Shown here: piece after piece, positions 1 through 64,000 of the stretch
Layout of the letters: each line of letters starts with the position of its first letter
How positions within the stretch are numbered: position 1 is the first letter of the stretch
Sequence record: NC_016571.1
DNA length: 64,000 nt
Direction: 5' to 3' (one strand)
Notes under the pieces: generated by a model
Database searches by the model: none
What the model saw: the letters and a program-made list of their open reading frames with translations, nothing else
Told to the model about the DNA's origin: nothing
Program-made: the position numbers and the translations under genes

Positions 1-903
1 TTAACCCATGTACTTCGGATTAGCGATTGAACGCGCATCTTTGTTCATGATGTCAATCAGACCGTTATTCTGAATACCCTGGAGAGTAGCAGTCGGTTGT
101 TTGAAGCCAGCAGGTGCAGCACGACCACCTGGGTTATGCAGAGGCATACGCTTCATTACAGCACGAGCGATCTCTTTAGCTGCCATGGTATCGAACTCCA
201 TCAGGCCAGTGAATTCAGTATTGATTTCACGTACAGCACCGGAGGCGTTGTCAACATCGAAGCCGAACTCATAGTTCGCACCTTCTTTAGGCATCTGAGC
301 CAGAACGATACAAGCATGACGAACGTCCTGCCAGTTACGCGTTGGTTCAAAGTACACAGACGACATGGAGATTTCATCCAGCAGTAAGTCACCACCATAG
401 TTCAGTGTGATGATTTTCGGGTGGCGAATCACTGGGTCGTTCAGCAGGTAGCTGATCCAGGTATCCATCAGTTTGGAGAAGGATTCACCTTCTGGATCCA
501 GAGCCATGTGGCTAATGGTACCGAACTGACGGGTTGAACCAACAGGGAAGCTCAGGGTAGAACCACCTGCCCAGGTAATGTCATGGTAGTCGACCGATGT
601 ACGGACGGACAGACCCTGCCAGTTACGTGAACGAGTTTCCATGTAAGCACGCAGCAAGCCATGCAGTTCACGACCGCCTGGTAATGCCGAGAATGCCTGT
701 GGGGTTGACAGGTTCACACAGTAAGGACGCTGAGATACGTAAGGTTGTTCCTGAACATAACGGAAGTTGTTCGGAGCAAAGCCATACTCACCACCAAACG
801 CTGCGTTGATAACTGGGGTGTTACCAATATCAAACGCGCGTTTAAAGTCGGCGTTACCTGGCATCAGCGTCAGGTTATCGCGATGCGGATAGTTAGTACT
901 CAT
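1..903 (-). CDS. tail tube protein (phiKZ gp30-like)
   Basis: 300 aa ORF directly downstream of the sheath gene; size and position match phiKZ-like tube genes. Confidence 0.7.
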   Translation of the reverse strand: MSTNYPHRDNLTLMPGNADFKRAFDIGNTPVINAAFGGEYGFAPNNFRYVQEQPYVSQRPYCVNLSTPQAFSALPGGRELHGLLRAYMETRSRNWQGLSVRTSVDYHDITWAGGSTLSFPVGSTRQFGTISHMALDPEGESFSKLMDTWISYLLNDPVIRHPKIITLNYGGDLLLDEISMSSVYFEPTRNWQDVRHACIVLAQMPKEGANYEFGFDVDNASGAVREINTEFTGLMEFDTMAAKEIARAVMKRMPLHNPGGRAAPAGFKQPTATLQGIQNNGLIDIMNKDARSIANPKYMG

Positions 904-915
904 TCTTTATCTTCC

Positions 916-3117
916 TTATTCTGCATTCAGGCTGTCTTCGTTGTACGCTTCCAGCACAGAGTTCAGCATGTAGATACCTTTGCCGAACCACAGACGTGTG
1001 ATAGAGTACATGACAGACTTGGAAGTTGGAGAGTCTTCGCGGAACGAAGGCACGACTTCCCAGTTGGAGATTACAGAACCGAACAGATCACGAATACGTT
1101 TTTCAGCGCCGTCTTTAACGAAGGACAGATATCCTTCTTTACCGAGCTGGGTATCGCCAGAGACCTGAATCCAGATATCCTGGAGGATCTTCTCAACGAC
1201 AACACACTTCCAAACGTTAGTCAGGTCTTTCAGCACACTGTTGATGTTACCATATACAGTAGGCAGCGCCGGACGGCAGAACTGAGATTCAGTGATTGGA
1301 GTTACAGTGATGCAACCCTGGATCAGGTTGTTGGCAGCCGGGTCATCAGCTTCGAACTCAACGAATGGATCGTGAGCGATACGGAGGATACGGTTACCTT
1401 CATGGTCAGGCATGTCAGCCGCATAAATACGACCATCAGCACCACCACCTGCTACTGCGAATGCATACATGTTCTCGATGTTCAGAGAGAAACGACCCCA
1501 GGTAGGTTCGTTGATGTAACGAGCGTCCCAAAGGTTGATAGATGCACGACACGCTTCAGACTTGTATACTTCAGATTCAGGAATCATGACGATACGAGTG
1601 TTCAGCATGGTAGCTGTGGAATACAGTTCGTCCTGAGTTTTCTTACGGAGGTACTCAGTTGCACAAGGTACGACAATAATGTCTTTACGCTTGGACAGGA
1701 ACTGGATCATGATGTCTTTGATCTTCTGATTGTAACCAACGTCCCACATGAAAGAAGAACGGTTACGGATAACGTCTTTAACATCCAGTGAAGTGATGTA
1801 AGTCGTCAGGTAAGCCTCAATCAGCATCTGGTTCATTTCCCAGGCTTGCTTGTGGCTGATTACCAGATCAGGATCGGATACGTCTGCAACCCATGGACCA
1901 TCAATAGCTGGCAGCCAGGTAGTCGGAGCTTCTGGGAACTTACCATCTTTATCAGCGAACGGGTTGATGCCGCCGTTAGATTGCAGATAGTGGTTCATAG
2001 AGAAACGAGAACCGGTTACTTTACCAGCTTGGTCAAAGTTACCACCGAAGACGATGTGTTTGTATGGTTTGCCGTTATGGTTGACCAGATCAAACATGTT
2101 CATGATAGCGTGCTTAGGCAGACGCTTGCTCAGAACGTTCGGAGGTTGGTTAGTTGGATCGTCAGTACCGTATTCAGCAGCGTACAGTTCCTTAGCAACA
2201 TCGCTCAGGTTCTGGGTGTACATGAACACGTCGTCAAACGGTGCATCCTGAACTTCTACAGGACGGTTTACGTTATTACCAGTATACTGGTCGACAGCAA
2301 CCTTCAGGCCGTAACGAGTGTTGAATTCGTTAACAGTGTCGAACATAGTAAAGGTAGTATCCGGGGTACCGTTGATGGTATTAGCCGGAACACGTAAGCC
2401 ATTATCCAGCAGAACACCCATATTAAGGATGAATGGATAAGAACCGTTGGTCTGAACGAAACGAGCTACTTCGTTCCAGTCGGTCTGGAAGTTATGACCG
2501 ATAGAAATCCAGTTAGCGTTGTAAGTGTCACCAATACCACCGATTACTTCGGCCAGCGGATAGAACTTACCGTTAGTCCCTGTAGGGATGCCTGGAGTTT
2601 CATCGGTAGAGGTAACTTCGAATGCTTTCGCTTCGCCAACTTCGCCTTCAGATTTAAGAACGCCCGTGCAGACCCACTTACCAGCGATGGTCGCAGTGGT
2701 TTCATCTACCTTAGGGTTACCAGCAGCATCCAGAACGTAATCGCCGTTACCATCGCGAAGATAGTTAGGGATATCACCGGAGAAAATGGCCAGACCAATA
2801 ATAGTACGAGATTTCGCAGTATTGTTAGTCAGACGCTTGAAGCTGAATGAGGCTTGACCAGCCTGGCCCAGTTTCTGGATCGCGTACGTGACCGGGTTGT
2901 AATAAAGACCGAACGGGTCTGTCGTGTCACCAAACTTTGAAGTAAAGGTGCCAGTCGAAACCGTAGCTCGCTTGGTAGACCCACGAGGGGTTACTGCTGC
3001 GAAGTCCGGAAAGTGAGCAGGAGAGGAGATAACTGGGACCGCAGCCGGGAATGTCTCACGACTTACAATACCTTCATTAACTACTTTACCTGGAATCACT
3101 TTGTTAAAAGTTTCCAT
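916..3117 (-). CDS. tail sheath protein (phiKZ gp29-like)
   Basis: 733 aa; C-terminal half resembles contractile sheath proteins (WDVGY, IMIQFLSKRKD); synteny tube-sheath-virion genes-terminase. Confidence 0.8.
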   Translation of the reverse strand: METFNKVIPGKVVNEGIVSRETFPAAVPVISSPAHFPDFAAVTPRGSTKRATVSTGTFTSKFGDTTDPFGLYYNPVTYAIQKLGQAGQASFSFKRLTNNTAKSRTIIGLAIFSGDIPNYLRDGNGDYVLDAAGNPKVDETTATIAGKWVCTGVLKSEGEVGEAKAFEVTSTDETPGIPTGTNGKFYPLAEVIGGIGDTYNANWISIGHNFQTDWNEVARFVQTNGSYPFILNMGVLLDNGLRVPANTINGTPDTTFTMFDTVNEFNTRYGLKVAVDQYTGNNVNRPVEVQDAPFDDVFMYTQNLSDVAKELYAAEYGTDDPTNQPPNVLSKRLPKHAIMNMFDLVNHNGKPYKHIVFGGNFDQAGKVTGSRFSMNHYLQSNGGINPFADKDGKFPEAPTTWLPAIDGPWVADVSDPDLVISHKQAWEMNQMLIEAYLTTYITSLDVKDVIRNRSSFMWDVGYNQKIKDIMIQFLSKRKDIIVVPCATEYLRKKTQDELYSTATMLNTRIVMIPESEVYKSEACRASINLWDARYINEPTWGRFSLNIENMYAFAVAGGGADGRIYAADMPDHEGNRILRIAHDPFVEFEADDPAANNLIQGCITVTPITESQFCRPALPTVYGNINSVLKDLTNVWKCVVVEKILQDIWIQVSGDTQLGKEGYLSFVKDGAEKRIRDLFGSVISNWEVVPSFREDSPTSKSVMYSITRLWFGKGIYMLNSVLEAYNEDSLNAE

Positions 3118-3223
3118 AGTAAAACCTCATTAATTTTTTTGATCAAAAAAATCAATCGTATGACCCAAAATTCGGGCAGATGGTTAACGTTAACACGCAT
3201 AACATTATTTCAGGACTACAGTT

Positions 3224-4099
3224 ATGATTATAAATGGTTACGACACCACAGTAGGTAGTCGATTTAAAGTAAAGGATAAGGTTTCTGAAACTCTAAAGAT
3301 CTTACAAAGCACTGATAGACTTGACAAAGTTGACAATCGCGGTGTCTTTGCAATCGATCAAAAGAATGACTTCGGTCTTCCTCCTTTTGTATTCCCAATT
3401 TCAGTTTTCAACTATGTTCGGGAACCAATCACAATCATTGACCAACGTACCTACTTTAATAGTCAGGGCCGTAATATCAATGTTCCAGAATACAACGTTA
3501 TGCTTCTTGCTGCTACTTTGCAACAGGACTTACAACGTGGTAATTTGAACCTGGTTAAATCAGTGCGCCCATACACTATCAAAGCATTCGCAAATGCGGT
3601 TGGTAATGCTATTGCTCGTGCGGTTACACTGGACATTCTTCAGAAGATCCAACTGCGCGTTATTCTGGCTCACTATTTCGTTTGCCTGGCTGAGAATCCT
3701 AACGTGGATTACATGTTCATTTCTCAGAACGCGGTTTCCCGTGCCCTCGGTTTACAACAATCACAAGTCCAGGAAGTTATCCAGGACCTGGGTTATTTGG
3801 GTTCATTGGATGATCTCCTGAAAGCTATCAAATCTCATCCTTCCCTGTTTGCTCTGAGTCGCCTTGATATGGGTGGTTTGGTTGCAGCCGGTTCTTCTGT
3901 GTTCTTCTCCACATCTGGCTTTAAGATGTTGATGGGTGCTGCGCTGGAAATGCCAACACTGTTCACCGCTATCTGCTGGGGTGCTGCTACTCAGAAAATC
4001 TATCAGAACACTGCGGTTGGTCAAGAACTGAACGTGAAGACTGATAAGAAGGTAGAAAACTTTATCGCTACTGTTGAGTACTACTTTAACGGTAAATAA
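3224..4099 (+). CDS. virion structural protein (phiKZ gp28-like by synteny)
   Basis: 291 aa ORF, first of three + strand genes between sheath and terminase. Confidence 0.55.
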   Translation: MIINGYDTTVGSRFKVKDKVSETLKILQSTDRLDKVDNRGVFAIDQKNDFGLPPFVFPISVFNYVREPITIIDQRTYFNSQGRNINVPEYNVMLLAATLQQDLQRGNLNLVKSVRPYTIKAFANAVGNAIARAVTLDILQKIQLRVILAHYFVCLAENPNVDYMFISQNAVSRALGLQQSQVQEVIQDLGYLGSLDDLLKAIKSHPSLFALSRLDMGGLVAAGSSVFFSTSGFKMLMGAALEMPTLFTAICWGAATQKIYQNTAVGQELNVKTDKKVENFIATVEYYFNGK

Positions 4100-4123
4100 G
4101 TTCAATCATCTTGGGGTAGACGA

Positions 4124-6934
4124 ATGTCGACTGCATACATGCTTGAGCACACCCAAGAAAAAGCCCCACTTGTTGATTACGCAATTAAAAACATGTGGGG
4201 TAACCCTGAACTTGATTCACAGTTCCAGATTAAACTGGCGCGTGTATCTGGGCCCCAAGGTTTTGTAAACGACTTCGCATACTTAGGTAAGCAGAGATAC
4301 CTGCCTAAGACTTTAACCTTTTTTCATGTCTTCACTTTAGGTGGACTTGATGCTGGTTTCTGGAATTTCGGTAGTCGTGGCAAAAGCTGGTACCCGATGG
4401 ATCAGTGGGTTCGTGCTTCTAACATTGCCACAGATCGTGGCGTTGTAATTGATGTATATAAAGGTGATGGTTCGATGTTCCCTCGTGGTGAGACATATAT
4501 CATGCCTTGCTTCGATGGTGTCACATTAGTCTGTGTTCCTATTAACCCGAACTTCCCGTTACCATTGGATAAGAACCTTTATATCCACTGTTACAGTTCG
4601 GACATTAATACGAAGAACCTGTCTCCAGAAAACAAACGTAAATATACGGTTGCTTATTCTGGCGGTATCTATATCCAACATGAGGATATGGAAAGAGTTA
4701 AGTTAAACTATGACTCTTGGAAAGCCTATGACATGGGAATGGTTGCTTTCTTCCATAACGGTAAGATCGTACCTATCGACTCCATAAGCCTACAGCCGGG
4801 TGATTTGATTGAGGCGTTTTACGACCCTTCCATCGAAATGATCCTGAAGTACAAATACAAATCGATGCCGGACTATTTGTCTGATCTCGATAAGAAAAGA
4901 AAAATCATTCTTTTCCCTGGTTTTGATGATTTACCGAAGATGTATCGTTATTATGACGATTGCCACTTCTATATTACTAACCGTCGGAACAATCATTCTT
5001 ATTACTATCACCGTAATACGGAAGACTCAGTTAGACAGTTAACTCATCAAGACTATGGCATGACTGCCGACTACATTGAGTTCTTGGCTAATCGTCTTAT
5101 TAAGGATGACACAACCAAGAAAACCACAATGGATGATATTGATATCACTGTGGCTTACCATGCGACTCGTTGGCAGTTTAAATTGGGACCAACCTCTTCT
5201 CGCATTAACGATCTGTATTTGTTAGAAGATCATAGCAAGATACTTCAGGCGATGACAGGTTCTAATTCCAATATCACGGAATGGACTGCGATTGAATTAG
5301 AGAAGTCTCCAACTAACAAAGTTCTGAATGCCATCTGTCCTAAGCTGACCACTGAGATGGTTCGTGATGGGTTGGGTTATAATGGGTGTTCTGTTGCGAT
5401 GTCTAACAACGCACACTACATGCCTTGGAAAACTCCAGGGGATCCTGACCATGACCCTATCTATCCAACACCTCCTTATACCTCAGGGCTAGGGTACACC
5501 GTCCCTCCGACGTTTGTAGAGAGTTCTACTGCATACGAGTATGATGCTGATGGATTACTCCTGAGACTGGTTGGAATTACCAACCAAGAGTATTACGCCC
5601 CGGGTGAAGGTTGTACTTATGTGGAATACGCTTTAGGGCGAGCAACCACTTGGCTGGACTACATCATCACCAAGCGTGATGTCAAACTGAAACCTAACTA
5701 TGGCTTCAGAGTCTATAAAGCTAAATGGGCTATCGATCCTAATTGGGAACCTCTCTTCCAGGAAATCCCTGTTAGTACTGATGGTGTTATCCCAAGCCTT
5801 CCTAACGGCGAGGAGATCAGAGCGCTGATGCGTGATGAAATCCCTGAGCAAGTTGATCCTGAATTACCAGAAGGTGGACGCCCAGTCCCTCCATGGATTG
5901 ATATCACTGATGAAGTAGATCAGTGGCACATCGATGGTGACTACCTGGTATGGGATATTGACATGATCAACTGGGTTGGTTTAATTGTGTTTGACTCTGC
6001 TCATTTGTATAATGAGTTTGATCTCTCTCACATCGATAACTCTTTGACCTTTGCCATTACACACCAATGGCCAATCGGTGGTGTACTGCTTCCGATGGAA
6101 CCAGGTCAGATTGATATCTGGATGAACCGACATCCTCTAATTGAGAACGTTGACTATATCTTAGATTTCCCCAATGTCTACATCATCAACAAGATGTGGT
6201 TGGTAGAAGGGAAACAGCATATCCAGTATCGTGGTGTAGGGCTCTCCCGTAATGGGTTGGTTAATACCAGTGAGCTTGGTTTTGTTGCAGATGGTGTTAT
6301 CGGCTATAATGGTCGTTATAACCTCCGCATCGACAGACCAACTAAAACGATTATCAAAGGTCGTCTGTTCTTAACACCGACTGTTGACTGGGCTGAAGAT
6401 ATTCATCATGGTAATAACCTGGTTGGGTTAAATGGTTGGCCTTACGAGGTTAAGCATTATTACTCAGCTAACAAGTATGTAGACAAATGGAATACGTACT
6501 GGGGTTATGATGATGCACGGGCTCTCGATAAGAAGATCTCTGATTACTTAACCATTCATGCAACCTACAAGTCTAATGCTCCTCACAATCCGGTTTATCT
6601 GGATAAAGATAAGTACAGACTTTATAGTCCGTTCCTGAGTCTCATCGTGAACGAGCTATTACTTGGATTCATGACGGCTCCAGTTCCTTCTGGAACAGAG
6701 GTTCCGTATCCTCCAAGACTGGTTGATGAAATCACTCGCCCTTATCAATGGTTGTTGAAATACGATCCGATCATTCTTGGTCTGGACTTGGGATACTTCA
6801 CAGTACACCCTTACAACAACTGGGATAAAGTCACATTAACACCCGACCAACTTACTTTCGTTAAAACCGTCAATGATTTGTTCCTAGATGGGAAACTTAA
6901 GATTGAAGGTCACTTTGAGGTGAAACATGTTTGA
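4124..6934 (+). CDS. virion structural/baseplate protein (phiKZ gp27-like by synteny)
   Basis: 936 aa ORF in the conserved sheath-terminase interval. Confidence 0.55.
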   Translation: MSTAYMLEHTQEKAPLVDYAIKNMWGNPELDSQFQIKLARVSGPQGFVNDFAYLGKQRYLPKTLTFFHVFTLGGLDAGFWNFGSRGKSWYPMDQWVRASNIATDRGVVIDVYKGDGSMFPRGETYIMPCFDGVTLVCVPINPNFPLPLDKNLYIHCYSSDINTKNLSPENKRKYTVAYSGGIYIQHEDMERVKLNYDSWKAYDMGMVAFFHNGKIVPIDSISLQPGDLIEAFYDPSIEMILKYKYKSMPDYLSDLDKKRKIILFPGFDDLPKMYRYYDDCHFYITNRRNNHSYYYHRNTEDSVRQLTHQDYGMTADYIEFLANRLIKDDTTKKTTMDDIDITVAYHATRWQFKLGPTSSRINDLYLLEDHSKILQAMTGSNSNITEWTAIELEKSPTNKVLNAICPKLTTEMVRDGLGYNGCSVAMSNNAHYMPWKTPGDPDHDPIYPTPPYTSGLGYTVPPTFVESSTAYEYDADGLLLRLVGITNQEYYAPGEGCTYVEYALGRATTWLDYIITKRDVKLKPNYGFRVYKAKWAIDPNWEPLFQEIPVSTDGVIPSLPNGEEIRALMRDEIPEQVDPELPEGGRPVPPWIDITDEVDQWHIDGDYLVWDIDMINWVGLIVFDSAHLYNEFDLSHIDNSLTFAITHQWPIGGVLLPMEPGQIDIWMNRHPLIENVDYILDFPNVYIINKMWLVEGKQHIQYRGVGLSRNGLVNTSELGFVADGVIGYNGRYNLRIDRPTKTIIKGRLFLTPTVDWAEDIHHGNNLVGLNGWPYEVKHYYSANKYVDKWNTYWGYDDARALDKKISDYLTIHATYKSNAPHNPVYLDKDKYRLYSPFLSLIVNELLLGFMTAPVPSGTEVPYPPRLVDEITRPYQWLLKYDPIILGLDLGYFTVHPYNNWDKVTLTPDQLTFVKTVNDLFLDGKLKIEGHFEVKHV

Positions 6935-8666
6935 TACTAAACCAATCCCTCCTGGTTCGGGTTCCCCTATTGTTCCGGGGAATACGCCTCAACGTCCCAA
7001 TGAAGGTGACTTGAAGCGAGTATGGTATTTGGATCAGATCTTTGATCCAGACATCCACCCAGTCCAGGATATGCCTAAGTACATTGTTCCTTATGAAGGG
7101 GAACTTGTACACGACGTACCTAATAAACGTATGCTTGAAGTTAAGCACGTTGATAAGTACGCGACATGGAAAACAACGTTTGCTAACTACTTCCTGTTAC
7201 CAGAGAAGTCAGATAGCGACTACGATCTGTTTCCACAGCACGAGTACGGATTCCTGCAAGGTGAGTTGGCCCTGGCCATCGATTACTCTGTACGTCCTCC
7301 AGTTGCTCGTGTTGACGCTAACGCTGTAGCGCCTGATGCTGCTTATGCGTTACTGTATAAAGGTGCGATCATCAGTGAGAAAGGTCAGATCATTTCTGCC
7401 TCTTACTCTGGTCAAGACTTTATCGACAACAAGATTACTGTCTCTCCAGTTGTCATTGATAACTTGGAAAACAAAGTCATTGTTGGATGTAACTCATTTA
7501 GCGTCCAGCTAAACAAGGAAGAGTTAAAGAACGGTACTCGTTGCACTCTGGTTTACTATGATGCAGCAGGTCGTCCTATTCCTCCTACCTATCCGGTAGT
7601 TGTTCAGCAGTGCGCATATCTGCGTGACCATCAGTTATCGAAACGTTATGTTAAGTCTATTGAACTGGTATCACCTTGGTTCACTAATAGCACTAAACCT
7701 AACACTCTGTTCGTCCCAATCAACTTACCGTTGAAACAAGTCGAGTTCAGAGCACGTGTTCACTATAACGATGGGGGTGTTGAAGAACATCCTGTTAACT
7801 CGTTTAACGGAACAAGTGGTTTCTCCCTGCATGGTGTTGATCAATACAAACCGACTACACCAGGTCAGATATCTGATGCAGTCGTATTGACCTACGTGTT
7901 CAAGGAACATGAACAAGCTCTGATTGCCGATCCTGGTCAGCCACGCCATAAGTCCGAAGTATATGAGATTGTCGCTACTCCTTCTAAAGGTGCGTACAGT
8001 CCTCGTATCTACACTTATCCGTATTGGGATGGTGCATCCGGTTGGAAACTTAAACACTTCCTTACCGACCTGGAACGTAAGTACTGTCGTGACGTTACCG
8101 ATCTGGTAACACTGAATGAAGCATCTCCAGTGTTCGAAGGTCTGAAGTACGGTGAAGAACAGCCATTGATCTTCAACCTGAACATGCGTGATGTTTCCGC
8201 TACTTACGAACCATGGGCATTCGTCCAACACACTACCGTTACGCTTTACAACGGTGCGACCTCTGTTGGTCGTAAGTGGGATGTCCGTCACTCTTACAGT
8301 CGTCCTCCGTTCAATAACATGAACCTCGAGTTCTGGACTGAAGTAGGTGGCGTTACTAAGTCTCGCTTCGGTGATGTTACGGATGAAGCAAGCTTCCTGG
8401 ACAAAGGTTATTGGGCATTCGAACCAATGCTGGATCCTCGTGCAGAAGTTAAAGCTCCGGCTGCTACTCACTTCGACATCGTCCGTGTTGATGGCACAGC
8501 TCGTACCGCAATCCCTATCGGGGAATGGGGTAACTTGCCAATCGGAAACATGGCACTGAACAACGGTGAAGGTATCTACATCCGTTGGACTCGTCGTGAT
8601 GCAACTGGTGCTGAACTTCAGCTGGGCGTATCCGCAGCAGTTTGTAAAAAGATCACTGCACCATAA
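6927..8666 (+). CDS. virion structural protein (phiKZ gp26-like by synteny)
   Basis: 579 aa ORF overlapping the previous stop, followed by a terminator hairpin. Confidence 0.55.
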   Translation: MFDTKPIPPGSGSPIVPGNTPQRPNEGDLKRVWYLDQIFDPDIHPVQDMPKYIVPYEGELVHDVPNKRMLEVKHVDKYATWKTTFANYFLLPEKSDSDYDLFPQHEYGFLQGELALAIDYSVRPPVARVDANAVAPDAAYALLYKGAIISEKGQIISASYSGQDFIDNKITVSPVVIDNLENKVIVGCNSFSVQLNKEELKNGTRCTLVYYDAAGRPIPPTYPVVVQQCAYLRDHQLSKRYVKSIELVSPWFTNSTKPNTLFVPINLPLKQVEFRARVHYNDGGVEEHPVNSFNGTSGFSLHGVDQYKPTTPGQISDAVVLTYVFKEHEQALIADPGQPRHKSEVYEIVATPSKGAYSPRIYTYPYWDGASGWKLKHFLTDLERKYCRDVTDLVTLNEASPVFEGLKYGEEQPLIFNLNMRDVSATYEPWAFVQHTTVTLYNGATSVGRKWDVRHSYSRPPFNNMNLEFWTEVGGVTKSRFGDVTDEASFLDKGYWAFEPMLDPRAEVKAPAATHFDIVRVDGTARTAIPIGEWGNLPIGNMALNNGEGIYIRWTRRDATGAELQLGVSAAVCKKITAP

Positions 8667-8675
8667 GTCATATAA

Positions 8676-8705
8676 CCCTCTACTCTCCTTTCGGAGAGTA
8701 GAGGG
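8676..8705. terminator. bidirectional intrinsic terminator
   Basis: CCCTCTACTCTCC-TTTC-GGAGAGTAGAGGG hairpin between convergent genes. Confidence 0.75.
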
Positions 8706-8722
8706 AATTATGATCTTTATTT

Positions 8723-11134
8723 TTATATCATGAATGGCGAACGACGATTCATACCAAAACGAGAACCTTTAGAACGTTTCTCAATTGCTCGTTTATTACG
8801 CTCTTGTTTGGCATTATCAATGATCTCATCGATAGTGATAGTTTTACGCATCTCTTTAGGAATCAATTCCGAAAGTTTACGTATCTCCATTTCAATACGG
8901 GTAGCGAGTGTATTATTATCGGAGGTCATCAATTCCTTCGTCAGATCGTTTATACGCCCACGTATCTTGATGAACATATCCAACTGTGCTTTGTTATACT
9001 TAGGAGCGTCACCGGTGTCCTTAAGCGTCGTAATCTCAGTTAACGTCATTCCCTGAGGAACGTCGTAGAGATGTTTATTGTATCCGAGCTTAATGAACCA
9101 GAAAGTCAGTAACCAAGCAATAACCAAGTCATCGTGTCCGCCTGACTTGTGGTCTATACGCCCATCCTTATCAATCTCCAAACCAATCAGTTCGTCAATC
9201 AATAACTTATATCGAATACCGGCACCAGTAAGCGAGATAGCTTCATGAATAAAGCCATACATCTGTCTACGTGATTCAGGTCCAGTGTGGAATCCAAACT
9301 TACCTTTATAGCGGAGGTAGAATTCCTTACTGCGATACTTAGCGTTCATCTCCATGACTTCTTTGAATTCCCGTTCATAACGAATAGGTTTATCATAGAT
9401 GTCATTAAAGATACGCTTGAATGGATCAATCCCATAAGCTGGCAACATGATCAACAAACGCTCGATCATGTGGGCTGCCCTGTTACGCTCAATGATGAGT
9501 AAGCTATTCGGTATGCGGAGTATCAATTCCTTAAGAACTTCCGTCACGTCATCCATAAAGGCTAGAGGATAACGGCCTGTTGCTATATTCTCACCTGTCC
9601 TCATTCGCCTGAGCACTAATGTCACGGCATCTCGGTTGTTCGCATCCGAGGTATCCATGCCCATCAGTATATATTCATCAGGGTGACCGATTAGAGACTC
9701 AGCCATTTCCTTGCTAATGAACCAGTCAACAAAAAGACCAGTTTCATTAATCTCTTCGCTGTGATCAAACTCCTTCTTACTATCAGCCAGTTTCTCACGG
9801 GTGAAGTCATCGAAGAGTTTGTTCATCCCCTCTTCAGTCCACATCATCAGTAAGTCAATCTTAGCCTTAGACCAAGACAGACCAAGTTTATCCATTGTCT
9901 CCTTAACCCAGGCATGACCGAAGCCGAGTTGGAGGTGGGTAAACATCATACCGATCTTTGGAGATGTGGTAGAGACAGGGGCTGCTTTAATACAACGTTG
10001 TACAAGGTGAGTTTCAGAGAAGCTATCAAAGAACGCTTCACGCCACTCAGTAGATGACATGAAGTCATCATGCATGTACTTACCTTCATCCTTGAGGATG
10101 GAGTTAGGTGTTGTAGCTTTAGCGGTAAAGTAAGGGATGCCTTTCTCACGCGCTTCTTTCTGAGCCGTCAGTGTAGCAGGGCCAGAACCGTTTATAATAC
10201 CTTCAATGTATTTAGTCCATGCTGGTTCGTCATAGAGCAATACTTCAAAGGTAGAACCACGAGATACGTTCTCTGCGCCATCTTCACCACCAGAAGGTAC
10301 ACGTACTTCAAAGGTGTTCTTCTTATCGGGACCATAAGCCTCATAAGTAAGAATGTTACCAGCATCCTTATCTTTATAAGTCATGTTGGTGAGATAAGCT
10401 GGCATAGCCGAGCGCATCTTCTTAACTGCTTCAACGAACTGCATTCGGTTCGATGCTGCAAGTGTAATCAGACCGGAACGGAAACCACGACCCATCAGGT
10501 ATTGCATTACTGTAACGAGTACCTGCATCCCAACTGTCTTACCAGACTGACGAGGCATCAGGATAGTTGTGTTGAGGTGATTCAGGCATGACCAGATGAA
10601 AGAGATTACAGCACGGTTAGCTCGGAAGCGTGAGGAACCGTTGACCTTAATAACTTCACGGATAACGTACCAGATGTTTTCATTACATTCGTTCAAGATC
10701 ATTGAACGTTGTACATCTGTTAAGTTCTCATCCCAAGGATCAAGATCTTTAATCAGCGGGTTGTTAATCTGTAATAAGAAGTAATAGTTCTTAATACCCA
10801 TCTGACGGAAAAGTTCAGCAGTACGCAAGAATGTCTTATTACTTGTCTCTAGATGGACACCGGCACGGTAGCGTTGGAAGTCCTTTAAGAAACGAACTGT
10901 TTTCAAAGTCCAGAGGGTATCTTCTTCATAGTGAGACTGAATTCGGACATCATCGTCTTCTAACTGATGTCTTTTGTTCTTGTCATCCATGAGGTACTCT
11001 GGAAGCTGTGAAGGTTTAAGTCCTAGGTGTGATAGGACCTTCTTAGCAATGTCCAATTGACTCATAGGTAAATCTACCTTGTAATGTTGGTGAACGCTAC
11101 ATAGGGCTTTACAGGAAGCCTGATAGCTTAACAA
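8723..11134 (-). CDS. terL: terminase large subunit (real start probably ATG at 11065)
   Basis: Walker A-like MPRQSGKT, Walker B-like VLLYDE, nuclease acidic motifs GMDTSD and HDDLVIAW; phiKZ gp25 position. Confidence 0.9.
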   Translation of the reverse strand: MLSYQASCKALCSVHQHYKVDLPMSQLDIAKKVLSHLGLKPSQLPEYLMDDKNKRHQLEDDDVRIQSHYEEDTLWTLKTVRFLKDFQRYRAGVHLETSNKTFLRTAELFRQMGIKNYYFLLQINNPLIKDLDPWDENLTDVQRSMILNECNENIWYVIREVIKVNGSSRFRANRAVISFIWSCLNHLNTTILMPRQSGKTVGMQVLVTVMQYLMGRGFRSGLITLAASNRMQFVEAVKKMRSAMPAYLTNMTYKDKDAGNILTYEAYGPDKKNTFEVRVPSGGEDGAENVSRGSTFEVLLYDEPAWTKYIEGIINGSGPATLTAQKEAREKGIPYFTAKATTPNSILKDEGKYMHDDFMSSTEWREAFFDSFSETHLVQRCIKAAPVSTTSPKIGMMFTHLQLGFGHAWVKETMDKLGLSWSKAKIDLLMMWTEEGMNKLFDDFTREKLADSKKEFDHSEEINETGLFVDWFISKEMAESLIGHPDEYILMGMDTSDANNRDAVTLVLRRMRTGENIATGRYPLAFMDDVTEVLKELILRIPNSLLIIERNRAAHMIERLLIMLPAYGIDPFKRIFNDIYDKPIRYEREFKEVMEMNAKYRSKEFYLRYKGKFGFHTGPESRRQMYGFIHEAISLTGAGIRYKLLIDELIGLEIDKDGRIDHKSGGHDDLVIAWLLTFWFIKLGYNKHLYDVPQGMTLTEITTLKDTGDAPKYNKAQLDMFIKIRGRINDLTKELMTSDNNTLATRIEMEIRKLSELIPKEMRKTITIDEIIDNAKQERNKRAIEKRSKGSRFGMNRRSPFMI

Positions 11135-11169
11135 AGGATGGGTTGTTTTAGCTGGAACATATTTCAGAT

Positions 11170-11190
11170 AGATATTACTAAAGTGTGTAA
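11170..11190 (+). promoter_or_regulatory. putative early (virion RNAP) promoter
   Basis: AGATATTAC...TGTA matches a motif recurring upstream of early operons. Confidence 0.5.
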
Positions 11191-11220
11191 CATAAACCTA
11201 TTCAATTAAAGGATACCATC

Positions 11221-11508
11221 ATGTCTACTTTCGAAACTAATGTAAACACCAATGACACTACCGTGGAGTGGGTGGTTGAGAGTAAAGGCGATTACCTTAA
11301 AGGTGATTGTGAAATCTCTGCTGTAATCAAGGGAACTCATGGGCATACGTCATGGGGGTGGCCAGATGATGAGAGTAAGATCATTGTGCTTAGTTGTAAC
11401 AATCAAAGATCCAAACCATTACCCATCGACCCTCGCATTATCGCTGCTGCCGAATCAGTGGCATTGGAAATTGTTAACGAAAAGAATGCTGAACAAAAAG
11501 TCAATTAA
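11221..11508 (+). CDS. hypothetical protein
   Basis: 95 aa ORF with AAGGA RBS, own promoter motif and terminator. Confidence 0.7.
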   Translation: MSTFETNVNTNDTTVEWVVESKGDYLKGDCEISAVIKGTHGHTSWGWPDDESKIIVLSCNNQRSKPLPIDPRIIAAAESVALEIVNEKNAEQKVN

Positions 11509-11550
11509 CCAATGAGATAATAAGTGTCTATTTAAAATAAAATAACAAAG

Positions 11551-11583
11551 ACCCCTACCCCTCCTTTCGGAGTGGGTAGGGTT
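11551..11583. terminator. bidirectional intrinsic terminator
   Basis: CCCTACCCCTCC-TTTC-GGAGTGGGTAGGG between convergent genes. Confidence 0.7.
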
Positions 11584-11600
11584 ATCTTTAATTTATTTTT

Positions 11601-12215
11601 TTATTCTGGATCGTTCTCACCGAGTAACTCGAGGATCTCGTCTACCGAGGTATGTTCATTGATGTAATGAATTTTGGTTTTACCCTTTAACTCGACGATA
11701 GCTAAAGAACGTAGATACTTCTCACGAAGGTTATCCCAGTTCTCTTTCTTCTTAAGGAAGAGATCTTTCTCATCCACTGCTCGGTTACAGTTAGCCAGAC
11801 GTTCTAAGAAAGTAGAATGATCAATGTCCAAGAAGAAGATATGGTCAGGATAGATATCGTGGCCTGCTGTTCTCAGCATCTCTTCATTGGCACGCAATAC
11901 TGCACTTGGCGGCATGGTAGGAGTTGATTGATAAACCATCGAACTCACAACACATCGATCGGAGATTAATCCCCCTTCACGATATTTACATACTACCTCA
12001 TCAAAGCAGTCAATACGTCCTGCAATGATCATCATCATTTCATAGTGCTTAGGGAGATAGTTCGCATTGTTCATGCGTTTCACTTCCGCAGCATGTTCAT
12101 TACCAGTATAAGGTTCGTTAACTGTAGCCCAACCAAGGCGAGCAATTAACTTTTTAGTCAACTCAGACTTACCTGCAAAATCCAAACCTTCTAGGGCTAC
12201 ATATTTACCAAACAT
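11601..12215 (-). CDS. tmk: thymidylate kinase
   Basis: P-loop EGLDFAGKS, VNEP, ISDRCVVSSMVYQ and PDHIFFLD motifs. Confidence 0.9.
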   Translation of the reverse strand: MFGKYVALEGLDFAGKSELTKKLIARLGWATVNEPYTGNEHAAEVKRMNNANYLPKHYEMMMIIAGRIDCFDEVVCKYREGGLISDRCVVSSMVYQSTPTMPPSAVLRANEEMLRTAGHDIYPDHIFFLDIDHSTFLERLANCNRAVDEKDLFLKKKENWDNLREKYLRSLAIVELKGKTKIHYINEHTSVDEILELLGENDPE

Positions 12216-13697
12216 TTATACCTTTGACTCCATGATTAATGTACGAAGAACAATATAAAGCATCAGACTGGTACGGAGCGAAGTGATCTTAATCTCGGTC
12301 TTAATACCTGTCATTGCTTTAACAATCTCATCGCCTTCAGCTCTCAGTTTGAGAAGTAACGCGTTTGAGGATTTGCTCGACGTATAAGCACCACGTATTT
12401 TAAAGAACACGTGTTTAACATCCTGGTGCTTGATTCCATTTGCACTTATATATTCAAACAAGTGCGTAGTTACGTCATCAACAAACTCACGATACTTATC
12501 GCCCTTAGCATGTGCATACTGGGCTGGGAAATCCTTAAGGATTGATTCCAACTTATCTGCATCAGTTCGGGGGATTGCTTTGGCTGCATAAGTTGCAAGT
12601 TCCTGTTTAAAGAAACTGTTCTTATCGTTCAGAACGTTTGCAATATAGTTCTTAAACCGGTTAGCAGATTTCTGAACATCCTTGATATTCAGTTCACCAT
12701 CCAGTAAAGCCAAGCCTGAGTCTGTCTCAACGAGATCAACGGAATCTTTAATCTCATAAAGCACTTTGGTGTAATCGTTAATAACACCTTTAAGACGGGA
12801 CTCCATATCGTTCACCATGTAAACGATTTTCTTGTCATTATCCATCTTAGCAAAGGCATCAAAGTGAATACCCGTACGAGGGTCGATAATAAACTCACCA
12901 CGAGCACGGAATAGATCATTCCATGAACCATAGCGCTTGATATCAAACTTCAAGGAGAGCTTGTTATAGGCCGTTATAGCGACGTTCTGTTTTACCAGAT
13001 AGCCGAAGTAGTGGTTCATGATAGACGTCATGACACGGTAGTGGAATAACATGACCAGATTGATCAATGCTTCGTTCTTCATATTGCTAGGAAGATTGGA
13101 ATTCCACACACGGTTCATTAGGTAGATAATAGACAGGTTGAAAGCTTCAGAAGAAACTTTAAAGTCTTTATTGATCCACTTGGTCTTGATCAGTTCATCA
13201 CGGAGTCTTACTTCATCCACGTCGATAATGTCGCGGAAGAAAGTAACACGGTCAGATGTTTTAAAGAGTACACGATGAGTCCCCAGATAAGGAGAGCCAA
13301 AGAACTCAGTATGATCATTGTCTTTAGTTGCGAAACCATAGACATAACGACGAAGAGTCTGTACCCAGCGAGGAGTAATCTCTAAATCTTCAACCAGGTT
13401 ATCAAAGATATCCTTAACTGCGTTGTCGCGGTTATAGTTGAAGTTGGCCGGTAGAGCTTCTAGCCCAGACCAGTATTCGGGGATATTCGCAGCGGATTCA
13501 AATCCACTAACCCAGCCTGGAGGAATTGCAGGAGCAAAGAAGTCAGTTAAAGGCTTACCCTCTAAACCAGCTAATAGCTCACGCATCTCAACGTCGGACA
13601 TGGCACGTTCGTATTTCTCTTCATCCGTTAACTCAAGGAATCGATACTTTACTAATCCGCCCATGTGACTTTTAAAACGATCAGTAGCAGCAGACAT
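12216..13697 (-). CDS. conserved jumbo phage protein, possibly virion
   Basis: 493 aa ORF translationally coupled to its neighbours. Confidence 0.6.
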   Translation of the reverse strand: MSAATDRFKSHMGGLVKYRFLELTDEEKYERAMSDVEMRELLAGLEGKPLTDFFAPAIPPGWVSGFESAANIPEYWSGLEALPANFNYNRDNAVKDIFDNLVEDLEITPRWVQTLRRYVYGFATKDNDHTEFFGSPYLGTHRVLFKTSDRVTFFRDIIDVDEVRLRDELIKTKWINKDFKVSSEAFNLSIIYLMNRVWNSNLPSNMKNEALINLVMLFHYRVMTSIMNHYFGYLVKQNVAITAYNKLSLKFDIKRYGSWNDLFRARGEFIIDPRTGIHFDAFAKMDNDKKIVYMVNDMESRLKGVINDYTKVLYEIKDSVDLVETDSGLALLDGELNIKDVQKSANRFKNYIANVLNDKNSFFKQELATYAAKAIPRTDADKLESILKDFPAQYAHAKGDKYREFVDDVTTHLFEYISANGIKHQDVKHVFFKIRGAYTSSKSSNALLLKLRAEGDEIVKAMTGIKTEIKITSLRTSLMLYIVLRTLIMESKV

Positions 13698-14545
13698 TAT
13701 CTTTTCCTCGGAACAGAGTACTTGATTTGGTCAGACTTGCCTTTAGGATCAGCGTACTGGAGACGTTTCTTAATTTCGTTCTCATAGAAGTCTTTAAACT
13801 CTCTGTGAGCATCAGCATAACCTTGGATATCATCCTGAAGGTCATCGACGGTTACACCGAAACGAGAAACGGCTTCTTGCATCCCACGGCGACAGTTCTT
13901 ATAGATATAAGTTTTGACACCAAGCTCTACAAGCTCAGCAAACTTATCATACATCTTCGGTGGAATTACAGAGAAGTGGTCGTCATAGGACAATACCACT
14001 TTGGCAATCATGTTAAAGAGAGCAGAGCCAGCATCACGAATGAGGAAGGAGTTATTCCCCGTCATGGTGAATGTAGTAAAGGTACGTTGAACGTTACCAT
14101 CATCAAGACCGTTGATCAGACGACCTAATGCGTTGTTCATTTGACCTACACCGCAGGTTGCATAGTTGCTGAAGTTATTACCGTTAGCAATAGCTCTGTT
14201 AATGTTTCCAGGGTACACTTCGATAACCTGGAGAATACGTCTACCACCTGTTAAGAAATCAGGTACGTTGACGTGGATAATCCCACCTTGGAGATTCTCA
14301 ATGTTTGCACTACTAAGATCAATGATCTCTGTAGTACCACCTGCTACGTTCAGCAGAGGAGCAACCATCTTCAGAATAACCTTCTCTCTTATACCTTGTT
14401 CAATAGAGAACTCAGTATTGACAGGTCCCCAAATACCACCATAACCGTTGTTCGGATTATCGAAGGCTAACTTGAGTAAATAGTCAGAGATATCGGTAGG
14501 ACCATTAATGACGTATTCAATAGAAAAGTCTACTGGGTTTGACAT
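13697..14545 (-). CDS. conserved jumbo phage protein, possibly virion
   Basis: 282 aa ORF with AAGGA RBS. Confidence 0.6.
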   Translation of the reverse strand: MSNPVDFSIEYVINGPTDISDYLLKLAFDNPNNGYGGIWGPVNTEFSIEQGIREKVILKMVAPLLNVAGGTTEIIDLSSANIENLQGGIIHVNVPDFLTGGRRILQVIEVYPGNINRAIANGNNFSNYATCGVGQMNNALGRLINGLDDGNVQRTFTTFTMTGNNSFLIRDAGSALFNMIAKVVLSYDDHFSVIPPKMYDKFAELVELGVKTYIYKNCRRGMQEAVSRFGVTVDDLQDDIQGYADAHREFKDFYENEIKKRLQYADPKGKSDQIKYSVPRKR

Positions 14546-14592
14546 AATTAGTCCTTCATTTTTGTAAGCTTACAAAATATCCAAAGACAATC

Positions 14593-14627
14593 AAAAACCC
14601 CTACCCCACCCAAAGGCGAGATAGGGG
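14593..14627 (-). terminator. intrinsic terminator closing the non-coding region
   Basis: minus strand CCCCTATCTCGCC-TTT-GGGTGGGGTAGGGG followed by TTTTT. Confidence 0.7.
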
Positions 14628-14861
14628 CAGAGGTAGTGTCATTGCATACACCCTAGGGCAGACTCGATGGACTATATAGGAGCTACCCATAAATCCGACC
14701 AAATCTACCAAAGGCTGTCTACATTGATGTCAACAACTTCTCCCAGGCATGGGAGCAGACCGTTTGTAGCCTGCATCGTATAATGCCTTATACTGTCAGG
14801 TATGCTACGCTGTTTAGTCCCGTTAGTCTTTCGGGGAGTCGCTCACGGTTAAGGCGCGACT

Positions 14862-14952
14862 AGACATGACGGCTTCACTAATGCTGGAGACATTATCGTG
14901 AAGACCCGTTTCGTCTGCAATTTATATCCCCGTCAGACTCGTCAGATGTTCC
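14862..14952 (-). ncRNA. type I hammerhead ribozyme
   Basis: minus strand ACAU-CUGACGA-GUCUG...CAGAC-GAAA-CGG...CCG-UC^AUGU: full catalytic core, three helices and a GUC cleavage triplet. Confidence 0.85.
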
Positions 14953-15584
14953 GGGCGTTCTCTCCCACCAGAGAGTAGGTCGAGTGAAACGATGTCGCGA
15001 GGTCAACTGTAAGTTGCCGATTAATCCATCAAGTCTTTGACAAGGGATATTAAATTCGCTTTCGTTCGAATCACTCTGTTTGTTAGGGAAGCTAACCAAA
15101 GTTACTTTAACTACGGTCTGTGGATAACCTAGGGTTAAAAGATAAGTTTGACGGCTAGCTCCCTAATGGATTGCACCATCCTGTTCACTACGCTTCGAGT
15201 ACTCGGGTATGAGATATTATTACTCAGCTTGAGATCGACAGGTGATGCAAAGGAAGAAGGTCCCGATTAGATCGTTACCTAAAAAGGGTGCGCGGGCTTG
15301 TCAGTAGGCGGCGCATACGCCACCAGTACCGGACCCGCAGCTATAGTCGCCATGCTGGCGACACCCACCAGGAACTACTACTGCGACAGGACTATGGCCT
15401 GAGTTCATTCCTGGATTTACGACCGGGAGGGTAAACCCCCGGTATTTGCCTTCCCATCGGCCACACCAGCCACGGAAGGTCTTACAATCCCAGCATGTCA
15501 ACTGGCACACCCCTCTTAACCCACATCGCTATCCGCAGGGAGTTAAGCAAGACATACACTTCTCGACATACAATCGGGATATTG

Positions 15585-15995
15585 TCATTTCACCAGATCG
15601 TACTTAGTATCCATCTCGGCACGTTTGCTATTGCTTACGTATTCCTCAAAGGTACATTTATACCAGTCACCCTCACCGATTTCCCGGCTATAGAAGATAA
15701 CTGCTGGGTCGTAAGCTTTCTTAGAAGGCTTATCCACAGGACGGTGAAACACTTGTAATGTATGACCCAATTCTGATATCAGATAGGCTTCATGATCATT
15801 ACAGATAAACGTTGGCTGTACACCATGTCCGTGTTCCACCACAATAATGGTGTTCTTCGGCATGTCGGCATACTTACCACCGTACTCACCCATATTAGTC
15901 AAACGGTTAATCACCGAGTTATGAGTAATATGGAAGAATTTTTCCCGGTTGGCTATTTCGCCAGTTGGGTTGCTTGAAACAAGCTTCAATAACAT
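15585..15995 (-). CDS. hypothetical protein
   Basis: 136 aa ORF with GAGG RBS downstream of the tRNAs. Confidence 0.65.
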   Translation of the reverse strand: MLLKLVSSNPTGEIANREKFFHITHNSVINRLTNMGEYGGKYADMPKNTIIVVEHGHGVQPTFICNDHEAYLISELGHTLQVFHRPVDKPSKKAYDPAVIFYSREIGEGDWYKCTFEEYVSNSKRAEMDTKYDLVK

Positions 15996-16039
15996 AGTAA
16001 CCTCAATTGCTTCTTATTGTTGGAGATTAAATGAAATTA

Positions 16040-16116
16040 TGGTGGCCCCGGCGTGACTTGAACACGCGACCAAGCGATTATGAGTCACCTGCTCTAACCG
16101 TCTGAGCTACGGGGCC
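16040..16116 (-). tRNA. tRNA-Ile2 (CAU)
   Basis: cloverleaf GGCCCCG...CUCAUAA...GGGGCCACCA; close to the E. coli ileX type rather than tRNA-Met. Confidence 0.85.
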
Positions 16117-16120
16117 GGAA

Positions 16121-16196
16121 TGGCGCGCCCTACAGGATTCGAACCTGTGACCAATAGCTTAGAAGGCTACTGCTCTATCCACTGAGCTAAGAGCGC
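16121..16196 (-). tRNA. tRNA-Arg (UCU)
   Basis: GCGCUCU acceptor, GUAGC-CUUCUAA-GCUAU anticodon arm, GGUUCGAAUCC, encoded CCA; argU-like. Confidence 0.95.
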
Positions 16197-16204
16197 CGAA
16201 TTAC

Positions 16205-16471
16205 TTATTCTGCTACCTTAGCCAGATTTGCTTTATGGGAAGCCACTACAGGAACTAAACCCTGGAACCCATGCTTGTTGTACTGACCGTCAACGAAGAT
16301 CTGAGGAACAGTTTGAACTTTCTCTCCACACATCTCGCTGAGTTTAGCACCATCAATACCAGCTTCCACGATATTGACATATTCGTGAGTGATGCCTTCA
16401 ACACCTTCAACCAGTGCTTTAGCGCGATCACACCATGGACAATTAGGCTTACCATAAATTACAACATTCAT
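16205..16471 (-). CDS. glutaredoxin
   Basis: YGKPNCPWCDRAK and TVPQIFVDG motifs. Confidence 0.9.
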   Translation of the reverse strand: MNVVIYGKPNCPWCDRAKALVEGVEGITHEYVNIVEAGIDGAKLSEMCGEKVQTVPQIFVDGQYNKHGFQGLVPVVASHKANLAKVAE

Positions 16472-16701
16472 TTTGGGATTCCGTTTAAAGGAGAATGATA
16501 GAACATACCTCTGGATGGCATATTCAATATACCTGCTGGTTTCGTTGCAAACACGTTGTAGGGTTTACTTTCGCGGATACCTACCTCTAACGTTAATCTG
16601 GCAATCAGTGGATTAAAGAAACTAAAACCAGTAACTGTTAAATGTGGTTGCTCAGAAACATATTTAAAATCATTGGGAACAAAACCTTCTGGCACTTCCA
16701 T
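16468..16701 (-). CDS. hypothetical protein
   Basis: 77 aa ORF with AAGGA RBS, overlapping the glutaredoxin start. Confidence 0.6.
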   Translation of the reverse strand: MEVPEGFVPNDFKYVSEQPHLTVTGFSFFNPLIARLTLEVGIRESKPYNVFATKPAGILNMPSRGMFYHSPLNGIPK

Positions 16702-16732
16702 AATGATTCCTTAGAAGCAGTGGTCATAAATA

Positions 16733-16821
16733 TGGCAGAGAGTATGGGATTCGAACCCATGAGCCCCGAAGGACTGCCTCCTTAGCAGGGAGGTGACTTA
16801 AACCAACTCATCCAACTCTCT
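16733..16821 (-). tRNA. tRNA-Ser (GCU)
   Basis: AGAGAGU acceptor, CCUCC-CUGCUAA-GGAGG, long variable arm, encoded CCA. Confidence 0.95.
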
Positions 16822-16825
16822 AATG

Positions 16826-16901
16826 TGGCGCTCGTGACAGGGCTCGAACCTGTGACATACGGATTAACAGTCCGCCGTTCTACCGACTGAACTACACGAG
16901 C
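16826..16901 (-). tRNA. tRNA-Asn (GUU)
   Basis: GCUCGUG acceptor, GCGGA-CUGUUAA-UCCGU, encoded CCA. Confidence 0.95.
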
Positions 16902-17000
16902 TAAATTCTTGCCCCTCATTAGGATTCCGCCTAATGTTTAACCGGCTGGCCGCCGGGGTACAGTCTCAACAGAGTTACTTTAGGATTATTGTCCTAAAGA

Positions 17001-17065
17001 CAATCATGGGGATTTTAACCCACACTTCTACTAGACCTAGTCCTCTACCAACGAGGTGGAGTCGA
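17001..17065 (-). pseudogene. degenerate tRNA-like relic
   Basis: D-arm-like CCUCGUUGGUAGAGG and T-arm-like GUGGGUUAAAAUCCCCAU, but no valid anticodon loop or acceptor stem. Confidence 0.35.
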
Positions 17066-17112
17066 TACCACCCTTCTTAAAGCACTATCATAATAACACT
17101 TTAAGAAAGGTA

Positions 17113-17234
17113 GGTTCCCGCTTCGGTATTTAAACCAGCACTGATTCTACTTGTAGACTGATCACTCTTTTGGTTTACCTGACACCGTGGTCAATGTATC
17201 ACCTGAATGAGGCTACTTTCGAAGGGCAGCGGGA
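17113..17234 (-). ncRNA. structured RNA with tRNA-like ends
   Basis: UCCCGCU/AGCGGGA closing stem, T-arm-like GGUUUAAAUACC, internal hairpins. Confidence 0.35.
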
Positions 17235-17241
17235 GTTTGTC

Positions 17242-17466
17242 TTATCCAGCATTAAAGCTGTTTAAAACGAATCCTTGAGGGTGGAGAGAGTTGTTGGACA
17301 ACAACGTTATCTTTACAGTGTCTGCTGGGATTTTATCACAGCAACAATGATTGAATAACGCAGTAGCTAACCAGACCGCTCTGCTTTCTCTAGGAGCCGA
17401 TACCACACAGGCATCGAATTCGTCATAACTGATCGAATCAGTTCTTTCAACAAGATATAGGTTCAT
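17242..17466 (-). CDS. hypothetical protein
   Basis: 74 aa ORF, MNLYLVERTD..YDEFDACVV pattern of a small phage protein type. Confidence 0.6.
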   Translation of the reverse strand: MNLYLVERTDSISYDEFDACVVSAPRESRAVWLATALFNHCCCDKIPADTVKITLLSNNSLHPQGFVLNSFNAG

Positions 17467-17693
17467 CTATTTAATCCCAATTAGTGAAATAGGAGCTAAT
17501 ATGGCTCTTTATGTTTTTCGGCTAATTGTGACTCAAACCTAACATGTTGATTGTATCTACCAGATTGTGGTCCTGCACTATACAACACTGGCTAGCTGGA
17601 ACATGTAATCACCAGTGAGATTCCTGCTCGCTGCAACGCGTCCCCAGGAAGGGGAAGTTTTGTACTGCTTAACAGAGTATAGAAACTCAGTTA

Positions 17694-18017
17694 TTAAATT
17701 ACTTCATACCAATCAAGAGCTTGCGCATCAGAGACTGATGGAACCCAGGTATTGATTGTTTTAGTTTCTTCGTTAACGATAACAAAGAAAGGCTGGATAT
17801 AAGCAAAGTTTGCATCAAGAGGATTAACTGGATCAGTACCCTCAAATTTGATATGGTTGGTCGGAATAGATCCATGAATCTGAATATATAGGTGTTTGCC
17901 ATTCCATCCTTTACGGGCAAACTTACGGGCCTTCTTATTTTCCAGACTTCTGATCATGAGATCATTAACCATCCCGTAGGATAAGAGAAGAGGGCCTTTA
18001 ACTTGTTCTTGTGTCAT
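17694..18017 (-). CDS. tad2: DUF2829 / Tad2-like anti-Thoeris sponge protein
   Basis: ARKGWNGKHLYI near the N-terminus and WVPSVSDAQALDW at the C-terminus, hallmarks of the family. Confidence 0.75.
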   Translation of the reverse strand: MTQEQVKGPLLLSYGMVNDLMIRSLENKKARKFARKGWNGKHLYIQIHGSIPTNHIKFEGTDPVNPLDANFAYIQPFFVIVNEETKTINTWVPSVSDAQALDWYEVI

Positions 18018-18330
18018 GTTAATTTCCGGTGGGGTAAAAAGCTCCCTTGAATGGGTTTAATCAAACAAGGGAGAATGGTTGATCTAAGGAACACAGAAAC
18101 CCTAGATCGAGGCTACACCTGCCCGGTGCGCTTTCTGATGGGGACTTGATAGATCCCATTAAAAAGCTGAGGACATCCATCCTCAGTTGGTCAAATCGAC
18201 CCAATGCGTAAGCAGTTATATGAAGTATGCGGCGCGTACTTCCCTATGGTTATTCTGAAAAACAAACATAGGGTAGTGGGGTCAGAAGACCCCAGCAACC
18301 AACCTCATTCGTACCGAAAGTATCCATACC

Positions 18331-18688
18331 TTCTTTATAAGAACTCATTCGGTAGAGAACTTATAAAGAAAGCAAGTGGGTTGATAAGGTCCACTCACTC
18401 TCAGTATTCCTTAATCATATCGCCAAATATAATTAAGACGTGGCAACCACACGATTTTAAACTACTGTTACAAACTCGCTTTTTTGGAAAGAACACGCAT
18501 GACCATGGCTTTCTTTATAGTGACTCATTCTAATAGAGATACCATAAAGAAAGCGAAGAGGGTGGAGGAAAAGTGAGACCAACCCTCTCAGCTTTAATTA
18601 CGAGACATGAGAGTTATGCAATGAAAGTTAGCAAGCAAGCAGTACCTTTCTTTATAAACACTCATTCAAGTGGAGTAATTATAAAGAA
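18331..18688. repeat. three copies of a ~40 bp palindromic element (18331-18370, 18511-18551, 18648-18688)
   Basis: TTCTTTATA-N2-3-ACTCATTC-N4-5-GAG-N3-5-ATAAAGAA in all three. Confidence 0.85.
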
Positions 18689-18985
18689 AGAGGAAGGTGA
18701 CTAGTCTTCCGCTTTGAGTATAGAGAGTTTTAATAATGATTGAATCATGGCAGCGAAACCGGATTCATTAAAGTACGATGGCGCGCACTTCTTAATAGGC
18801 ACTAATCCATTCAATACTTATTAAGAAGTGGACATGTTTAATTTTACATAACATATCCATCGCCAGTAGAAGTTTACTGGAAAAGCAAATGAGCAATGGA
18901 ATCTGGAAAGGGTCGCCGAAGATCCATTTAGCGTATACCTCTCTTTCTTCACATAATATAAATCACTGCACTAAAAATTAACAGA

Positions 18986-19000
18986 CAGATATTATTAGAT
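18986..19000 (+). promoter_or_regulatory. putative early promoter
   Basis: AAAAATTAACAGACAGATATTATTAG, one mismatch from the sequence at ~55040-55065. Confidence 0.6.
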
Positions 19001-19039
19001 TGAAACCATACATAGTTTTTATTATAGAGGAATTACCCC

Positions 19040-19645
19040 ATGCAAGTTGAACAATATCGCTCCCTGTTATCCGCCCAACTGTCCAAAACTTTCAAGGTCG
19101 ACCAGATCCGTGCATCTGTTGTCCCACCTTCTCAGTTAAATGGTCCACTGCTTCGCAGCATGACTGTTTACTGCTACGAATTCTTTATCAATAGCTGTGA
19201 ACGTTATTTCACATTCGCTGTTGAGTTGGACGGGAAAGTATTCTTTACACGACCTAAAGAAGGCATTCGTGAATATCTGACCCCATTGATCCGCAATAAG
19301 GATTTCGGGTTTGCTTTGACTGGTGAAATCCATAATCACAAAGACGTGGTTGGGAAGTTCATCGAGAGCAAAATCAACCGTGATGCCTGGACTATAATGG
19401 GAAATACACTGGCCGATGAATTAGGTGATGAGTCCATGATCAGTTTCGACTACTGGTTCGGGTTCAAAGTGACACGTCACCACAAAGAAGCTTTGAGCTT
19501 TGACAGTGATGTCGAATTAATGATTCGTCGCAAAGACAGCCCCGACATTGAAGTATATCGCGGTAACTTCGTCGATGGCAATATTGGAACGTTCCGTAAT
19601 AAGTACAACGAAACTGTTACCATGAGGGAAGTTGCACGGAGGTAA
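19040..19645 (+). CDS. hypothetical protein
   Basis: 201 aa, GAGGA RBS. Confidence 0.75.
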   Translation: MQVEQYRSLLSAQLSKTFKVDQIRASVVPPSQLNGPLLRSMTVYCYEFFINSCERYFTFAVELDGKVFFTRPKEGIREYLTPLIRNKDFGFALTGEIHNHKDVVGKFIESKINRDAWTIMGNTLADELGDESMISFDYWFGFKVTRHHKEALSFDSDVELMIRRKDSPDIEVYRGNFVDGNIGTFRNKYNETVTMREVARR

Positions 19646-19646
19646 T

Positions 19647-19769
19647 ATGAATATATATCTCTGGATCCTTGTATTATTCTGTATCGGTCCGATCCTAGCC
19701 TTGGTAATCCACTGGCGTTGGGCCAAATGTAATCACTGTCGTCATGAAAATCATGACGAACCACACTGA
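19647..19769 (+). CDS. small membrane protein (40 aa, not in the ORF track)
   Basis: GGAGG RBS; MNIYLWILVLFCIGPILALVIHWRWAKCNHCRHENHDEPH. Confidence 0.6.
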   Translation: MNIYLWILVLFCIGPILALVIHWRWAKCNHCRHENHDEPH

Positions 19770-19782
19770 AGAGGAAATATCC

Positions 19783-20142
19783 ATGTCTCGTAATAAAGCC
19801 ACGAAACCTGCTAAGAAAGTAAAACAAAACGTTGAACGTGTAAACCGCCGTGAAATGATCCATATGGATTTTCTCGATGTTTATAACGAAGTCCTGAAGT
19901 ACGAAGAAGTCATCGACCTGGATATTGATCTTATTCTCGACGTCACCAAATCGGTATTCGCCCGTGAACTGTCATTGTCCAAACTGGCCAGTTCTCCAAC
20001 TCCGGAAGAACTGCACGATATGGCTACGAAGATCATCGATGAAATTCGTGGTCTGAAAGCTGTGGGCACTGTACTGGCTGAAGTATTCGCCAAAGGCAAT
20101 GGTATCGCTCCAGAAGACATTGTTCTGAAACCAGCAGCATAA
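19783..20142 (+). CDS. hypothetical protein
   Basis: ATG at 19783 with GAGGA RBS, highly biased codons, terminator downstream. Confidence 0.75.
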   Translation: MSRNKATKPAKKVKQNVERVNRREMIHMDFLDVYNEVLKYEEVIDLDIDLILDVTKSVFARELSLSKLASSPTPEELHDMATKIIDEIRGLKAVGTVLAEVFAKGNGIAPEDIVLKPAA

Positions 20143-20206
20143 CACGCACTCTCAGGGCTTCGGCTCTGGGAGTGTTCCCTATGTCTTTTAATTTAAGGAA
20201 TTTCGT

Positions 20207-21073
20207 ATGTGTGGTAACTGCAAGAAAGAAGATGTGAAATTAGGTAATCCCAAGAAAATTAAAACTGGGATCATCGAGCGCATCGATATGAAACTAACGC
20301 AGGGTGACGATGGAACTGATTTAAACGCTCTGTGTGATGTCATTCAGATGTTAAAGTCAGATGAGGGGACTCTGGATGCTAAACTCCCGGAACCTTATGA
20401 ACTCAATACCTCAATTAAACTTTTTGATGGTTGTTATGCTAAGTTGATTCGTGGCACGACCATTGGGATATTAAGCGTCAGACTGGTTGATGATGAAGGC
20501 GTCATGTATGGTTATATCAACTATAACCCTGGGACAGATAACTTCACCGTTGGTGTCGTGTGGACTAAATATGAGAAAATCTATTCCACCACTGTGAGTA
20601 ATAATGCTCATACCCTGAAGTACGTTCATCGTTTCTTAACCAATGAAAGCGAACGTGCCACAATGGCGATGGACGCCGTTCCCTACAAACGGAAGGAAGT
20701 GACTCCGCCTTCTAAGGTACATCACACCTTCCAAGAGGTCATGAAACAAATCCATGATTCTCGTTTAGCTTCTTGTGATCCACTCACCGTGGACTATGGA
20801 TCAAAAGCTAACGAATGGACTTGTGTGTCTGACGGAATGTTTTTGGAACTGACATCTCACATCTGTGGGGTGGATGAGTGTCGTTATGAAAAGGTCTTCA
20901 TTCGCCAGCGTGATAATGAGCTCGGTGCTGTCTGGTTCGAACCTAGCGGGGCTTTGTCTATTGAGACTAAGTTCTACAAAGGTAAGTTCCATCTGGTCCA
21001 TCACACTACCTGGGAACCCGATTATGATCTGATCGAGACCCATATCAAACACTTCATTTTGAGAACGATATGA
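20207..21073 (+). CDS. hypothetical protein
   Basis: 288 aa, AAGGA RBS. Confidence 0.7.
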   Translation: MCGNCKKEDVKLGNPKKIKTGIIERIDMKLTQGDDGTDLNALCDVIQMLKSDEGTLDAKLPEPYELNTSIKLFDGCYAKLIRGTTIGILSVRLVDDEGVMYGYINYNPGTDNFTVGVVWTKYEKIYSTTVSNNAHTLKYVHRFLTNESERATMAMDAVPYKRKEVTPPSKVHHTFQEVMKQIHDSRLASCDPLTVDYGSKANEWTCVSDGMFLELTSHICGVDECRYEKVFIRQRDNELGAVWFEPSGALSIETKFYKGKFHLVHHTTWEPDYDLIETHIKHFILRTI

Positions 21074-21486
21074 ATATAACACCGCTGTCTAAAAAGAAGC
21101 TGGAAACGGCTTGTCTCATGCTGAAGTCCAAACGGGAGAAAGCTGTTAAATCAGTTACTCTCGGCACTGCTGGCGCACAGTCAGTAATGTGCGGCTTCAG
21201 GAACCTCGCCAAGGCGTTGGAAACGTCCACCTTACGTTTGGATGCCGATGATGGTAAACCTATCCTACTCGACGTTGACTACGTTATGGGTGGCGAAGGT
21301 TGTGATATCTGGGCCGTAATGATGATAGGAGTCAATGATGAAGCTCCTCTTATTAAAACCTGGTTTGATCAATCTGGCCATGCTCATATCCAATGTAATT
21401 ATGGTAACTATTCGACCATGATTAAATACGCTACGGCGGAAGATGTATCTGACTGGATTGTGGATTATCTCCGACTTCAGGTTTAA
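21070..21486 (+). CDS. hypothetical protein
   Basis: 138 aa, ATGA overlap with the previous gene. Confidence 0.7.
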   Translation: MNITPLSKKKLETACLMLKSKREKAVKSVTLGTAGAQSVMCGFRNLAKALETSTLRLDADDGKPILLDVDYVMGGEGCDIWAVMMIGVNDEAPLIKTWFDQSGHAHIQCNYGNYSTMIKYATAEDVSDWIVDYLRLQV

Positions 21487-21488
21487 TT

Positions 21489-21830
21489 ATGAAAGGCAAG
21501 CAGGGTACCATCGAAGAGTATTCTGACAAGGCTGTCGTTCTGCGTGAACTCATTGACAAATTGAGAGATTTCGATCATCCAAGTTTTACTGAACGGGTAG
21601 TGCTTAACCATCTAGCATTCCTGGTCATTAAAACTCCTGATTCATCTTTCATTGAAGTAACTTGGGTGGGGAGATTAATGGCAAGGATTAACGTGGGTAA
21701 TTTAATCCTGCGTTGCCCTAGCGTTAGGATAAAAGGTAAAGTGGCTGAGTATTATCTCGACCCTACTATATCCACTCCCTTGCCCGTAGTCATTGATATC
21801 ATTTCAGAATACGTTACTGGAGGGAAGTAA
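21489..21830 (+). CDS. hypothetical protein
   Basis: 113 aa in operon. Confidence 0.65.
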   Translation: MKGKQGTIEEYSDKAVVLRELIDKLRDFDHPSFTERVVLNHLAFLVIKTPDSSFIEVTWVGRLMARINVGNLILRCPSVRIKGKVAEYYLDPTISTPLPVVIDIISEYVTGGK

Positions 21831-22038
21831 TGTCCAGGATACTCACTTCAATTAAGTTATTTTCTTACTCTCATTCTTATATATTGCCATAGTGTAAAAG
21901 GGGAGGGGGTTTATCCGGTTAGGATAATTACAGGTAAACTACTGAACGAAGTGAAGTATCCTCTTCCAGGGATTACGTAAGTAATCATCACATGTTCTTT
22001 TAACCGAAGGTATTTACAGTCGGAAGGAATAGAGAATA

Positions 22039-22407
22039 ATGGTTAATGAATTTTACAAGGGATTTATTCTAGGTATTGCATTATTGGTACTTGGAAGGAT
22101 TCTTTATAACTGGGCTTTGAAACAACTAGGTCCAGAACCAAGGCCGGGAATAGATATATCTCATCTGGTACAGTTACCCAAGATGAATAGTCGTGACCTG
22201 GGTTTTTGTTTGAATCAAATCCTGTTGGATCCAGTACTAAGTTATACCATCAACACGGTTACCCCTAAAGACAAAGACGACATTGTCACCATCTGGTTTA
22301 ATATTCATGATGAAGAAGGGAAAGTAACTGGGACTACGACAGTACGTTGTAAGGTAGACGAAGAACTTCCCGATACGTATCCATTAGGGTACAGAAAGAA
22401 GAAATAA
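22039..22407 (+). CDS. hypothetical membrane-anchored protein
   Basis: N-terminal hydrophobic helix FILGIALLVLGRILY. Confidence 0.65.
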   Translation: MVNEFYKGFILGIALLVLGRILYNWALKQLGPEPRPGIDISHLVQLPKMNSRDLGFCLNQILLDPVLSYTINTVTPKDKDDIVTIWFNIHDEEGKVTGTTTVRCKVDEELPDTYPLGYRKKK

Positions 22408-22497
22408 ATCAATACTCTGATAAATGAAACTGTCCTTCGGGATGGTTTCATCTCTCGTTAGTTGTTATTCCATCCATCACACCAATAAGGCAAAGTA

Positions 22498-23166
22498 ATG
22501 TTCAACTATAAACACCTCCATGCAATTGCACTGCGTATGTTCGTAACCTTCCTGGCTGCCAACATTGCCAAAGTCAATGAATTGATCATCGCTGGTTTCT
22601 CAGATCCTAAGGTACTTCGTATCTCACTATTTGAGCTTAACAGCGTTGTCGTTTCTATTGTGCGGGTGGAAGGTAAACTTACTCTGAACATCGTAGTTCC
22701 TGGTTATGATACTCATCGTGTCAAACTGGGTAATCTCAAAGCGCCGATCAGTAAACGTGTGGTAACTGATCTGCAAGTTTATTTCCATCGTGAGTATCGC
22801 CTGATCCATGAAGACGCATTGAAACAACTTGCTGAATCAATTGATCTGGCTGACGTTAAGTACAAAGCACGGAACATTCCAGTTGTCGCTCGTTTGTTCA
22901 ACAAGGTGAATGAATTCAATATTCGCCTGGACAACCAGCTGATGTCTGAACTGTTGAAGGTTACTGTCTTTATCCGTCGTTCCATCTTCAACAAACTGAC
23001 CGTGGTTGTGGTAACTCACACTCCTGAACCAGCTGGACTGATCCGTGAAGTGATGCCGGTACATGTAGGCGTTACCAATACGTATTTGGCTGATGGACAA
23101 TCCGACCCGGTTAACCAGTGGTTCCGTCAAGTACTGACTGATCACGTTGATACTTTCGCTAAGTAA
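22498..23166 (+). CDS. hypothetical protein
   Basis: 222 aa, terminator downstream. Confidence 0.7.
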   Translation: MFNYKHLHAIALRMFVTFLAANIAKVNELIIAGFSDPKVLRISLFELNSVVVSIVRVEGKLTLNIVVPGYDTHRVKLGNLKAPISKRVVTDLQVYFHREYRLIHEDALKQLAESIDLADVKYKARNIPVVARLFNKVNEFNIRLDNQLMSELLKVTVFIRRSIFNKLTVVVVTHTPEPAGLIREVMPVHVGVTNTYLADGQSDPVNQWFRQVLTDHVDTFAK

Positions 23167-23241
23167 ACACATCGAGTGGGTGTCCTAACGGGCGCTCACT
23201 CTTTTATGTTTATTTTATTTTTCTAACAAAGTGAGGTAGTT

Positions 23242-23613
23242 ATGTGGGTTTTATTTGTAGTAGTGGTTTGTGTGTTAACCGTATGGGGGATCTATTCGGT
23301 GGAAAGAGGTCGTCGTATTCGTTTTGAAGACATCGCAAAACTGGAAAAGATCAAAACAACGCTTTCCAATAATTTAGCATTTGACATGCTACGGGATACG
23401 CCGACAATCGCATATCAGGATCTTGTGACCTTCTGTACTAAGAAAGCACTGGAGCATAACGTCGATATCGTCCTACTGGCGTATAAAACTAAATTCACCA
23501 TCCTTATCAAATATCAGGGTAACTCCGAACGTATCAACATCTCAGCATCAGCCATAACAGGTTTCGATGGTGAGTATGAAAGAGAAGCCCCTCCACTCCG
23601 GCGATATAAGTAA
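23242..23613 (+). CDS. hypothetical membrane-anchored protein
   Basis: N-terminal TM helix WVLFVVVVCVLTVWGIY; GAGG RBS. Confidence 0.7.
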   Translation: MWVLFVVVVCVLTVWGIYSVERGRRIRFEDIAKLEKIKTTLSNNLAFDMLRDTPTIAYQDLVTFCTKKALEHNVDIVLLAYKTKFTILIKYQGNSERINISASAITGFDGEYEREAPPLRRYK

Positions 23614-23664
23614 CCAACCCAATATGGTGATTGGATAGTTCAATCGGCATTTAAGGAAATACGA

Positions 23665-24069
23665 ATGAATTACTTCGAATACAAAATCTACGGGATAGTT
23701 TTACTGACAATAGTTTCATTGTTGGCGATTTCAGCTATCTGGTTATGCGGTGTTCTCTTAAAGGAAGCTCAAGATATCAAAGCAGCCTCTAAGAACGTTC
23801 AGTCCGCATTCACACTACTTGATGTGGAAGTCACTAAGAAGCTTAAAAACAATAACGCAATCCACTTCTATGATCTCATGAGGATCGTGGAAATGGTGAC
23901 TCGGCGAATGCCGATGGTTAAGATAACAGTGGATAAGAAGTTCGAACGTAACCAAGTGAAGATTAGCATTGAGAAAGGGGATGTCAAAGCTAGCTACACA
24001 TTCTTGGCGACCATAGTCGAAGCTCCTTACCACAATCAAGGTAAACAACCCGATCCTGTAAAAGAATAG
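23665..24069 (+). CDS. hypothetical membrane-anchored protein
   Basis: N-terminal TM helix; AAGGA RBS. Confidence 0.7.
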   Translation: MNYFEYKIYGIVLLTIVSLLAISAIWLCGVLLKEAQDIKAASKNVQSAFTLLDVEVTKKLKNNNAIHFYDLMRIVEMVTRRMPMVKITVDKKFERNQVKISIEKGDVKASYTFLATIVEAPYHNQGKQPDPVKE

Positions 24070-24241
24070 TAGGGTTCTATTGTATGTAGTCTATGACTTC
24101 ATCTTATCCTCACCCCAGGGATAAGAATGGGGTTATAGATTTTCTCTTCTTTTCTTTTACGTTTTGGGGATAATAGGGGCTTTTCTTCTTCTAGTTCTTC
24201 TCTTCCAGGTTTACCTGAATATATACTTATTATATATTAGT

Positions 24242-24263
24242 TATATATATATATATATATATA
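24242..24263. repeat. (TA)11 microsatellite in an AT-rich intergenic region
   Basis: direct reading of the sequence. Confidence 0.9.
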
Positions 24264-24388
24264 GAGTAAGTAGAGAAACCCTTTGACTCCGAAAAGAAAA
24301 TCAATTAAATCTTATCCTGGTTACCTTCGGGTAGCTAGGGTAGGGTAATATGTCTTAAAACTGAAATCTTAATATATGGGTTATTAAC

Positions 24389-25090
24389 ATGAAGATGGTA
24401 GAACTGTTAATCGGGTACGACATGGAGAAAGTCTACTCTGGTGATATCTCTATTGGAAGTACCGATATGGTCACTGATATCCATGTTAAAAGTGATGATG
24501 AACTTACATCAAGTGAACGTCGTCAGTTTGAAACAGAATTATCGGAATTAATTTGCAAACACTTCGTTAATAATAAACGTATTAACGAACATGATCTTTT
24601 AAAGAGGCAATACCTCGTCAAGGATGTTTTAGAGTACGCTGTTAACTATTCGGGCATGTTAACAGAGGAAGAGGTTTACACTAACCTGTCGGGTGGAGAT
24701 CCTAAATTACTTAAGAAATTTATGACAGGGGAAATACCAACAGTATCTCGCACTTATCTATTTAGCTATTGTGGATTTAGTTATAGTTGGTTAGATAAGT
24801 TTGAATCGAGCCTGAATACTGTTAAAAGCAATTTGGTCATTAAGGAAGAACAAGTTAGTTCCGCTGCCATCAGACACGTTTTTATGGATATCCTGGGGAT
24901 GAGTTCAGACGAATGTCTTTCTATGTTAAAGAGACACAATCGTTGGAGTAGTCATGACATATTCATCGAAGATTATGATTACCTTGTCCCACTAAGTGAA
25001 ATCCAGAACATGTTCTACGGGCTAGACCGCTCAAGAGACCAACTCGTAGCCTTAATGGTTAATTATACCAAAGATCATCCTATCGGGTAG
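24389..25090 (+). CDS. hypothetical protein
   Basis: 233 aa ORF. Confidence 0.65.
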   Translation: MKMVELLIGYDMEKVYSGDISIGSTDMVTDIHVKSDDELTSSERRQFETELSELICKHFVNNKRINEHDLLKRQYLVKDVLEYAVNYSGMLTEEEVYTNLSGGDPKLLKKFMTGEIPTVSRTYLFSYCGFSYSWLDKFESSLNTVKSNLVIKEEQVSSAAIRHVFMDILGMSSDECLSMLKRHNRWSSHDIFIEDYDYLVPLSEIQNMFYGLDRSRDQLVALMVNYTKDHPIG

Positions 25091-25130
25091 TAAACATGAA
25101 AGCCAAAAAGATATTAAGCCGAGGTGAAAA

Positions 25131-25580
25131 ATGCGCTGGTTAAAACGACTTATTCGTGTATTGGCAACACCGGCCAAGATCGAAGCAAATAAAGTAAAAG
25201 TAGCGTCAGAGTTAGATAAGGCGTTTAACTTACTTGTAACTGATTACCCTAAACAAAGCTCACACCGTGGTCATATGGGTTTCGACATAGGTCACTATAC
25301 TTTCCAGGGTGGTTGGCTAAAAGACGAATTCTACTTTGACGTCTATGATCTCGATTATGAGTTCAGACTAAACAAAGAAGGTCGGATCTATGTTGGATAC
25401 CACAAGTTCCCAGATATGGGCGTCAGGTGGTCAGTTCATAAATGCGGAGATAAAAACAAGGTTGTCGATTCATTGACTTTACATTCCCCCGATAATCTTT
25501 ATAAAGGCGACTTCATCAAAAGCCTTAACTTTATCATTCCCGGTTTAGTAGAGGAAGTTGTAAATGAATCCGAGTCGTAA
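25131..25580 (+). CDS. hypothetical protein
   Basis: 149 aa, GAGG RBS. Confidence 0.7.
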   Translation: MRWLKRLIRVLATPAKIEANKVKVASELDKAFNLLVTDYPKQSSHRGHMGFDIGHYTFQGGWLKDEFYFDVYDLDYEFRLNKEGRIYVGYHKFPDMGVRWSVHKCGDKNKVVDSLTLHSPDNLYKGDFIKSLNFIIPGLVEEVVNESES

Positions 25581-25977
25581 ATTTAGTCTATCGATTGCTT
25601 TATTTTGCTTTTTCTGTATATGGGGCATTGGCCAGATAAATCCCTATATGGAATTCAAAACTCACAGAGTTGAGGTCTTTCAACTCTACAGTGGGACAAG
25701 TACGGGAAAATACTCTAAGCTGGAATTCATTGCCGTATATAAAAACCCAGAAGGCACTGTGTTTGATCAACGCGTATCACCATCTGAGTTCTCTCAACTC
25801 CATGTGGGAGATAAGGTAGATATCAGTGTTCGTCAATTTGACATCGAACAAACCACTCTTGACAATGTAGTTTGGTTCTTTGGGGCATTATTGTTCCAAG
25901 CAACCTTATTCACAGGAGGAGTGAGTTTCCTCTTATACGGTCTTAGTGCAAAATTCAGAAAGTGGATACGATCATGA
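25564..25977 (+). CDS. two-TM membrane protein
   Basis: N- and C-terminal hydrophobic helices flanking a beta-rich domain. Confidence 0.7.
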   Translation: MNPSRKFSLSIALFCFFCIWGIGQINPYMEFKTHRVEVFQLYSGTSTGKYSKLEFIAVYKNPEGTVFDQRVSPSEFSQLHVGDKVDISVRQFDIEQTTLDNVVWFFGALLFQATLFTGGVSFLLYGLSAKFRKWIRS

Positions 25978-26972
25978 AAGTTGGAAAATACTTGTTAGAA
26001 AAACATAACTTTGGCGATCCTGAAGTTAAAGCTCGATTCCTTGATCAGTTTGGTTACTCTGAAAAGATCCTTGAGAGTATCCTGGCTGACCGATATCCTT
26101 CATTGTTAGGTTGTCATATTCACGACATTGCGATCTTTACTGGGGAGGATCCTGGGTTCCTTCAAAGTCTGGAAGAATATGAGCAGTTGTCTGACTTTGA
26201 GAAACAAACACTGTCTTCCCCACCTATGGGTAAACCATACGTTTCTGATCCACCGGTGGCTAAGATCGAGTTAATGGGCGTTCCTTCTCAGGAGTCTGTT
26301 AATAAGGTCAATGAAATGGCAAATGAAATTATTGACGATATCAAAGCAGGTAACTCTTTAAAAGGGCCTATTCTCAATATTGCCGCCATCGCGGCAGGTA
26401 GTAGACCTTTCAATACTCGCCCTGTGAAAACAGAAGTCGGTATTAAAGATCTTGTAAGTGATGATTGGGACAAAATGAAAGAACCCGTTGATGGTGTAAT
26501 GATTAAGCTGAATCTCTCATCTGGCGAACCTGTTGAACTAGTGGGTGTGGATGAAGACGGTATCCGTCGCTATGAAGAAGCGATCAATAAACTCCGAGCC
26601 TCCATGGATTATCCAGGCTTTGGTTGCTTAGTGGGCGATGATCCAGAAATGGAGTCTTTGATTACACGTCTAAGAGAGTACACCAAAGACAAGTCATTTA
26701 AGCTGATTACCCCTAAAGCTGATCTTGCTATCAGTGAAATGCAGTGCAAGTCACGTATCCATCGCGATCCAAGTGAAGTCGAGTATGTGGTAACCACATA
26801 TCCTATTACTGGGCCCGAGTCTGTTAAGGTGGTTAAGGGTCGTGACCTGGGGATCGGTACTGGTGATAAGTATGTTTTCTCTAACCAGTTAAAACACACC
26901 ATCAATAAACTTGGTTTGGATCCTATTGAAGGATCGGGCCCTTCAACTAACCATAAAGAAGGTGACCAATGA
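25974..26972 (+). CDS. hypothetical protein
   Basis: ATG at 25974 gives an ATGA overlap with the upstream stop. Confidence 0.7.
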   Translation: MKVGKYLLEKHNFGDPEVKARFLDQFGYSEKILESILADRYPSLLGCHIHDIAIFTGEDPGFLQSLEEYEQLSDFEKQTLSSPPMGKPYVSDPPVAKIELMGVPSQESVNKVNEMANEIIDDIKAGNSLKGPILNIAAIAAGSRPFNTRPVKTEVGIKDLVSDDWDKMKEPVDGVMIKLNLSSGEPVELVGVDEDGIRRYEEAINKLRASMDYPGFGCLVGDDPEMESLITRLREYTKDKSFKLITPKADLAISEMQCKSRIHRDPSEVEYVVTTYPITGPESVKVVKGRDLGIGTGDKYVFSNQLKHTINKLGLDPIEGSGPSTNHKEGDQ

Positions 26973-27511
26973 GTCGTTACGAAAACTTTGCCAACGAATT
27001 TGAACAGAATTTCATTAAATACCATACCGATGAAATCGTGATGGCTATCCATACTAGCGATACCCCAGATCCGATCACCACCGTCTTCGGTGAACTAGTA
27101 ATCGGTGGTTATGACGACCATAACCATGTTTACCCCGTCCTGTTCAAAAATGAAATCGTCTTTAGCGTGCATAGCTCACGTACCTATTTTAAAGATGACA
27201 TCTCTGGTGTTGCCCTTAGGCTTGCCTCAGTGATAGAGAACTCGGGATTTGTCAAAAAGCAACTTGATGAGATCCCCGTTAACTATGGCCCTGTCAATAT
27301 TGGTGTCGATGTGGAAGATATCATTTCCATTGTCTTATTGTCAGAAGCGGTTTGTCCAGGCAAGTTACCGGCGTATGTAACTAAGCTGAGAAATGACACT
27401 TACCAGTTGTTATGTAGGAAGATCTCCGAAGTTGCCCAAACTCCCGGATTGATAACTGATCAAGTAAGTATGATCAAGAATCTGGAAAGTAAATTAGCAA
27501 AATTAAGTTAA
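26969..27511 (+). CDS. hypothetical protein
   Basis: 180 aa, coupled, followed by a hairpin terminator. Confidence 0.7.
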   Translation: MSRYENFANEFEQNFIKYHTDEIVMAIHTSDTPDPITTVFGELVIGGYDDHNHVYPVLFKNEIVFSVHSSRTYFKDDISGVALRLASVIENSGFVKKQLDEIPVNYGPVNIGVDVEDIISIVLLSEAVCPGKLPAYVTKLRNDTYQLLCRKISEVAQTPGLITDQVSMIKNLESKLAKLS

Positions 27512-27565
27512 TCCATTCCCTACCTACTCAGATGAGTAGGTAGGTTTTACGGAGTATAGAGAGTA

Positions 27566-27889
27566 ATGAAATCGAAGCACGTTAAGAAAGAGTTAGTTGA
27601 AATCATGTTCCCAATCATGCAGAACCTGAGCAAGTACGGAACTGAAGAATTCGAGTTGGAATTTAAATTCCAACATAACGGTGTTCCCTATAAAGTGGAA
27701 CACGTCGTACAGTCAGAGCATAATCGCCTCGAAGTTAAAATTTGTGACTACTATGGGATCTATCCAATGTTCCACGTACCTATTCAGGTCACCAAGGACA
27801 TTGAACCAAAATCAGCAGCTCGTGCTTTTGTGCATGAGAACCCACATCTCCCACAGACAGCTTATCGCATTCTTAAGAAGGTCCACTGA
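27566..27889 (+). CDS. hypothetical protein
   Basis: 107 aa, GGAG RBS. Confidence 0.7.
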   Translation: MKSKHVKKELVEIMFPIMQNLSKYGTEEFELEFKFQHNGVPYKVEHVVQSEHNRLEVKICDYYGIYPMFHVPIQVTKDIEPKSAARAFVHENPHLPQTAYRILKKVH

Positions 27890-27890
27890 T

Positions 27891-28706
27891 ATGAATATAA
27901 AGGACGTTGTACTTGTTAATGAACGGTTTGGGGGAATTCTCAAAGACCGATTGAACCGTATTAACATGACCGTTAAGTTGTTTGCTTCCAATTTGAATAT
28001 CGATAGATTGACTGCGGAGAATATCTTAACTGGAAACGAAGCCTTCACTTATCCCCACTCCTTCAAAGATCTTGATCGTCTCTTTGGAACATCTGAAGGT
28101 TATTGGTACCAAGTTTATAACAACGTGGTTAAATACGTCTCAGAAGGTATCGACCCTAATCGTCCAGATGTGAAGCTGAAAGAAGTCATTCCACACTTCC
28201 CAGGTTTTACGCTCAATATGACTCCTGCGCCAGTTGATCTGGATAACTTCGAAGTCCCTAAAACTCAAGCCTATTTTGGTGATCCAACATCAGGATTAGA
28301 TTACATGGTTCAAGGACACGAGTATTTTGAATTGGTCGATACCGCCATTACTATTAGCGGTCTCCAACAAGGGATCATTGGTATCTCATTATCCAATCTG
28401 GGTACACGAGAGGAGATGGATTTTTACACTGGGTTGGTTTATCTACAAAAGAAATTACCCCATCTCAATTTCGCTGTTCTCCCAACACCTACCTTCGACA
28501 TGGACAATAGCACCGATGTTGAATCATTGTCGCGTCGAGTGGAACGTGATGGGCTTGATGGTATTCGTTATAACCGTATCTTCTTCGCAGTTTACCAAGA
28601 CTATGAAGTTCCCGACTTGGTGAGAAAGTCCCATGACCTGTTTATGGATGTTGAAGAACTCCATGGCCGTTATCAAGCTAACGTATCCGTAAAGGAAAAG
28701 AAATGA
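27891..28706 (+). CDS. HigA/Xre-like HTH-domain protein with C-terminal extension
   Basis: FGGILKDRL...MTVKLFASNL...NILTG...LDRLFGTSEGYWYQVY resembles the HigA/VapI antitoxin HTH; start moved to ATG 27891. Confidence 0.55.
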   Translation: MNIKDVVLVNERFGGILKDRLNRINMTVKLFASNLNIDRLTAENILTGNEAFTYPHSFKDLDRLFGTSEGYWYQVYNNVVKYVSEGIDPNRPDVKLKEVIPHFPGFTLNMTPAPVDLDNFEVPKTQAYFGDPTSGLDYMVQGHEYFELVDTAITISGLQQGIIGISLSNLGTREEMDFYTGLVYLQKKLPHLNFAVLPTPTFDMDNSTDVESLSRRVERDGLDGIRYNRIFFAVYQDYEVPDLVRKSHDLFMDVEELHGRYQANVSVKEKK

Positions 28707-29392
28707 AACTCCCTTTATTTGTAAAGTCAGTATCTCTAAGCTTCTGTACTCCAGAACTTACTAATTCATTCAAAGCCCAAGCTAGAGATTGGGTAAGTTC
28801 AAATAAGTTAGGATATTCCAATGCGTTAAGTTTAGCTTTAAACTACCTGGATAAGTGGGATGGTCTCGAACCTGTAATGCCAGCTCTCGATGACGGGTCG
28901 TACGTTCGCATTCAATTTATCACGGGTCCGGATGGCCGTGGTTTTAAAATGGATACTTTTGGTATTCGTTTCGTAGTGTTCCCTGGCTCACCATCAGATG
29001 AATTTTCTCACTATCCGTCTCTACCAGGTAAGCTTGTAGATTTGTTGGTAACAATGCTGACCCCGGATATTAAGTTCTCGGTATTTGATAAAGAACTAAC
29101 GGTATCGAATAACGTCAGCACTAGCCCTTACGATCTCTATAACCCGATCAAGATTTCTCAATCGGAACTCCCGCATATTGGATCTCTTCCAACCACCCAT
29201 ACGCTGAAATTTATCAAGAACCGTGAGGGGATCGAAATTGGGATATCGTCTGGTTCTCTCAAATACATGATGGTCCCACTCGAGTTGTTTGAGAATATGA
29301 CCAGCAAGCTTGCTGAAGACAATAGTTATAATCCAGATGTTAACGTCGGATTAACCTTAATCAAAGATTTTAAAGAGGCTATCGATGAGTAA
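28703..29392 (+). CDS. hypothetical protein
   Basis: 229 aa, coupled. Confidence 0.7.
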   Translation: MKLPLFVKSVSLSFCTPELTNSFKAQARDWVSSNKLGYSNALSLALNYLDKWDGLEPVMPALDDGSYVRIQFITGPDGRGFKMDTFGIRFVVFPGSPSDEFSHYPSLPGKLVDLLVTMLTPDIKFSVFDKELTVSNNVSTSPYDLYNPIKISQSELPHIGSLPTTHTLKFIKNREGIEIGISSGSLKYMMVPLELFENMTSKLAEDNSYNPDVNVGLTLIKDFKEAIDE

Positions 29393-29855
29393 TTCAATTC
29401 TCGAAATTAACCTGATCCATGACCAGTCAATTGAAAAGGAAGTTGCCAAACAGGCACTTGCTAATCGTGACTTCTCCGTAGTTAAAGATATCATCGTTAA
29501 CAGTGACACTGTCATACTTAACTTTGAACAGAGTAATGAACTGAAGCGTTTGGTGCTGGAAGCTCTCCGTAAAGTTACTGCACCTAAAGAGGAAGATCCT
29601 TTTCTTCTTGCTGACCAGGTCTACCATTATCTCCTGACTCTTTACTCTGTTCGTGAGAACCCGGACAAAACCGAAATCAAATTTTCCAGTTGGTTGGCGA
29701 TTCAATATCCGGAGATTGGTGGACTTGCAGAAGTTATTGCAAGTAATAACATCCAAAGCTATAGCAATTTCGCTTTAGATGCCATGGCCAAAGTAGAAGG
29801 ACTTACCCGTGATCGTTGGTTACAAAAAGTGAGGGAAACCTGGGGTGGGAAATAA
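29385..29855 (+). CDS. hypothetical protein
   Basis: 156 aa, coupled. Confidence 0.7.
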   Translation: MSNSILEINLIHDQSIEKEVAKQALANRDFSVVKDIIVNSDTVILNFEQSNELKRLVLEALRKVTAPKEEDPFLLADQVYHYLLTLYSVRENPDKTEIKFSSWLAIQYPEIGGLAEVIASNNIQSYSNFALDAMAKVEGLTRDRWLQKVRETWGGK

Positions 29856-30318
29856 AACTAACGGCCACTATGAGGTGATAGACGAATCCAACATAGATGA
29901 GTTCTATTACAAACACTTCGGCGAAACCCATAGACGTTTCTATTGGCGATGGTGGATGGTTATCAAGTGGTTCTTTCAGGACCTACCTGATAAACTCCCT
30001 AAGCGTAATAAAGAAACTATGCAGTTTCTCCATCTCGATATCCAGCAACTGAAATACTATACCAAACAGTTTACATTTACCCGGCGTAGTTTGCGGTATG
30101 TTGGTAAAGATGGTCAGCTCTGGGAACGCAAGTTTAAGATATGGATTGGGTACTCCGATATTGAGCTAATGGAATTACCCAACTCACCTCCCAAGCTTGT
30201 TAAAGGACCTAAGGGACCAAGGACTTATAAACTCGCTGTCCACCATGGTAGTCACTATACCTGGTTCGGTTTAAAGCGAAGTAAGACCTGGAGACTCAGG
30301 TTAGGATTTATATTCTAA
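29845..30318 (+). CDS. hypothetical protein
   Basis: 157 aa, GTG start, terminator downstream. Confidence 0.65.
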   Translation: MGNKTNGHYEVIDESNIDEFYYKHFGETHRRFYWRWWMVIKWFFQDLPDKLPKRNKETMQFLHLDIQQLKYYTKQFTFTRRSLRYVGKDGQLWERKFKIWIGYSDIELMELPNSPPKLVKGPKGPRTYKLAVHHGSHYTWFGLKRSKTWRLRLGFIF

Positions 30319-30322
30319 CATT

Positions 30323-30354
30323 ACCCTACTCTACCCATGTGGGTAGAGTAGGGT
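30323..30354 (+). terminator. intrinsic terminator
   Basis: ACCCTACTCTACCC-ATGT-GGGTAGAGTAGGGT followed by T-rich sequence. Confidence 0.75.
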
Positions 30355-30394
30355 TTATCATTATTAACTTTTTTATCTGTATAAATTAACAAAC

Positions 30395-30412
30395 CGATAT
30401 TATCCTAGTGTA
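30395..30412 (+). promoter_or_regulatory. putative early promoter
   Basis: AAATTAAC-N4-CGATATTATCCTAGTGTA. Confidence 0.5.
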
Positions 30413-31095
30413 TGACAAACATAAATTTTATTAAGGAATCTAGTATGATGAAGTTATGTGGTAAAACTATTCCTGAGTTTGCGGAACAGATTAAGAAATT
30501 CCTGGTTGAGGCTGTGGATAAGCCAAACGGGGAACATGCCTGGACCATTGGTGATGATTCCACATTGCCTATCTATATCGATGTTCAGCGCAACGAAGCA
30601 TCTCGCATGGCTCACATCTATATTAAGATCGGGTTAGTCCATTTGGCTAGCGGCTCAGCACATTTCTCTACTGATAAAGGTAAACATAAAAACCTTCCAT
30701 CTCAGTTGAAAGTAATTGGAGAAATGATCGACGATAATATCTGGAAAACCGTCAACATCATCCTCTTTGCTGACTCTGGTTTGTCTAACGGACTTCGTGA
30801 GTTGTTCGAATCAGGTGATGTCGATCACGTCGAATCTTCTTTGTACGGGATCCGTCTGAAGTATAACAAAGAAGAAGACTCTCAACGTTTGCTGATTAGT
30901 AATCTTGATGATCAGCCAATCTATGCCATTGAAGAAGCCATCGTCCCTAACTTGGGTATCGGGTTGACTAGCCAGAATGATCTAAAGGATAAAATCTTTT
31001 ATACCTGCCTGGGTATGATCCAACAACCGACATTCGAATTTGACGGGGAGTTGTACAGTGCCCATTCCAAAGAAACATCACGAGCGGATTCATAA
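30412..31095 (+). CDS. hypothetical protein
   Basis: ORF; the start may be a downstream ATG after an AAGGA RBS. Confidence 0.65.
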   Translation: MTNINFIKESSMMKLCGKTIPEFAEQIKKFLVEAVDKPNGEHAWTIGDDSTLPIYIDVQRNEASRMAHIYIKIGLVHLASGSAHFSTDKGKHKNLPSQLKVIGEMIDDNIWKTVNIILFADSGLSNGLRELFESGDVDHVESSLYGIRLKYNKEEDSQRLLISNLDDQPIYAIEEAIVPNLGIGLTSQNDLKDKIFYTCLGMIQQPTFEFDGELYSAHSKETSRADS

Positions 31096-31378
31096 GTTTA
31101 CTGAAATCTGCTTAGGTAAAGTAACTCGGGAAGAAACAGAACGTGTATTCTTCCTAAGAGGTAGGTTAGATAATAATTACACCATTGCTTTATATAGCAC
31201 TGGTTTATTACCCCAAGGTAATGATGACACTATTGAAATATCCGGTGACTGTAACGACAAGTCCATAGGGAAATTCTACATTACCGGTGAATCATTAGCC
31301 TCCCATAAACTCGATGACAAACTTGTTAAAGATGTAGCCCAAGCTTTCATCAAACTCAAGATCAAGGAAATAAAATGA
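31040..31378 (+). CDS. hypothetical protein
   Basis: ORF filling the operon; start uncertain. Confidence 0.5.
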   Translation: MTGSCTVPIPKKHHERIHKFTEICLGKVTREETERVFFLRGRLDNNYTIALYSTGLLPQGNDDTIEISGDCNDKSIGKFYITGESLASHKLDDKLVKDVAQAFIKLKIKEIK

Positions 31379-32061
31379 AGCCAGTTCATTATACCGTCGG
31401 TGCTATCAATAAACTCCAGCCACAGTTCCGGGCGATGTTGGGTAAGCTCATGATTCATATGGTTCAGCTGGATCCAATTACCCACACTGAGCAAGACTGG
31501 AATTATGACATCGATGGTAATACGTTTACCTGGAAAATTAGAAAGAACCCAGCGCGGACCATTCTTAAACATTTGGATGAAGCTATTCCAGGAAGTACAA
31601 CTGCCTTGACAGCAGTCATCTATCTTAATGGTAGCCATTACGTGATGAGTACCGATTTTACCGATCATGAAGATCCTGGTACAACTATCACAGTAGAGAT
31701 CTTGGATAAGATCACTGAGCTGTTCACCAGCTATGTTATTACCCGCATGGTCCGTCGTTGGTATGTTGAGGAAGGTATGCAGGAACGCATACATGACCGC
31801 GCCGATGCTGGTGACTGGTCGTATATCCATGAACACTGTGAAGGGCATATCACTGGGTTCTACGACACCAAAGGTTATAGCGTGATCGTCGAGTCAGAAG
31901 GACAGACCATCGCCGAAGATACTCACTACAACCAGTTTGGTAAAGAAAATCCAACTAACACCAATAAAGAAATTTATAAACGTTATCTGAATGAAGCGAT
32001 CTGCTTCTTACTGGCTGGCGAGTATATCTTTAAAGGTCGCATCTCGGCGCCCATCATCTAA
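31375..32061 (+). CDS. hypothetical protein
   Basis: 228 aa, AAGGA RBS. Confidence 0.7.
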   Translation: MKPVHYTVGAINKLQPQFRAMLGKLMIHMVQLDPITHTEQDWNYDIDGNTFTWKIRKNPARTILKHLDEAIPGSTTALTAVIYLNGSHYVMSTDFTDHEDPGTTITVEILDKITELFTSYVITRMVRRWYVEEGMQERIHDRADAGDWSYIHEHCEGHITGFYDTKGYSVIVESEGQTIAEDTHYNQFGKENPTNTNKEIYKRYLNEAICFLLAGEYIFKGRISAPII

Positions 32062-32096
32062 TTTTCATTTAACCACTTTGTAACAGGACTATAGAA

Positions 32097-32423
32097 ATGA
32101 CTACCGCTATTGCATTAAGCGCACAACTGAATGACAACAAAATCTCCCGTCTGGTTTCCAAAGCTTGTAAGTTGTTGACAGACACCGAAGGTAAAGTCGG
32201 TTCCTCAATTAACTTCATTGCCAACGATGCCAATGTCACTACCACTCTCTGGGGATTCAACTCCTCTCGTACCAACCTGGTGGTGGAAGTAGCGATCAAT
32301 AAAGTTGTTATTGAGAAGTTGCATTTCGTTCGGCCACATGGCGGGGACATGTTCTCTCAGAAACATAAGTGCGGGTTTGCTTTCCTTTACAAATTAAAGA
32401 CTGGTCAGCAATTCGCTAAATGA
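32097..32423 (+). CDS. hypothetical protein
   Basis: 108 aa, AGGA RBS. Confidence 0.7.
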   Translation: MTTAIALSAQLNDNKISRLVSKACKLLTDTEGKVGSSINFIANDANVTTTLWGFNSSRTNLVVEVAINKVVIEKLHFVRPHGGDMFSQKHKCGFAFLYKLKTGQQFAK

Positions 32424-32444
32424 TAAACCCTACAGCCAGAGCTC

Positions 32445-32762
32445 GTGCTCACCGTCACTCCGAAAAACTATGTAAGGGATAACGGAATGTTATCCCCACA
32501 TCCTCGGAGAAACCTTATGCAACGTACTCGTGCTTATCGTCGTTACAAACTGCAAGTGAAGAAAGTGAAAGTATCCCGTTACTGGAATGCCGGTGTATGG
32601 AGGATTGGCGGATGCCAAAGGCAAACAGATAAGGCGGTGATTGGCCGAGTGGCGAATACACCAAAAGCCTGTGGTTGCTGGATGTGCGCTAATGCCCGCC
32701 AAGTTTTCGGTGAACCATTTGCAGACGTACGTCGTAAACAACTTTACGTAGATCAGGAGTAA
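32445..32762 (+). CDS. small basic protein with CxCxxC motif
   Basis: TPKACGCWMCANAR; start uncertain. Confidence 0.6.
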   Translation: MLTVTPKNYVRDNGMLSPHPRRNLMQRTRAYRRYKLQVKKVKVSRYWNAGVWRIGGCQRQTDKAVIGRVANTPKACGCWMCANARQVFGEPFADVRRKQLYVDQE

Positions 32763-32767
32763 TAAAT

Positions 32768-33223
32768 ATGCAGCGATTCGAATTTACTGTTAAAAAGAAT
32801 GTCCTTGTCATTGACGACCTGGAAACAGGCGGGTCGCTGCGTATTAACTGTCGCCCACTGAGTAAACCATCTATCTCCCCGGTACTCGAAGCGTGGAATG
32901 ATTTAGAACATGCAATTGAACACAACGAGTTATTCCTGTCACTTCACGGGATTAACACAATTACCGAAAGACGTGGGTTCAATCTGAAAGGGTCCGTGAC
33001 ACTTAAGTCATCACACCTTTATGATCCCACAGTCTATGACAGCTCTATCACAATGACTTCGATAAGAGCTAAGTCAACTATTCTCAACTCTGAGTTAAGT
33101 TCATTAGGTCTTACCCACTTCGGTAATGTCACCTTTAATGAATGCAATCTCAAGAGCACACCTATTGTTATACCTCGCAAGGGAAACCAAAGCGTGGTGT
33201 ATTATCAGAATGAACTAATATAG
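32768..33223 (+). CDS. hypothetical protein (paralog of the next gene)
   Basis: 151 aa, AGGAG RBS. Confidence 0.7.
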   Translation: MQRFEFTVKKNVLVIDDLETGGSLRINCRPLSKPSISPVLEAWNDLEHAIEHNELFLSLHGINTITERRGFNLKGSVTLKSSHLYDPTVYDSSITMTSIRAKSTILNSELSSLGLTHFGNVTFNECNLKSTPIVIPRKGNQSVVYYQNELI

Positions 33224-33233
33224 AGGATTCATT

Positions 33234-33740
33234 ATGTCACGTTTTAAAACCGAATTAGACACTGTTAAACGTACAATCACTATCACTGGTGATGAAAACG
33301 ACGGAACCTTGGTTATCCGTCAGCAATGTTATCCTGGTTACTTCGATAACGAAAGTGAATGTGATCGATTAGTCGAATATGCGAACGATCTTCAGGGAGA
33401 TTTGAATGAAGGTCGTATTGCGTTACAACTGGTTGGCGAAAACAGTATCGTGTTCACTGACAATAATTTCCCAGTGATGGACAGCGGTATCTATCTTAAG
33501 TCATCTGATCTTTCAAATCCAAGACTCAGTAACGTTCACCTTACTTTCTTTGATGCGGTGTGTTCTGAAGAATGTATCGTTACTAATTCCACCATATCTG
33601 ATTTTGAATGGCCCCATGGTAACAAGATCCATCTGTCTCACTGCTTCATTAACCAAAAGTATAATGAAGTGACTTCTCGTATGAGTTACTCTCTGAACGA
33701 ATGGCATTTGAATCAACGTGTCGATGGCGAGATGTGGTAA
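33234..33740 (+). CDS. hypothetical protein (paralog of the previous gene)
   Basis: 168 aa, GAGGA RBS. Confidence 0.7.
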   Translation: MSRFKTELDTVKRTITITGDENDGTLVIRQQCYPGYFDNESECDRLVEYANDLQGDLNEGRIALQLVGENSIVFTDNNFPVMDSGIYLKSSDLSNPRLSNVHLTFFDAVCSEECIVTNSTISDFEWPHGNKIHLSHCFINQKYNEVTSRMSYSLNEWHLNQRVDGEMW

Positions 33741-34126
33741 TGAACCTCATTCCTAAAACAAACTACATTCCAGAGTGTTCAGCAGAATTGCTGAACGCCT
33801 GGATTAAATACGACGGATTAGCCGAACCTTATACTCCCACCAAAATGATGATGGCTAGAGAGTTCTACGCTTATCCTGATCCAGGGTATGTTGTCCCTAT
33901 GGAGAAGAAGCCAAATCGCCGGTTATCTAATCCTAAAACACTGACCATGCATTTCTTAAACTTCCTTGATGAAAACTTACTCCAGTTAGGGTATCCGTAT
34001 TTCTTCATGGAAGATTTCCCATACAAGTGCTTGAACATGGTTCAGGTACTCCACGAAATGAATCTCATCGTTGGTTATGATATCGACGAGAATGGATTCG
34101 TAACTTATGATGAAGAAGGTATCTAA
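33740..34126 (+). CDS. hypothetical protein
   Basis: ATG 33740 overlaps the TAA of the upstream gene. Confidence 0.65.
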   Translation: MNLIPKTNYIPECSAELLNAWIKYDGLAEPYTPTKMMMAREFYAYPDPGYVVPMEKKPNRRLSNPKTLTMHFLNFLDENLLQLGYPYFFMEDFPYKCLNMVQVLHEMNLIVGYDIDENGFVTYDEEGI

Positions 34127-36280
34127 ATGAAGATCTTTAATGTGGAAACACTGACCAAAGAAATTATCGGTAAACTGGTTACTCGTGATGATTCCAAAGA
34201 CTGGCAGGATCATGGCGGTAAGGATGGGGAATTACTCCAGCGTATTACCCGTAACTTCAAAATGGTTGAAACTGCATACATGCAAGACCAGACTGACGAA
34301 GAACGTTACAATGCAATCCATAAAGCATTCCGTCTGGGGATGTATGGGGTTCTGGTGGATATGTGGAAAGAGTTAGCTCTCATGGCTAACGGTGATTTCA
34401 ATATCCTGCGCAAATGGGCGCTTGCCTATTATGTAAATGCCGCTGCGGTAGGCGTTTGTTTAAATGGGACTGAACCTTTCCTGCAATTCCCAGAAGAACT
34501 TAAACTGAGCGCCCAGCACCACCTGTCCAAAAATGCTCAGACACTTACCAAATGTCTTGAAGCTCTGCGCCGTTCATTTGCGAGTATGACTCGTGAAACC
34601 AATTGCCTGGTCACCAAAGAACGTGCCCAAGTAGAAATCTTCAAACTACTGAAAGCCAACCCTCTGATCCAGGAAACCTTCCTCAGTGAAGTATTGATCG
34701 AATCTGTATTTAATAAGATCAAAGAAGGTAATAGTGCGGTTATTCGTACTAGCCTGATGACCAACATCTTTAACCTGTTAATTGCAGGTGAGAATATAGA
34801 ACCACTGACAGAAAAAGAACGCTTCAATTTCATTAAGTCAGAAATTCATCGGACTGGTTTCTTCATTTTTAAAAATGAAGATGAATTGAATGCATTCGCT
34901 AAATGGGCTGACGAAAATAACGTCTATCCTGATAATATCGAAATGGTTGTACACGCATCGGAAATCGATCCGACAAAACAGAACATCATGTTCGTACCTG
35001 GTAGCATAACCATTCCTACTAAAACCGAAATTAGGGTTCTGTTAGAAGAAGAGTTGGATTATTCCGGATTACAAGCATTGGGCGCGAGTGCAGATATTCT
35101 CCGTGTCATCGACCCTAACTTTAAACAAAAGGAAGAAGCTGTGAAACAAGAATCATATATTCAGTTCATGGGTACAGATCACCTGGTTGGCGGTGTTGAG
35201 CGCCATGGTTCTGAACAAGAAGAAGTTAATGTCATTCTTCAAGCCATGCAACCTGAGGCACGTAAAGATCGCAAGTTCTTTGTTTCATACATCCACCGTT
35301 CTGAACATCAGCGCACACTTACTGCGATGTTCTTAACCGCAGAGAACATGAAGACTATGGATACCCTTGATCCTCGTCATCGTTCTCTGGTCCTGGACCG
35401 TGCGATTGATATGCGCTTGGGTACATTGTCCCAACTCGAAAGCATCTTTGATGTCATGGGTGCTAAAGGTAAAGCCATTCCGCCGTCAGCTAATTCCATT
35501 TACAAGGGTACTGAACCTACCCGCAATGTAGCCGACAACATTATCGGTATTAACCCAATTAAAACAGAAGAACCTACCACGATGAAACAACCTAAATCCC
35601 GTATTGAAAATCTTCAGAAAGCGCTGGAAGAAATTCTGACAGTGCGTGCTAAAGCTCAGTTCCCTGGTGCCCCAGAAGACACCATCAGAAAAATTGTTTC
35701 TGAATCGAGCAAGGTACTTGGTGTAGGAACAACAATTGAGAAATTGCTATCCGATAACATGATCAAACCCCAGAATGCAGAAGGGGTTGATTACTCCAAG
35801 TTAGATTTCGCTTCACTGTTCTCTAACCTTACCCAAGCCGGATCCCCATCTTCAATGGATCCATTTACCCCAGCTCTAGGTACGCTTTACAACACACCTA
35901 TTAACTTCCATACAGGTAGTCCTACCCCAACAGGCGCAAGCATGTACGCTAAGGAACAAGCTCGCCCAGCTAAAATTAGTCGGGTTCTGACTAATGAAGA
36001 AATTACCGTAGAAGGTCATGGTGTCTTCAAGATCTCTCGTGAAATTCCGACTAACCAGCTGAGCATCATCTTTGTAGACACTAACGGTAACTACGGCACC
36101 CAGTTAGTACAGGGCTGTTATAACGATATCGATACCAACTACATCATCGAAATGTTGTACGCGGGTATTGAAGCTGGACATCCTCACAAATCAGTTCTGT
36201 TGGCTGTACAGCGTCTTACTCCGCCAACCTTTAATGGCGGATACGGATTCGGTACTCAACCTGGTTACTCTTCTTATTAA
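34127..36280 (+). CDS. large hypothetical protein
   Basis: 717 aa ORF. Confidence 0.75.
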   Translation: MKIFNVETLTKEIIGKLVTRDDSKDWQDHGGKDGELLQRITRNFKMVETAYMQDQTDEERYNAIHKAFRLGMYGVLVDMWKELALMANGDFNILRKWALAYYVNAAAVGVCLNGTEPFLQFPEELKLSAQHHLSKNAQTLTKCLEALRRSFASMTRETNCLVTKERAQVEIFKLLKANPLIQETFLSEVLIESVFNKIKEGNSAVIRTSLMTNIFNLLIAGENIEPLTEKERFNFIKSEIHRTGFFIFKNEDELNAFAKWADENNVYPDNIEMVVHASEIDPTKQNIMFVPGSITIPTKTEIRVLLEEELDYSGLQALGASADILRVIDPNFKQKEEAVKQESYIQFMGTDHLVGGVERHGSEQEEVNVILQAMQPEARKDRKFFVSYIHRSEHQRTLTAMFLTAENMKTMDTLDPRHRSLVLDRAIDMRLGTLSQLESIFDVMGAKGKAIPPSANSIYKGTEPTRNVADNIIGINPIKTEEPTTMKQPKSRIENLQKALEEILTVRAKAQFPGAPEDTIRKIVSESSKVLGVGTTIEKLLSDNMIKPQNAEGVDYSKLDFASLFSNLTQAGSPSSMDPFTPALGTLYNTPINFHTGSPTPTGASMYAKEQARPAKISRVLTNEEITVEGHGVFKISREIPTNQLSIIFVDTNGNYGTQLVQGCYNDIDTNYIIEMLYAGIEAGHPHKSVLLAVQRLTPPTFNGGYGFGTQPGYSSY

Positions 36281-36300
36281 TAGCGTATAAACATTAAGTA

Positions 36301-36332
36301 AACTCTAGGTACCCAATTGGGTACCTAGAGTT
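36301..36332. terminator. perfect 32-bp palindrome, probable terminator
   Basis: AACTCTAGGTACCCAATTGGGTACCTAGAGTT then a T-rich tract. Confidence 0.7.
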
Positions 36333-36370
36333 CTTATTCTTTTATTTTCTTTTGGGTATAAATTTTCAGA

Positions 36371-36390
36371 CAAATATTATCGGCATGTAT
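36371..36390 (+). promoter_or_regulatory. putative early promoter
   Basis: CAGACAAATATTATCGGCATGTA. Confidence 0.45.
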
Positions 36391-36407
36391 AAGTATAGGA
36401 GTTTAAC

Positions 36408-36854
36408 ATGAACGAAAGGGTTAACTATTTAGTATACCTATTGGCTGGGATGTTTGAACAGGTAGTTAAAGCCAAACTGAATCAGCATCGTAGATTGTAC
36501 AAAGATGGTCGTTGGCATGAACATCCGATGTTCCCATACTTCACCTTGGGTATCCAGCAAATAGAGGCTACAGATTACACCGGCAATCTGGAACATTACT
36601 ATACGGTTTGTGCTCGTACCAGAACTACCAAATATCCAGTCGATGTCATGGACTTCGTTGTTTGTGATGAACTAATCCAAGTCAGATACAGCGGGATTGA
36701 ATTACCAATCTGTGCAGTGGATGGTACAATGATCATCAGTCCTGAGCAGTTTAATAGAATTTTCACTGTGGCAATTGAGTCCAACCTAGATTTGATGGAA
36801 GCACTCAAGAATCACAAAGGGGGTCCACATGAAGCTAAGTCGACTGGTAAGTGA
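36408..36854 (+). CDS. hypothetical protein
   Basis: 148 aa, AGGAG RBS. Confidence 0.7.
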   Translation: MNERVNYLVYLLAGMFEQVVKAKLNQHRRLYKDGRWHEHPMFPYFTLGIQQIEATDYTGNLEHYYTVCARTRTTKYPVDVMDFVVCDELIQVRYSGIELPICAVDGTMIISPEQFNRIFTVAIESNLDLMEALKNHKGGPHEAKSTGK

Positions 36855-37215
36855 GATCCTTAATGACGCAGCATTCCAAAGGCAACCAAAACCTTATAAG
36901 AATGTTTACTTCATAAAGGCACTCAATCCCGGCGACGGAAAAAGCATGTTTGTCAGTTTCCGTTTCAAGACGAGCAAGAATGAAGTTCTCGTTGCTCATG
37001 CAGAAATCGATCTTGATAAACCAAGTAAGAATGTTTCCGTTGGTGTAAGTTACTTGTGGCCGATAAAAAGAGAATCGATAACGTTCTTCCGTAAACGTCA
37101 ACAAGTATTACACAAGTCAATCCCAGAGATACTACAACAAGTAGTGGCTCCATTAATCATAGCAACAATCGAAAAGGTAGAAAATTATTATGTCACAGAC
37201 TCAAGCAATCATTGA
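36829..37215 (+). CDS. hypothetical protein
   Basis: 128 aa, overlapping. Confidence 0.65.
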   Translation: MKLSRLVSEILNDAAFQRQPKPYKNVYFIKALNPGDGKSMFVSFRFKTSKNEVLVAHAEIDLDKPSKNVSVGVSYLWPIKRESITFFRKRQQVLHKSIPEILQQVVAPLIIATIEKVENYYVTDSSNH

Positions 37216-37585
37216 TTTCGCTACCCTGAAAGTAACAGGCATCTGTACCGAGCTGAAAGGCAAGCAGATTCCTAACTGGTGGAAAATGGGTGATGTTCAA
37301 GGATTCGGATTCAAAGTAACTGAAGGTGAACTGAATTTCCAAATCGGTGCGGCGATCTACCCAGTAGAAGAAGCGGGCGAAGGCAACTTCTTGATCAAGA
37401 TGAATTCGTGCTTCCTTTCTAACCCTGTACGTAAACAAGGTTACGAATTGCTTCAAGTTCCTCTCGGTGCTGTGCTGGAATTAGATTTCCCGATTTACGC
37501 TGAACACGAACAAGAGCTCATGGATGGCGTACTTCAACTTATTTCCGACGAAGCAGAGAACATTCTGTGTCGGATACTCCAATAA
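37190..37585 (+). CDS. hypothetical protein
   Basis: 131 aa. Confidence 0.7.
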   Translation: MSQTQAIIDFATLKVTGICTELKGKQIPNWWKMGDVQGFGFKVTEGELNFQIGAAIYPVEEAGEGNFLIKMNSCFLSNPVRKQGYELLQVPLGAVLELDFPIYAEHEQELMDGVLQLISDEAENILCRILQ

Positions 37586-37727
37586 GCTCACAGAAACGAT
37601 TCTACTGAGTTTAATTAAGTAATACTAAGATGTGTATCATGTAGGTACATAAAGACCATAGAGATCGTTTAAAGGGCTTTATGGTTTAACCGACGTTTTC
37701 AATCAATCTCAATCAAGGATATTTGTA

Positions 37728-38684
37728 ATGAAAGATTTTAACATCTATGCAGTTGGCGGTGCAGGTATCAACGTAGTTAACCGTTTCCTGGGTGAAGGTA
37801 AAAATGGCAAGTTTGTTAAGCAGGTAGTTGGTATCGATACTTCTGATGCTAACCCTGTCGAAGAAGGTCTGTATCCGCTGGAGCGTTTGGAAGGTGCAGA
37901 AGGCTCCGGTGGTAACAAGAAAACCCACGGTGACAAATTCCCTGACTTCGCAAAACAACTGCTGGCCAAATACGAGCCAAACAAACTGAACATCGTCATC
38001 TTCTCCACCGGCGGTGGTACTGGTGCAGGTCTGGGCCCATATCTGGTTCGTAACATGCTCCAACGCAAAATCCCAGTTCTGACTCTGGTAGTTGGTGACA
38101 TCTCAACCATTAACGAACAGAACAACACAGTGAGTACTCTGGGTTCTCTGTTCAACCAGACCAAGCTCGGTTCTTCAGTACTGTTCTCTTATCTGGAAAA
38201 CCGTCCTGAACTGTCTCAGGGTCAGGTTAACCAATCAGCAGTTGGGCGTCTGGATAATGCGATCATGTTCTTCAACCTGTTGAACGAACGTATCGACTAT
38301 GCCGACATCATCAACTTCTTCTTCTACAACCACATCGTGGATGCTGATCCAATTCTGACTCAGTTGACCTTCCTGACTGAAACTGAACTGCCTCAGTACG
38401 ATCGTAAAGCTGTAGCGGCAATCAGCCTGTATCCGAACATCGACGATATCAAAGTCCCGTTCGAAAACATGTTGTATCGTAAGGCTGGTCTGTTCGGTTC
38501 TGATTTCCATGGTTTCACTACTGCCGTTCATGCAGTTCTGGATCACGGTAACACGATCGACAGCCTGAAAGAAATGATCGCTGATAAAGATAAGAAAGCA
38601 AATCAGCTGTCTGGGCAATTCCGTAACAAGGACACTAACCTGTTCGAAACTACTGGTGCAGCAGACGACGACGGCATGATGTAA
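37728..38684 (+). CDS. phuZ: PhuZ phage tubulin
   Basis: VGGAGINV, GSGG and STGGGTGAG tubulin/FtsZ signature; acidic C-terminal tail. Confidence 0.95.
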   Translation: MKDFNIYAVGGAGINVVNRFLGEGKNGKFVKQVVGIDTSDANPVEEGLYPLERLEGAEGSGGNKKTHGDKFPDFAKQLLAKYEPNKLNIVIFSTGGGTGAGLGPYLVRNMLQRKIPVLTLVVGDISTINEQNNTVSTLGSLFNQTKLGSSVLFSYLENRPELSQGQVNQSAVGRLDNAIMFFNLLNERIDYADIINFFFYNHIVDADPILTQLTFLTETELPQYDRKAVAAISLYPNIDDIKVPFENMLYRKAGLFGSDFHGFTTAVHAVLDHGNTIDSLKEMIADKDKKANQLSGQFRNKDTNLFETTGAADDDGMM

Positions 38685-38693
38685 TAACCGGAG

Positions 38694-38715
38694 GCCCTAG
38701 GGAATTCCCTAGGGC
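38694..38715. terminator. perfect 22-bp palindrome after phuZ
   Basis: GCCCTAGGGAATTCCCTAGGGC then TTT. Confidence 0.6.
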
Positions 38716-38727
38716 TTTAAAGGGCTT

Positions 38728-39015
38728 ATGCGAATTTTATTTAATCTAGCAAGCTACCGCACTACTTTCAATGTCCTATCTCAAAATGATGTAGGCGTTG
38801 CAGAATCTATTCTTACTAAGGTATGTTTGGATAACGGGTTCCCAGTAAAACCTGGGTTCTTTGACCGTAATCTATCTTTCAATCACACAGCAGTTTATGA
38901 ACAAATTCGCGAATGTGTAGAAGAGAGACTGTTCCTTATCCCCACACCGGATATCGCGGAACTGAACCATCTTGGTAACCTTCAATTTTCACTCACTTTA
39001 CAAAATCGGGAATGA
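38728..39015 (+). CDS. hypothetical protein
   Basis: 95 aa in the core block after phuZ. Confidence 0.6.
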   Translation: MRILFNLASYRTTFNVLSQNDVGVAESILTKVCLDNGFPVKPGFFDRNLSFNHTAVYEQIRECVEERLFLIPTPDIAELNHLGNLQFSLTLQNRE

Positions 39016-39018
39016 CAC

Positions 39019-39486
39019 ATGTACAGTATCGATAAGCGCGGTCTTACTTCGGCTATCGCTATCGCCCTAATACCTCAGTTCAAAAATGAAAATCCTGAAG
39101 AGGATCTTCTCACCTATAACTTTCACTTAGTGTTAGATATGGTGCTCGGGGTGATGAACAGCGATACCCGAAACATCGACGATGCTATTGACGACCAGTA
39201 CCGGTTGTATCCAGAGGAAAGGAACCTTGCATTTTTAGCTGAGGTCATCCGACTAGAAGTCATTGACATCAAAAAGCAATTTATGCAAGCTGGATTCGAT
39301 CGTCGATTGAAGTATAAGTTAGTGACACGGAATGTCGGTGCTCATAAGTTCTACGGGATTGCAATGGACCTCGATGCGACAACTATCGCATTAACCGAAG
39401 CGGAACCGGTAGTAGAAACTGACAATGCATTCGCCGTATCTCAGGAGCCATCGATCGATGAACTTGAAGCAGCTTTCAATTGGTAG
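39019..39486 (+). CDS. conserved hypothetical protein
   Basis: 155 aa. Confidence 0.65.
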   Translation: MYSIDKRGLTSAIAIALIPQFKNENPEEDLLTYNFHLVLDMVLGVMNSDTRNIDDAIDDQYRLYPEERNLAFLAEVIRLEVIDIKKQFMQAGFDRRLKYKLVTRNVGAHKFYGIAMDLDATTIALTEAEPVVETDNAFAVSQEPSIDELEAAFNW

Positions 39487-40060
39487 GGAATTAATCAACT
39501 TCGTATCTTTCGATTCTCACATCATCGAAGCTGTTAATGAAAAGGCGATGTTTGCTCATCGTCTGGTTCGTCAGGAAGATATCCCCAGTATCGTGGATGG
39601 GTTAAGAGAATGGCTGATTCGTTCTGTTGGTATCTTTACGACGGTTGGATATTACCGCTCTCCTGATCTAAAGTTGTGGTTTGATGGTGAAACAATAATC
39701 GAAGAGTTTGATGAACTCCTTCTTAAGTTCAAAACCTTTCTTGAAGCTGAGAGAGGAATCGACTTAAAGGGTGAGTACAGCTTACTCCGTTATCGTGATA
39801 ACCTGAACTTCATCATGTTCGCCGGTAAGCCAATTGGTGACGTGACCAACGATCTAGGGATGCCGGTTTTTTCTGGTTTCTTAACAGAAGAAGAAGAAAT
39901 CAGGTTTGGTTATGCTCTGGAAGAAGCGAATCATTTCATCGAAGATCTTATCAGTCGGATGAATGATAAATTCGACGCTCTTGATAACGCAGAAGCATTT
40001 GTCAAAGAGTTGATTGGTGATAGACTTCCTGAAGTACTCAAACGCCACCTTTCCCAATGA
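39425..40060 (+). CDS. hypothetical protein
   Basis: ORF; start uncertain. Confidence 0.6.
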   Translation: MHSPYLRSHRSMNLKQLSIGRELINFVSFDSHIIEAVNEKAMFAHRLVRQEDIPSIVDGLREWLIRSVGIFTTVGYYRSPDLKLWFDGETIIEEFDELLLKFKTFLEAERGIDLKGEYSLLRYRDNLNFIMFAGKPIGDVTNDLGMPVFSGFLTEEEEIRFGYALEEANHFIEDLISRMNDKFDALDNAEAFVKELIGDRLPEVLKRHLSQ

Positions 40061-40068
40061 GGTAATAA

Positions 40069-40392
40069 ATGAGGAAGCCGGAACTTTATAGTTTCAACAT
40101 CTTCCCATTACTTCGAATAATCGATAGATACAAGCTGGATAGTACTCTCTTCTTTAAAATCATTCTGAATTTCCTCTCTCATCGCCGGGAGGAAATTCTT
40201 AATGTAGAACTGTCCAAATGGTTTAGCCCACATGACGTTCGTATTAAATTAGAGATGAAGCCTATTTTATACCAACTCATGCATGAGTTGAATCATTCGG
40301 ATAATGTGGAAGATTACTTCGTCTTAAACAAACGTTTCTATATTAAGGATCACCCTTATGACCCAACAGATGAGTTCGATGAATACACCTAA
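40069..40392 (+). CDS. hypothetical protein
   Basis: 107 aa, GAGG RBS. Confidence 0.65.
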   Translation: MRKPELYSFNIFPLLRIIDRYKLDSTLFFKIILNFLSHRREEILNVELSKWFSPHDVRIKLEMKPILYQLMHELNHSDNVEDYFVLNKRFYIKDHPYDPTDEFDEYT

Positions 40393-40681
40393 AGCGGTTT
40401 ATTCTCACTCGATACAATTTCCAGGTGTGGCTTTCACCACCCTGTTGAATTCCTGCATCCTGTTACTCAACGTCTATGGTATCAAGCACACGGCTCAGTA
40501 CGACCCAAGCTTCGATACCTCGGCCCTCACATCGGGCAACCCGACAGCAGACGCCAGATTCCAGAATGACTACATGAACTTCAAAATGATGTTGGATGGG
40601 CTACAGAGTCAATATTCCGATATTAGTTGCGACCTTCAGTCCAATGGATCTGTCCTGTACATGAAGTTTACCTGCAACTAG
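40358..40681 (+). CDS. hypothetical protein
   Basis: 107 aa. Confidence 0.6.
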   Translation: MTQQMSSMNTPKAVYSHSIQFPGVAFTTLLNSCILLLNVYGIKHTAQYDPSFDTSALTSGNPTADARFQNDYMNFKMMLDGLQSQYSDISCDLQSNGSVLYMKFTCN

Positions 40682-40689
40682 GAAAACGT

Positions 40690-41316
40690 ATGTATGTTAA
40701 TCTGAATTGCTTCGACTACAACAAACTGTTATCGGGAATAGTCGAGCATTACAACTTGCAAGACGATTTAACAGATGAGACCATTGCACAGGTGTTCCGT
40801 AATCTGTCGAATCTGTATAGTTCCCGTGGTGATCTAGGAATCACTGAAGAAGAAGTCAAGATGGTTGAAAGCTTCCTTGGATTAACTGTATCGTACATCT
40901 CTTTCGAAGGCGAAGATTTTATCGCCATACAGGAACAGATCGATGACGGTCTTGATTCATTAGAAGCCCACTTAACACAGCAGGTCGATCAAGTTCCATA
41001 TGGGAGCTTTATTGAAAAATGGGTTATCGGTAAGTTTCTTAATGACGTGGATGTTGAGTCCTGCGAGTACTTTGAACAGGTCGCTCATTTCATAGAGTGT
41101 TTCGACAACATGATCCACCGATACATCACTGCGAAATCCATACCTGATTTTGGTCCTGGTGAGTTATTCGTTTTGGGCGAGATTGAGAAATACACTCATC
41201 CCTGTGAAGTAGTCACCAATATTAATGTGATCGACGTTCCTGGTACCAAAGTTCGCTATGGGAATTCTTTGATTACCTTCCCTCTCATTTTGGTGAATGT
41301 AACCGAAACCCATTAA
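40690..41316 (+). CDS. acidic hypothetical protein
   Basis: ATG 40690 just after the upstream stop. Confidence 0.65.
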   Translation: MYVNLNCFDYNKLLSGIVEHYNLQDDLTDETIAQVFRNLSNLYSSRGDLGITEEEVKMVESFLGLTVSYISFEGEDFIAIQEQIDDGLDSLEAHLTQQVDQVPYGSFIEKWVIGKFLNDVDVESCEYFEQVAHFIECFDNMIHRYITAKSIPDFGPGELFVLGEIEKYTHPCEVVTNINVIDVPGTKVRYGNSLITFPLILVNVTETH

Positions 41317-41325
41317 GGAGATCTC

Positions 41326-41748
41326 ATGGCCAGCTTAAAAACTCTGAAGAAGGACGATATTGTCAACTTTGACATGCTTCGTCCTGGTATCTTCGGAGAC
41401 CAATATAAGGGCGCGGTAATCGCGTCCATTGGTGATTTCAACGTAGCCCGTCTGGTCGATCCAGATGTCGCTCAAAAACACGCCAGCTTTTATCCTTTCT
41501 TCAAGGATAAAGTTGACAACGTCGATAACCCCGCTATCTATGATTACCTGATTCTTCAGTTGGATAAAACCAAGCCCAACTTGATTGCAATCGGGTTCCC
41601 ATGGATTAATGAAGGGTCTCTGAAAACAATCACCACCAGACAAGCTGTTGTCATCATTCGTGAATTCCAAGAATATCATCGCGCTGCGCTGACCGATTTC
41701 CTGGAAGGAATGAACGTTGATTACACTTTGACCATCGACGATCAGTAA
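41326..41748 (+). CDS. conserved hypothetical protein upstream of the DNA polymerase
   Basis: 140 aa, AAGGAG RBS. Confidence 0.7.
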   Translation: MASLKTLKKDDIVNFDMLRPGIFGDQYKGAVIASIGDFNVARLVDPDVAQKHASFYPFFKDKVDNVDNPAIYDYLILQLDKTKPNLIAIGFPWINEGSLKTITTRQAVVIIREFQEYHRAALTDFLEGMNVDYTLTIDDQ

Positions 41749-41841
41749 GAAAAATAATATCCTATTACTGGACCTACCATAAGGTAGGTCTGGTAATATT
41801 AAGATTACCCAATTATTTTTTTTCTCCGTTGAGGAAAGTGT

Positions 41842-43920
41842 ATGTCTGGAGTAGGTCCTTTTCTCTCTGAAAACTATGAGAGCGATCGCAATCTGTTAAA
41901 ACACGCGATCAGTCAGTACAGCATGATGGTTAGCCGTAGCCAAGGTTTAGATGAAGACGAAGTTAAACGAAACTTTGTTGAGTTCTTTAAAGGTAACAAA
42001 GATAAGTTCAAATCACTGAGAGCTAAGGTTATCGTTAAGAACAAGATGGAAGACCGTGAGATGAAAATCTTACCTTTGTCATCTGTCTTTAAATATGTTC
42101 AGGAAAAGAACTATCACTTATCTCCATCAATGGTGGCTTACACTCACTCTGATGAAGAAGAATGTGTTAACTCGATTGGTACCCGTCTATTCATCGATAA
42201 CCGATCCTACTATAAACAGTTGATGCAGAAAGCCCGCGACGCCGGTGACAACGAAAACCGTGATAAGTATAAAGAAATCCAGAACGCCTTTAAGATCTTT
42301 AACAACGCCCAATCCGGTGCCATGTCATCCGAAGGTACACCAATTAACAATAAGACGGGTCATACATCATTGACCTCTACTTGTCGTTGCTTAACATCTA
42401 CAGCTAACCTGATCAACGAACAGTTCATTGCCGGTAACCACTTCTATAACACACCAGAGAACACGTTACAGTCAATCATGGCTCGTCTACAGGTAACGGA
42501 TTACAAGCTGTTAGAAAGCGTTATGGAGAAGTACAAGCTGCATTATGCAACAACCGAAGACTTGATGGAATCCATTCATTATTGTTCACGTCGTTATTGG
42601 ACGTCAGCAAAACACATGGCGATCATCGAACACTTCTTAATGCACATTTCTCCGCTGGAACGTTCTGCGCTTCTTTATACCCTTGACCTGGTATCTTTGT
42701 TCAAACATAACAAAGAGTTCGTTAGTGGATTCTTCGATGAGTGGGTTTCTATGAATCCGCCTGAAGAAGGGAAAACAGAGAAAGATTACCTGGCTCCGGA
42801 TAACGGTGACAAGTACGTACTCTGTGTATCCAAACTCCACCGTAAACCAAGTAAGGTAGAGGTCAACGCACTGAACACTCGACATATGGAAGTTGAGGCT
42901 AAGTACTCAGACTTCATGAAGATCTTCTTCAACTCCCCAATTCCACCGTCTGGTCTGTTCGATGTAACTTCCTCTATCCGTGACTGTGTATTGACTTCCG
43001 ATACTGACTCCTCCATTTATACAGTGGACGAAATGATCGAAGCATATACTCATGACCGTGAGAAAGGTGTTAACCTGAACGGCGTTCTGACTTACTTCAT
43101 CCGCATGATCTCTGTTGACCAACACCAACAGCTCTCAGCTAACTTAAACGTGGCTAAGAAGAACCTGCGTATGCTGGGTATGAAGAACGAATACTATTTC
43201 GGTGCTTATGTTACCACGCTGATGTCCAAACACTATTATGCTAGCCAGCAGATGGTTGAAGGTGTTCGTAACTCAGAACCTGAAATGGAAATCAAAGGGG
43301 TTCACCTTAAATCTTCTAAGATCGCATCGAACATTAAAGACTTCGCTCAGAAACTCATGGGTGATACTTTAGATGCTATCGAGCACAAGAAGAAACTCAG
43401 CCCAGCTGAAACGCTGAAAGAGATTGGTGACCTGGAACGTACCATCGTTGATGACATTCAAGCTGGTGATTGGAAATGGTTATCTCGTCAGGGTGTTAAG
43501 GGTTCTGCTTCTTACTCTAAACCTATGGCATCGGTATACTTCTATCACGAACTGTGGGAGAATGTATTCGCTGAGAAATATGGTCCGGCTCCAGAACTTC
43601 CATACACTGGCGTTAAGATGTCAGTTGATTTGGGTAGTAAGACCAAGGTTAAGGAATTCATAGAACGTCTGGAAGATAAAGCATTAGCTGACCGCTTCTT
43701 GAAGTTCATGGAATCCACTGGTCGTACTGATTTGGGTAACTTGGTTGTTCCTATGGAACGTATGCAGTTCCTTGCCGACATTCCAATTGAGATCAAACAA
43801 GCTATCGATTATCGTACAGTAATCAAACAAAACCTGAAGTGTGTTTATGAAGTTCTGAACTCCACAGGCTTGTACTTTATGAATGATTCAATCAGTCGTC
43901 TGGTTAGTGACGAACACTAA
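41842..43920 (+). CDS. family-B DNA polymerase, polymerase portion (phiKZ gp50-like)
   Basis: KIFNNAQSGAM (motif B-like), SDTDSS (motif C), KHYY and IKGV motifs. Confidence 0.85.
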   Translation: MSGVGPFLSENYESDRNLLKHAISQYSMMVSRSQGLDEDEVKRNFVEFFKGNKDKFKSLRAKVIVKNKMEDREMKILPLSSVFKYVQEKNYHLSPSMVAYTHSDEEECVNSIGTRLFIDNRSYYKQLMQKARDAGDNENRDKYKEIQNAFKIFNNAQSGAMSSEGTPINNKTGHTSLTSTCRCLTSTANLINEQFIAGNHFYNTPENTLQSIMARLQVTDYKLLESVMEKYKLHYATTEDLMESIHYCSRRYWTSAKHMAIIEHFLMHISPLERSALLYTLDLVSLFKHNKEFVSGFFDEWVSMNPPEEGKTEKDYLAPDNGDKYVLCVSKLHRKPSKVEVNALNTRHMEVEAKYSDFMKIFFNSPIPPSGLFDVTSSIRDCVLTSDTDSSIYTVDEMIEAYTHDREKGVNLNGVLTYFIRMISVDQHQQLSANLNVAKKNLRMLGMKNEYYFGAYVTTLMSKHYYASQQMVEGVRNSEPEMEIKGVHLKSSKIASNIKDFAQKLMGDTLDAIEHKKKLSPAETLKEIGDLERTIVDDIQAGDWKWLSRQGVKGSASYSKPMASVYFYHELWENVFAEKYGPAPELPYTGVKMSVDLGSKTKVKEFIERLEDKALADRFLKFMESTGRTDLGNLVVPMERMQFLADIPIEIKQAIDYRTVIKQNLKCVYEVLNSTGLYFMNDSISRLVSDEH

Positions 43921-43942
43921 TAATCTTATGAAAACAATTTGA

Positions 43943-43971
43943 AACTCTACCCGGGATCACCGGGTAGAGTT
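43943..43971. terminator. bidirectional terminator
   Basis: AACTCTACCCGG-GATCA-CCGGGTAGAGTT between convergent genes. Confidence 0.7.
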
Positions 43972-43987
43972 CCTGTTGTATGTGTGT

Positions 43988-45085
43988 TTATGAAACTTTT
44001 GCTTTAACGGTGTTCCAGAGATTGGTGAAGTGATCTGCCCAAACTTTATCCTTGATCTGTCCAACCTGAGTCTGTAATGGGAACTTATCGAAATAGATCC
44101 TCAGTTCAGAGTTCAGCTGACCATCAATAGTCCCAAGGAATACGTTATAGTCCAAATACTTCCTCACAAGCCCCAGAGAGCCCATTGTCCATATCCAGGA
44201 CATCTGCATAAAGAAGATGGATTTAAACGCCTCAGGGAAGTAGAAGCGGTTCTTATCCACTATTGGGTTGGTGACTTCATTAACCAGATAGAAGTTAGTA
44301 AATGACTTCATCTGAGTGCCCATGAATACCTTCTTCTTGAAGTTAACGTAATCCGCTAACTTACTTTCAAAAGCCTCATAGTTCCAGCTACCTTTAATAG
44401 CCTGGATCTTACCTTCATACTGATTTAAGTAATTGAGGTTAACCAGTTCGTTATGGTAGATGTAACAGTTCATTAACGGATAACCAGCAAGATACCCATG
44501 AGGGGAATTACCCCAAGCTTTCCCTTCCTTCAATGTTCTCCAGAACCCAATGATCAACGCATAAGGGTCAATCTGGACAATGGTGTATAAAGGACGGCTA
44601 GCACTGTAGTTCTGGGTATTGAGGAGTTGCATGATATCTAACCGCTGTAATGTATCAGTGGTATAGATCGGAACCAAAGGAACCAATTCATGTAAACTCT
44701 TACTGAGGTATTCATTAATTTGTACACGGTCGGGTTTGCCGAACGGAACAACCAGAAGAGTGTTGTGATTGTCTTCTGGGTATATGGACTTGATGTGGTT
44801 CTTTCCTCTATTATACAGGCTGGTCAAATCAGACAAGCTCGCATACTGTTGGAGTTTATTATCGATCACATTAATTAAGTATTCCGGAGACCATTCTAGG
44901 TTAACCGAAAAACTCAACAAGAACTGAACTAATGGATGTTGGTTAGGGAGTGTCCGATTGCCAAGGTCAATATAGTCTTTAAAACTATTATTGTTCCTCT
45001 GCATGATTCTGCGAAGGTTTCCTAATTCGCCATAATTCTGTATCGGATTGCTCACCCCATTATTGGACAATGTGAAATATGACAT
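43988..45085 (-). CDS. conserved protein, possibly virion
   Basis: 365 aa minus-strand gene between DNA polymerase and chimallin, as in phiKZ-like genomes. Confidence 0.6.
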   Translation of the reverse strand: MSYFTLSNNGVSNPIQNYGELGNLRRIMQRNNNSFKDYIDLGNRTLPNQHPLVQFLLSFSVNLEWSPEYLINVIDNKLQQYASLSDLTSLYNRGKNHIKSIYPEDNHNTLLVVPFGKPDRVQINEYLSKSLHELVPLVPIYTTDTLQRLDIMQLLNTQNYSASRPLYTIVQIDPYALIIGFWRTLKEGKAWGNSPHGYLAGYPLMNCYIYHNELVNLNYLNQYEGKIQAIKGSWNYEAFESKLADYVNFKKKVFMGTQMKSFTNFYLVNEVTNPIVDKNRFYFPEAFKSIFFMQMSWIWTMGSLGLVRKYLDYNVFLGTIDGQLNSELRIYFDKFPLQTQVGQIKDKVWADHFTNLWNTVKAKVS

Positions 45086-45130
45086 TGATGGGAGCCCCAG
45101 AAAGCTATCAGTAATTTTTTACTGATAGAT

Positions 45131-45275
45131 TGTATATTATGTAAACTAACATTCAAGCCACGTGCTTGAGTGTAAGACGGGAGTCGTACGTTTATTTGGC
45201 AAGTATACATACGATCAACTGTCAAATTTTTATGCGCCTATAATATTTGAAGTCTATATTATTATGGTGTATAAG
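45131..45275 (+). promoter_or_regulatory. tandem early-promoter-like motifs upstream of chimallin
   Basis: TATATTAT at ~45133 and 45255, the latter followed by TATGGTGTA. Confidence 0.45.
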
Positions 45276-45348
45276 GAAACAAATGTTTTCTATATTTCTC
45301 CCACTAGTGTAAATTAACGTTAATTCATATATTAAGTAAGGAATAATT

Positions 45349-47256
45349 ATGTCCCTCGATACCATCAACAACGGCAACAACAACTCTTCTTCTAACAACG
45401 CTGGTAACTCTCAAATGAAAAGTTCCGAAAATGCTCTGTTCGCTCTGCTGGGTCAATCTAACCTGATCTCCTCTACTCACAACATCACCGAAGTTTCTGA
45501 TGTTGTTAAGTCCCTGGAAGAAATGGTTAAACACCTGGATAAGAACACCGCAAGCCAGGCGCAGAAACTGTCTCTGCCACGCAACATCCGTAACGTCACT
45601 TCCGACATCAGCCCGCAGCTGCCAGGTATCATCCTGTCTACCGTTGTTAACGCGACTGCATACGTTCAGCCGGTTCTGTTCTTCAAAGTGGGTGTAACTG
45701 AAGTTACCGAAACTATCGTTCTGGCTAACGAAGCAATGCCACGTGGTATCGCTAAAGTTCCAACTTCCTTCATGACTCAGGAAGTAATGGAAAAAGTGAA
45801 ATCCGCATACGCATTCGTTGACAGCAAACAAATGGACAAAGTTGTTATCCTGTCTCCAATGGTTCTGAACCTGGAGAAGTTCATCAAGAACTCTCTGAAG
45901 TACGAAGACATGATCGCCGACGTTCGCAACGTTCTGCTGAAAGAGTGGAACACTGGTCTGTACAACACCGTAGTTCTGGATGTTGCCAAAGCTGGTGCTG
46001 AATTCCCTAACCCGTTCAAAGACGGTAAACTGTTCGGTAAAGACGATGCAGCAGTAGCTCGTATCGAACCTATCAACAAACAGTCTATCGACGGCGTACC
46101 GGTTCCGTACAACCTGGCAGTTAAACTGGCTACCACCAACAAAAACAACACTCAGAACATGAACAGCAACAACACTAAGTCTGTTGCAACTTCTTACCTG
46201 ACTGTTAGCCTGGAAGCGATGTCTCAGCAGCAGTTCATGGCTGCGAAGATGGCTCGTCCTGGCGCAAACGTTGGACCTCTGGTTCCAGTGATCTCTACCG
46301 GCGTAACCGTACCAGGCGAAACCCTGAACAACAACAACTCCATGTTGACCGCAGCACTGGGTCTGTACGCATCTATCGGTGCAAACCAGATGCAGTTCTT
46401 CTCTGAAGCATTCCGTGGTAAAGAAGTGGGTCACCGTGGTAACCTGTCTAACTTCAACTACTACCTGTCTCAGATCCTTCAGGGCGCGTACAGCACTCCT
46501 CAGTTCATCACTGATAAGAACATCACCAACGCCAACGCAGTTAACGACTGGCTGCAACGCTATGTAGCTCCGAACGCAGTATACGTTCTGGATCTGGGTA
46601 GCTTCGGTGAAGATGTTTCTAACTCTGATTTCTGGTGGAACGTGATCGTTAAGCCTTCTGGCTCTACTTATCACCGTGCGCTGGTTAACCTGCTGGACGT
46701 TCTGTCTGGTGGCGCATTCAGCAAAATCGCTGCTGAGAACGCATCTAAGCCAAACCGTGATCCACGTAAAGACTGGGCACCTGGCGATGCAATCCTGAAA
46801 CCAACCAACATCATCATGCCTTCTGGTATTGCACAGGGTAAAGATGGTAAGTGGTTCGACCTGGCAGAAGTTGACGGCATGTTCCTGCGTCAGGACAACT
46901 ACTACGGTCAGAACGAAATCGCTGTAAACGAATACCTGGGTCTGGTATGTGGTTCAATGGGCGGCGATGCGAAAGTTCGTCAGTTCAACATCTACAACCG
47001 TCTGAACCAGCTGTTCGGCACCAACGTAATCGTTGATGGTTGGAAACGTCGTTTCGTGTGGGAAGATTCCTTCTTCAACACCTTCGCTAAAGCGATGGCT
47101 TCTGCTGGTATGCTGTCTATGTCTGCATCTAACCTGGGTGCAATGTGGACTCACCAGTTCAGCAACGACTACCTGACCAGCACCATGACTGCAATGCTGT
47201 CTCAGAACTTCGGTTCAGGCGCAATGGCATTCAACGGCGGTTACTCCCACTACTAA
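45349..47256 (+). CDS. chmA: chimallin, phage nuclear shell protein
   Basis: 635 aa, strong codon bias, directly upstream of the nvRNAP beta-prime gene (phiKZ gp54-gp55 synteny); PhuZ in the same block. Confidence 0.85.
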   Translation: MSLDTINNGNNNSSSNNAGNSQMKSSENALFALLGQSNLISSTHNITEVSDVVKSLEEMVKHLDKNTASQAQKLSLPRNIRNVTSDISPQLPGIILSTVVNATAYVQPVLFFKVGVTEVTETIVLANEAMPRGIAKVPTSFMTQEVMEKVKSAYAFVDSKQMDKVVILSPMVLNLEKFIKNSLKYEDMIADVRNVLLKEWNTGLYNTVVLDVAKAGAEFPNPFKDGKLFGKDDAAVARIEPINKQSIDGVPVPYNLAVKLATTNKNNTQNMNSNNTKSVATSYLTVSLEAMSQQQFMAAKMARPGANVGPLVPVISTGVTVPGETLNNNNSMLTAALGLYASIGANQMQFFSEAFRGKEVGHRGNLSNFNYYLSQILQGAYSTPQFITDKNITNANAVNDWLQRYVAPNAVYVLDLGSFGEDVSNSDFWWNVIVKPSGSTYHRALVNLLDVLSGGAFSKIAAENASKPNRDPRKDWAPGDAILKPTNIIMPSGIAQGKDGKWFDLAEVDGMFLRQDNYYGQNEIAVNEYLGLVCGSMGGDAKVRQFNIYNRLNQLFGTNVIVDGWKRRFVWEDSFFNTFAKAMASAGMLSMSASNLGAMWTHQFSNDYLTSTMTAMLSQNFGSGAMAFNGGYSHY

Positions 47257-47347
47257 TACGTAGTGTGTAAGTTGTAAAGTGTAAACGACAAGGAGAGCGG
47301 GTGCAAGCCTGTTCTCCTTGTTTTACTTTAGAGAGGTTTATTTTTTA

Positions 47348-48940
47348 ATGACTAATACCGTAGCCGACATTCTGAACAAGTTCTCTGATGAGAATATGAT
47401 TCCTTCTATCTTGTTCGATACAATGTTGAAAGACACCGGCATTAAACATCCTGGCGACGACGAAAGTTTCTATTCACCACTGTATCCTGACTTCGAAGAC
47501 TTCGATCTCAAACACGATACATCTATAGTTGCTCCGGTATATCTGAATGACTTCGACTTTAACATCGAAGAAGACCGCGAAGCAATCATCGAACTTCTGC
47601 GTACCGAATTCGAAGGTAACAACTTTGACACCGTAGCGAGCTGTCAATGTAAGAAGTATCGTTGGAATGGTTATCTGGGTTCTGAGTTCGTTTGTGATAA
47701 CTGTGGGCATAAGGTCACCAAACCCCTTACTGCTCGTATTGAAACCAAAGTCTGGTTAAAACGTCCAGCTTATGTATCTGGATTTGTTAGTCCAGCCATG
47801 TATGCTGTATTCTTTAGTAAGCTCAATACCAAATCTCCGAAAGTAAACTTAGTTGACTACTGGGTGAACTCTCAGATTCGTAATGAGAAACGTTTTAAAG
47901 ATCCAGCCAACAATGCGTTTAAGATTGCGGCTAAACTGGAAGCCTTCCGCAATACACTGGGAATTGAATTCGGGTATAACAGTTTCATCGACAACATCGA
48001 CCTGATCATCCGTGGTGCAGTTGAACACGATGTGAGTAAGGTACTGGACCTGACTGAAAATGACCGTCGTCATTATGCGTTGTTCTGGGAACGTTATCGT
48101 ACCAAAGCTGTATTTAAGTATCTCCCACTCCCTAACAAAATCACCACAGTCGTTGAATCGGATCAACGTGACCGCTATGTAAACAAAGAGCAAACAGATC
48201 TGGATAAGATCTACTTTACTCTGGCTGACACCTATCCGATCGATGATGTTCGAGCTGATGAGAACGAAGACTTAATGGGCCAGAACCTGAAACCATTAGT
48301 CGATGCATTAGCTGAAGTACAGAAGAACATTCTGTTCGGTAAGAAAGGTATGATTCGCTATCATGCTGGCGCAGGTAAGTTGCCATTTACTGGTCGTTCT
48401 ATTATTACCGGTGAATCTGGCGTCTGTCGTTCTGATACAATCATTCTTCCTTGGTTGTATGGTCTGACTTGTCTGGATAAACATCTTACGAACTGGTTGT
48501 ATCGTAAGGGTTATACTCCGATGAAGATCAAGGAGATTATCCGAACAGCTGCTCACACCCGACATCCTGTAATCGAAGAGTTCTATAACTGGATCGAAAC
48601 CAATCGCTATGCGATGGCTACGGCTGGTCGAAATCCATCGATTCAATATCTGTCTGCTCGTGGGTTCTTCGTTAAGTTCAACCGTGATCTTGACGATAAG
48701 TCCATCCGTATTCCAATCACCACCGTTAAGGAGTTTGGTGCGGACTTCGATGGCGACCAGATGTACGTTATCTTCATCCCGGATATGATTTCTAAAGCGG
48801 AAGCATATTCTAGCTGGGGTCACCATCAGATGTTGGACCCGAATAAGCCATTTAAGGTTTCTCGTTTCGGTACCCATACCAAAACTAACTTATTAAATAT
48901 CAACTCGTTGTTACTTAACGAACCAATTGAGGAGAGTTGA
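47348..48940 (+). CDS. non-virion RNA polymerase beta-prime N-terminal subunit (phiKZ gp55-like)
   Basis: Zn-finger CQC...CDNC, KKGMIR, GRSII, RNPSI and catalytic ADFDGD. Confidence 0.92.
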   Translation: MTNTVADILNKFSDENMIPSILFDTMLKDTGIKHPGDDESFYSPLYPDFEDFDLKHDTSIVAPVYLNDFDFNIEEDREAIIELLRTEFEGNNFDTVASCQCKKYRWNGYLGSEFVCDNCGHKVTKPLTARIETKVWLKRPAYVSGFVSPAMYAVFFSKLNTKSPKVNLVDYWVNSQIRNEKRFKDPANNAFKIAAKLEAFRNTLGIEFGYNSFIDNIDLIIRGAVEHDVSKVLDLTENDRRHYALFWERYRTKAVFKYLPLPNKITTVVESDQRDRYVNKEQTDLDKIYFTLADTYPIDDVRADENEDLMGQNLKPLVDALAEVQKNILFGKKGMIRYHAGAGKLPFTGRSIITGESGVCRSDTIILPWLYGLTCLDKHLTNWLYRKGYTPMKIKEIIRTAAHTRHPVIEEFYNWIETNRYAMATAGRNPSIQYLSARGFFVKFNRDLDDKSIRIPITTVKEFGADFDGDQMYVIFIPDMISKAEAYSSWGHHQMLDPNKPFKVSRFGTHTKTNLLNINSLLLNEPIEES

Positions 48941-49611
48941 TGAACGCAACAAGTGCATTCACTCGAGCTTGTAGTGGATCCATGACGGAAGCTTCTGCTG
49001 GAGCATTCAATAACTTTATGAATGGCTTCTATGAGAAGTATGACAATCTGTCGGGCTGGCTTGGTGAAACACTGACTTCCGTTAAAGACGCTCATAATAA
49101 CTTTATGAGTAGCCGTATGTGGGAATTCAGTAACCGAGTCAATGGTAAAGATGGTACATATGTAGGTCGTTTCGAAATCGGCTATCTGTCTGAAGTTAAG
49201 TATCAACAACAGGCGACTGGTTTCATGCGAGATTACATTATGGCCAACCCACTGTTGATGGGTCTTTATGAAGAAGATCGTGTATCTGGTTATGACGGTG
49301 ATTTCAATGCCCTCTGTTCTGGCATTGGACGTGATAACTATTTCTTCAATAAGGCTAACGACGGTAAGGTCATCTTCGATGCAGAGAAAGAAACTCTGAA
49401 CAGAACTGTCTATACCAGCTCACGTGATCAACTGACTCACCTCGGATTCTCTGAGCGTGTTGACATCCACCGTACTTGGCAGGCTACCAATCTCCATATC
49501 GCTAAAGGTCTATTTGACCCAACTAGCATCACTGGTGGGAATATCCTGTCTCTGGAAGAAGTTGAAGAACTGCGTCAGCAACGTGAGGAGCGATCGAGCT
49601 CTGAAGAATAA
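48937..49611 (+). CDS. conserved hypothetical protein
   Basis: 224 aa, ATGA overlap with the RNAP gene. Confidence 0.7.
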
Positions 49612-49688
49612 CTAGAATTGTAATAGGGTGGAAACACCCTATTACTTTTCACACATCGCTTATTTTTTTTTGTTTCAAACGGAGAGTT

Positions 49689-50114
49689 ATGGACCTCGTA
49701 ACTAACACCCACCTTAAAGTGCCAAACATTAAGCGTTCTGATGTAGAGCGTTTAATCCTTGAAAATAAAATAGATGACGAGGGTAGAATGCTTGTACATA
49801 AGGACGACCTGGTTAATGTAAAACGCCCAGCCGATAACCCAAACCGCTTTAAAGCTTATAATGCCAAAGGTACCAAATTGGGTGTTATTGAATTTCAGCA
49901 AGGTTTTGTGGATGAAGAGAAAGGTGCCAATGGTTTGACTAATGAAGCAGTCATTGCAATTGCATTAGACCGTATCAAGTCACAAAACCAAGGCAAGTTC
50001 AAATCCCCACAGAACGATGCTGCCATCGAATGTCTTCAGGGTGCATTAGTTGCCCTGCGCCATCGTAATGATGACCGCAAAGAACGTGGTGTATCTAACA
50101 CGGATCAAAAATAA
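49689..50114 (+). CDS. tad1: Tad1-like immune second-messenger sponge
   Basis: IEFQQG...[40 protein letters not shown]...[10 protein letters not shown] follows the Tad1 pattern IKFQKG...GV...LLEIVRDRL..FQ.GPF..REN..A...EEAL...R..DR..R.V. Confidence 0.75.
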
Positions 50115-50123
50115 GGTATATAA

Positions 50124-50585
50124 ATGAAAGGCCAAGGTTACTGCGAGTTGCAGGTTGATCTTTCCAGCGGACTTAAAATCTCCAAAGCTATCGGCAATAT
50201 CGCCGATGATTGTGGTGGAGCTATTCCCGCCAATAAACTTCATGCAACGATTATGTACGACGTCCGTAATCCTGATATCTTTCCGCCGAAATCCAATGCG
50301 GTTTATAACGCTAAAGTTATCGGGATTAAGACACTGGGTAAACCAGGTGACAAATGGTACGCCTGTGCTCTGGAATTAAATTGTCCAGAAATACATGCCC
50401 GCCATAAAGAACTGGTTAAAGCCGGTTACGTTCATTCATACGACGACCTCCTTCTTCATGTCTCTTTGTCTTACGGAGAAGCCACTTCTGTAATTGCACC
50501 ACAACTGGAGCAGATGTTTGCAGAAGGTAAACTCCCAGAGACTATTACGTTATGTAATGAGACATGGGATACGTTGGAAGATTGA
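50124..50585 (+). CDS. acb1: Acb1-like 2H phosphoesterase (anti-CBASS nuclease)
   Basis: two HxT/S motifs, LHATIMY and HSYDDLLLHVSLSY; size like T4 Acb1 (57B). Confidence 0.8.
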   Translation: MKGQGYCELQVDLSSGLKISKAIGNIADDCGGAIPANKLHATIMYDVRNPDIFPPKSNAVYNAKVIGIKTLGKPGDKWYACALELNCPEIHARHKELVKAGYVHSYDDLLLHVSLSYGEATSVIAPQLEQMFAEGKLPETITLCNETWDTLED

Positions 50586-50742
50586 TGGATGTAGGAGGGT
50601 ATGGATACTCTTCTTTAATAAAAGGAGTTACCCAGGGAAGTGAATAGGTTTCCGATTTCACTTGGATGATTTCTCAGACCTATATTACCTAAGTGATAAA
50701 CCTAAACAGTTTAAACCTTATTTCAATATAGAGAGAAAACTT

Positions 50743-50904
50743 ATGTTCTTTAATAGCCCAGATGACCTCGTTGTAATGGCCTCAGCATTCTTCACCGGTA
50801 TCGGTGCGTTAGTTTTCGGATGTGCCGGATACTACGGTATCAAAGGCGCTATCCGCAACATGCTGCATCCTCAGAATGTTCAAGCTGTACGCAACAAGCA
50901 TTAA
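50743..50904 (+). CDS. small single-TM protein
   Basis: ATG 50743 with GAGAG; hydrophobic LVVMASAFFTGIGALVFGCAGYY. Confidence 0.45.
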   Translation: MFFNSPDDLVVMASAFFTGIGALVFGCAGYYGIKGAIRNMLHPQNVQAVRNKH

Positions 50905-51004
50905 TCCAGGTACAGCATCCTCCGTTAGGGGGATGCTGACCTATATCATATGTTTATTTTTTTTTGTCATCTTTTGATTGATTATCTTTGATGAGGAAGA
51001 GACA

Positions 51005-51415
51005 ATGCCAAAGGGTGTCGTTGCCACAATGGATACCGTCGGGTTTATACAAGAACCCGGTATCAAAATAGACCGTGCCATCGCGTACTGGTTTGCTAAC
51101 CGTATTGACCAATGTATCATATTGAGGAATGTTAAGTCCTATCAGTATGTTGTCGCTAAGCACCAAGATGACAAGAAAGGGGAAGAAAGATTCCTCGAAG
51201 ATATACAAAAGAACTTGCGCGAGTATCTCTTGCAAATCTTTGATGCTGTCTCTGTCAATGCCTGGGCTAAACGAGAACAAGAGGGGGACAAGATGTTCTC
51301 ACTTATTCTCTCTGGGATAGTTGAGCAAGATGGTAAGAAATATGACCTTGCCCACGCAGTATCTGTGAATGGCGAGACTTATAAACTAATTGATATTGGA
51401 AGAGGTTTACGTTAA
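51005..51415 (+). CDS. conserved hypothetical protein
   Basis: ATG 51005 with GAGGA RBS. Confidence 0.7.
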   Translation: MPKGVVATMDTVGFIQEPGIKIDRAIAYWFANRIDQCIILRNVKSYQYVVAKHQDDKKGEERFLEDIQKNLREYLLQIFDAVSVNAWAKREQEGDKMFSLILSGIVEQDGKKYDLAHAVSVNGETYKLIDIGRGLR

Positions 51416-52215
51416 TGGCTTCAAAAGAAGAATTCGCTGGGATTGATAAGATTAAGCACGGTAAGCTTATCGAGTTTATGACCAATAACTTCCGTAATGT
51501 GGAAATTGCAGGTAAGCAAGTCATCCAGACCCCTGATGGTGAGTTTATCGAATACGTTCTGATGGAAGAATCCTACTTCGTAGAGAACTGGCTCGTTCAG
51601 TTTGCTATCGGGCACGTCGGTGAGAAGAACTACTTCAACCACCAGGAATGGTCTCGCCTGACCGATGGGTTCACCAAAGGTGCTATTATCTTAAACGAAG
51701 ATAAGCAACCTGTATGCCTGATCCGTAAATTCATTGATATGGACCTGGGCGGTGAATTACAACACCACATGGACCACTTTGCCCGTATGGCCTCTCAGGC
51801 TGCTCACGTTCCTGATAAGAATGAAGCTGATGAGATCATCGGTGCATTTGCTAACGCAGTAGAGCAGATCGCTTCTCAGAACCCAGACTACGATACTCTT
51901 ACGGCAATGATTCCATATGAGTATTACCTGCGCCATGGTATCGACCCAACTGTAGTCAAGCAGTGTATCTGGATCCGTGATAACTACACCTTAGGTGGTG
52001 AGCCTATTGACGCTGACAGCGACATCATGAAGGCAGTTGAGATTGTTCTCTATAAACACGCTCGTGGTGAACCTACCACTGAGAAAGAACGTAATCTCGT
52101 ATTCCATCTGACTAACGGTGATTTTAATTTTGACGGGAAGATGAATGAGGTAGACACCCAAAATTCTCCCGCCATTGAAAAGCCGGATGACAAATTCGAT
52201 CCATTAGCTGACTAA
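51415..52215 (+). CDS. conserved hypothetical protein
   Basis: 266 aa, TAATG coupling. Confidence 0.7.
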   Translation: MASKEEFAGIDKIKHGKLIEFMTNNFRNVEIAGKQVIQTPDGEFIEYVLMEESYFVENWLVQFAIGHVGEKNYFNHQEWSRLTDGFTKGAIILNEDKQPVCLIRKFIDMDLGGELQHHMDHFARMASQAAHVPDKNEADEIIGAFANAVEQIASQNPDYDTLTAMIPYEYYLRHGIDPTVVKQCIWIRDNYTLGGEPIDADSDIMKAVEIVLYKHARGEPTTEKERNLVFHLTNGDFNFDGKMNEVDTQNSPAIEKPDDKFDPLAD

Positions 52216-52241
52216 CAGGTCTAGTGGGTCTAAGGAATACA

Positions 52242-53375
52242 ATGAAAAAGTTTAAAGGTCTGTTAACCACTGACCACCATTGCTTAAACCCACGAACACC
52301 TACTCGTCACATTTTGGGGAACCTGGACACATTCTACTATAAAGAAAATAACTTAGCTGATATTGACTTTAGTGTGATGTGTGGTGACTTCTTCGATGAC
52401 TTAGCTCCGGCTAACGATCCGAACATGATGATCTGCCAGCGCTGGATTAAAAAGCATTTACAGATCTGCCATGAAAAGAAAGTACACGTTCGTATTTTGG
52501 AAGGGACGTCGTCGCATGACTGGGGACAACCAGAAATCTTTGATATCCTTAAACCAAAAGACACCCCATATATAAAGTACATTAATACCTTATCCATTGA
52601 GTATATTCCTGAGCTGGATATCAACGTAATGTATGTACCGGATAACTTCGGTCATATATCCACCGATACCATTTACGAACAAGCTCTGAAATTAATGGCT
52701 GAGCATAATGTTTCTCAACTTGACTTTATCTTCTTGCACGGTGGGTTTGATTATCAGCTCCCTCCAATAGCAAACAAGAAAGGAACTCTTTACGATTCTG
52801 TCAAGTGGAGTGCATTAGCCAAGCACGCCATATTCAGTGGACATATTCATAAGCCATCTCAGAAGTTAAAGATTCACTGTGGTGGTTCGTTTGACCGTAT
52901 CTCATTTGGTGAGATGCACCCGAAAGGTGGTTATCGTTTCCAGTTCAACAAGGATGAGTTCAGCGCGTCGTTCTGGGAGAATAAGAACGCACTTATCTAT
53001 GATAAGATTCTGATCAATAAGGAAATGGATGCTAAACAAGTTTCTAAGGAACTTAATAACTACTTGTCTAAACGTCCACCGACTAATACCCACATTCGTT
53101 TAGTAGGTGGATTGTCGTCAGTTACCAACCCTCTGATTAATGAGTACAAGGAACAGTACCCGCAATACATCTTTGATTTGGATAACGTAAAAGAAGATAA
53201 CATCGAAGTAGATGATACTCTTTACACACCTGAGATGTATAAGGGTGTTGCGTTAACCAGACATAACCTCAAGGATAGTTTGTTCAACTTTATGGAATCC
53301 ACTTTTGTGCAAAATGACACGATCGATATGTCATTGATCCACGAAATAATGGATGAGGCTATGGGTACAGAATGA
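52242..53375 (+). CDS. sbcD: SbcD/Mre11-like metallophosphoesterase nuclease
   Basis: TDHH, GDFFD, GTSSHD, LHG and GHIH metallophosphoesterase motifs. Confidence 0.85.
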   Translation: MKKFKGLLTTDHHCLNPRTPTRHILGNLDTFYYKENNLADIDFSVMCGDFFDDLAPANDPNMMICQRWIKKHLQICHEKKVHVRILEGTSSHDWGQPEIFDILKPKDTPYIKYINTLSIEYIPELDINVMYVPDNFGHISTDTIYEQALKLMAEHNVSQLDFIFLHGGFDYQLPPIANKKGTLYDSVKWSALAKHAIFSGHIHKPSQKLKIHCGGSFDRISFGEMHPKGGYRFQFNKDEFSASFWENKNALIYDKILINKEMDAKQVSKELNNYLSKRPPTNTHIRLVGGLSSVTNPLINEYKEQYPQYIFDLDNVKEDNIEVDDTLYTPEMYKGVALTRHNLKDSLFNFMESTFVQNDTIDMSLIHEIMDEAMGTE

Positions 53376-54172
53376 TAGTGAGGACTAAGGGTACGCTTCC
53401 CATAAGCGTCGGTACGGCACTTGCCATTGAAACACTACCCAGTGTTAAGATGTACAAGTATCACGCCATCCTGTTCAATCTGAGAACGATTATCCGTAAT
53501 GCCAGACAAGCGTTTGAAGGCGACGTCCTTCCTTCTGTTAGCGAGTTGTTTGATGCTTGCAAAGAAGACATTGTCGGTATTGCGGAAGCCATAATTGCGA
53601 TGAAGATTCGCACCGTGTTGGAATTAAAGATTTACTACCCCAGCTATCGGTCGTTAGAGTCAACATTTCCATTAGGTAAAGTTATCGATGTTCAGAAGAA
53701 CGGTACCGATAAACAGAAGGCCATTTATAAACTCGATAAAGAAGTAGCTGATAAAGTACTTGCTGAATTTGGGAAAGGAATAACCCAAGTTGATTCGAGA
53801 GTTCCACAGTTTTCTGGTGATGCGTTGATCATGACTCATCATCCAGTCGATTTGGTTACAACAGAATCTTACTCCAGACTCTATCTATTAGAGTCACACA
53901 CTGGAACAATCAAAAACTACACTTTGACTTATTCCAAGTTGACAGGTTCTGATAAGTTTAACAACATACCGTTAAACAAGATTACGATACAAGTATTCGG
54001 GGACAAGTCCTCTAACTTCTATTCGCAGTCTATAGGTTTAAAGAACACCCTTAAACAGTTAGCAGACTCGGCGCATTGGTCAACAGCCTCTACACCAAGT
54101 ATGGTAGCAAGATCTATTCGTTCTCTGCCGGAATCCCCAGAGAAAGATATCCTCATTCAAATGTCTAAATAA
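53372..54172 (+). CDS. conserved hypothetical protein (phiKZ gp66-like by synteny)
   Basis: 266 aa in the core block. Confidence 0.6.
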   Translation: MIVRTKGTLPISVGTALAIETLPSVKMYKYHAILFNLRTIIRNARQAFEGDVLPSVSELFDACKEDIVGIAEAIIAMKIRTVLELKIYYPSYRSLESTFPLGKVIDVQKNGTDKQKAIYKLDKEVADKVLAEFGKGITQVDSRVPQFSGDALIMTHHPVDLVTTESYSRLYLLESHTGTIKNYTLTYSKLTGSDKFNNIPLNKITIQVFGDKSSNFYSQSIGLKNTLKQLADSAHWSTASTPSMVARSIRSLPESPEKDILIQMSK

Positions 54173-54184
54173 GAGAGTAATAAC

Positions 54185-54973
54185 ATGAGCCAGCAAAATA
54201 ACGGTACTTTCGTTCGTCGTCCACAGACCATGTTCAACGACTTCCGCTATCCGATGCCTAAGTCTGACAAACCTGTTGAGGGCGCTAAGTACCCTGCTAC
54301 CTGGACCTGGGAACTGGGCCTGTCCGGTCAGATCTTTATGAAGATCAATGACGGCGTCTGGGGTAAAGACGACAAGAACGCTAAGTCTAAAGAAGTCGAA
54401 TTGTCCTGGGCTGACCGTAACGCTCTGTTGAACCTGATGGAAGAAGCGTGTAACAACCCTAACTTCGGTAAGGCTCAGTACGTTGTTCGTAAAGTTACTT
54501 TCGGTAACGGCGGTCGTATGAATGACCACCCATCCACCATGGGTACATTCACCGTAATCCGTGACGGTCAAGGTAAGATCCACGTAGGTTACACCAAAGG
54601 TACTTACAAAGTAATGTTCCCATTCACCTCTCCTTACGACTCCATCATCCTGGTTTCTAAAGACGGTGAATCCGTAGAAGACAACGGCCTGATGTCACGT
54701 GTTTACTGTAAGGCATTCATCAACTTCTCTCGTAAGTATCTCGACCAGTACGAGTGGGATAACTTCAAACCACGTGAGAAGAAAGGTGGTGATAATAACG
54801 GTAACAACAATAACCGTGGTGGCGGTAATAACAGCTGGGGTGGTAACAATAACTCTGGTGGTAATGGTGGTGGTAACAGCGGTTGGGGTGGTAATAACTC
54901 CAATAGCGGTGGTGGTCAACAGACCCAGCAACGCCAAGCACCAGCAGATTTCGATGACGACATTGATTTCTAA
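54185..54973 (+). CDS. chmC: ChmC-like nucleic-acid-binding protein with a G/N-rich disordered tail
   Basis: folded N-domain plus GGNNS repeats and acidic end DFDDDIDF; position immediately before the gp68-like and gp69-like genes. Confidence 0.6.
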   Translation: MSQQNNGTFVRRPQTMFNDFRYPMPKSDKPVEGAKYPATWTWELGLSGQIFMKINDGVWGKDDKNAKSKEVELSWADRNALLNLMEEACNNPNFGKAQYVVRKVTFGNGGRMNDHPSTMGTFTVIRDGQGKIHVGYTKGTYKVMFPFTSPYDSIILVSKDGESVEDNGLMSRVYCKAFINFSRKYLDQYEWDNFKPREKKGGDNNGNNNNRGGGNNSWGGNNNSGGNGGGNSGWGGNNSNSGGGQQTQQRQAPADFDDDIDF

Positions 54974-54993
54974 GGACTAGCATAGTTGATTAA

Positions 54994-55019
54994 CCTAGCT
55001 CGGGATGTCCCGAGCTAGG
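54994..55019 (+). terminator. intrinsic terminator
   Basis: CCTAGCTCGGG-ATGT-CCCGAGCTAGG then CTTTTCTTTT. Confidence 0.8.
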
Positions 55020-55051
55020 CTTTCTTTTATGTTTGTCTAAAAATTAACAGG

Positions 55052-55070
55052 CAGATATTATTAGCTTGTA
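55052..55070 (+). promoter_or_regulatory. putative early promoter
   Basis: CAGATATTATTAGCTTGTA. Confidence 0.6.
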
Positions 55071-55091
55071 TATGACAGAGAGGATTAACCT

Positions 55092-56723
55092 ATGCGTTAT
55101 GACAACCGAATGTCTGGTAAGAAGGCAATCGATGCAATAATCGTGACTCACAATGGTGAAGAGATTATCTTCCGTGGGGCACAGAAAGTAAATGGCGGTG
55201 ATGCTGACCAGGAACTGTTTGAATTTCTGAACGAATACTTCCAGAGTTGCTCTGAAGCTACTTTGGATAAACTGTGGGCTTTGATCAAAGCCGGTAAGCG
55301 AATCCTGGAACCAGGTTATTTCGAAGAGGTGGATACTCCAGAGATTCAGGAACTTCGTAAGCGTAATCAGGACTATAAGTTCTTGACTGAAAAGTTAGAG
55401 CCTATCATCCGTGAAATGTATACCGTTATCACACCTGCTGAAATCGGTTATGCTGCTCAGGTTACTGGACGTTGTGAAGCACCGAAAGATTTGATGGCAA
55501 TGTCTCAACTGGGCGACTATCCAGAAGAAACAACTATCGACGCATTTAAATATGCCGAACTGGTTAAGCAAGCATTCGCCGTTCAATTATCCTTCCCAGT
55601 GGTAAACCAACTACTGGACCATGTGTCTAGCATTACCGGTAAAGATTACAAAGATGTACCAGCCGGTACGATGATGGCGAACATCACAGCTTTAACCGAT
55701 ATGCCAGGTTGGCGTATTCTGGACGTATATGTCCGAGCATCATGCCTCCGTCAGGAAGCACGACGCAATAGTATCGGTGTGGTCAGTGATGTGAAGTACA
55801 TTGACTATATCGTATATAAAGGACTGTTCAATAAACTGTGTCTGACATTCTTACCGAGCAAGATCAATGGTAAGAACTTGTCTAAAGAACTGAACTCTCT
55901 GGTAGAGGGTGAAATCCGTGGCGGAGCCGATATTAAGTTTAAGACTTATAAGGATCCAAAACCAGGTTCTGATGACCAGTCTATTCCAGAATCATATCGT
56001 ATCGCTCAAGCAGTCAACGGTACCGATGAAATTGCGCAGGCCGAGTACTTTACTTTTGGCATGTATAATGAAGTCAGAGGGGAAGATCAATGGGGTAACC
56101 CTACTGTACGCTTAGAGAAGAAACATAAAGACTTCTTCTATTATCAGTGTATGGGTCTGGGTATTAAGAACCAAGCTCTCGCAGAACGTTTGTTCAACAC
56201 TCTGCCACGGCTCTGGGACTTCCGTCTGACCACGGTACATATAAAGTTACTGCAACTTGTATTTAGCGGCAACATAAACTACTATCTGATTCCGGTACTG
56301 AATTACGACCAGTTAATGGCCGCAATTGTATTGGCTCAGGTTAAGCTTTATGAGATGGGCTTTGAGAATCTGGCGACTCTGTGCGCTATCGTTCGCAACC
56401 CTTCTTATCATGTCGTTTATCTGGATGACGATTTTAAACTCACCACCAAAGATCGTGAAGTATTGACCGAGATGTGTGATATCTATTCCGGTCAGTCGAC
56501 ATCGACTACAGAAAACATTCTGGTTAAGTCGGTATCTGATCTCCTCGATGAACTTGCTACCTCAGGTTGGGATTCGAATATCGAAGCCGGGCTGTTGGGT
56601 AATGAAAAGTTCGTCAACGCTATGAGTTCCGGTCAAATGTATCAAGTGGACTTGATACCTGAGATGAAACGTGAACTGTTAGCATTAATCAAATTAAATA
56701 ACTCTACTGTAGACGAGGAATAA
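55092..56723 (+). CDS. nvRNAP promoter-specificity subunit (phiKZ gp68-like)
   Basis: 543 aa; size and synteny only. Confidence 0.55.
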   Translation: MRYDNRMSGKKAIDAIIVTHNGEEIIFRGAQKVNGGDADQELFEFLNEYFQSCSEATLDKLWALIKAGKRILEPGYFEEVDTPEIQELRKRNQDYKFLTEKLEPIIREMYTVITPAEIGYAAQVTGRCEAPKDLMAMSQLGDYPEETTIDAFKYAELVKQAFAVQLSFPVVNQLLDHVSSITGKDYKDVPAGTMMANITALTDMPGWRILDVYVRASCLRQEARRNSIGVVSDVKYIDYIVYKGLFNKLCLTFLPSKINGKNLSKELNSLVEGEIRGGADIKFKTYKDPKPGSDDQSIPESYRIAQAVNGTDEIAQAEYFTFGMYNEVRGEDQWGNPTVRLEKKHKDFFYYQCMGLGIKNQALAERLFNTLPRLWDFRLTTVHIKLLQLVFSGNINYYLIPVLNYDQLMAAIVLAQVKLYEMGFENLATLCAIVRNPSYHVVYLDDDFKLTTKDREVLTEMCDIYSGQSTSTTENILVKSVSDLLDELATSGWDSNIEAGLLGNEKFVNAMSSGQMYQVDLIPEMKRELLALIKLNNSTVDEE

Positions 56724-56728
56724 GAATA

Positions 56729-58273
56729 ATGAGCATGAATCTGGTAAAAGCACGTTGTGGTCTGACTAACTACTATCACCAACAAGTTATCCGTAACCCT
56801 GTTCTGAATCTGGAAACGACATTGATCGACCAGCTTACAGAAGAAAACATGATGGGTGGGGTGAATGGTTCCACTCTGAAGATGGCTGCTGTAATGGGTG
56901 GTGGTCTGAATGCTCAGGCTTCTGGCTTTGCAAACATCATGGATGGTTGGAATGACTCCAAAGGTCTGATGATGTTGGATTTCTGTTCCAGTGATTCCCC
57001 TGTAGCTGTTGAGTACATGCACGTTATCGGGTATGTAACAAACAACGGTGCTGAACAGGGCCTGACTATGGATGCTCTCTTTACTCCGGTAATGAGTTGG
57101 AAATCCCATGAGTCTATCACTGCATCGGGTATGCTGGATAGCCCAACATCTGTACGTCGTAAAATGGGTGGTCGTACTGACTATATCCTGAACGATGGTT
57201 CTCAAATGGGTTCTGTCGTATCCCTTCGTCCTTCTGACATTATCGATTATTCTATCGAGAAAGCGTCTTCTGACGATATCCTGGAGCGGATGCAGGATGA
57301 AGGTATGGACGGAATGGTTCCTCAAACTACCGTGGCTGCTTCTGACATCAGTCGTGTCGGCGTTGTTACATCAAAACGTGGTAACCTGAACCCAACCAAC
57401 TATGCGACAGATATGCTTGTTGCCGGTACTGGTTATCAGCGTAATCAACAACTCCAGTCCAACATGATGGACAGCATGGGTGAGAACACTACTCAGTTTG
57501 ACGGGATGTTTAATGACCTGTCTCAGCTGGCGTATCAATCTCGTAACAAAGAACCTGAATTACTGCGTGATGACTTCTTCCGTGAAATGATGGAAATGAT
57601 GGGGCAAGCTCAAATGCGTGGCTTCCGTGGCTATACCATCGGTGATCTGGAAATGGCATTCCCGAACATCAACGAAGTTCTGGATTTAACCTTCATGGAT
57701 AAATCTGAATTCGTGGTTAACGATTTTACTGCTGATACAGAAAGCATGGGTACTTCCCAGCTGGAAGAATTCGTATCTCAGGAAATCACCATGAACATCA
57801 TGGACCTGATGATCAAGTACGGTCTGTCTGAAATCAACTTCCGTGGTTCAAACTGCGATAACTACGGTGGTGATGGTGCATTGTCTAACGTCGTTGTTCT
57901 TCCATATGGTTCTTTCTCTCTGGATGCCGATGACTATCAACTGGGCCAAAAGACCGAAGCATTCGTAGATGATCTGACCAATCAGATCTTTGCGAAACTG
58001 AATGGTCTTCGTCCGGCAGATATGACGCCAATTCGTTTTGATGTCAGTGCTGAACTGTTCGGTACTTTGATCGTTAACATGGTGCGTGTGGACGATAGCA
58101 ACATCGGCGGCGGTTTCGATATGTCAGCAGGCGGCGTACCAGCAGGTATGGGTTCTCGCGTATATCCAACTTACGCAATTAACAACTTCGGTACGGTTAC
58201 TGGTGATAAAGAACAAGCTCAAGTAGCGGGTTCCAACTTCTTCTCTAACCTGTCCTCTTATTTCCAATCTTAA
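56729..58273 (+). CDS. picA: PicA/Imp1-like phage-nucleus import factor (phiKZ gp69-like)
   Basis: 514 aa; synteny only, between gp68-like and gp70-like genes. Confidence 0.5.
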   Translation: MSMNLVKARCGLTNYYHQQVIRNPVLNLETTLIDQLTEENMMGGVNGSTLKMAAVMGGGLNAQASGFANIMDGWNDSKGLMMLDFCSSDSPVAVEYMHVIGYVTNNGAEQGLTMDALFTPVMSWKSHESITASGMLDSPTSVRRKMGGRTDYILNDGSQMGSVVSLRPSDIIDYSIEKASSDDILERMQDEGMDGMVPQTTVAASDISRVGVVTSKRGNLNPTNYATDMLVAGTGYQRNQQLQSNMMDSMGENTTQFDGMFNDLSQLAYQSRNKEPELLRDDFFREMMEMMGQAQMRGFRGYTIGDLEMAFPNINEVLDLTFMDKSEFVVNDFTADTESMGTSQLEEFVSQEITMNIMDLMIKYGLSEINFRGSNCDNYGGDGALSNVVVLPYGSFSLDADDYQLGQKTEAFVDDLTNQIFAKLNGLRPADMTPIRFDVSAELFGTLIVNMVRVDDSNIGGGFDMSAGGVPAGMGSRVYPTYAINNFGTVTGDKEQAQVAGSNFFSNLSSYFQS

Positions 58274-58289
58274 TCTGGAGCTGTAACAA

Positions 58290-59801
58290 ATGAACAAGCT
58301 TAATAAACTGTACGAAGCCATGCTGAAATCTTGGGGCTGTACTCTGTCTGCCGACGCAGCAATCAGCCTCAACTTCAGCGGCACCGTCGTACCAGTTACA
58401 GTAGAAGAGAAACAGGTATATCTGGCTACATCTGAAAACCTGAACGGCGTGACCATTGGTAAGGTATTCTTCCACCCGGCATGTGAATCCATCATGTCTA
58501 AAGAAACCGAAATCTTTAAGGTCATCCGTAAACTGTCTACTGCCAAGATCTATGCCGTATTCCAGCCTATCTGCGAAGTTCTGTTTGCGGTAGCAGGTAA
58601 GAAATCCGGTAAGACCCTGACTGGTAAAATGATGGAAATGCTGGAACCGTTCAAAACGGTAACCAAAGCGGTTAAGCAGGAAGTACTTGATATCATCAAG
58701 ACTATCTCCGTAACCATCGAAGATCAAAACGTGGATACTCGTCTGATCAGTTTTAACCTGATGAAAGGTGGAAAGACTGAAAACGACGAACCTATCTATT
58801 ATACCGCAACTCCGAGCTTCCCGTTCTATACTGAACTGTATCGTACCGCAGCACAGAACGAACATCTGAAAGCTGCTGACCGTCTGAGCTTTAATGGGCT
58901 GAGTGTTTCTATGCAGGCGATGCGTGTTGTTATCGCTCTGTTCGAAATTGCAATCCCAGCGGTTATCGATCCAGCTCGTCATAAGTATGCAGCGACTACT
59001 CAGGACGCAGCGCGTCTGACAGCATATCTGCATTCCTATGGTCTGGTTGTATCTGACATGAACAGTCTGATCGGTAAGTTCCGTAAAGAGTTCGATGCTA
59101 TCGGCATTTACGGTATTGATATTGACTGGTTGTCCGAACTGGACGAAATCAGCGAAATCAAGAAACTGATCCCGGCCCTGGATTATAACAACTACAACAT
59201 GGGTTCTGCTCCAGAAGCACCAGCGGCTAATAGCGGCGCTCGTATTTCCAGCTATAACCCAGTTGCAGGTATGTTTAATTCTTCCAGTCAGTCCAACATC
59301 AATCAGGGTTCTGCAAACACAATTGCGTCTGCTCCGAAGATCCCTGATGCGATGCCAGGTGAGAACTACATCGGTTGTGATTATTCTCAGGCTAATGGTA
59401 TTTATGAATATAAATTCCAGTGTAACAATGGCTTGGTTCGTGTACGTCGTCTGGCTGAAGATGGCCGCTTCATTTCTGAAGACTTCCAGAACCCGATGAT
59501 GACTAACATGAACGGTATGAACAACAATGGCGTTCCTCCACTGGGTATGGGTATGCCAAACATGATGATGCCTGGTATGGCTAACCCAATGATGATGAAC
59601 ATGATGGGATCTGGTATTCCAATGTTCGGCATGGGACAGCCTGGGATGGGTGCAATGGTTCGTGACCCATATACCGGTCAAATGGTAATGGCAGGTAACA
59701 ACCAAGCTCAGAACAACGGTTTCCAACAGCCACAGAACAATGGCATTCAGTGGAACACCGGTATTGATCTCGGTTCAACTGCTGGCATCAACGACTACTA
59801 A
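58290..59801 (+). CDS. conserved protein with an M/G/N/P-rich low-complexity C-terminus (phiKZ gp70-like by synteny)
   Basis: 503 aa. Confidence 0.6.
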   Translation: MNKLNKLYEAMLKSWGCTLSADAAISLNFSGTVVPVTVEEKQVYLATSENLNGVTIGKVFFHPACESIMSKETEIFKVIRKLSTAKIYAVFQPICEVLFAVAGKKSGKTLTGKMMEMLEPFKTVTKAVKQEVLDIIKTISVTIEDQNVDTRLISFNLMKGGKTENDEPIYYTATPSFPFYTELYRTAAQNEHLKAADRLSFNGLSVSMQAMRVVIALFEIAIPAVIDPARHKYAATTQDAARLTAYLHSYGLVVSDMNSLIGKFRKEFDAIGIYGIDIDWLSELDEISEIKKLIPALDYNNYNMGSAPEAPAANSGARISSYNPVAGMFNSSSQSNINQGSANTIASAPKIPDAMPGENYIGCDYSQANGIYEYKFQCNNGLVRVRRLAEDGRFISEDFQNPMMTNMNGMNNNGVPPLGMGMPNMMMPGMANPMMMNMMGSGIPMFGMGQPGMGAMVRDPYTGQMVMAGNNQAQNNGFQQPQNNGIQWNTGIDLGSTAGINDY

Positions 59802-59824
59802 GTCATAATTAAAAAGTAAATACC

Positions 59825-59850
59825 TACCTCCTACTGCATAGTAGGAGGTA
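59825..59850. terminator. bidirectional terminator
   Basis: TACCTCCTACT-GCAT-AGTAGGAGGTA between convergent genes. Confidence 0.75.
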
Positions 59851-59874
59851 GTATTCTTTTATTCACTTTTTCTT

Positions 59875-60210
59875 TTATTCTCTTCTTACTCGAGTAACCT
59901 GTATTACCGAATCGACTTGTTCTTTAGTTACCGTAAAGAGACCCGGTATCTTAGTAAAGTCGGCGTTAGGGTTTTCCATATTGTTAATAAAGGAAGTGAC
60001 CCAAATGAGTTCTTCTGGAATAGTAGGATTATCCCCACCAAGGTTACGTAAGAACTTATGGAAGTTATACTTATAAGCAAACTTTATACTGTCATCTGCA
60101 AATGCAGAAAACGCTGCTTGTGATAATAAGATTTCTTTACAGGAACGAATAATCGTTTTGAATTCGTCTGTATAATAGTAGGAGTTTCCATACGGGATAG
60201 CTACGGGCAT
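59875..60210 (-). CDS. conserved hypothetical protein
   Basis: 111 aa, AGG RBS, own terminator. Confidence 0.65.
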   Translation of the reverse strand: MPVAIPYGNSYYYTDEFKTIIRSCKEILLSQAAFSAFADDSIKFAYKYNFHKFLRNLGGDNPTIPEELIWVTSFINNMENPNADFTKIPGLFTVTKEQVDSVIQVTRVRRE

Positions 60211-60249
60211 TTTATCACCTAATAAAAGGATGGGCCAAAGATAATCAGG

Positions 60250-60268
60250 CAGATATTATCTATACGTA
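60250..60268 (+). promoter_or_regulatory. putative early promoter
   Basis: CAGGCAGATATTATCTATACGTA. Confidence 0.6.
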
Positions 60269-60287
60269 ATGACAGAGAGGAATTACA

Positions 60288-62408
60288 ATGAGCAAGCAAA
60301 CTAAACAAGTTAACCAAATCAAACCGAATACCGCAGGTGTGGCTATCGGGATGAACGCAAACCGAGTGACTAACTCGTCAGCACGTCTGTACATGCTGGG
60401 TAAGAACCAGGGCAAGGCCGCTGTGATTTGGGGAAGTACTAACCGCAAATACAGTTCCGGTGATGAACAAGAGTATGCGGCAACTGCTCGTAAAGTAGAG
60501 GTCGACTCTGATGTAGAAGTCGAAGAGATCTTCTTTGTTAAGAACGTTCTTAACGATAAGGAACCAAACCTCTGGGGAACATATCAAGTCGTTGTTAAAG
60601 ACCTTGAGACGGGTTATTACGACGTGATTGAAATGCCTAAGTTCAACGCTCAAAATATGGACCTCGGTTTCGAGTACCATTATGACAATGACCTTATGCG
60701 TAAGCTGGTGAAAGGAGCAAGATTCTCCCGTGGTACGATCTTTGCAACATCTGCTCGTATCAGTGAGAGTAATGAATGGTGTCCTGGGGTTCAGACTATG
60801 GTCGCGGCAATGTCGCATGCCTATACTGAAGAGGACGCCGTCGTTATCTTTGACCATTATGCCAAGAAGATCGGTGTAACGTTCAAACGTAGTTTTGATC
60901 ACCAGTGGAATGAAGACGAATACGTTCCTCTTAACTTGTATAGTGACGATCCTGATAATCCACAGATGTGTCCGTTGTCTGGACAACGTGTGCGAGATGA
61001 CGGTATCGTAATGGGCTTCCGCCGTAAAGATGCAGATGCAGCTATGGCGAGTATGACCAAGAAAGCACTTATGACCCCAGATCCAATTTATGATACTCTC
61101 TTCTATGCAGCTCCCGGCTGTATCGTGGCAGACATCTTAGTTGAGACTGAACGTTATAAGAACCTGTCCAACAACAAGCGTGCTGAAAAGCGTTCACAAC
61201 CTCATACACGTATTCTGGAGCGTTTAGAGGAAGAACAGAACGCCTTCGCTAACTCCATTGTGAAATGGTATCGCGATAAGCAGCGTCAGTATCTGGATAA
61301 ACGCCCACCACTGACCAAGGCATTATGGAACCTTATTATGTTCCAGGGTCAAGGTGCGATCACCCGTGACTTTACCACACCAAGCAGCAACGGTAAGTTC
61401 ACCAAGATCAAACGTAAGATGGGTAACATCCAGCTGAAAGACTGGCGCGTTCAGATCTTCCTTAAAGAAGATGTGGAAGGCAAAGTTCGTTTCAAGAACA
61501 CTGGTATGGACGGTAACAAATCTGTAATCATGAAGATCCTCCCAAGCTCTATGGCACCGGTAGATGATCATGGTAATATGGCGGATATGATCGTGGGTAA
61601 CACCCCTGGATTCCGTCGTCAGATTTATAGTTCGTTTATCGAACTGGATGTGAACTTTATCAACATCCACCTTTATCCTAAGATCGTTGAAGCATACGAG
61701 AAAAAGGAATACGACAAGGCATTCAAAATTGCTCGTGACTTCTATGACACCGTCTCCCCTGAACAAGCGGCGATGCTGGACGAGTTGGACGAGAAAGGAC
61801 GAATGAGTCACCTTCATTGGATCATGAAGGATGAAAACGAATTTGCAGCACTGGGTAACAATACCAATGACCTGCAAGGCGTTAAGATTGTCGAACGTTT
61901 GGTCGATAACTATCCTGAGATCCAACCAACACCTGTAACTTATATGAACGAGTTCGGAGAACAAATCCGTACCCGTCACCCAATCGTGATTAGTTCCGTC
62001 TATTATATCATGTTGGATAAGTTCGGTGATGATATCTCTTGTCAGTCCACTCCGAAACTGAACATCTTCGGCTTACCGACCTCGTTGTCGAAACATGAGC
62101 GAGCCCGTGATTTCTATCGTGCAACTCTGAACCGAAATGTGGGTGAAACTGAAGGTCGTCTGTATATCAACCAGAAAGGCGGCGCAGCTGCTGTTCGTAT
62201 CCTGGCTCTGGCTAACTCCGCTGAGTTACTGGAGGAATCGGTTAAGCGCTTAATCCGTGCAGATAACCCATTCACTATCGAGCGTCTGGTTTATCCTGGT
62301 GAAGAGAAGAACAACCACTCTCTCCAGGTTATCGATAGCATGTTGTCCGACTTTGGCTTAGTATTAAGGAAAGAAAGTGAAGAAGATAAAACTCCGGGAA
62401 TTTGCTAA
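60288..62408 (+). CDS. non-virion RNA polymerase beta C-terminal subunit (phiKZ gp71-73-like)
   Basis: YTEEDAVVI, GMDGNKSVI, YYIMLDK and VGETEGR beta-subunit motifs. Confidence 0.85.
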   Translation: MSKQTKQVNQIKPNTAGVAIGMNANRVTNSSARLYMLGKNQGKAAVIWGSTNRKYSSGDEQEYAATARKVEVDSDVEVEEIFFVKNVLNDKEPNLWGTYQVVVKDLETGYYDVIEMPKFNAQNMDLGFEYHYDNDLMRKLVKGARFSRGTIFATSARISESNEWCPGVQTMVAAMSHAYTEEDAVVIFDHYAKKIGVTFKRSFDHQWNEDEYVPLNLYSDDPDNPQMCPLSGQRVRDDGIVMGFRRKDADAAMASMTKKALMTPDPIYDTLFYAAPGCIVADILVETERYKNLSNNKRAEKRSQPHTRILERLEEEQNAFANSIVKWYRDKQRQYLDKRPPLTKALWNLIMFQGQGAITRDFTTPSSNGKFTKIKRKMGNIQLKDWRVQIFLKEDVEGKVRFKNTGMDGNKSVIMKILPSSMAPVDDHGNMADMIVGNTPGFRRQIYSSFIELDVNFINIHLYPKIVEAYEKKEYDKAFKIARDFYDTVSPEQAAMLDELDEKGRMSHLHWIMKDENEFAALGNNTNDLQGVKIVERLVDNYPEIQPTPVTYMNEFGEQIRTRHPIVISSVYYIMLDKFGDDISCQSTPKLNIFGLPTSLSKHERARDFYRATLNRNVGETEGRLYINQKGGAAAVRILALANSAELLEESVKRLIRADNPFTIERLVYPGEEKNNHSLQVIDSMLSDFGLVLRKESEEDKTPGIC

Positions 62409-64000
62409 TCTCTCTTGTCTCTCCATGCTTCAGTTCACTGAACGTCGAGTGAAGATTGAGGTTATGGACGATCAGGAACAAACGGTTGTCACCGATACAT
62501 GGATGATGGCCCTAACCTGGTTCAGTCTCGTAGTACATCGTCACTTCAATAAAGAACCGTATCATATCGATGAGGTTGCAATACTTAAGTCGGAGAAAGG
62601 TCGTCAGGCATTTGTTGATGACAACTTACTTAAGAAACCAATCGATAACTTCCTGGGTCGTTTAATGCCCCAGTATGATGATCCGGTCTTCTATGACTTT
62701 GTTAAACAATTGGTGTTTACTTGGCACAACCAGGTTCACAACTATATGTGTATCAAGTCTGAAGATGCAGTAGTGTCTGCACGTGCAGTTGATATCGTTC
62801 ACGTATATCGTCATCCTAAGGTTGCTGACCTGAAGAAGCGAGTGCGTGAGCGTACAACGAATCTGGCTGATGCAGGTAAAGAGTTCGAGCAGATCATGAT
62901 GACGGAACCGGAATTCGATAAATCCGTATTTGGTCTCCTGTATCGTACTCGTTCGGTATCTTCTATTCAGTCGTTCCAGTTGGTGATTGCTCGAGGTGAC
63001 GTATTCGACCTGAACAACGTTATCTTACCAAACACCGTAATGACGTCTTATGCTGATGGTATCACAAACCTGGCTGACTCATTAGGGGACTCCAAAGGTG
63101 CTGGGTTCTCACTTATCAGTAACGGCTCTGCACTACAGGACTCCGAGTGGTTCCATAAAAAGATCCACAACGTTTCCCAAGTTGTTCAATCTGTTCAGTA
63201 TCAGACGGACTGTGGTTCTCAAATAGGACCTATCCTGAAGATTATCAGCAAGGAGTTTAAGAAGTCCCTGGCTGGTCGTTGGCGTATATTAGAAGACGGC
63301 TCCAATGAGCTTCTGATTGGTCCAGCACTGGATAAGATCGAAACCGGTGACGTAATCCAGATTCGTGATGTGGCTTGGTGTCATCTTTCTCATAAAGGTA
63401 AACCATGTTCTAAGTGTTTCGGTAAAATGGAATCAGCTTTACCATATAACCCGTACACGAAGAAATCAGCAGTTCCAGGTTTGTTCTATGGTTCAACATT
63501 TGCTGAACCTATCGGACAGTCTATCCTGAAAACTAAGCACCGTATCGGATCCGCAACATCCGTAGGGTTCAAGGTGCAACGTCAGGATATGGATTATATT
63601 ACCACGGATGAAGCAGGTGACTTCATTTACTTCAAGAAGGATATCTTGAACGAAGATGCCGATCCATACATTATCCTGGATAAAGAAACTCAACAGGACT
63701 TCTCTGACTTCCAATTCATGGATAGCTTAGATGACCTGGACACAACTCGTCTGCGTACTTATGAGACGATTAAGTTGCGCGTCAATATCGTTAACCCAAT
63801 GTTCGATGACAGAAAGGCAACACACTTCCCGATTCTTACCACAACGGTCGCATCTCGTGATGCTCGTATGACTAAGACACTGGTTGAGTATCTGCTTTCT
63901 AAGAACATGGAAGAAGAAGGTCGTACCTTTAAGATCAGTCTGAAAGACTATGATTTCAAAGAGCCTGCTTTTGAACTTCCTCAGGTTAACGAAGATCTGG
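62377..64000 (+). CDS. non-virion RNA polymerase beta-prime C-terminal subunit (phiKZ gp74-like), truncated by the window end
   Basis: GTG 62377 after AAGGA, frame read as open to the end (ends ...ELPQVNEDL); DCGS, IRDVAWC...CSKCFG and EPIGQSILKTKH motifs; absent from the ORF track because it has no stop. Confidence 0.85.
   Translation, partial: MKKIKLREFANLSCLSMLQFTERRVKIEVMDDQEQTVVTDTWMMALTWFSLVVHRHFNKEPYHIDEVAILKSEKGRQAFVDDNLLKKPIDNFLGRLMPQYDDPVFYDFVKQLVFTWHNQVHNYMCIKSEDAVVSARAVDIVHVYRHPKVADLKKRVRERTTNLADAGKEFEQIMMTEPEFDKSVFGLLYRTRSVSSIQSFQLVIARGDVFDLNNVILPNTVMTSYADGITNLADSLGDSKGAGFSLISNGSALQDSEWFHKKIHNVSQVVQSVQYQTDCGSQIGPILKIISKEFKKSLAGRWRILEDGSNELLIGPALDKIETGDVIQIRDVAWCHLSHKGKPCSKCFGKMESALPYNPYTKKSAVPGLFYGSTFAEPIGQSILKTKHRIGSATSVGFKVQRQDMDYITTDEAGDFIYFKKDILNEDADPYIILDKETQQDFSDFQFMDSLDDLDTTRLRTYETIKLRVNIVNPMFDDRKATHFPILTTTVASRDARMTKTLVEYLLSKNMEEEGRTFKISLKDYDFKEPAFELPQVNEDL

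Follow-up and report, generated by a model that had tools for sequence, protein, structure and literature searches.

A large, conserved structured RNA with a putative internal hammerhead ribozyme follows the tRNA genes of Pseudomonas phage OBP and related jumbo phages

The gap past the tRNA genes of Pseudomonas phage OBP raises the question of whether a stretch of approximately 1 kb without annotation encodes a functional RNA and, if so, of what kind. The window analyzed in the present study is the whole 64-kb stretch of DNA, which sequence identity showed to be the first 64 kb of the OBP genome (NC_016571) with the same coordinates. OBP is a member of the genus Petsuvirus in the family Chimalliviridae (NCBI taxonomy). 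Its record contains no annotation between OBP_011 (15585-15995, minus strand) and OBP_010 (13697-14545, minus strand). A preliminary description, made from the sequence alone, proposed that positions 14593-15560 have no credible ORF, are GC-richer than their flanks, fold on the minus strand into many helices, and end in a U-tailed terminator. It also proposed that the region contains a ribozyme, could not be matched to GOLLD or ROOL, and represents a new large RNA class processed by self-cleavage. Folding energy relative to shuffled sequences and covariation among homologues were named as checks.

Every gene surrounding the gap in OBP is on the minus strand. In the direction of this strand, tRNA-Asn and tRNA-Ser are followed by two small genes (one with a thioredoxin domain), tRNA-Arg and tRNA-Met, OBP_011, the unannotated gap, OBP_010 and OBP_009 (both virion structural), and thymidylate kinase. 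tRNA-Met(CAT) and tRNA-Arg(TCT) occupy 16040..16196, upstream of the RNA and on the same strand, and a 136-aa ORF lies between tRNA and RNA in OBP. All features described below are also on the minus strand. The whole non-coding RNA locus (14593..15584) begins just past the OBP_011 stop codon and runs to the U-tailed end of a terminator, and homology in relatives covers its whole length. The conserved RNA starts at approximately 15584, directly past the OBP_011 stop codon, and its first helix strand is 15580-15575.

The longest ORF in the OBP gap is 69 aa, with ORFs of 68-69 aa being present. The longest ORFs in 13 homologues ranged between 54 and 182 aa on differing strands and in differing frames, and no ORF conserved in frame or strand was found across the 13 homologous gaps. 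The longest of these, a 182-aa antisense ORF in Klebsiella phage N1M2, is shortened to 81 stop-free codons in its close relative, Serratia phage Sureiya. The GC content is 0.50-0.55 within the gap versus 0.40-0.44 in the flanks. The minimum free energy (MFE) of the minus strand was -374 kcal/mol versus -319 +/- 9.6 kcal/mol in dinucleotide shuffles (z -5.77), and none of 20 shuffles was as good; the plus strand of the same gap gave a z of -1.99 in the shuffle control. The preliminary description was, thus, correct on the absence of a credible ORF, the GC difference, and the folding energy. Every helix that it listed is present in the minus-strand sequence, and most recur in the MFE fold. The claim of a position next to tRNAs in a nucleus-forming phage also held (Chimalliviridae, same-strand tRNAs). 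The proposed limits held only in part, as the upstream limit moves by approximately 24 nt to approximately 15584.

The same locus holds a homologous gap of 0.75-1.1 kb in 8 further phage isolates, in 4 viral contigs, and in 1 contig from a metagenome. Blastn retrieved four of the eight related isolates, namely, Kosakonia phage Kc263, Klebsiella phage N1M2, and Serratia phages Sureiya and Yubaba. Synteny of the OBP_010 protein together with an nhmmer profile added Erwinia phage AH04, Edwardsiella phage pEt-SU, Pantoea phage Survivor, and Shewanella phage SXP01, while pattern scans added the four viral contigs (IMG/VR jumbo-phage contigs of 260-271 kb) and the metagenome contig. Two further viral contigs retrieved with a pattern for the 5' part of the RNA were rejected as chance matches because they were coding sequence without any other motif or an nhmmer match. 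In all relatives, the element is located past the tRNA/thioredoxin block and ahead of the virion genes. tRNA-Met ends 2-4 nt ahead of the first conserved bases of the RNA in N1M2, Sureiya, and the metagenome contig (L079), and the RNA begins at the stop codon of the preceding gene in Kc263, OBP, and AH04. Short hypothetical CDSs are annotated within the homologous gaps of Kc263 and N1M2. An HNH endonuclease gene adjoins the corresponding region in Aeromonas phage pAEv1810, and one is present near the tRNAs in N1M2.

The homologues provide evidence for a selected fold. RNAalifold applied to a 13-sequence MAFFT alignment yielded -56.1 kcal/mol with 92 pairs in the forward direction, 48 of which showed a compensatory double change; the reverse complement of the same alignment yielded -29.6 kcal/mol with 47 pairs, and column-shuffled alignments yielded approximately 0 kcal/mol with practically no structure. 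Block-wise re-alignment recovered more than 15 helices with compensatory changes, and in many of these, the majority of pairs were compensatory. In four blocks, 90-93% of cells were paired versus 72-82% when partners were shuffled among sequences and 28-52% when partners were slid. The percentage paired was not reached by any of 500 shuffles in any of the four blocks, and the number of compensatory pairs was above that of shuffles (0/500) in three of the four. The sample is small and its members are related (13 sequences, with an effective number of approximately 3); the shuffle controls overstate significance, and the figures given here are not probabilities. Nevertheless, strand asymmetry and the slide controls agree despite the few related sequences. 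In the MAFFT and covariance-model alignments, two helix registers and the pseudoknot of three sequences were out of column; therefore, the pair counts of these tools understate the support, and the out-of-column helices were parsed per sequence. A common fold was not obtained for the first ~100 nt (block B1), in which two subgroups differ, or for the most variable middle block (B4). We concluded that the gap encodes a structured non-coding RNA that is conserved with covariation, and covarying homologues were the other check named in the preliminary description.

The large ornate part of this RNA is a 5' domain of approximately 630 nt (14956..15584), which ends at the pseudoknot strand of the hammerhead described below. 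Past the first helices, a junction contains the TGTAAGACC motif (15478..15486). The last 8 bases of this motif, GTAAGACC, were invariant in 13/13 sequences, whereas SXP01 and metagenome contig L079 have C as its first base. A 9-bp hairpin (15449..15479; 15479-15471 with 15457-15449) had 100 of 116 cells paired and 7 of 9 pairs compensatory, and the 7-bp hairpin at 15421..15444 (15444-15437 with 15428-15421) had 6 of 7 pairs compensatory. At 15368..15414, an 8-bp helix (15414-15407 with 15375-15368; 98/102 cells paired, 4/8 pairs compensatory) surrounds a 5-bp hairpin (15402-15398 with 15390-15386; 58/65 and 3/5, respectively); this region was used as the seed of the covariance model R2. The multi-helix subdomain that follows (15168..15366) is closed by the long-range helices 15366-15363 with 15171-15168 and 15341-15337 with 15176-15172. 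No other part varies as much, and the OBP version is idiosyncratic. The block that covers this subdomain (B3b) had 33 pairs with 90% of cells paired and 21 pairs compensatory, and none of 500 shuffles was as high. A long-range 10-bp helix (14982..15076; 15076-15066 with 14992-14982) with 121 of 130 cells paired and 7 of 10 pairs compensatory encloses the conserved GAACGAAAGC and GCGA(C/T)ATC motifs. Both nhmmer and model R2 matched the 5' domain in 13 family members only. Approximately 180 nt of the domain is absent in two of the viral contigs.

The 5' domain is followed by a type I hammerhead (14864..14955). Its core is at 14945-14939 and its GAA at 14912-14910. The alignment places stem I at 14949-14946 with 14867-14864, stem II at 14938-14934 with 14917-14913, and stem III at 14909-14869. 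From the hammerhead architecture, self-cleavage is predicted between C14868 and A14867 (14867..14868). The catalytic core was examined for seven core bases linking stem I to stem II, a GAA linking stem II to stem III, closure of stem III by an A-U pair, and a cleavage-site base other than G. OBP has every core base, and all of these were invariant in 13/13 homologues; CCGTC at the predicted cleavage site was also invariant in 13/13 sequences, the cleavage-site base being C in all. A descriptor that combined the core of the Rfam consensus in standard numbering with three stems matched a single site on both strands of the 64-kb window, whereas dinucleotide shuffles gave 0.17 matches per window. 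The match to Rfam Hammerhead_1 (RF00163) at 14947-14895 was sub-threshold (16.6 bits versus a gathering score of 34; E = 1.3) because this model does not accommodate a stem III of 41-44 nt or a loop 2 of 20 nt.

The three helices of the hammerhead, including an open stem I, are also supported by covariation. Stem I occurs in 6 variants (ACAU/AUGU, CUAU/AUAG, CACC/GGUG, CAG/CUG, CAU/AUG, and CC/GG) and stem II in 7, including GUCUG/CAGAC, GUCCAU/GUGGAC, GUCUA/UAGAC, and GUCCU/GGGAC. Stem III is a three-part arm of 41 nt in OBP (41-44 nt across the family) with a largely conserved TCCA loop, and its two distal parts differ in nearly every lineage, yet still pair. A contact between the TCCA loop and the conserved TGGTGG was considered and then dropped because the TGGTGG strand is already in a covarying helix. 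In the model-fitted alignment, 89.4% of cells were paired versus 75% in shuffled and 30-41% in slid controls, and 14 of 22 pairs were compensatory, which none of 500 shuffles matched. These pairing figures are underestimates, as two of the helix registers do not line up in the alignment columns.

A pseudoknot joining the stem I and stem II sides is critical for activity in ~40% of natural hammerheads (PMC3088659). In every sequence, bases located 5' of stem I are able to form a pseudoknot of 4-7 bp with the start of loop 2; in OBP, the 5' strand is 14955-14952 and the 3' strand in loop 2 is 14932-14929. Five distinct complementary versions, CCCG/CGGG, CGUCG/CGACG, UGUCG/CGACA, CAUCGU/ACGAUG, and GUUCGUA/UGCGAAC, indicate covariation. 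The summed length was 78 bp versus 52 bp in shuffles (maximum 65), and none of 2000 shuffles was as high. The OBP pseudoknot is only 4 bp and is not significant by itself, and stem I is short (2-4 bp). In our view, the hammerhead is real and probably active, with cleavage itself being inferred from sequence alone. The claim of a ribozyme inside the region, therefore, held at the level of the motif, in that the core of the type I hammerhead does not vary and its stems covary.

Past the predicted cleavage site, a 3' domain of approximately 240 nt (14629..14867) forms a separable second module, the core of which (14643-14770) is modelled by the covariance model R1. The helix 14708-14700 with 14666-14658 is among its covarying examples. 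The R1 model also matched Aeromonas phages AhC3_1 (33 bits), pAEv1810 (32 bits), and D6 (17.7 bits, weak), which have a non-coding gap of similar size past their tRNAs. In the alignment that included the Aeromonas phages, 91.6% of cells were paired and 26 of 36 pairs were compensatory; 0/500 shuffles were as high. These phages showed no match to the 5'-domain model R2 or the hammerhead model R3. Hammerhead remnants that were suspected by eye in D6 and pAEv1810 were not supported by the descriptor or by R3. The locus ends in an intrinsic terminator and U tail (14593..14628), which consists of a 14-bp stem at 14628-14597 with 8 G-C pairs followed by a T run. This agrees with the U-tailed terminator noted in the preliminary description. 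The stem is conserved with covariation and present in every member. A near copy of the 3' arm of the terminator is present at 11549-11561. In one viral contig, an opposite-strand ORF of 144 aa lies between the terminator and the virion gene.

The presence and absence of these parts among genomes were informative. The 5' core and hammerhead are confined to 13 family members. In three of these, pEt-SU, Survivor, and SXP01, the 3' domain is missing, and the terminator is located ~20-30 nt past the hammerhead cut site. This pattern indicates that the locus comprises two tandem RNAs and that the constant job of the hammerhead is to form the 3' end of the 5' RNA. Two modules parted by a hammerhead are, thus, a better description than a single 1-kb RNA. 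A hammerhead pattern scan retrieved 74 metagenome and 22 genome loci with a similar core; the large RNA was present in only 2 of them (both metagenome, one a duplicate), and the remainder were unrelated hammerheads. None of the three modules was found at the syntenic place in the outgroup chimalliviruses EL, RisingSun, and phiKp_32. The RNA is likely to be specific to one subclade of nucleus-forming jumbo phages, which includes Petsuvirus, Nimduovirus, Branisovskavirus, Meadowvirus, and unclassified relatives.

Based on these features, we propose the following sequence of events. The minus-strand RNA would be transcribed as the last part of the tRNA operon transcript, which would stop at the RNA's own intrinsic terminator. 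Co-transcription with the tRNA operon is inferred from several genomes that leave no space for a dedicated promoter. A search for a sigma-70-type promoter on the minus strand did not identify one; however, such a result says nothing about a phage that encodes RNA polymerases of its own. The pseudoknot-stabilized type I hammerhead would then cut between C14868 and A14867. The predicted 5' product is ~717 nt in length (15584-14868) with a 2',3'-cyclic phosphate end, and the predicted 3' product is ~275 nt (14867-14593) with a 5'-hydroxyl and the terminator hairpin. In the three short-form phages, the 3' piece would be a terminator stub only. Where tRNA-Met abuts the RNA, tRNA processing may make the 5' end, and both ends of the large RNA would then be set by RNA processing instead of a promoter and terminator. 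Cyclic-phosphate and 5'-hydroxyl ends resist 3'-tailing, 3'-exonucleases, and 5'-monophosphate-dependent decay, and are poor substrates for the usual bacterial enzymes of RNA decay and tailing. Since such ends are poorly tailed or degraded, the likely outcome is a precisely trimmed and stable RNA, and stabilization is a reasonable purpose of self-cleavage. The 5' and 3' domains may act as separate functional modules. We speculate that the 5' RNA is most likely a large trans-acting RNA of the ROOL/GOLLD sort, with a scaffold or assembly role tied to phage tRNA or translation biology.

Other explanations need to be weighed against this proposal. The RNA may act in cis on the late virion-gene mRNA as a long leader or processing signal, with the hammerhead trimming a polycistronic transcript to gene-length messages. 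Two virion structural genes follow it immediately on the same strand, and prophage hammerheads that flank genes have been interpreted as mRNA processing sites (PMC3088659). However, the RNA and the virion gene are kept apart in every member by an intrinsic terminator that is strong and conserved, and approximately 1 kb of covarying helices far exceeds the needs of a processing site. Furthermore, only the terminator is present past the hammerhead in three phages, so that nothing downstream would be freed for translation. The RNA is also not simply a virion-gene leader because the 144-aa opposite-strand ORF intervenes in one viral contig. We regard this explanation as unlikely. It is also conceivable that the gap contains one or more unannotated small protein genes and that its structure is incidental, in keeping with the short hypothetical CDSs annotated in the Kc263 and N1M2 gaps and the 68-69 aa ORFs in OBP. 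However, the protein-coding test failed: no ORF is conserved in frame or strand over the 13 homologues, the N1M2 antisense ORF of 182 aa is not maintained in Sureiya, and the substitution pattern is pairwise compensatory. These results all but exclude a coding function.

The decaying remnant of a selfish RNA, for example, an intron without an ORF or a mobile element with a ribozyme, retained at this locus by chance, would explain the self-cleaving ribozyme motif inside the region and the deletion or replacement of parts in some genomes. The HNH endonuclease genes of pAEv1810 (next to the region) and N1M2 (near its tRNAs) are also compatible with this explanation. However, the intron test failed: there was no match to group I or group II intron models, even at E <= 10, and no host gene is interrupted, the flanks being complete, separate genes. 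The element occupies the same position in at least four genera, and the maintenance of more than 15 helices by compensatory substitutions indicates selection on the fold. A selfish remnant is, therefore, very unlikely. The reading that we prefer is a new large phage RNA that ends a tRNA operon and has its 3' end set by self-cleavage, which we consider likely overall. Conservation, covariation, the intact ribozyme core, modularity, and synteny were shown in the present study. Transcription, co-transcription with the tRNAs, cleavage, stability, and function are inferences, and no expression data were found for these phages.

The preferred reading supports the earlier proposal of a new large RNA class processed by self-cleavage, which we refined to two modules, with transcription, cleavage, and function remaining inferred. 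The full-text literature searched did not contain a description of an OBP-type RNA or of hammerheads in Chimalliviridae. We concluded that this is a new family of large phage RNA in which self-processing, inferred as it is, represents a new feature. A bolder reading is possible, although we consider it less likely than not. The ~700-nt 5' RNA may belong to a new class of giant, ornate RNAs that only nucleus-forming jumbo phages carry, excised from the tRNA-operon transcript by tRNA processing and its own hammerhead. It may act as an RNA-only machine, either as a ROOL/GOLLD-like homo-oligomer or as a large ribozyme or scaffold of a new kind that acts on tRNAs, ribosomes, or phage-nucleus traffic, and the 3' domain may be another RNA that spreads independently.

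Few bacterial or phage RNAs are known that exceed 500 nt and have an elaborate conserved fold, and no function has been established for any of them. The candidate described here is present in tractable isolated phages of Pseudomonas, Klebsiella, Serratia, Erwinia, Kosakonia, Edwardsiella, Pantoea, and Shewanella. These phages are all nucleus-forming Chimalliviridae, in which RNA must be sorted between the phage nucleus and the cytoplasm. The built-in ribozyme provides an exact and checkable prediction of the RNA ends and, if true, a natural case of ribozyme-defined non-coding RNA maturation. The modules occur in different combinations (5' domain with hammerhead, 3' domain, or both), and these natural variants may be compared.

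Comparisons with known RNAs place the locus outside current families. Searches of the window and 8 related loci against Rfam 15, at the gathering threshold and at E <= 10, matched no family other than tRNAs and the sub-threshold hammerhead. With the GOLLD covariance model (RF01998), the window yielded no match at the gathering threshold, and 14400-15750 and the relatives yielded none at E <= 10; the ROOL model (RF03087) gave no match, even at E <= 10. The absence of a match to GOLLD and ROOL in the preliminary description, therefore, held. These two are nevertheless the nearest known RNAs. GOLLD and the OBP-type RNA are both longer than 700 nt, ornate, phage-encoded, adjacent to tRNAs, and of unknown function. 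Two domains of unequal conservation make up GOLLD, with a variable linker between them, and one example is located downstream of tRNA-Met (PMC12286853). The OBP-type RNA meets the contextual criterion of a large phage RNA adjoining tRNA genes; however, this resemblance is one of context only. It differs from GOLLD in its occurrence in Chimalliviridae of Gammaproteobacteria and in its internal hammerhead, which is not mentioned in the GOLLD/ROOL literature searched (PMC12286853). ROOL is similarly a large pseudoknotted RNA of phages and prophages, often by tRNA islands, with no known protein partner (PMC12286853). However, it differs in size and architecture from the OBP-type RNA, which is divided into two modules by a ribozyme. 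The analogy to ROOL and GOLLD is based on size, phage origin, and tRNA neighbourhood alone.

RNA ends may be formed by tRNA-processing enzymes at an adjacent tRNA or tRNA-like element, as in MALAT1/mascRNA. The location of tRNA-Met 2-4 nt ahead of the large RNA in N1M2, Sureiya, and one metagenome contig is similar to this arrangement, and we infer that removal of the tRNA would define the 5' end of the RNA. In contrast to MALAT1/mascRNA, the phage tRNA is on the 5' side and is a real tRNA gene, and in OBP the 136-aa ORF intervenes. A further likeness is that to type I hammerheads with a stem I/stem II pseudoknot, including those of prophages (RF00163, clan CL00010; PMC3088659). The catalytic core is identical, and the three stems, cleavage-site C, and pseudoknot of 4-7 bp from the stem I side to loop 2 are all shared. 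However, stem III of OBP is long and in three parts, and the ribozyme is located between two large structured domains, not between genes. The hammerhead of the OBP-type RNA is, thus, ordinary in its core and pseudoknot, and the long stem III is its only unusual feature.

The tRNA operon of phage OBP that carries the structured RNA contains another unannotated gap, of approximately 790 nt, at 16902-17693 on the minus strand, upstream of tRNA-Asn. In the comparison with shuffled controls, this gap folded well beyond the shuffles (z -5.26). Patches conserved at the DNA level were found in Kosakonia phage Kc263, Klebsiella phage N1M2, Serratia phage Sureiya, Pantoea phage Survivor, and one viral contig. 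The gap may harbor small ORFs, for which a reading frame of 74 aa at 17242-17466 is an example; alternatively, it may encode a further structured RNA. We regard each as no more than a possibility.

The 3' arm of the RNA terminator (14595-14607, minus strand; GGGGTAGGGGTTT) is repeated with one mismatch at 11549-11561 on the minus strand, downstream of the thymidylate kinase gene. Furthermore, the near-identical terminator of Edwardsiella phage pEt-SU matches OBP 109659-109694, outside the window. These recurring terminators appear to represent a terminator family shared among these phages.

Between the RNA terminator and the start of the virion structural gene, we observed a conserved element of approximately 100 nt in N1M2 (L003:3367-3480), Sureiya (L004:3367-3489), Erwinia phage AH04 (L018:2884-2994), and, as equivalents, two viral contigs (L007 and L013). 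The locus comparison showed that OBP and Kc263 lack this element. An extra gene of approximately 144 aa was also noted in two viral contigs (L013:3410-3844 and L010, about 1760-2100), inserted on the opposite strand (minus in the locus) between the RNA terminator and the virion gene.

In N1M2, the start annotated for the virion structural gene (L003, around 3490-3655) appears to lie too far downstream. An alignment and tblastn both placed the similarity to OBP_010 from residue 3 onward, namely, upstream of that start. The 170-aa hypothetical protein annotated in N1M2 antisense within the RNA (L003:2360-2872) was not conserved in Sureiya.

In Aeromonas phage D6, a tRNA-like fragment comprising a T-arm and the 3' strand of an acceptor stem was recognized by eye directly after the thioredoxin gene (L020:1400-1460). 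It was not called by ARAGORN or Rfam. Its position coincides with the start of the non-coding region of approximately 1 kb in D6.

In Kc263 and a metagenome contig (L079), the gene for a thioredoxin-domain protein lies immediately 5' of the RNA. DNA alignments inspected by eye indicated that the C-terminal residues of OBP_011 (15585-15995) resemble the C-terminal tail of these thioredoxin-domain proteins. This resemblance suggests that the gene/RNA junction may have been rearranged in OBP, a tentative reading that rests on visual inspection.

Follow-up and report, generated by a model that had tools for sequence, protein, structure and literature searches.

The minus strand of Pseudomonas phage OBP (JN627160, 284,757 bp) carries a complete type I hammerhead motif which, judging from its sequence and from covariation among its relatives, we take to be a genuine, conserved self-cleaving ribozyme. 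With a probability of roughly 0.7, the cleavage predicted for this hammerhead makes the 3′ end of a structured RNA of ~705 nt and separates two RNA modules from each other. The analysis was centered on a window of 64,000 nt (the whole stretch of DNA that was analysed), whose coordinates are those of the record. The ribozyme is located in a gap of 1.04 kb without annotated genes, between OBP_011 (15585-15995) and OBP_010 (13697-14545), on the minus strand; OBP_010 is a virion-protein gene (DUF7484). The locus comprises the following features, given in the direction of the minus strand:

16043-16901, minus strand: tRNA gene cluster (Asn, Ser, Arg, Met), interleaved with a glutaredoxin gene, upstream of the large RNA
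14868-15571, minus strand: large 5′ structured RNA, ~705 nt in OBP, ending in the hammerhead; it is conserved in 14 genomes or contigs, and 15571 is an approximate 5′ boundary, set where conservation begins
14629-14867, minus strand: 3′ module, a structured RNA with covarying helices, predicted to have a 5′-OH end on release
14592-14628, minus strand: intrinsic terminator, CCCCUA...UAGGGG, followed by a U tract, with a 14-bp stem at 14628-14597

The consensus hammerhead core consists of C3 U4 G5 A6 N7 G8 A9, G12 A13 A14 and N16.2 U16.1 H17. Direct reading of the minus strand from 14955 to 14864 gave a complete type I hammerhead, in which the consensus core is present in full (CUGACGA, GAAA, A15.1-U16.1, G10.1-C11.1 and GUC^A). 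The type I topology, with an open helix I and with helices II and III capped by loops, is apparent both from this reading and from the descriptor match described below. Its parts are as follows:

14952-14955, minus strand: 5′ strand of the pseudoknot, CCCG, which pairs with CGGG of loop II
between CCCG and ACAU, minus strand: linker GA, from sequence reading
14946-14949, minus strand: 5′ strand of helix I, ACAU, from sequence reading and family covariation
14939-14945, minus strand: catalytic core strand C3-A9, CUGACGA; CUGAnGA is invariant in 14/14
14913-14938, minus strand: helix II hairpin with a 16-nt loop, GUCUG (14938-14934) pairing with CAGAC (14917-14913); G10.1-C11.1 is invariant and the distal pairs covary
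loop II, minus strand: A-CGGG-GAUAUAAAUUG, that is, the 3′ strand of the pseudoknot, CGGG (14932-14929), plus an A-rich stretch
14909-14912, minus strand: GAAA, the core nucleotides G12 A13 A14 plus A15.1, invariant in 14/14
14869-14909, minus strand: helix III, from A15.1 to U16.1, in three segments of 4 + 6 + 5 bp in OBP (A15.1-U16.1 plus CGG/CCG; CUUCAC/GUGAAG; UAAUG/CAUUA); read in order, CGG-GU-CUUCAC-GA-UAAUG-UCUCCAG-CAUUA-GUGAAG-CCG, where GU is a bulge
14884-14890, minus strand: terminal loop of helix III, UCUCCAG, conserved
within helix III, minus strand: GGG(U) bulge region, invariant among members
14867-14868, minus strand: predicted cleavage site, C17 (14868) ^ A1.1 (14867); GUC^N is invariant
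14864-14867, minus strand: 3′ strand of helix I, AUGU, the predicted 5′ end of the 3′ product

A preliminary description of this sequence had proposed a complete type I hammerhead on the minus strand, and every element that it listed was found at its place. The cut that it predicted between 14868 and 14867 coincides with GUC^A in OBP and with the GUC^N that is invariant across the family. As for the extent of the element, the placement was retained, while its 5′ limit, previously set at 14952, lies at 14955 when the pseudoknot strand is included, and helix I comprises just 4 bp.

Both strands of the 64 kb window were searched with a type I descriptor that required an exact core and at least 4 bp in each of helices I, II and III. 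Exactly one match, the site at 14868, was obtained, compared with a mean of 0.003 matches per window in 300 dinucleotide-preserving shuffles (0.077 with 3-bp helices). At gathering thresholds, Rfam reported only four tRNAs in the window and did not report the hammerhead site. In E-value mode, Hammerhead_1 (RF00163) gave a partial and misaligned match of 16.6 bits (E = 1.5) against a gathering score of 34, and standard Rfam annotation would therefore miss the ribozyme. The low score is attributable to the 41-nt helix III in three segments, the 16-nt loop II and the helix I of 3-4 bp; the RF00163 model is built on a helix III of 4 bp and a short loop II. We read the missed cut-off as a limit of the model and not as an argument against membership in the hammerhead class. 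The minimum free energy of the isolated 105 nt was no more stable than that of shuffled sequences (z = -0.46), and the minimum free energy fold of this OBP segment favours pairing of CAGAC with the post-cleavage GUCUAG. For HDV-family ribozymes, whose fold is a nested double pseudoknot and which cut at their own 5′ edge, no Rfam match was obtained in OBP or five relatives, the hammerhead core being present instead.

The ribozyme was detected in 14 genomes or contigs of jumbo phages (253-285 kb), OBP included, always at the syntenic position and with 13 distinct ribozyme sequences among them. These represent phages of eight host genera (Pseudomonas, Kosakonia, Klebsiella, Serratia, Erwinia, Edwardsiella, Pantoea and Shewanella) as well as metagenome contigs. 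With the OBP gap as blastn query, the syntenic gap was recovered from Kosakonia phage Kc263, Klebsiella phage N1M2 and two Serratia phages, Sureiya and Yubaba. Among the 77 loci that matched a loose hammerhead pattern in IMG/VR viral contigs, five, besides OBP, were homologous across the whole RNA according to nhmmer and belong to contigs of 260-277 kb. One further distinct contig came from a metagenome scan, and blastn searches from two contigs added Erwinia phage AH04, Edwardsiella phage pEt-SU, Pantoea phage Survivor and Shewanella phage SXP01.

A family covariance model, built from ten of the 14 members, gave 63-106 bits for all 14 and at most 32 bits for unrelated hammerheads. Bacterial contigs (one genome per species) yielded seven pattern matches, none of which belonged to the OBP ribozyme family; the three that were scored with the family model reached 30-32 bits at most. 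Within the window, a family-model match at 6665-6777 (15 bits, E = 0.11) has no CUGAnGA core and was rejected as a chance match. Neither a hammerhead nor a homologue of the 5′ domain was found in six more distant relatives that have the downstream DUF7484 virion gene in common, namely Aeromonas phages pAEv1810, D6, ZPAH34 and PS1, Pseudomonas phage EL and Klebsiella phage phiKp_32.

Lack of conservation of the core in related phages had been named beforehand as an observation that would speak against the ribozyme; the comparison gave a core that is invariant in 14/14. Specifically, 11 core positions, together with A15.1-U16.1, G10.1-C11.1 and C17, are the same in every member, and the sole variable core position is N7 (C, U or A), which the consensus leaves free. 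All three helices covary across the family. Helix I occurs as ACAU/AUGU, CUAU/AUAG, CAU/AUG, CACC/GGUG, CAG/CUG and CC/GG, that is, with 2-4 contiguous pairs, and the identity of N1.1 (A, G or C) varies in step with that of N2.1 (U, C or G). The distal pairs of helix II occur as UG/CA, CA/UG, UA/UA and CC/GG, and helix III shows changes on both sides in 10 of its 14 pairs, with the two outer segments varying at nearly every pair; the helix III pairs were also inspected manually in the sequences. When tested for a helix I longer than 3-4 bp by eye in all members, the sequences gave no conserved register; extra pairs are possible only in Kc263 (UCG/CGA) and pEt-SU (GCAU/AUGC).

In a MAFFT alignment, which is not structure-fitted, 84.5% of the cells were paired and 16 of 28 pairs were compensatory, a level reached by 0-1 of 500 shuffles; sliding the partners against each other reduced pairing to 28-49%. 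The corresponding values in the model-fitted alignment of the 14 members were 91.4%, 19 of 28 and, for the slid controls, 28-46%. Because the model-fitted alignment leans toward nested helices, the MAFFT figures are taken as the conservative ones.

The preliminary description had overlooked a pseudoknot of 4-5 bp that joins loop II to the nucleotides flanking helix I on its 5′ side. This pairing reads CCCG/CGGG in OBP, CAUCG/CGAUG in seven members, CGUCG/CGACG in Kc263 and contig L014, UGUCG/CGACA in N1M2, Sureiya and Yubaba, and GUUCG/CGAAC in SXP01. Its spacing is fixed, at 2 nt upstream of helix I and 1 nt past the 5′ strand of helix II. Overall, 98-98.5% of the cells were paired and three of the five pairs were changed on both sides. 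The pseudoknot is absent from the covariance model and was found independently by RNAalifold in a 902-column alignment. A brace of this kind is needed for fast cleavage at physiological Mg2+ and is not class-defining. Given the pseudoknot and its fixed spacers, a helix I of 3-4 bp could be active. In our judgement, the pseudoknot provides the strongest comparative argument for a putative working ribozyme as opposed to a look-alike.

The low Rfam score and the short helix I could also be explained by a structural motif of the large RNA that resembles a hammerhead and does not cleave, having arisen by chance or from a ribozyme that is no longer active. This explanation is very unlikely, as the catalytic positions are invariant, with N7 alone varying, although the mean column identity of the 5′-domain alignment is 56%. 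Moreover, the bracing pseudoknot covaries, and the chance expectation is the 0.003 per window given above.

The hammerhead forms the last ~90 nt of the large RNA, whose length upstream of the cleavage site ranges from 619 to 776 nt across members. The context proposed in the preliminary description, a large structured non-coding RNA of a jumbo phage, was borne out, as the region is conserved and covarying and lacks a coding pattern; gaps in non-multiples of three occur throughout, from which the region was judged to be non-coding. Invariant islands in the 5′ domain include UGUAAGACC, GAACGAAAG, GAUAUC and UGGUGGG. On the large RNA, RNAalifold predicted 62 pairs, 36 of them with compensatory changes, and a second run on a different alignment yielded 27 helices, the majority of them showing 2-5 pair types; for the 5′ domain, the structural alignment is approximate. 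The large RNA fits no Rfam 15 family. Neither it nor the 3′ module matched any family at E<=10 (OBP 14550-16050) or E<=5 (five relatives), and the matches to mir-2970, NrrF, HepC_CRE and alpha_tmRNA were rejected, being far under their thresholds and not common to different genomes. No paper on the large RNA was found in the literature searched. In two IMG/VR contigs, L064 and L038, ~180 nt of the mid 5′ domain (alignment columns ~250-440) are missing, with unrelated sequence instead, and L038 also has ~65 nt inserted into one hairpin of the 3′ module, which indicates that some portions of both RNAs can vary or be dispensed with.

The tRNA cluster probably belongs to the same transcription unit as the large RNA. 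The distance from tRNA-Met to the start of the large RNA is 10-25 nt in N1M2, Sureiya, Yubaba and contig L093, and in several relatives the 5′ end of the large RNA would probably be set by processing of this adjacent tRNA. In OBP only, OBP_011, a 136-aa ORF without a Pfam match, is located between tRNA-Met and the large RNA, and it may be an insertion. A search for a sigma-70-like promoter on the minus strand here found none, and the transcription unit is therefore assumed from gene orientation and the terminator; OBP-like jumbo phages may use their own RNA polymerases. The terminator motif is conserved after the RNA in all relatives. Its hairpin, CCCCUAC...GUAGGGGUUU, recurs within the window at ~11549-11560 (minus strand), where the copy terminates an operon of virion genes and thymidylate kinase, and outside the window at OBP 109659-109700. 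A palindrome, UUUUGUAAGCUUACAAAAA, common to OBP and Kc263, is located in the 50 nt from the terminator to the start of OBP_010 (window 14548-14596, minus strand); UUUUGUAAGCUUACAAAAA may be a promoter or operator of the virion genes.

Based on this architecture, we propose the following course of events. Transcription of OBP minus strand 15571-14592 would produce the structured RNA of ~705 nt, with the hammerhead as its last ~90 nt, followed by a module of ~275 nt that ends in the terminator. The hammerhead would fold after transcription of helix III and the short helix I strand, the pseudoknot would hold helices I and II parallel and offset the short helix I, and the ribozyme would cut after C17 (14868). 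The predicted 5′ product has a precise 3′ end with a 2′,3′-cyclic phosphate and retains the entire ribozyme body (helices II and III). The predicted 3′ product starts with a 5′-OH and would correspond to the 3′ module in OBP and to a bare terminator hairpin in pEt-SU, Survivor and SXP01. Two such products, a long 5′ RNA and a 3′ RNA of ~275 nt, had been expected from the preliminary description, and the intrinsic terminator at 14628-14597 with its T run agrees with this expectation. The architecture suggests that the hammerhead serves as a built-in 3′-end maturation element and as punctuation between two separable RNA modules.

In ten genomes with a readable flank, a 3′ module of ~275 nt (240-350 nt) is followed by the terminator; in contig L093, the same module begins and the contig stops after 122 nt. 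The 3′ module is absent from pEt-SU, Survivor and SXP01, in which only the homologous terminator is present, 15-25 nt past the cleavage site. Wherever the flank is readable, the ribozyme stands between the large RNA and the terminator. Aeromonas phages PS1 and pAEv1810, whose downstream virion gene has ~73% protein identity with that of OBP, carry a 3′-module candidate at the same position and with the same terminator type, without the hammerhead and without the 5′ domain (PS1 L116 2130-2433 and pAEv1810 L113 ~1082-1300, just upstream of the DUF7484 virion gene). The nhmmer match of this candidate to OBP is weak (E = 2e-5, 15.9 bits); it is syntenic, and the motifs GCCCUAAC-GUGAG and CAAAC-GU...GAAGU-GU are common to both, so homology with the OBP 3′ module is probable. 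In pAEv1810, an HNH endonuclease gene on the opposite strand was observed between the module and the virion gene.

Since three members have no module and the Aeromonas modules have no ribozyme, the ribozyme goes with the large 5′ RNA, and its position shows that the large RNA and the downstream module are separate units. The same module is nevertheless conserved, structured and apparently an independent unit in PS1 and pAEv1810, and the cut might chiefly make the 5′ end of this ~275-nt RNA, with the large RNA as a leader or folding platform. RNA decay can depend on the 5′ end, and a 5′-OH end could alter the stability of the module. We consider this order of priorities unlikely, because pEt-SU, Survivor and SXP01 (3/14) keep the ribozyme and the large RNA without the module, and the Aeromonas modules occur without the ribozyme, which co-occurs with the 5′ RNA instead. 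Formation of the 3′ end of the large RNA is thus the reading that we prefer for the cut.

Helix III has two non-catalytic parts, the loop (C/U)UCCA(G/A) and the invariant GGG(U) bulge, which could be docking or alternative-pairing sites. The loop (window 14884-14890) resembles AAAUCCAAGAG, which forms one strand of a helix inside the large RNA, and an inactive alternative pairing is predicted in OBP. Such features would be compatible with a regulated switch, in which folding of the large RNA, a ligand or a protein controls cleavage and thereby tunes read-through into OBP_010-008 or the stability of these transcripts. A switch seems decidedly unlikely, however, as the RNA and the virion genes are kept apart by a strong, conserved terminator and no specific alternative structure has covariation support. 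The co-variation of G/A in the loop with C/U in CUUGG tracks two subclades and amounts to approximately one evolutionary event. Hence, the idea that the helix III loop, CUCCAG/A, pairs over a long range with the conserved CUUGGUGGG was rejected; moreover, CUUGG is already paired locally with UCCAAG. A further RNAalifold pairing, of columns 157-161 with CGGGU of helix III, is probably an artefact, a local hairpin being predicted in another run. In addition, the first loop of the 3′ module, CCUUAACC (window 14846-14853), resembles GCUUAAC near the 5′ end of the large RNA, and in OBP CCUUAACC is complementary to GGUUAAG near that end. Both loop resemblances could reflect tertiary contacts or alternative pairings.

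Hammerheads of type I typically occur in repeat-associated elements (PMC3088659), and an RNA of ~1 kb with such a hammerhead could be what remains of a mobile, viroid-like or retrozyme-like element, or its cargo, with the ribozyme serving rolling-circle processing or circularisation. An origin of this kind is highly improbable here, given that each locus has a single hammerhead and no repeats, at a fixed syntenic location in all genomes. In the 14 members, comparison of the first 60 nt of the RNA with the 25 nt past the cleavage site gave no consistent same-sense or complementary excess over shuffles, and no reverse transcriptase gene was annotated in the loci read.

The OBP element, interpreted as a 3′-end-forming ribozyme, can be compared with several known systems. 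Hammerheads are common in phage genomes (Perreault et al. 2011, PMC3088659), in line with the 77 loci of the IMG/VR scan; it is the host RNA and the position of the ribozyme inside it that are unusual. The literature searched contained no paper in which jumbo phages, Chimalliviridae or phage OBP were connected with a hammerhead or any other self-cleaving ribozyme. Approximately 40% of hammerheads, of all three types, have a pseudoknot between stems I and II (PMC3088659), and mutation and rescue indicated that fast cleavage at 0.5 mM Mg2+ depends on these pseudoknots (Perreault et al. 2011, PMC3088659). With pseudoknotted type I hammerheads (PMC3088659; Rfam clan CL00010, RF00163), the OBP element has in common an identical core, the GUC triplet, A15.1-U16.1, G10.1-C11.1, a Watson-Crick loop-to-flank pseudoknot with spacers of 2 nt and 1 nt, and a phage intergenic site; it differs from them in its score below the gathering score, its 41-nt helix III, its 16-nt loop II and its helix I of 3-4 bp. 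Unlike stand-alone hammerheads or those flanking protein genes, it is the 3′ terminal domain of a structured RNA of ~700 nt. The hammerhead class has thousands of members, to which the ribozyme may add one phage subfamily, and the host RNA may be a new class.

Theta (minimal HDV-like) ribozymes adjoin phage tRNAs and trim the end of the neighbouring RNA in cis (Kienbeck et al. 2024, PMC10879173). Being likewise small cis ribozymes in a phage RNA-gene cluster, they appear to be the closest functional analogue of the OBP hammerhead. The two differ in fold (hammerhead versus HDV double pseudoknot) and in the RNA to which they are attached (a large RNA versus a tRNA); furthermore, a hammerhead remains on the 5′ product, whereas an HDV-like ribozyme remains on the 3′ product.

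In its scale, the OBP RNA is comparable to GOLLD and ROOL, which have been studied by cryo-EM (bioRxiv 10.1101/2024.12.08.627333), in that it is phage-encoded, 0.6-1 kb in length, highly structured and near tRNA genes. Unlike these, the OBP-type RNA was found in jumbo phages of Gammaproteobacteria and has its own predicted self-cleaving ribozyme, and it matched neither family's Rfam model at E<=10 (OBP) or E<=5 (five relatives). GOLLD and ROOL adjoin tRNA genes, and we know of no self-cleaving ribozyme module in either. We see about even odds that the ~700-nt RNA represents a new ornate RNA class of OBP-like Gammaproteobacteria jumbo phages, on the scale of GOLLD and ROOL and the first known with its own self-cleaving maturation module, in which a tRNA would set the 5′ end, the hammerhead would set a 3′ end with a cyclic phosphate and the same cut would free a second module. 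The ribozyme marks the exact predicted 3′ end of a large, covarying, Rfam-unmatched RNA in at least 14 jumbo phages or contigs. For work on the function of large structured phage RNAs such as GOLLD and ROOL, the OBP RNA is a candidate of the same scale. Because several of the host-phage pairs are in laboratory culture and the predicted processing site is cleanly mutable, both the need for the RNA and its processed form are genetically testable.

In prophages of Agrobacterium and Clostridium scindens, multiple hammerheads cut polycistronic transcripts (PMC3088659). The OBP hammerhead would similarly act as punctuation within a longer transcript; those of the prophages occur in twos or threes flanking protein genes, whereas that of OBP is single and lies between two non-coding modules. 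A GC-rich IMG/VR contig, L023 (3300045136_000538), contains four hammerhead-like matches to the family model (23-26 bits) within 3.4 kb (8866-12209). These fall outside the OBP family, with no relation to it, and are similar to the arrays of several hammerheads described for prophages.
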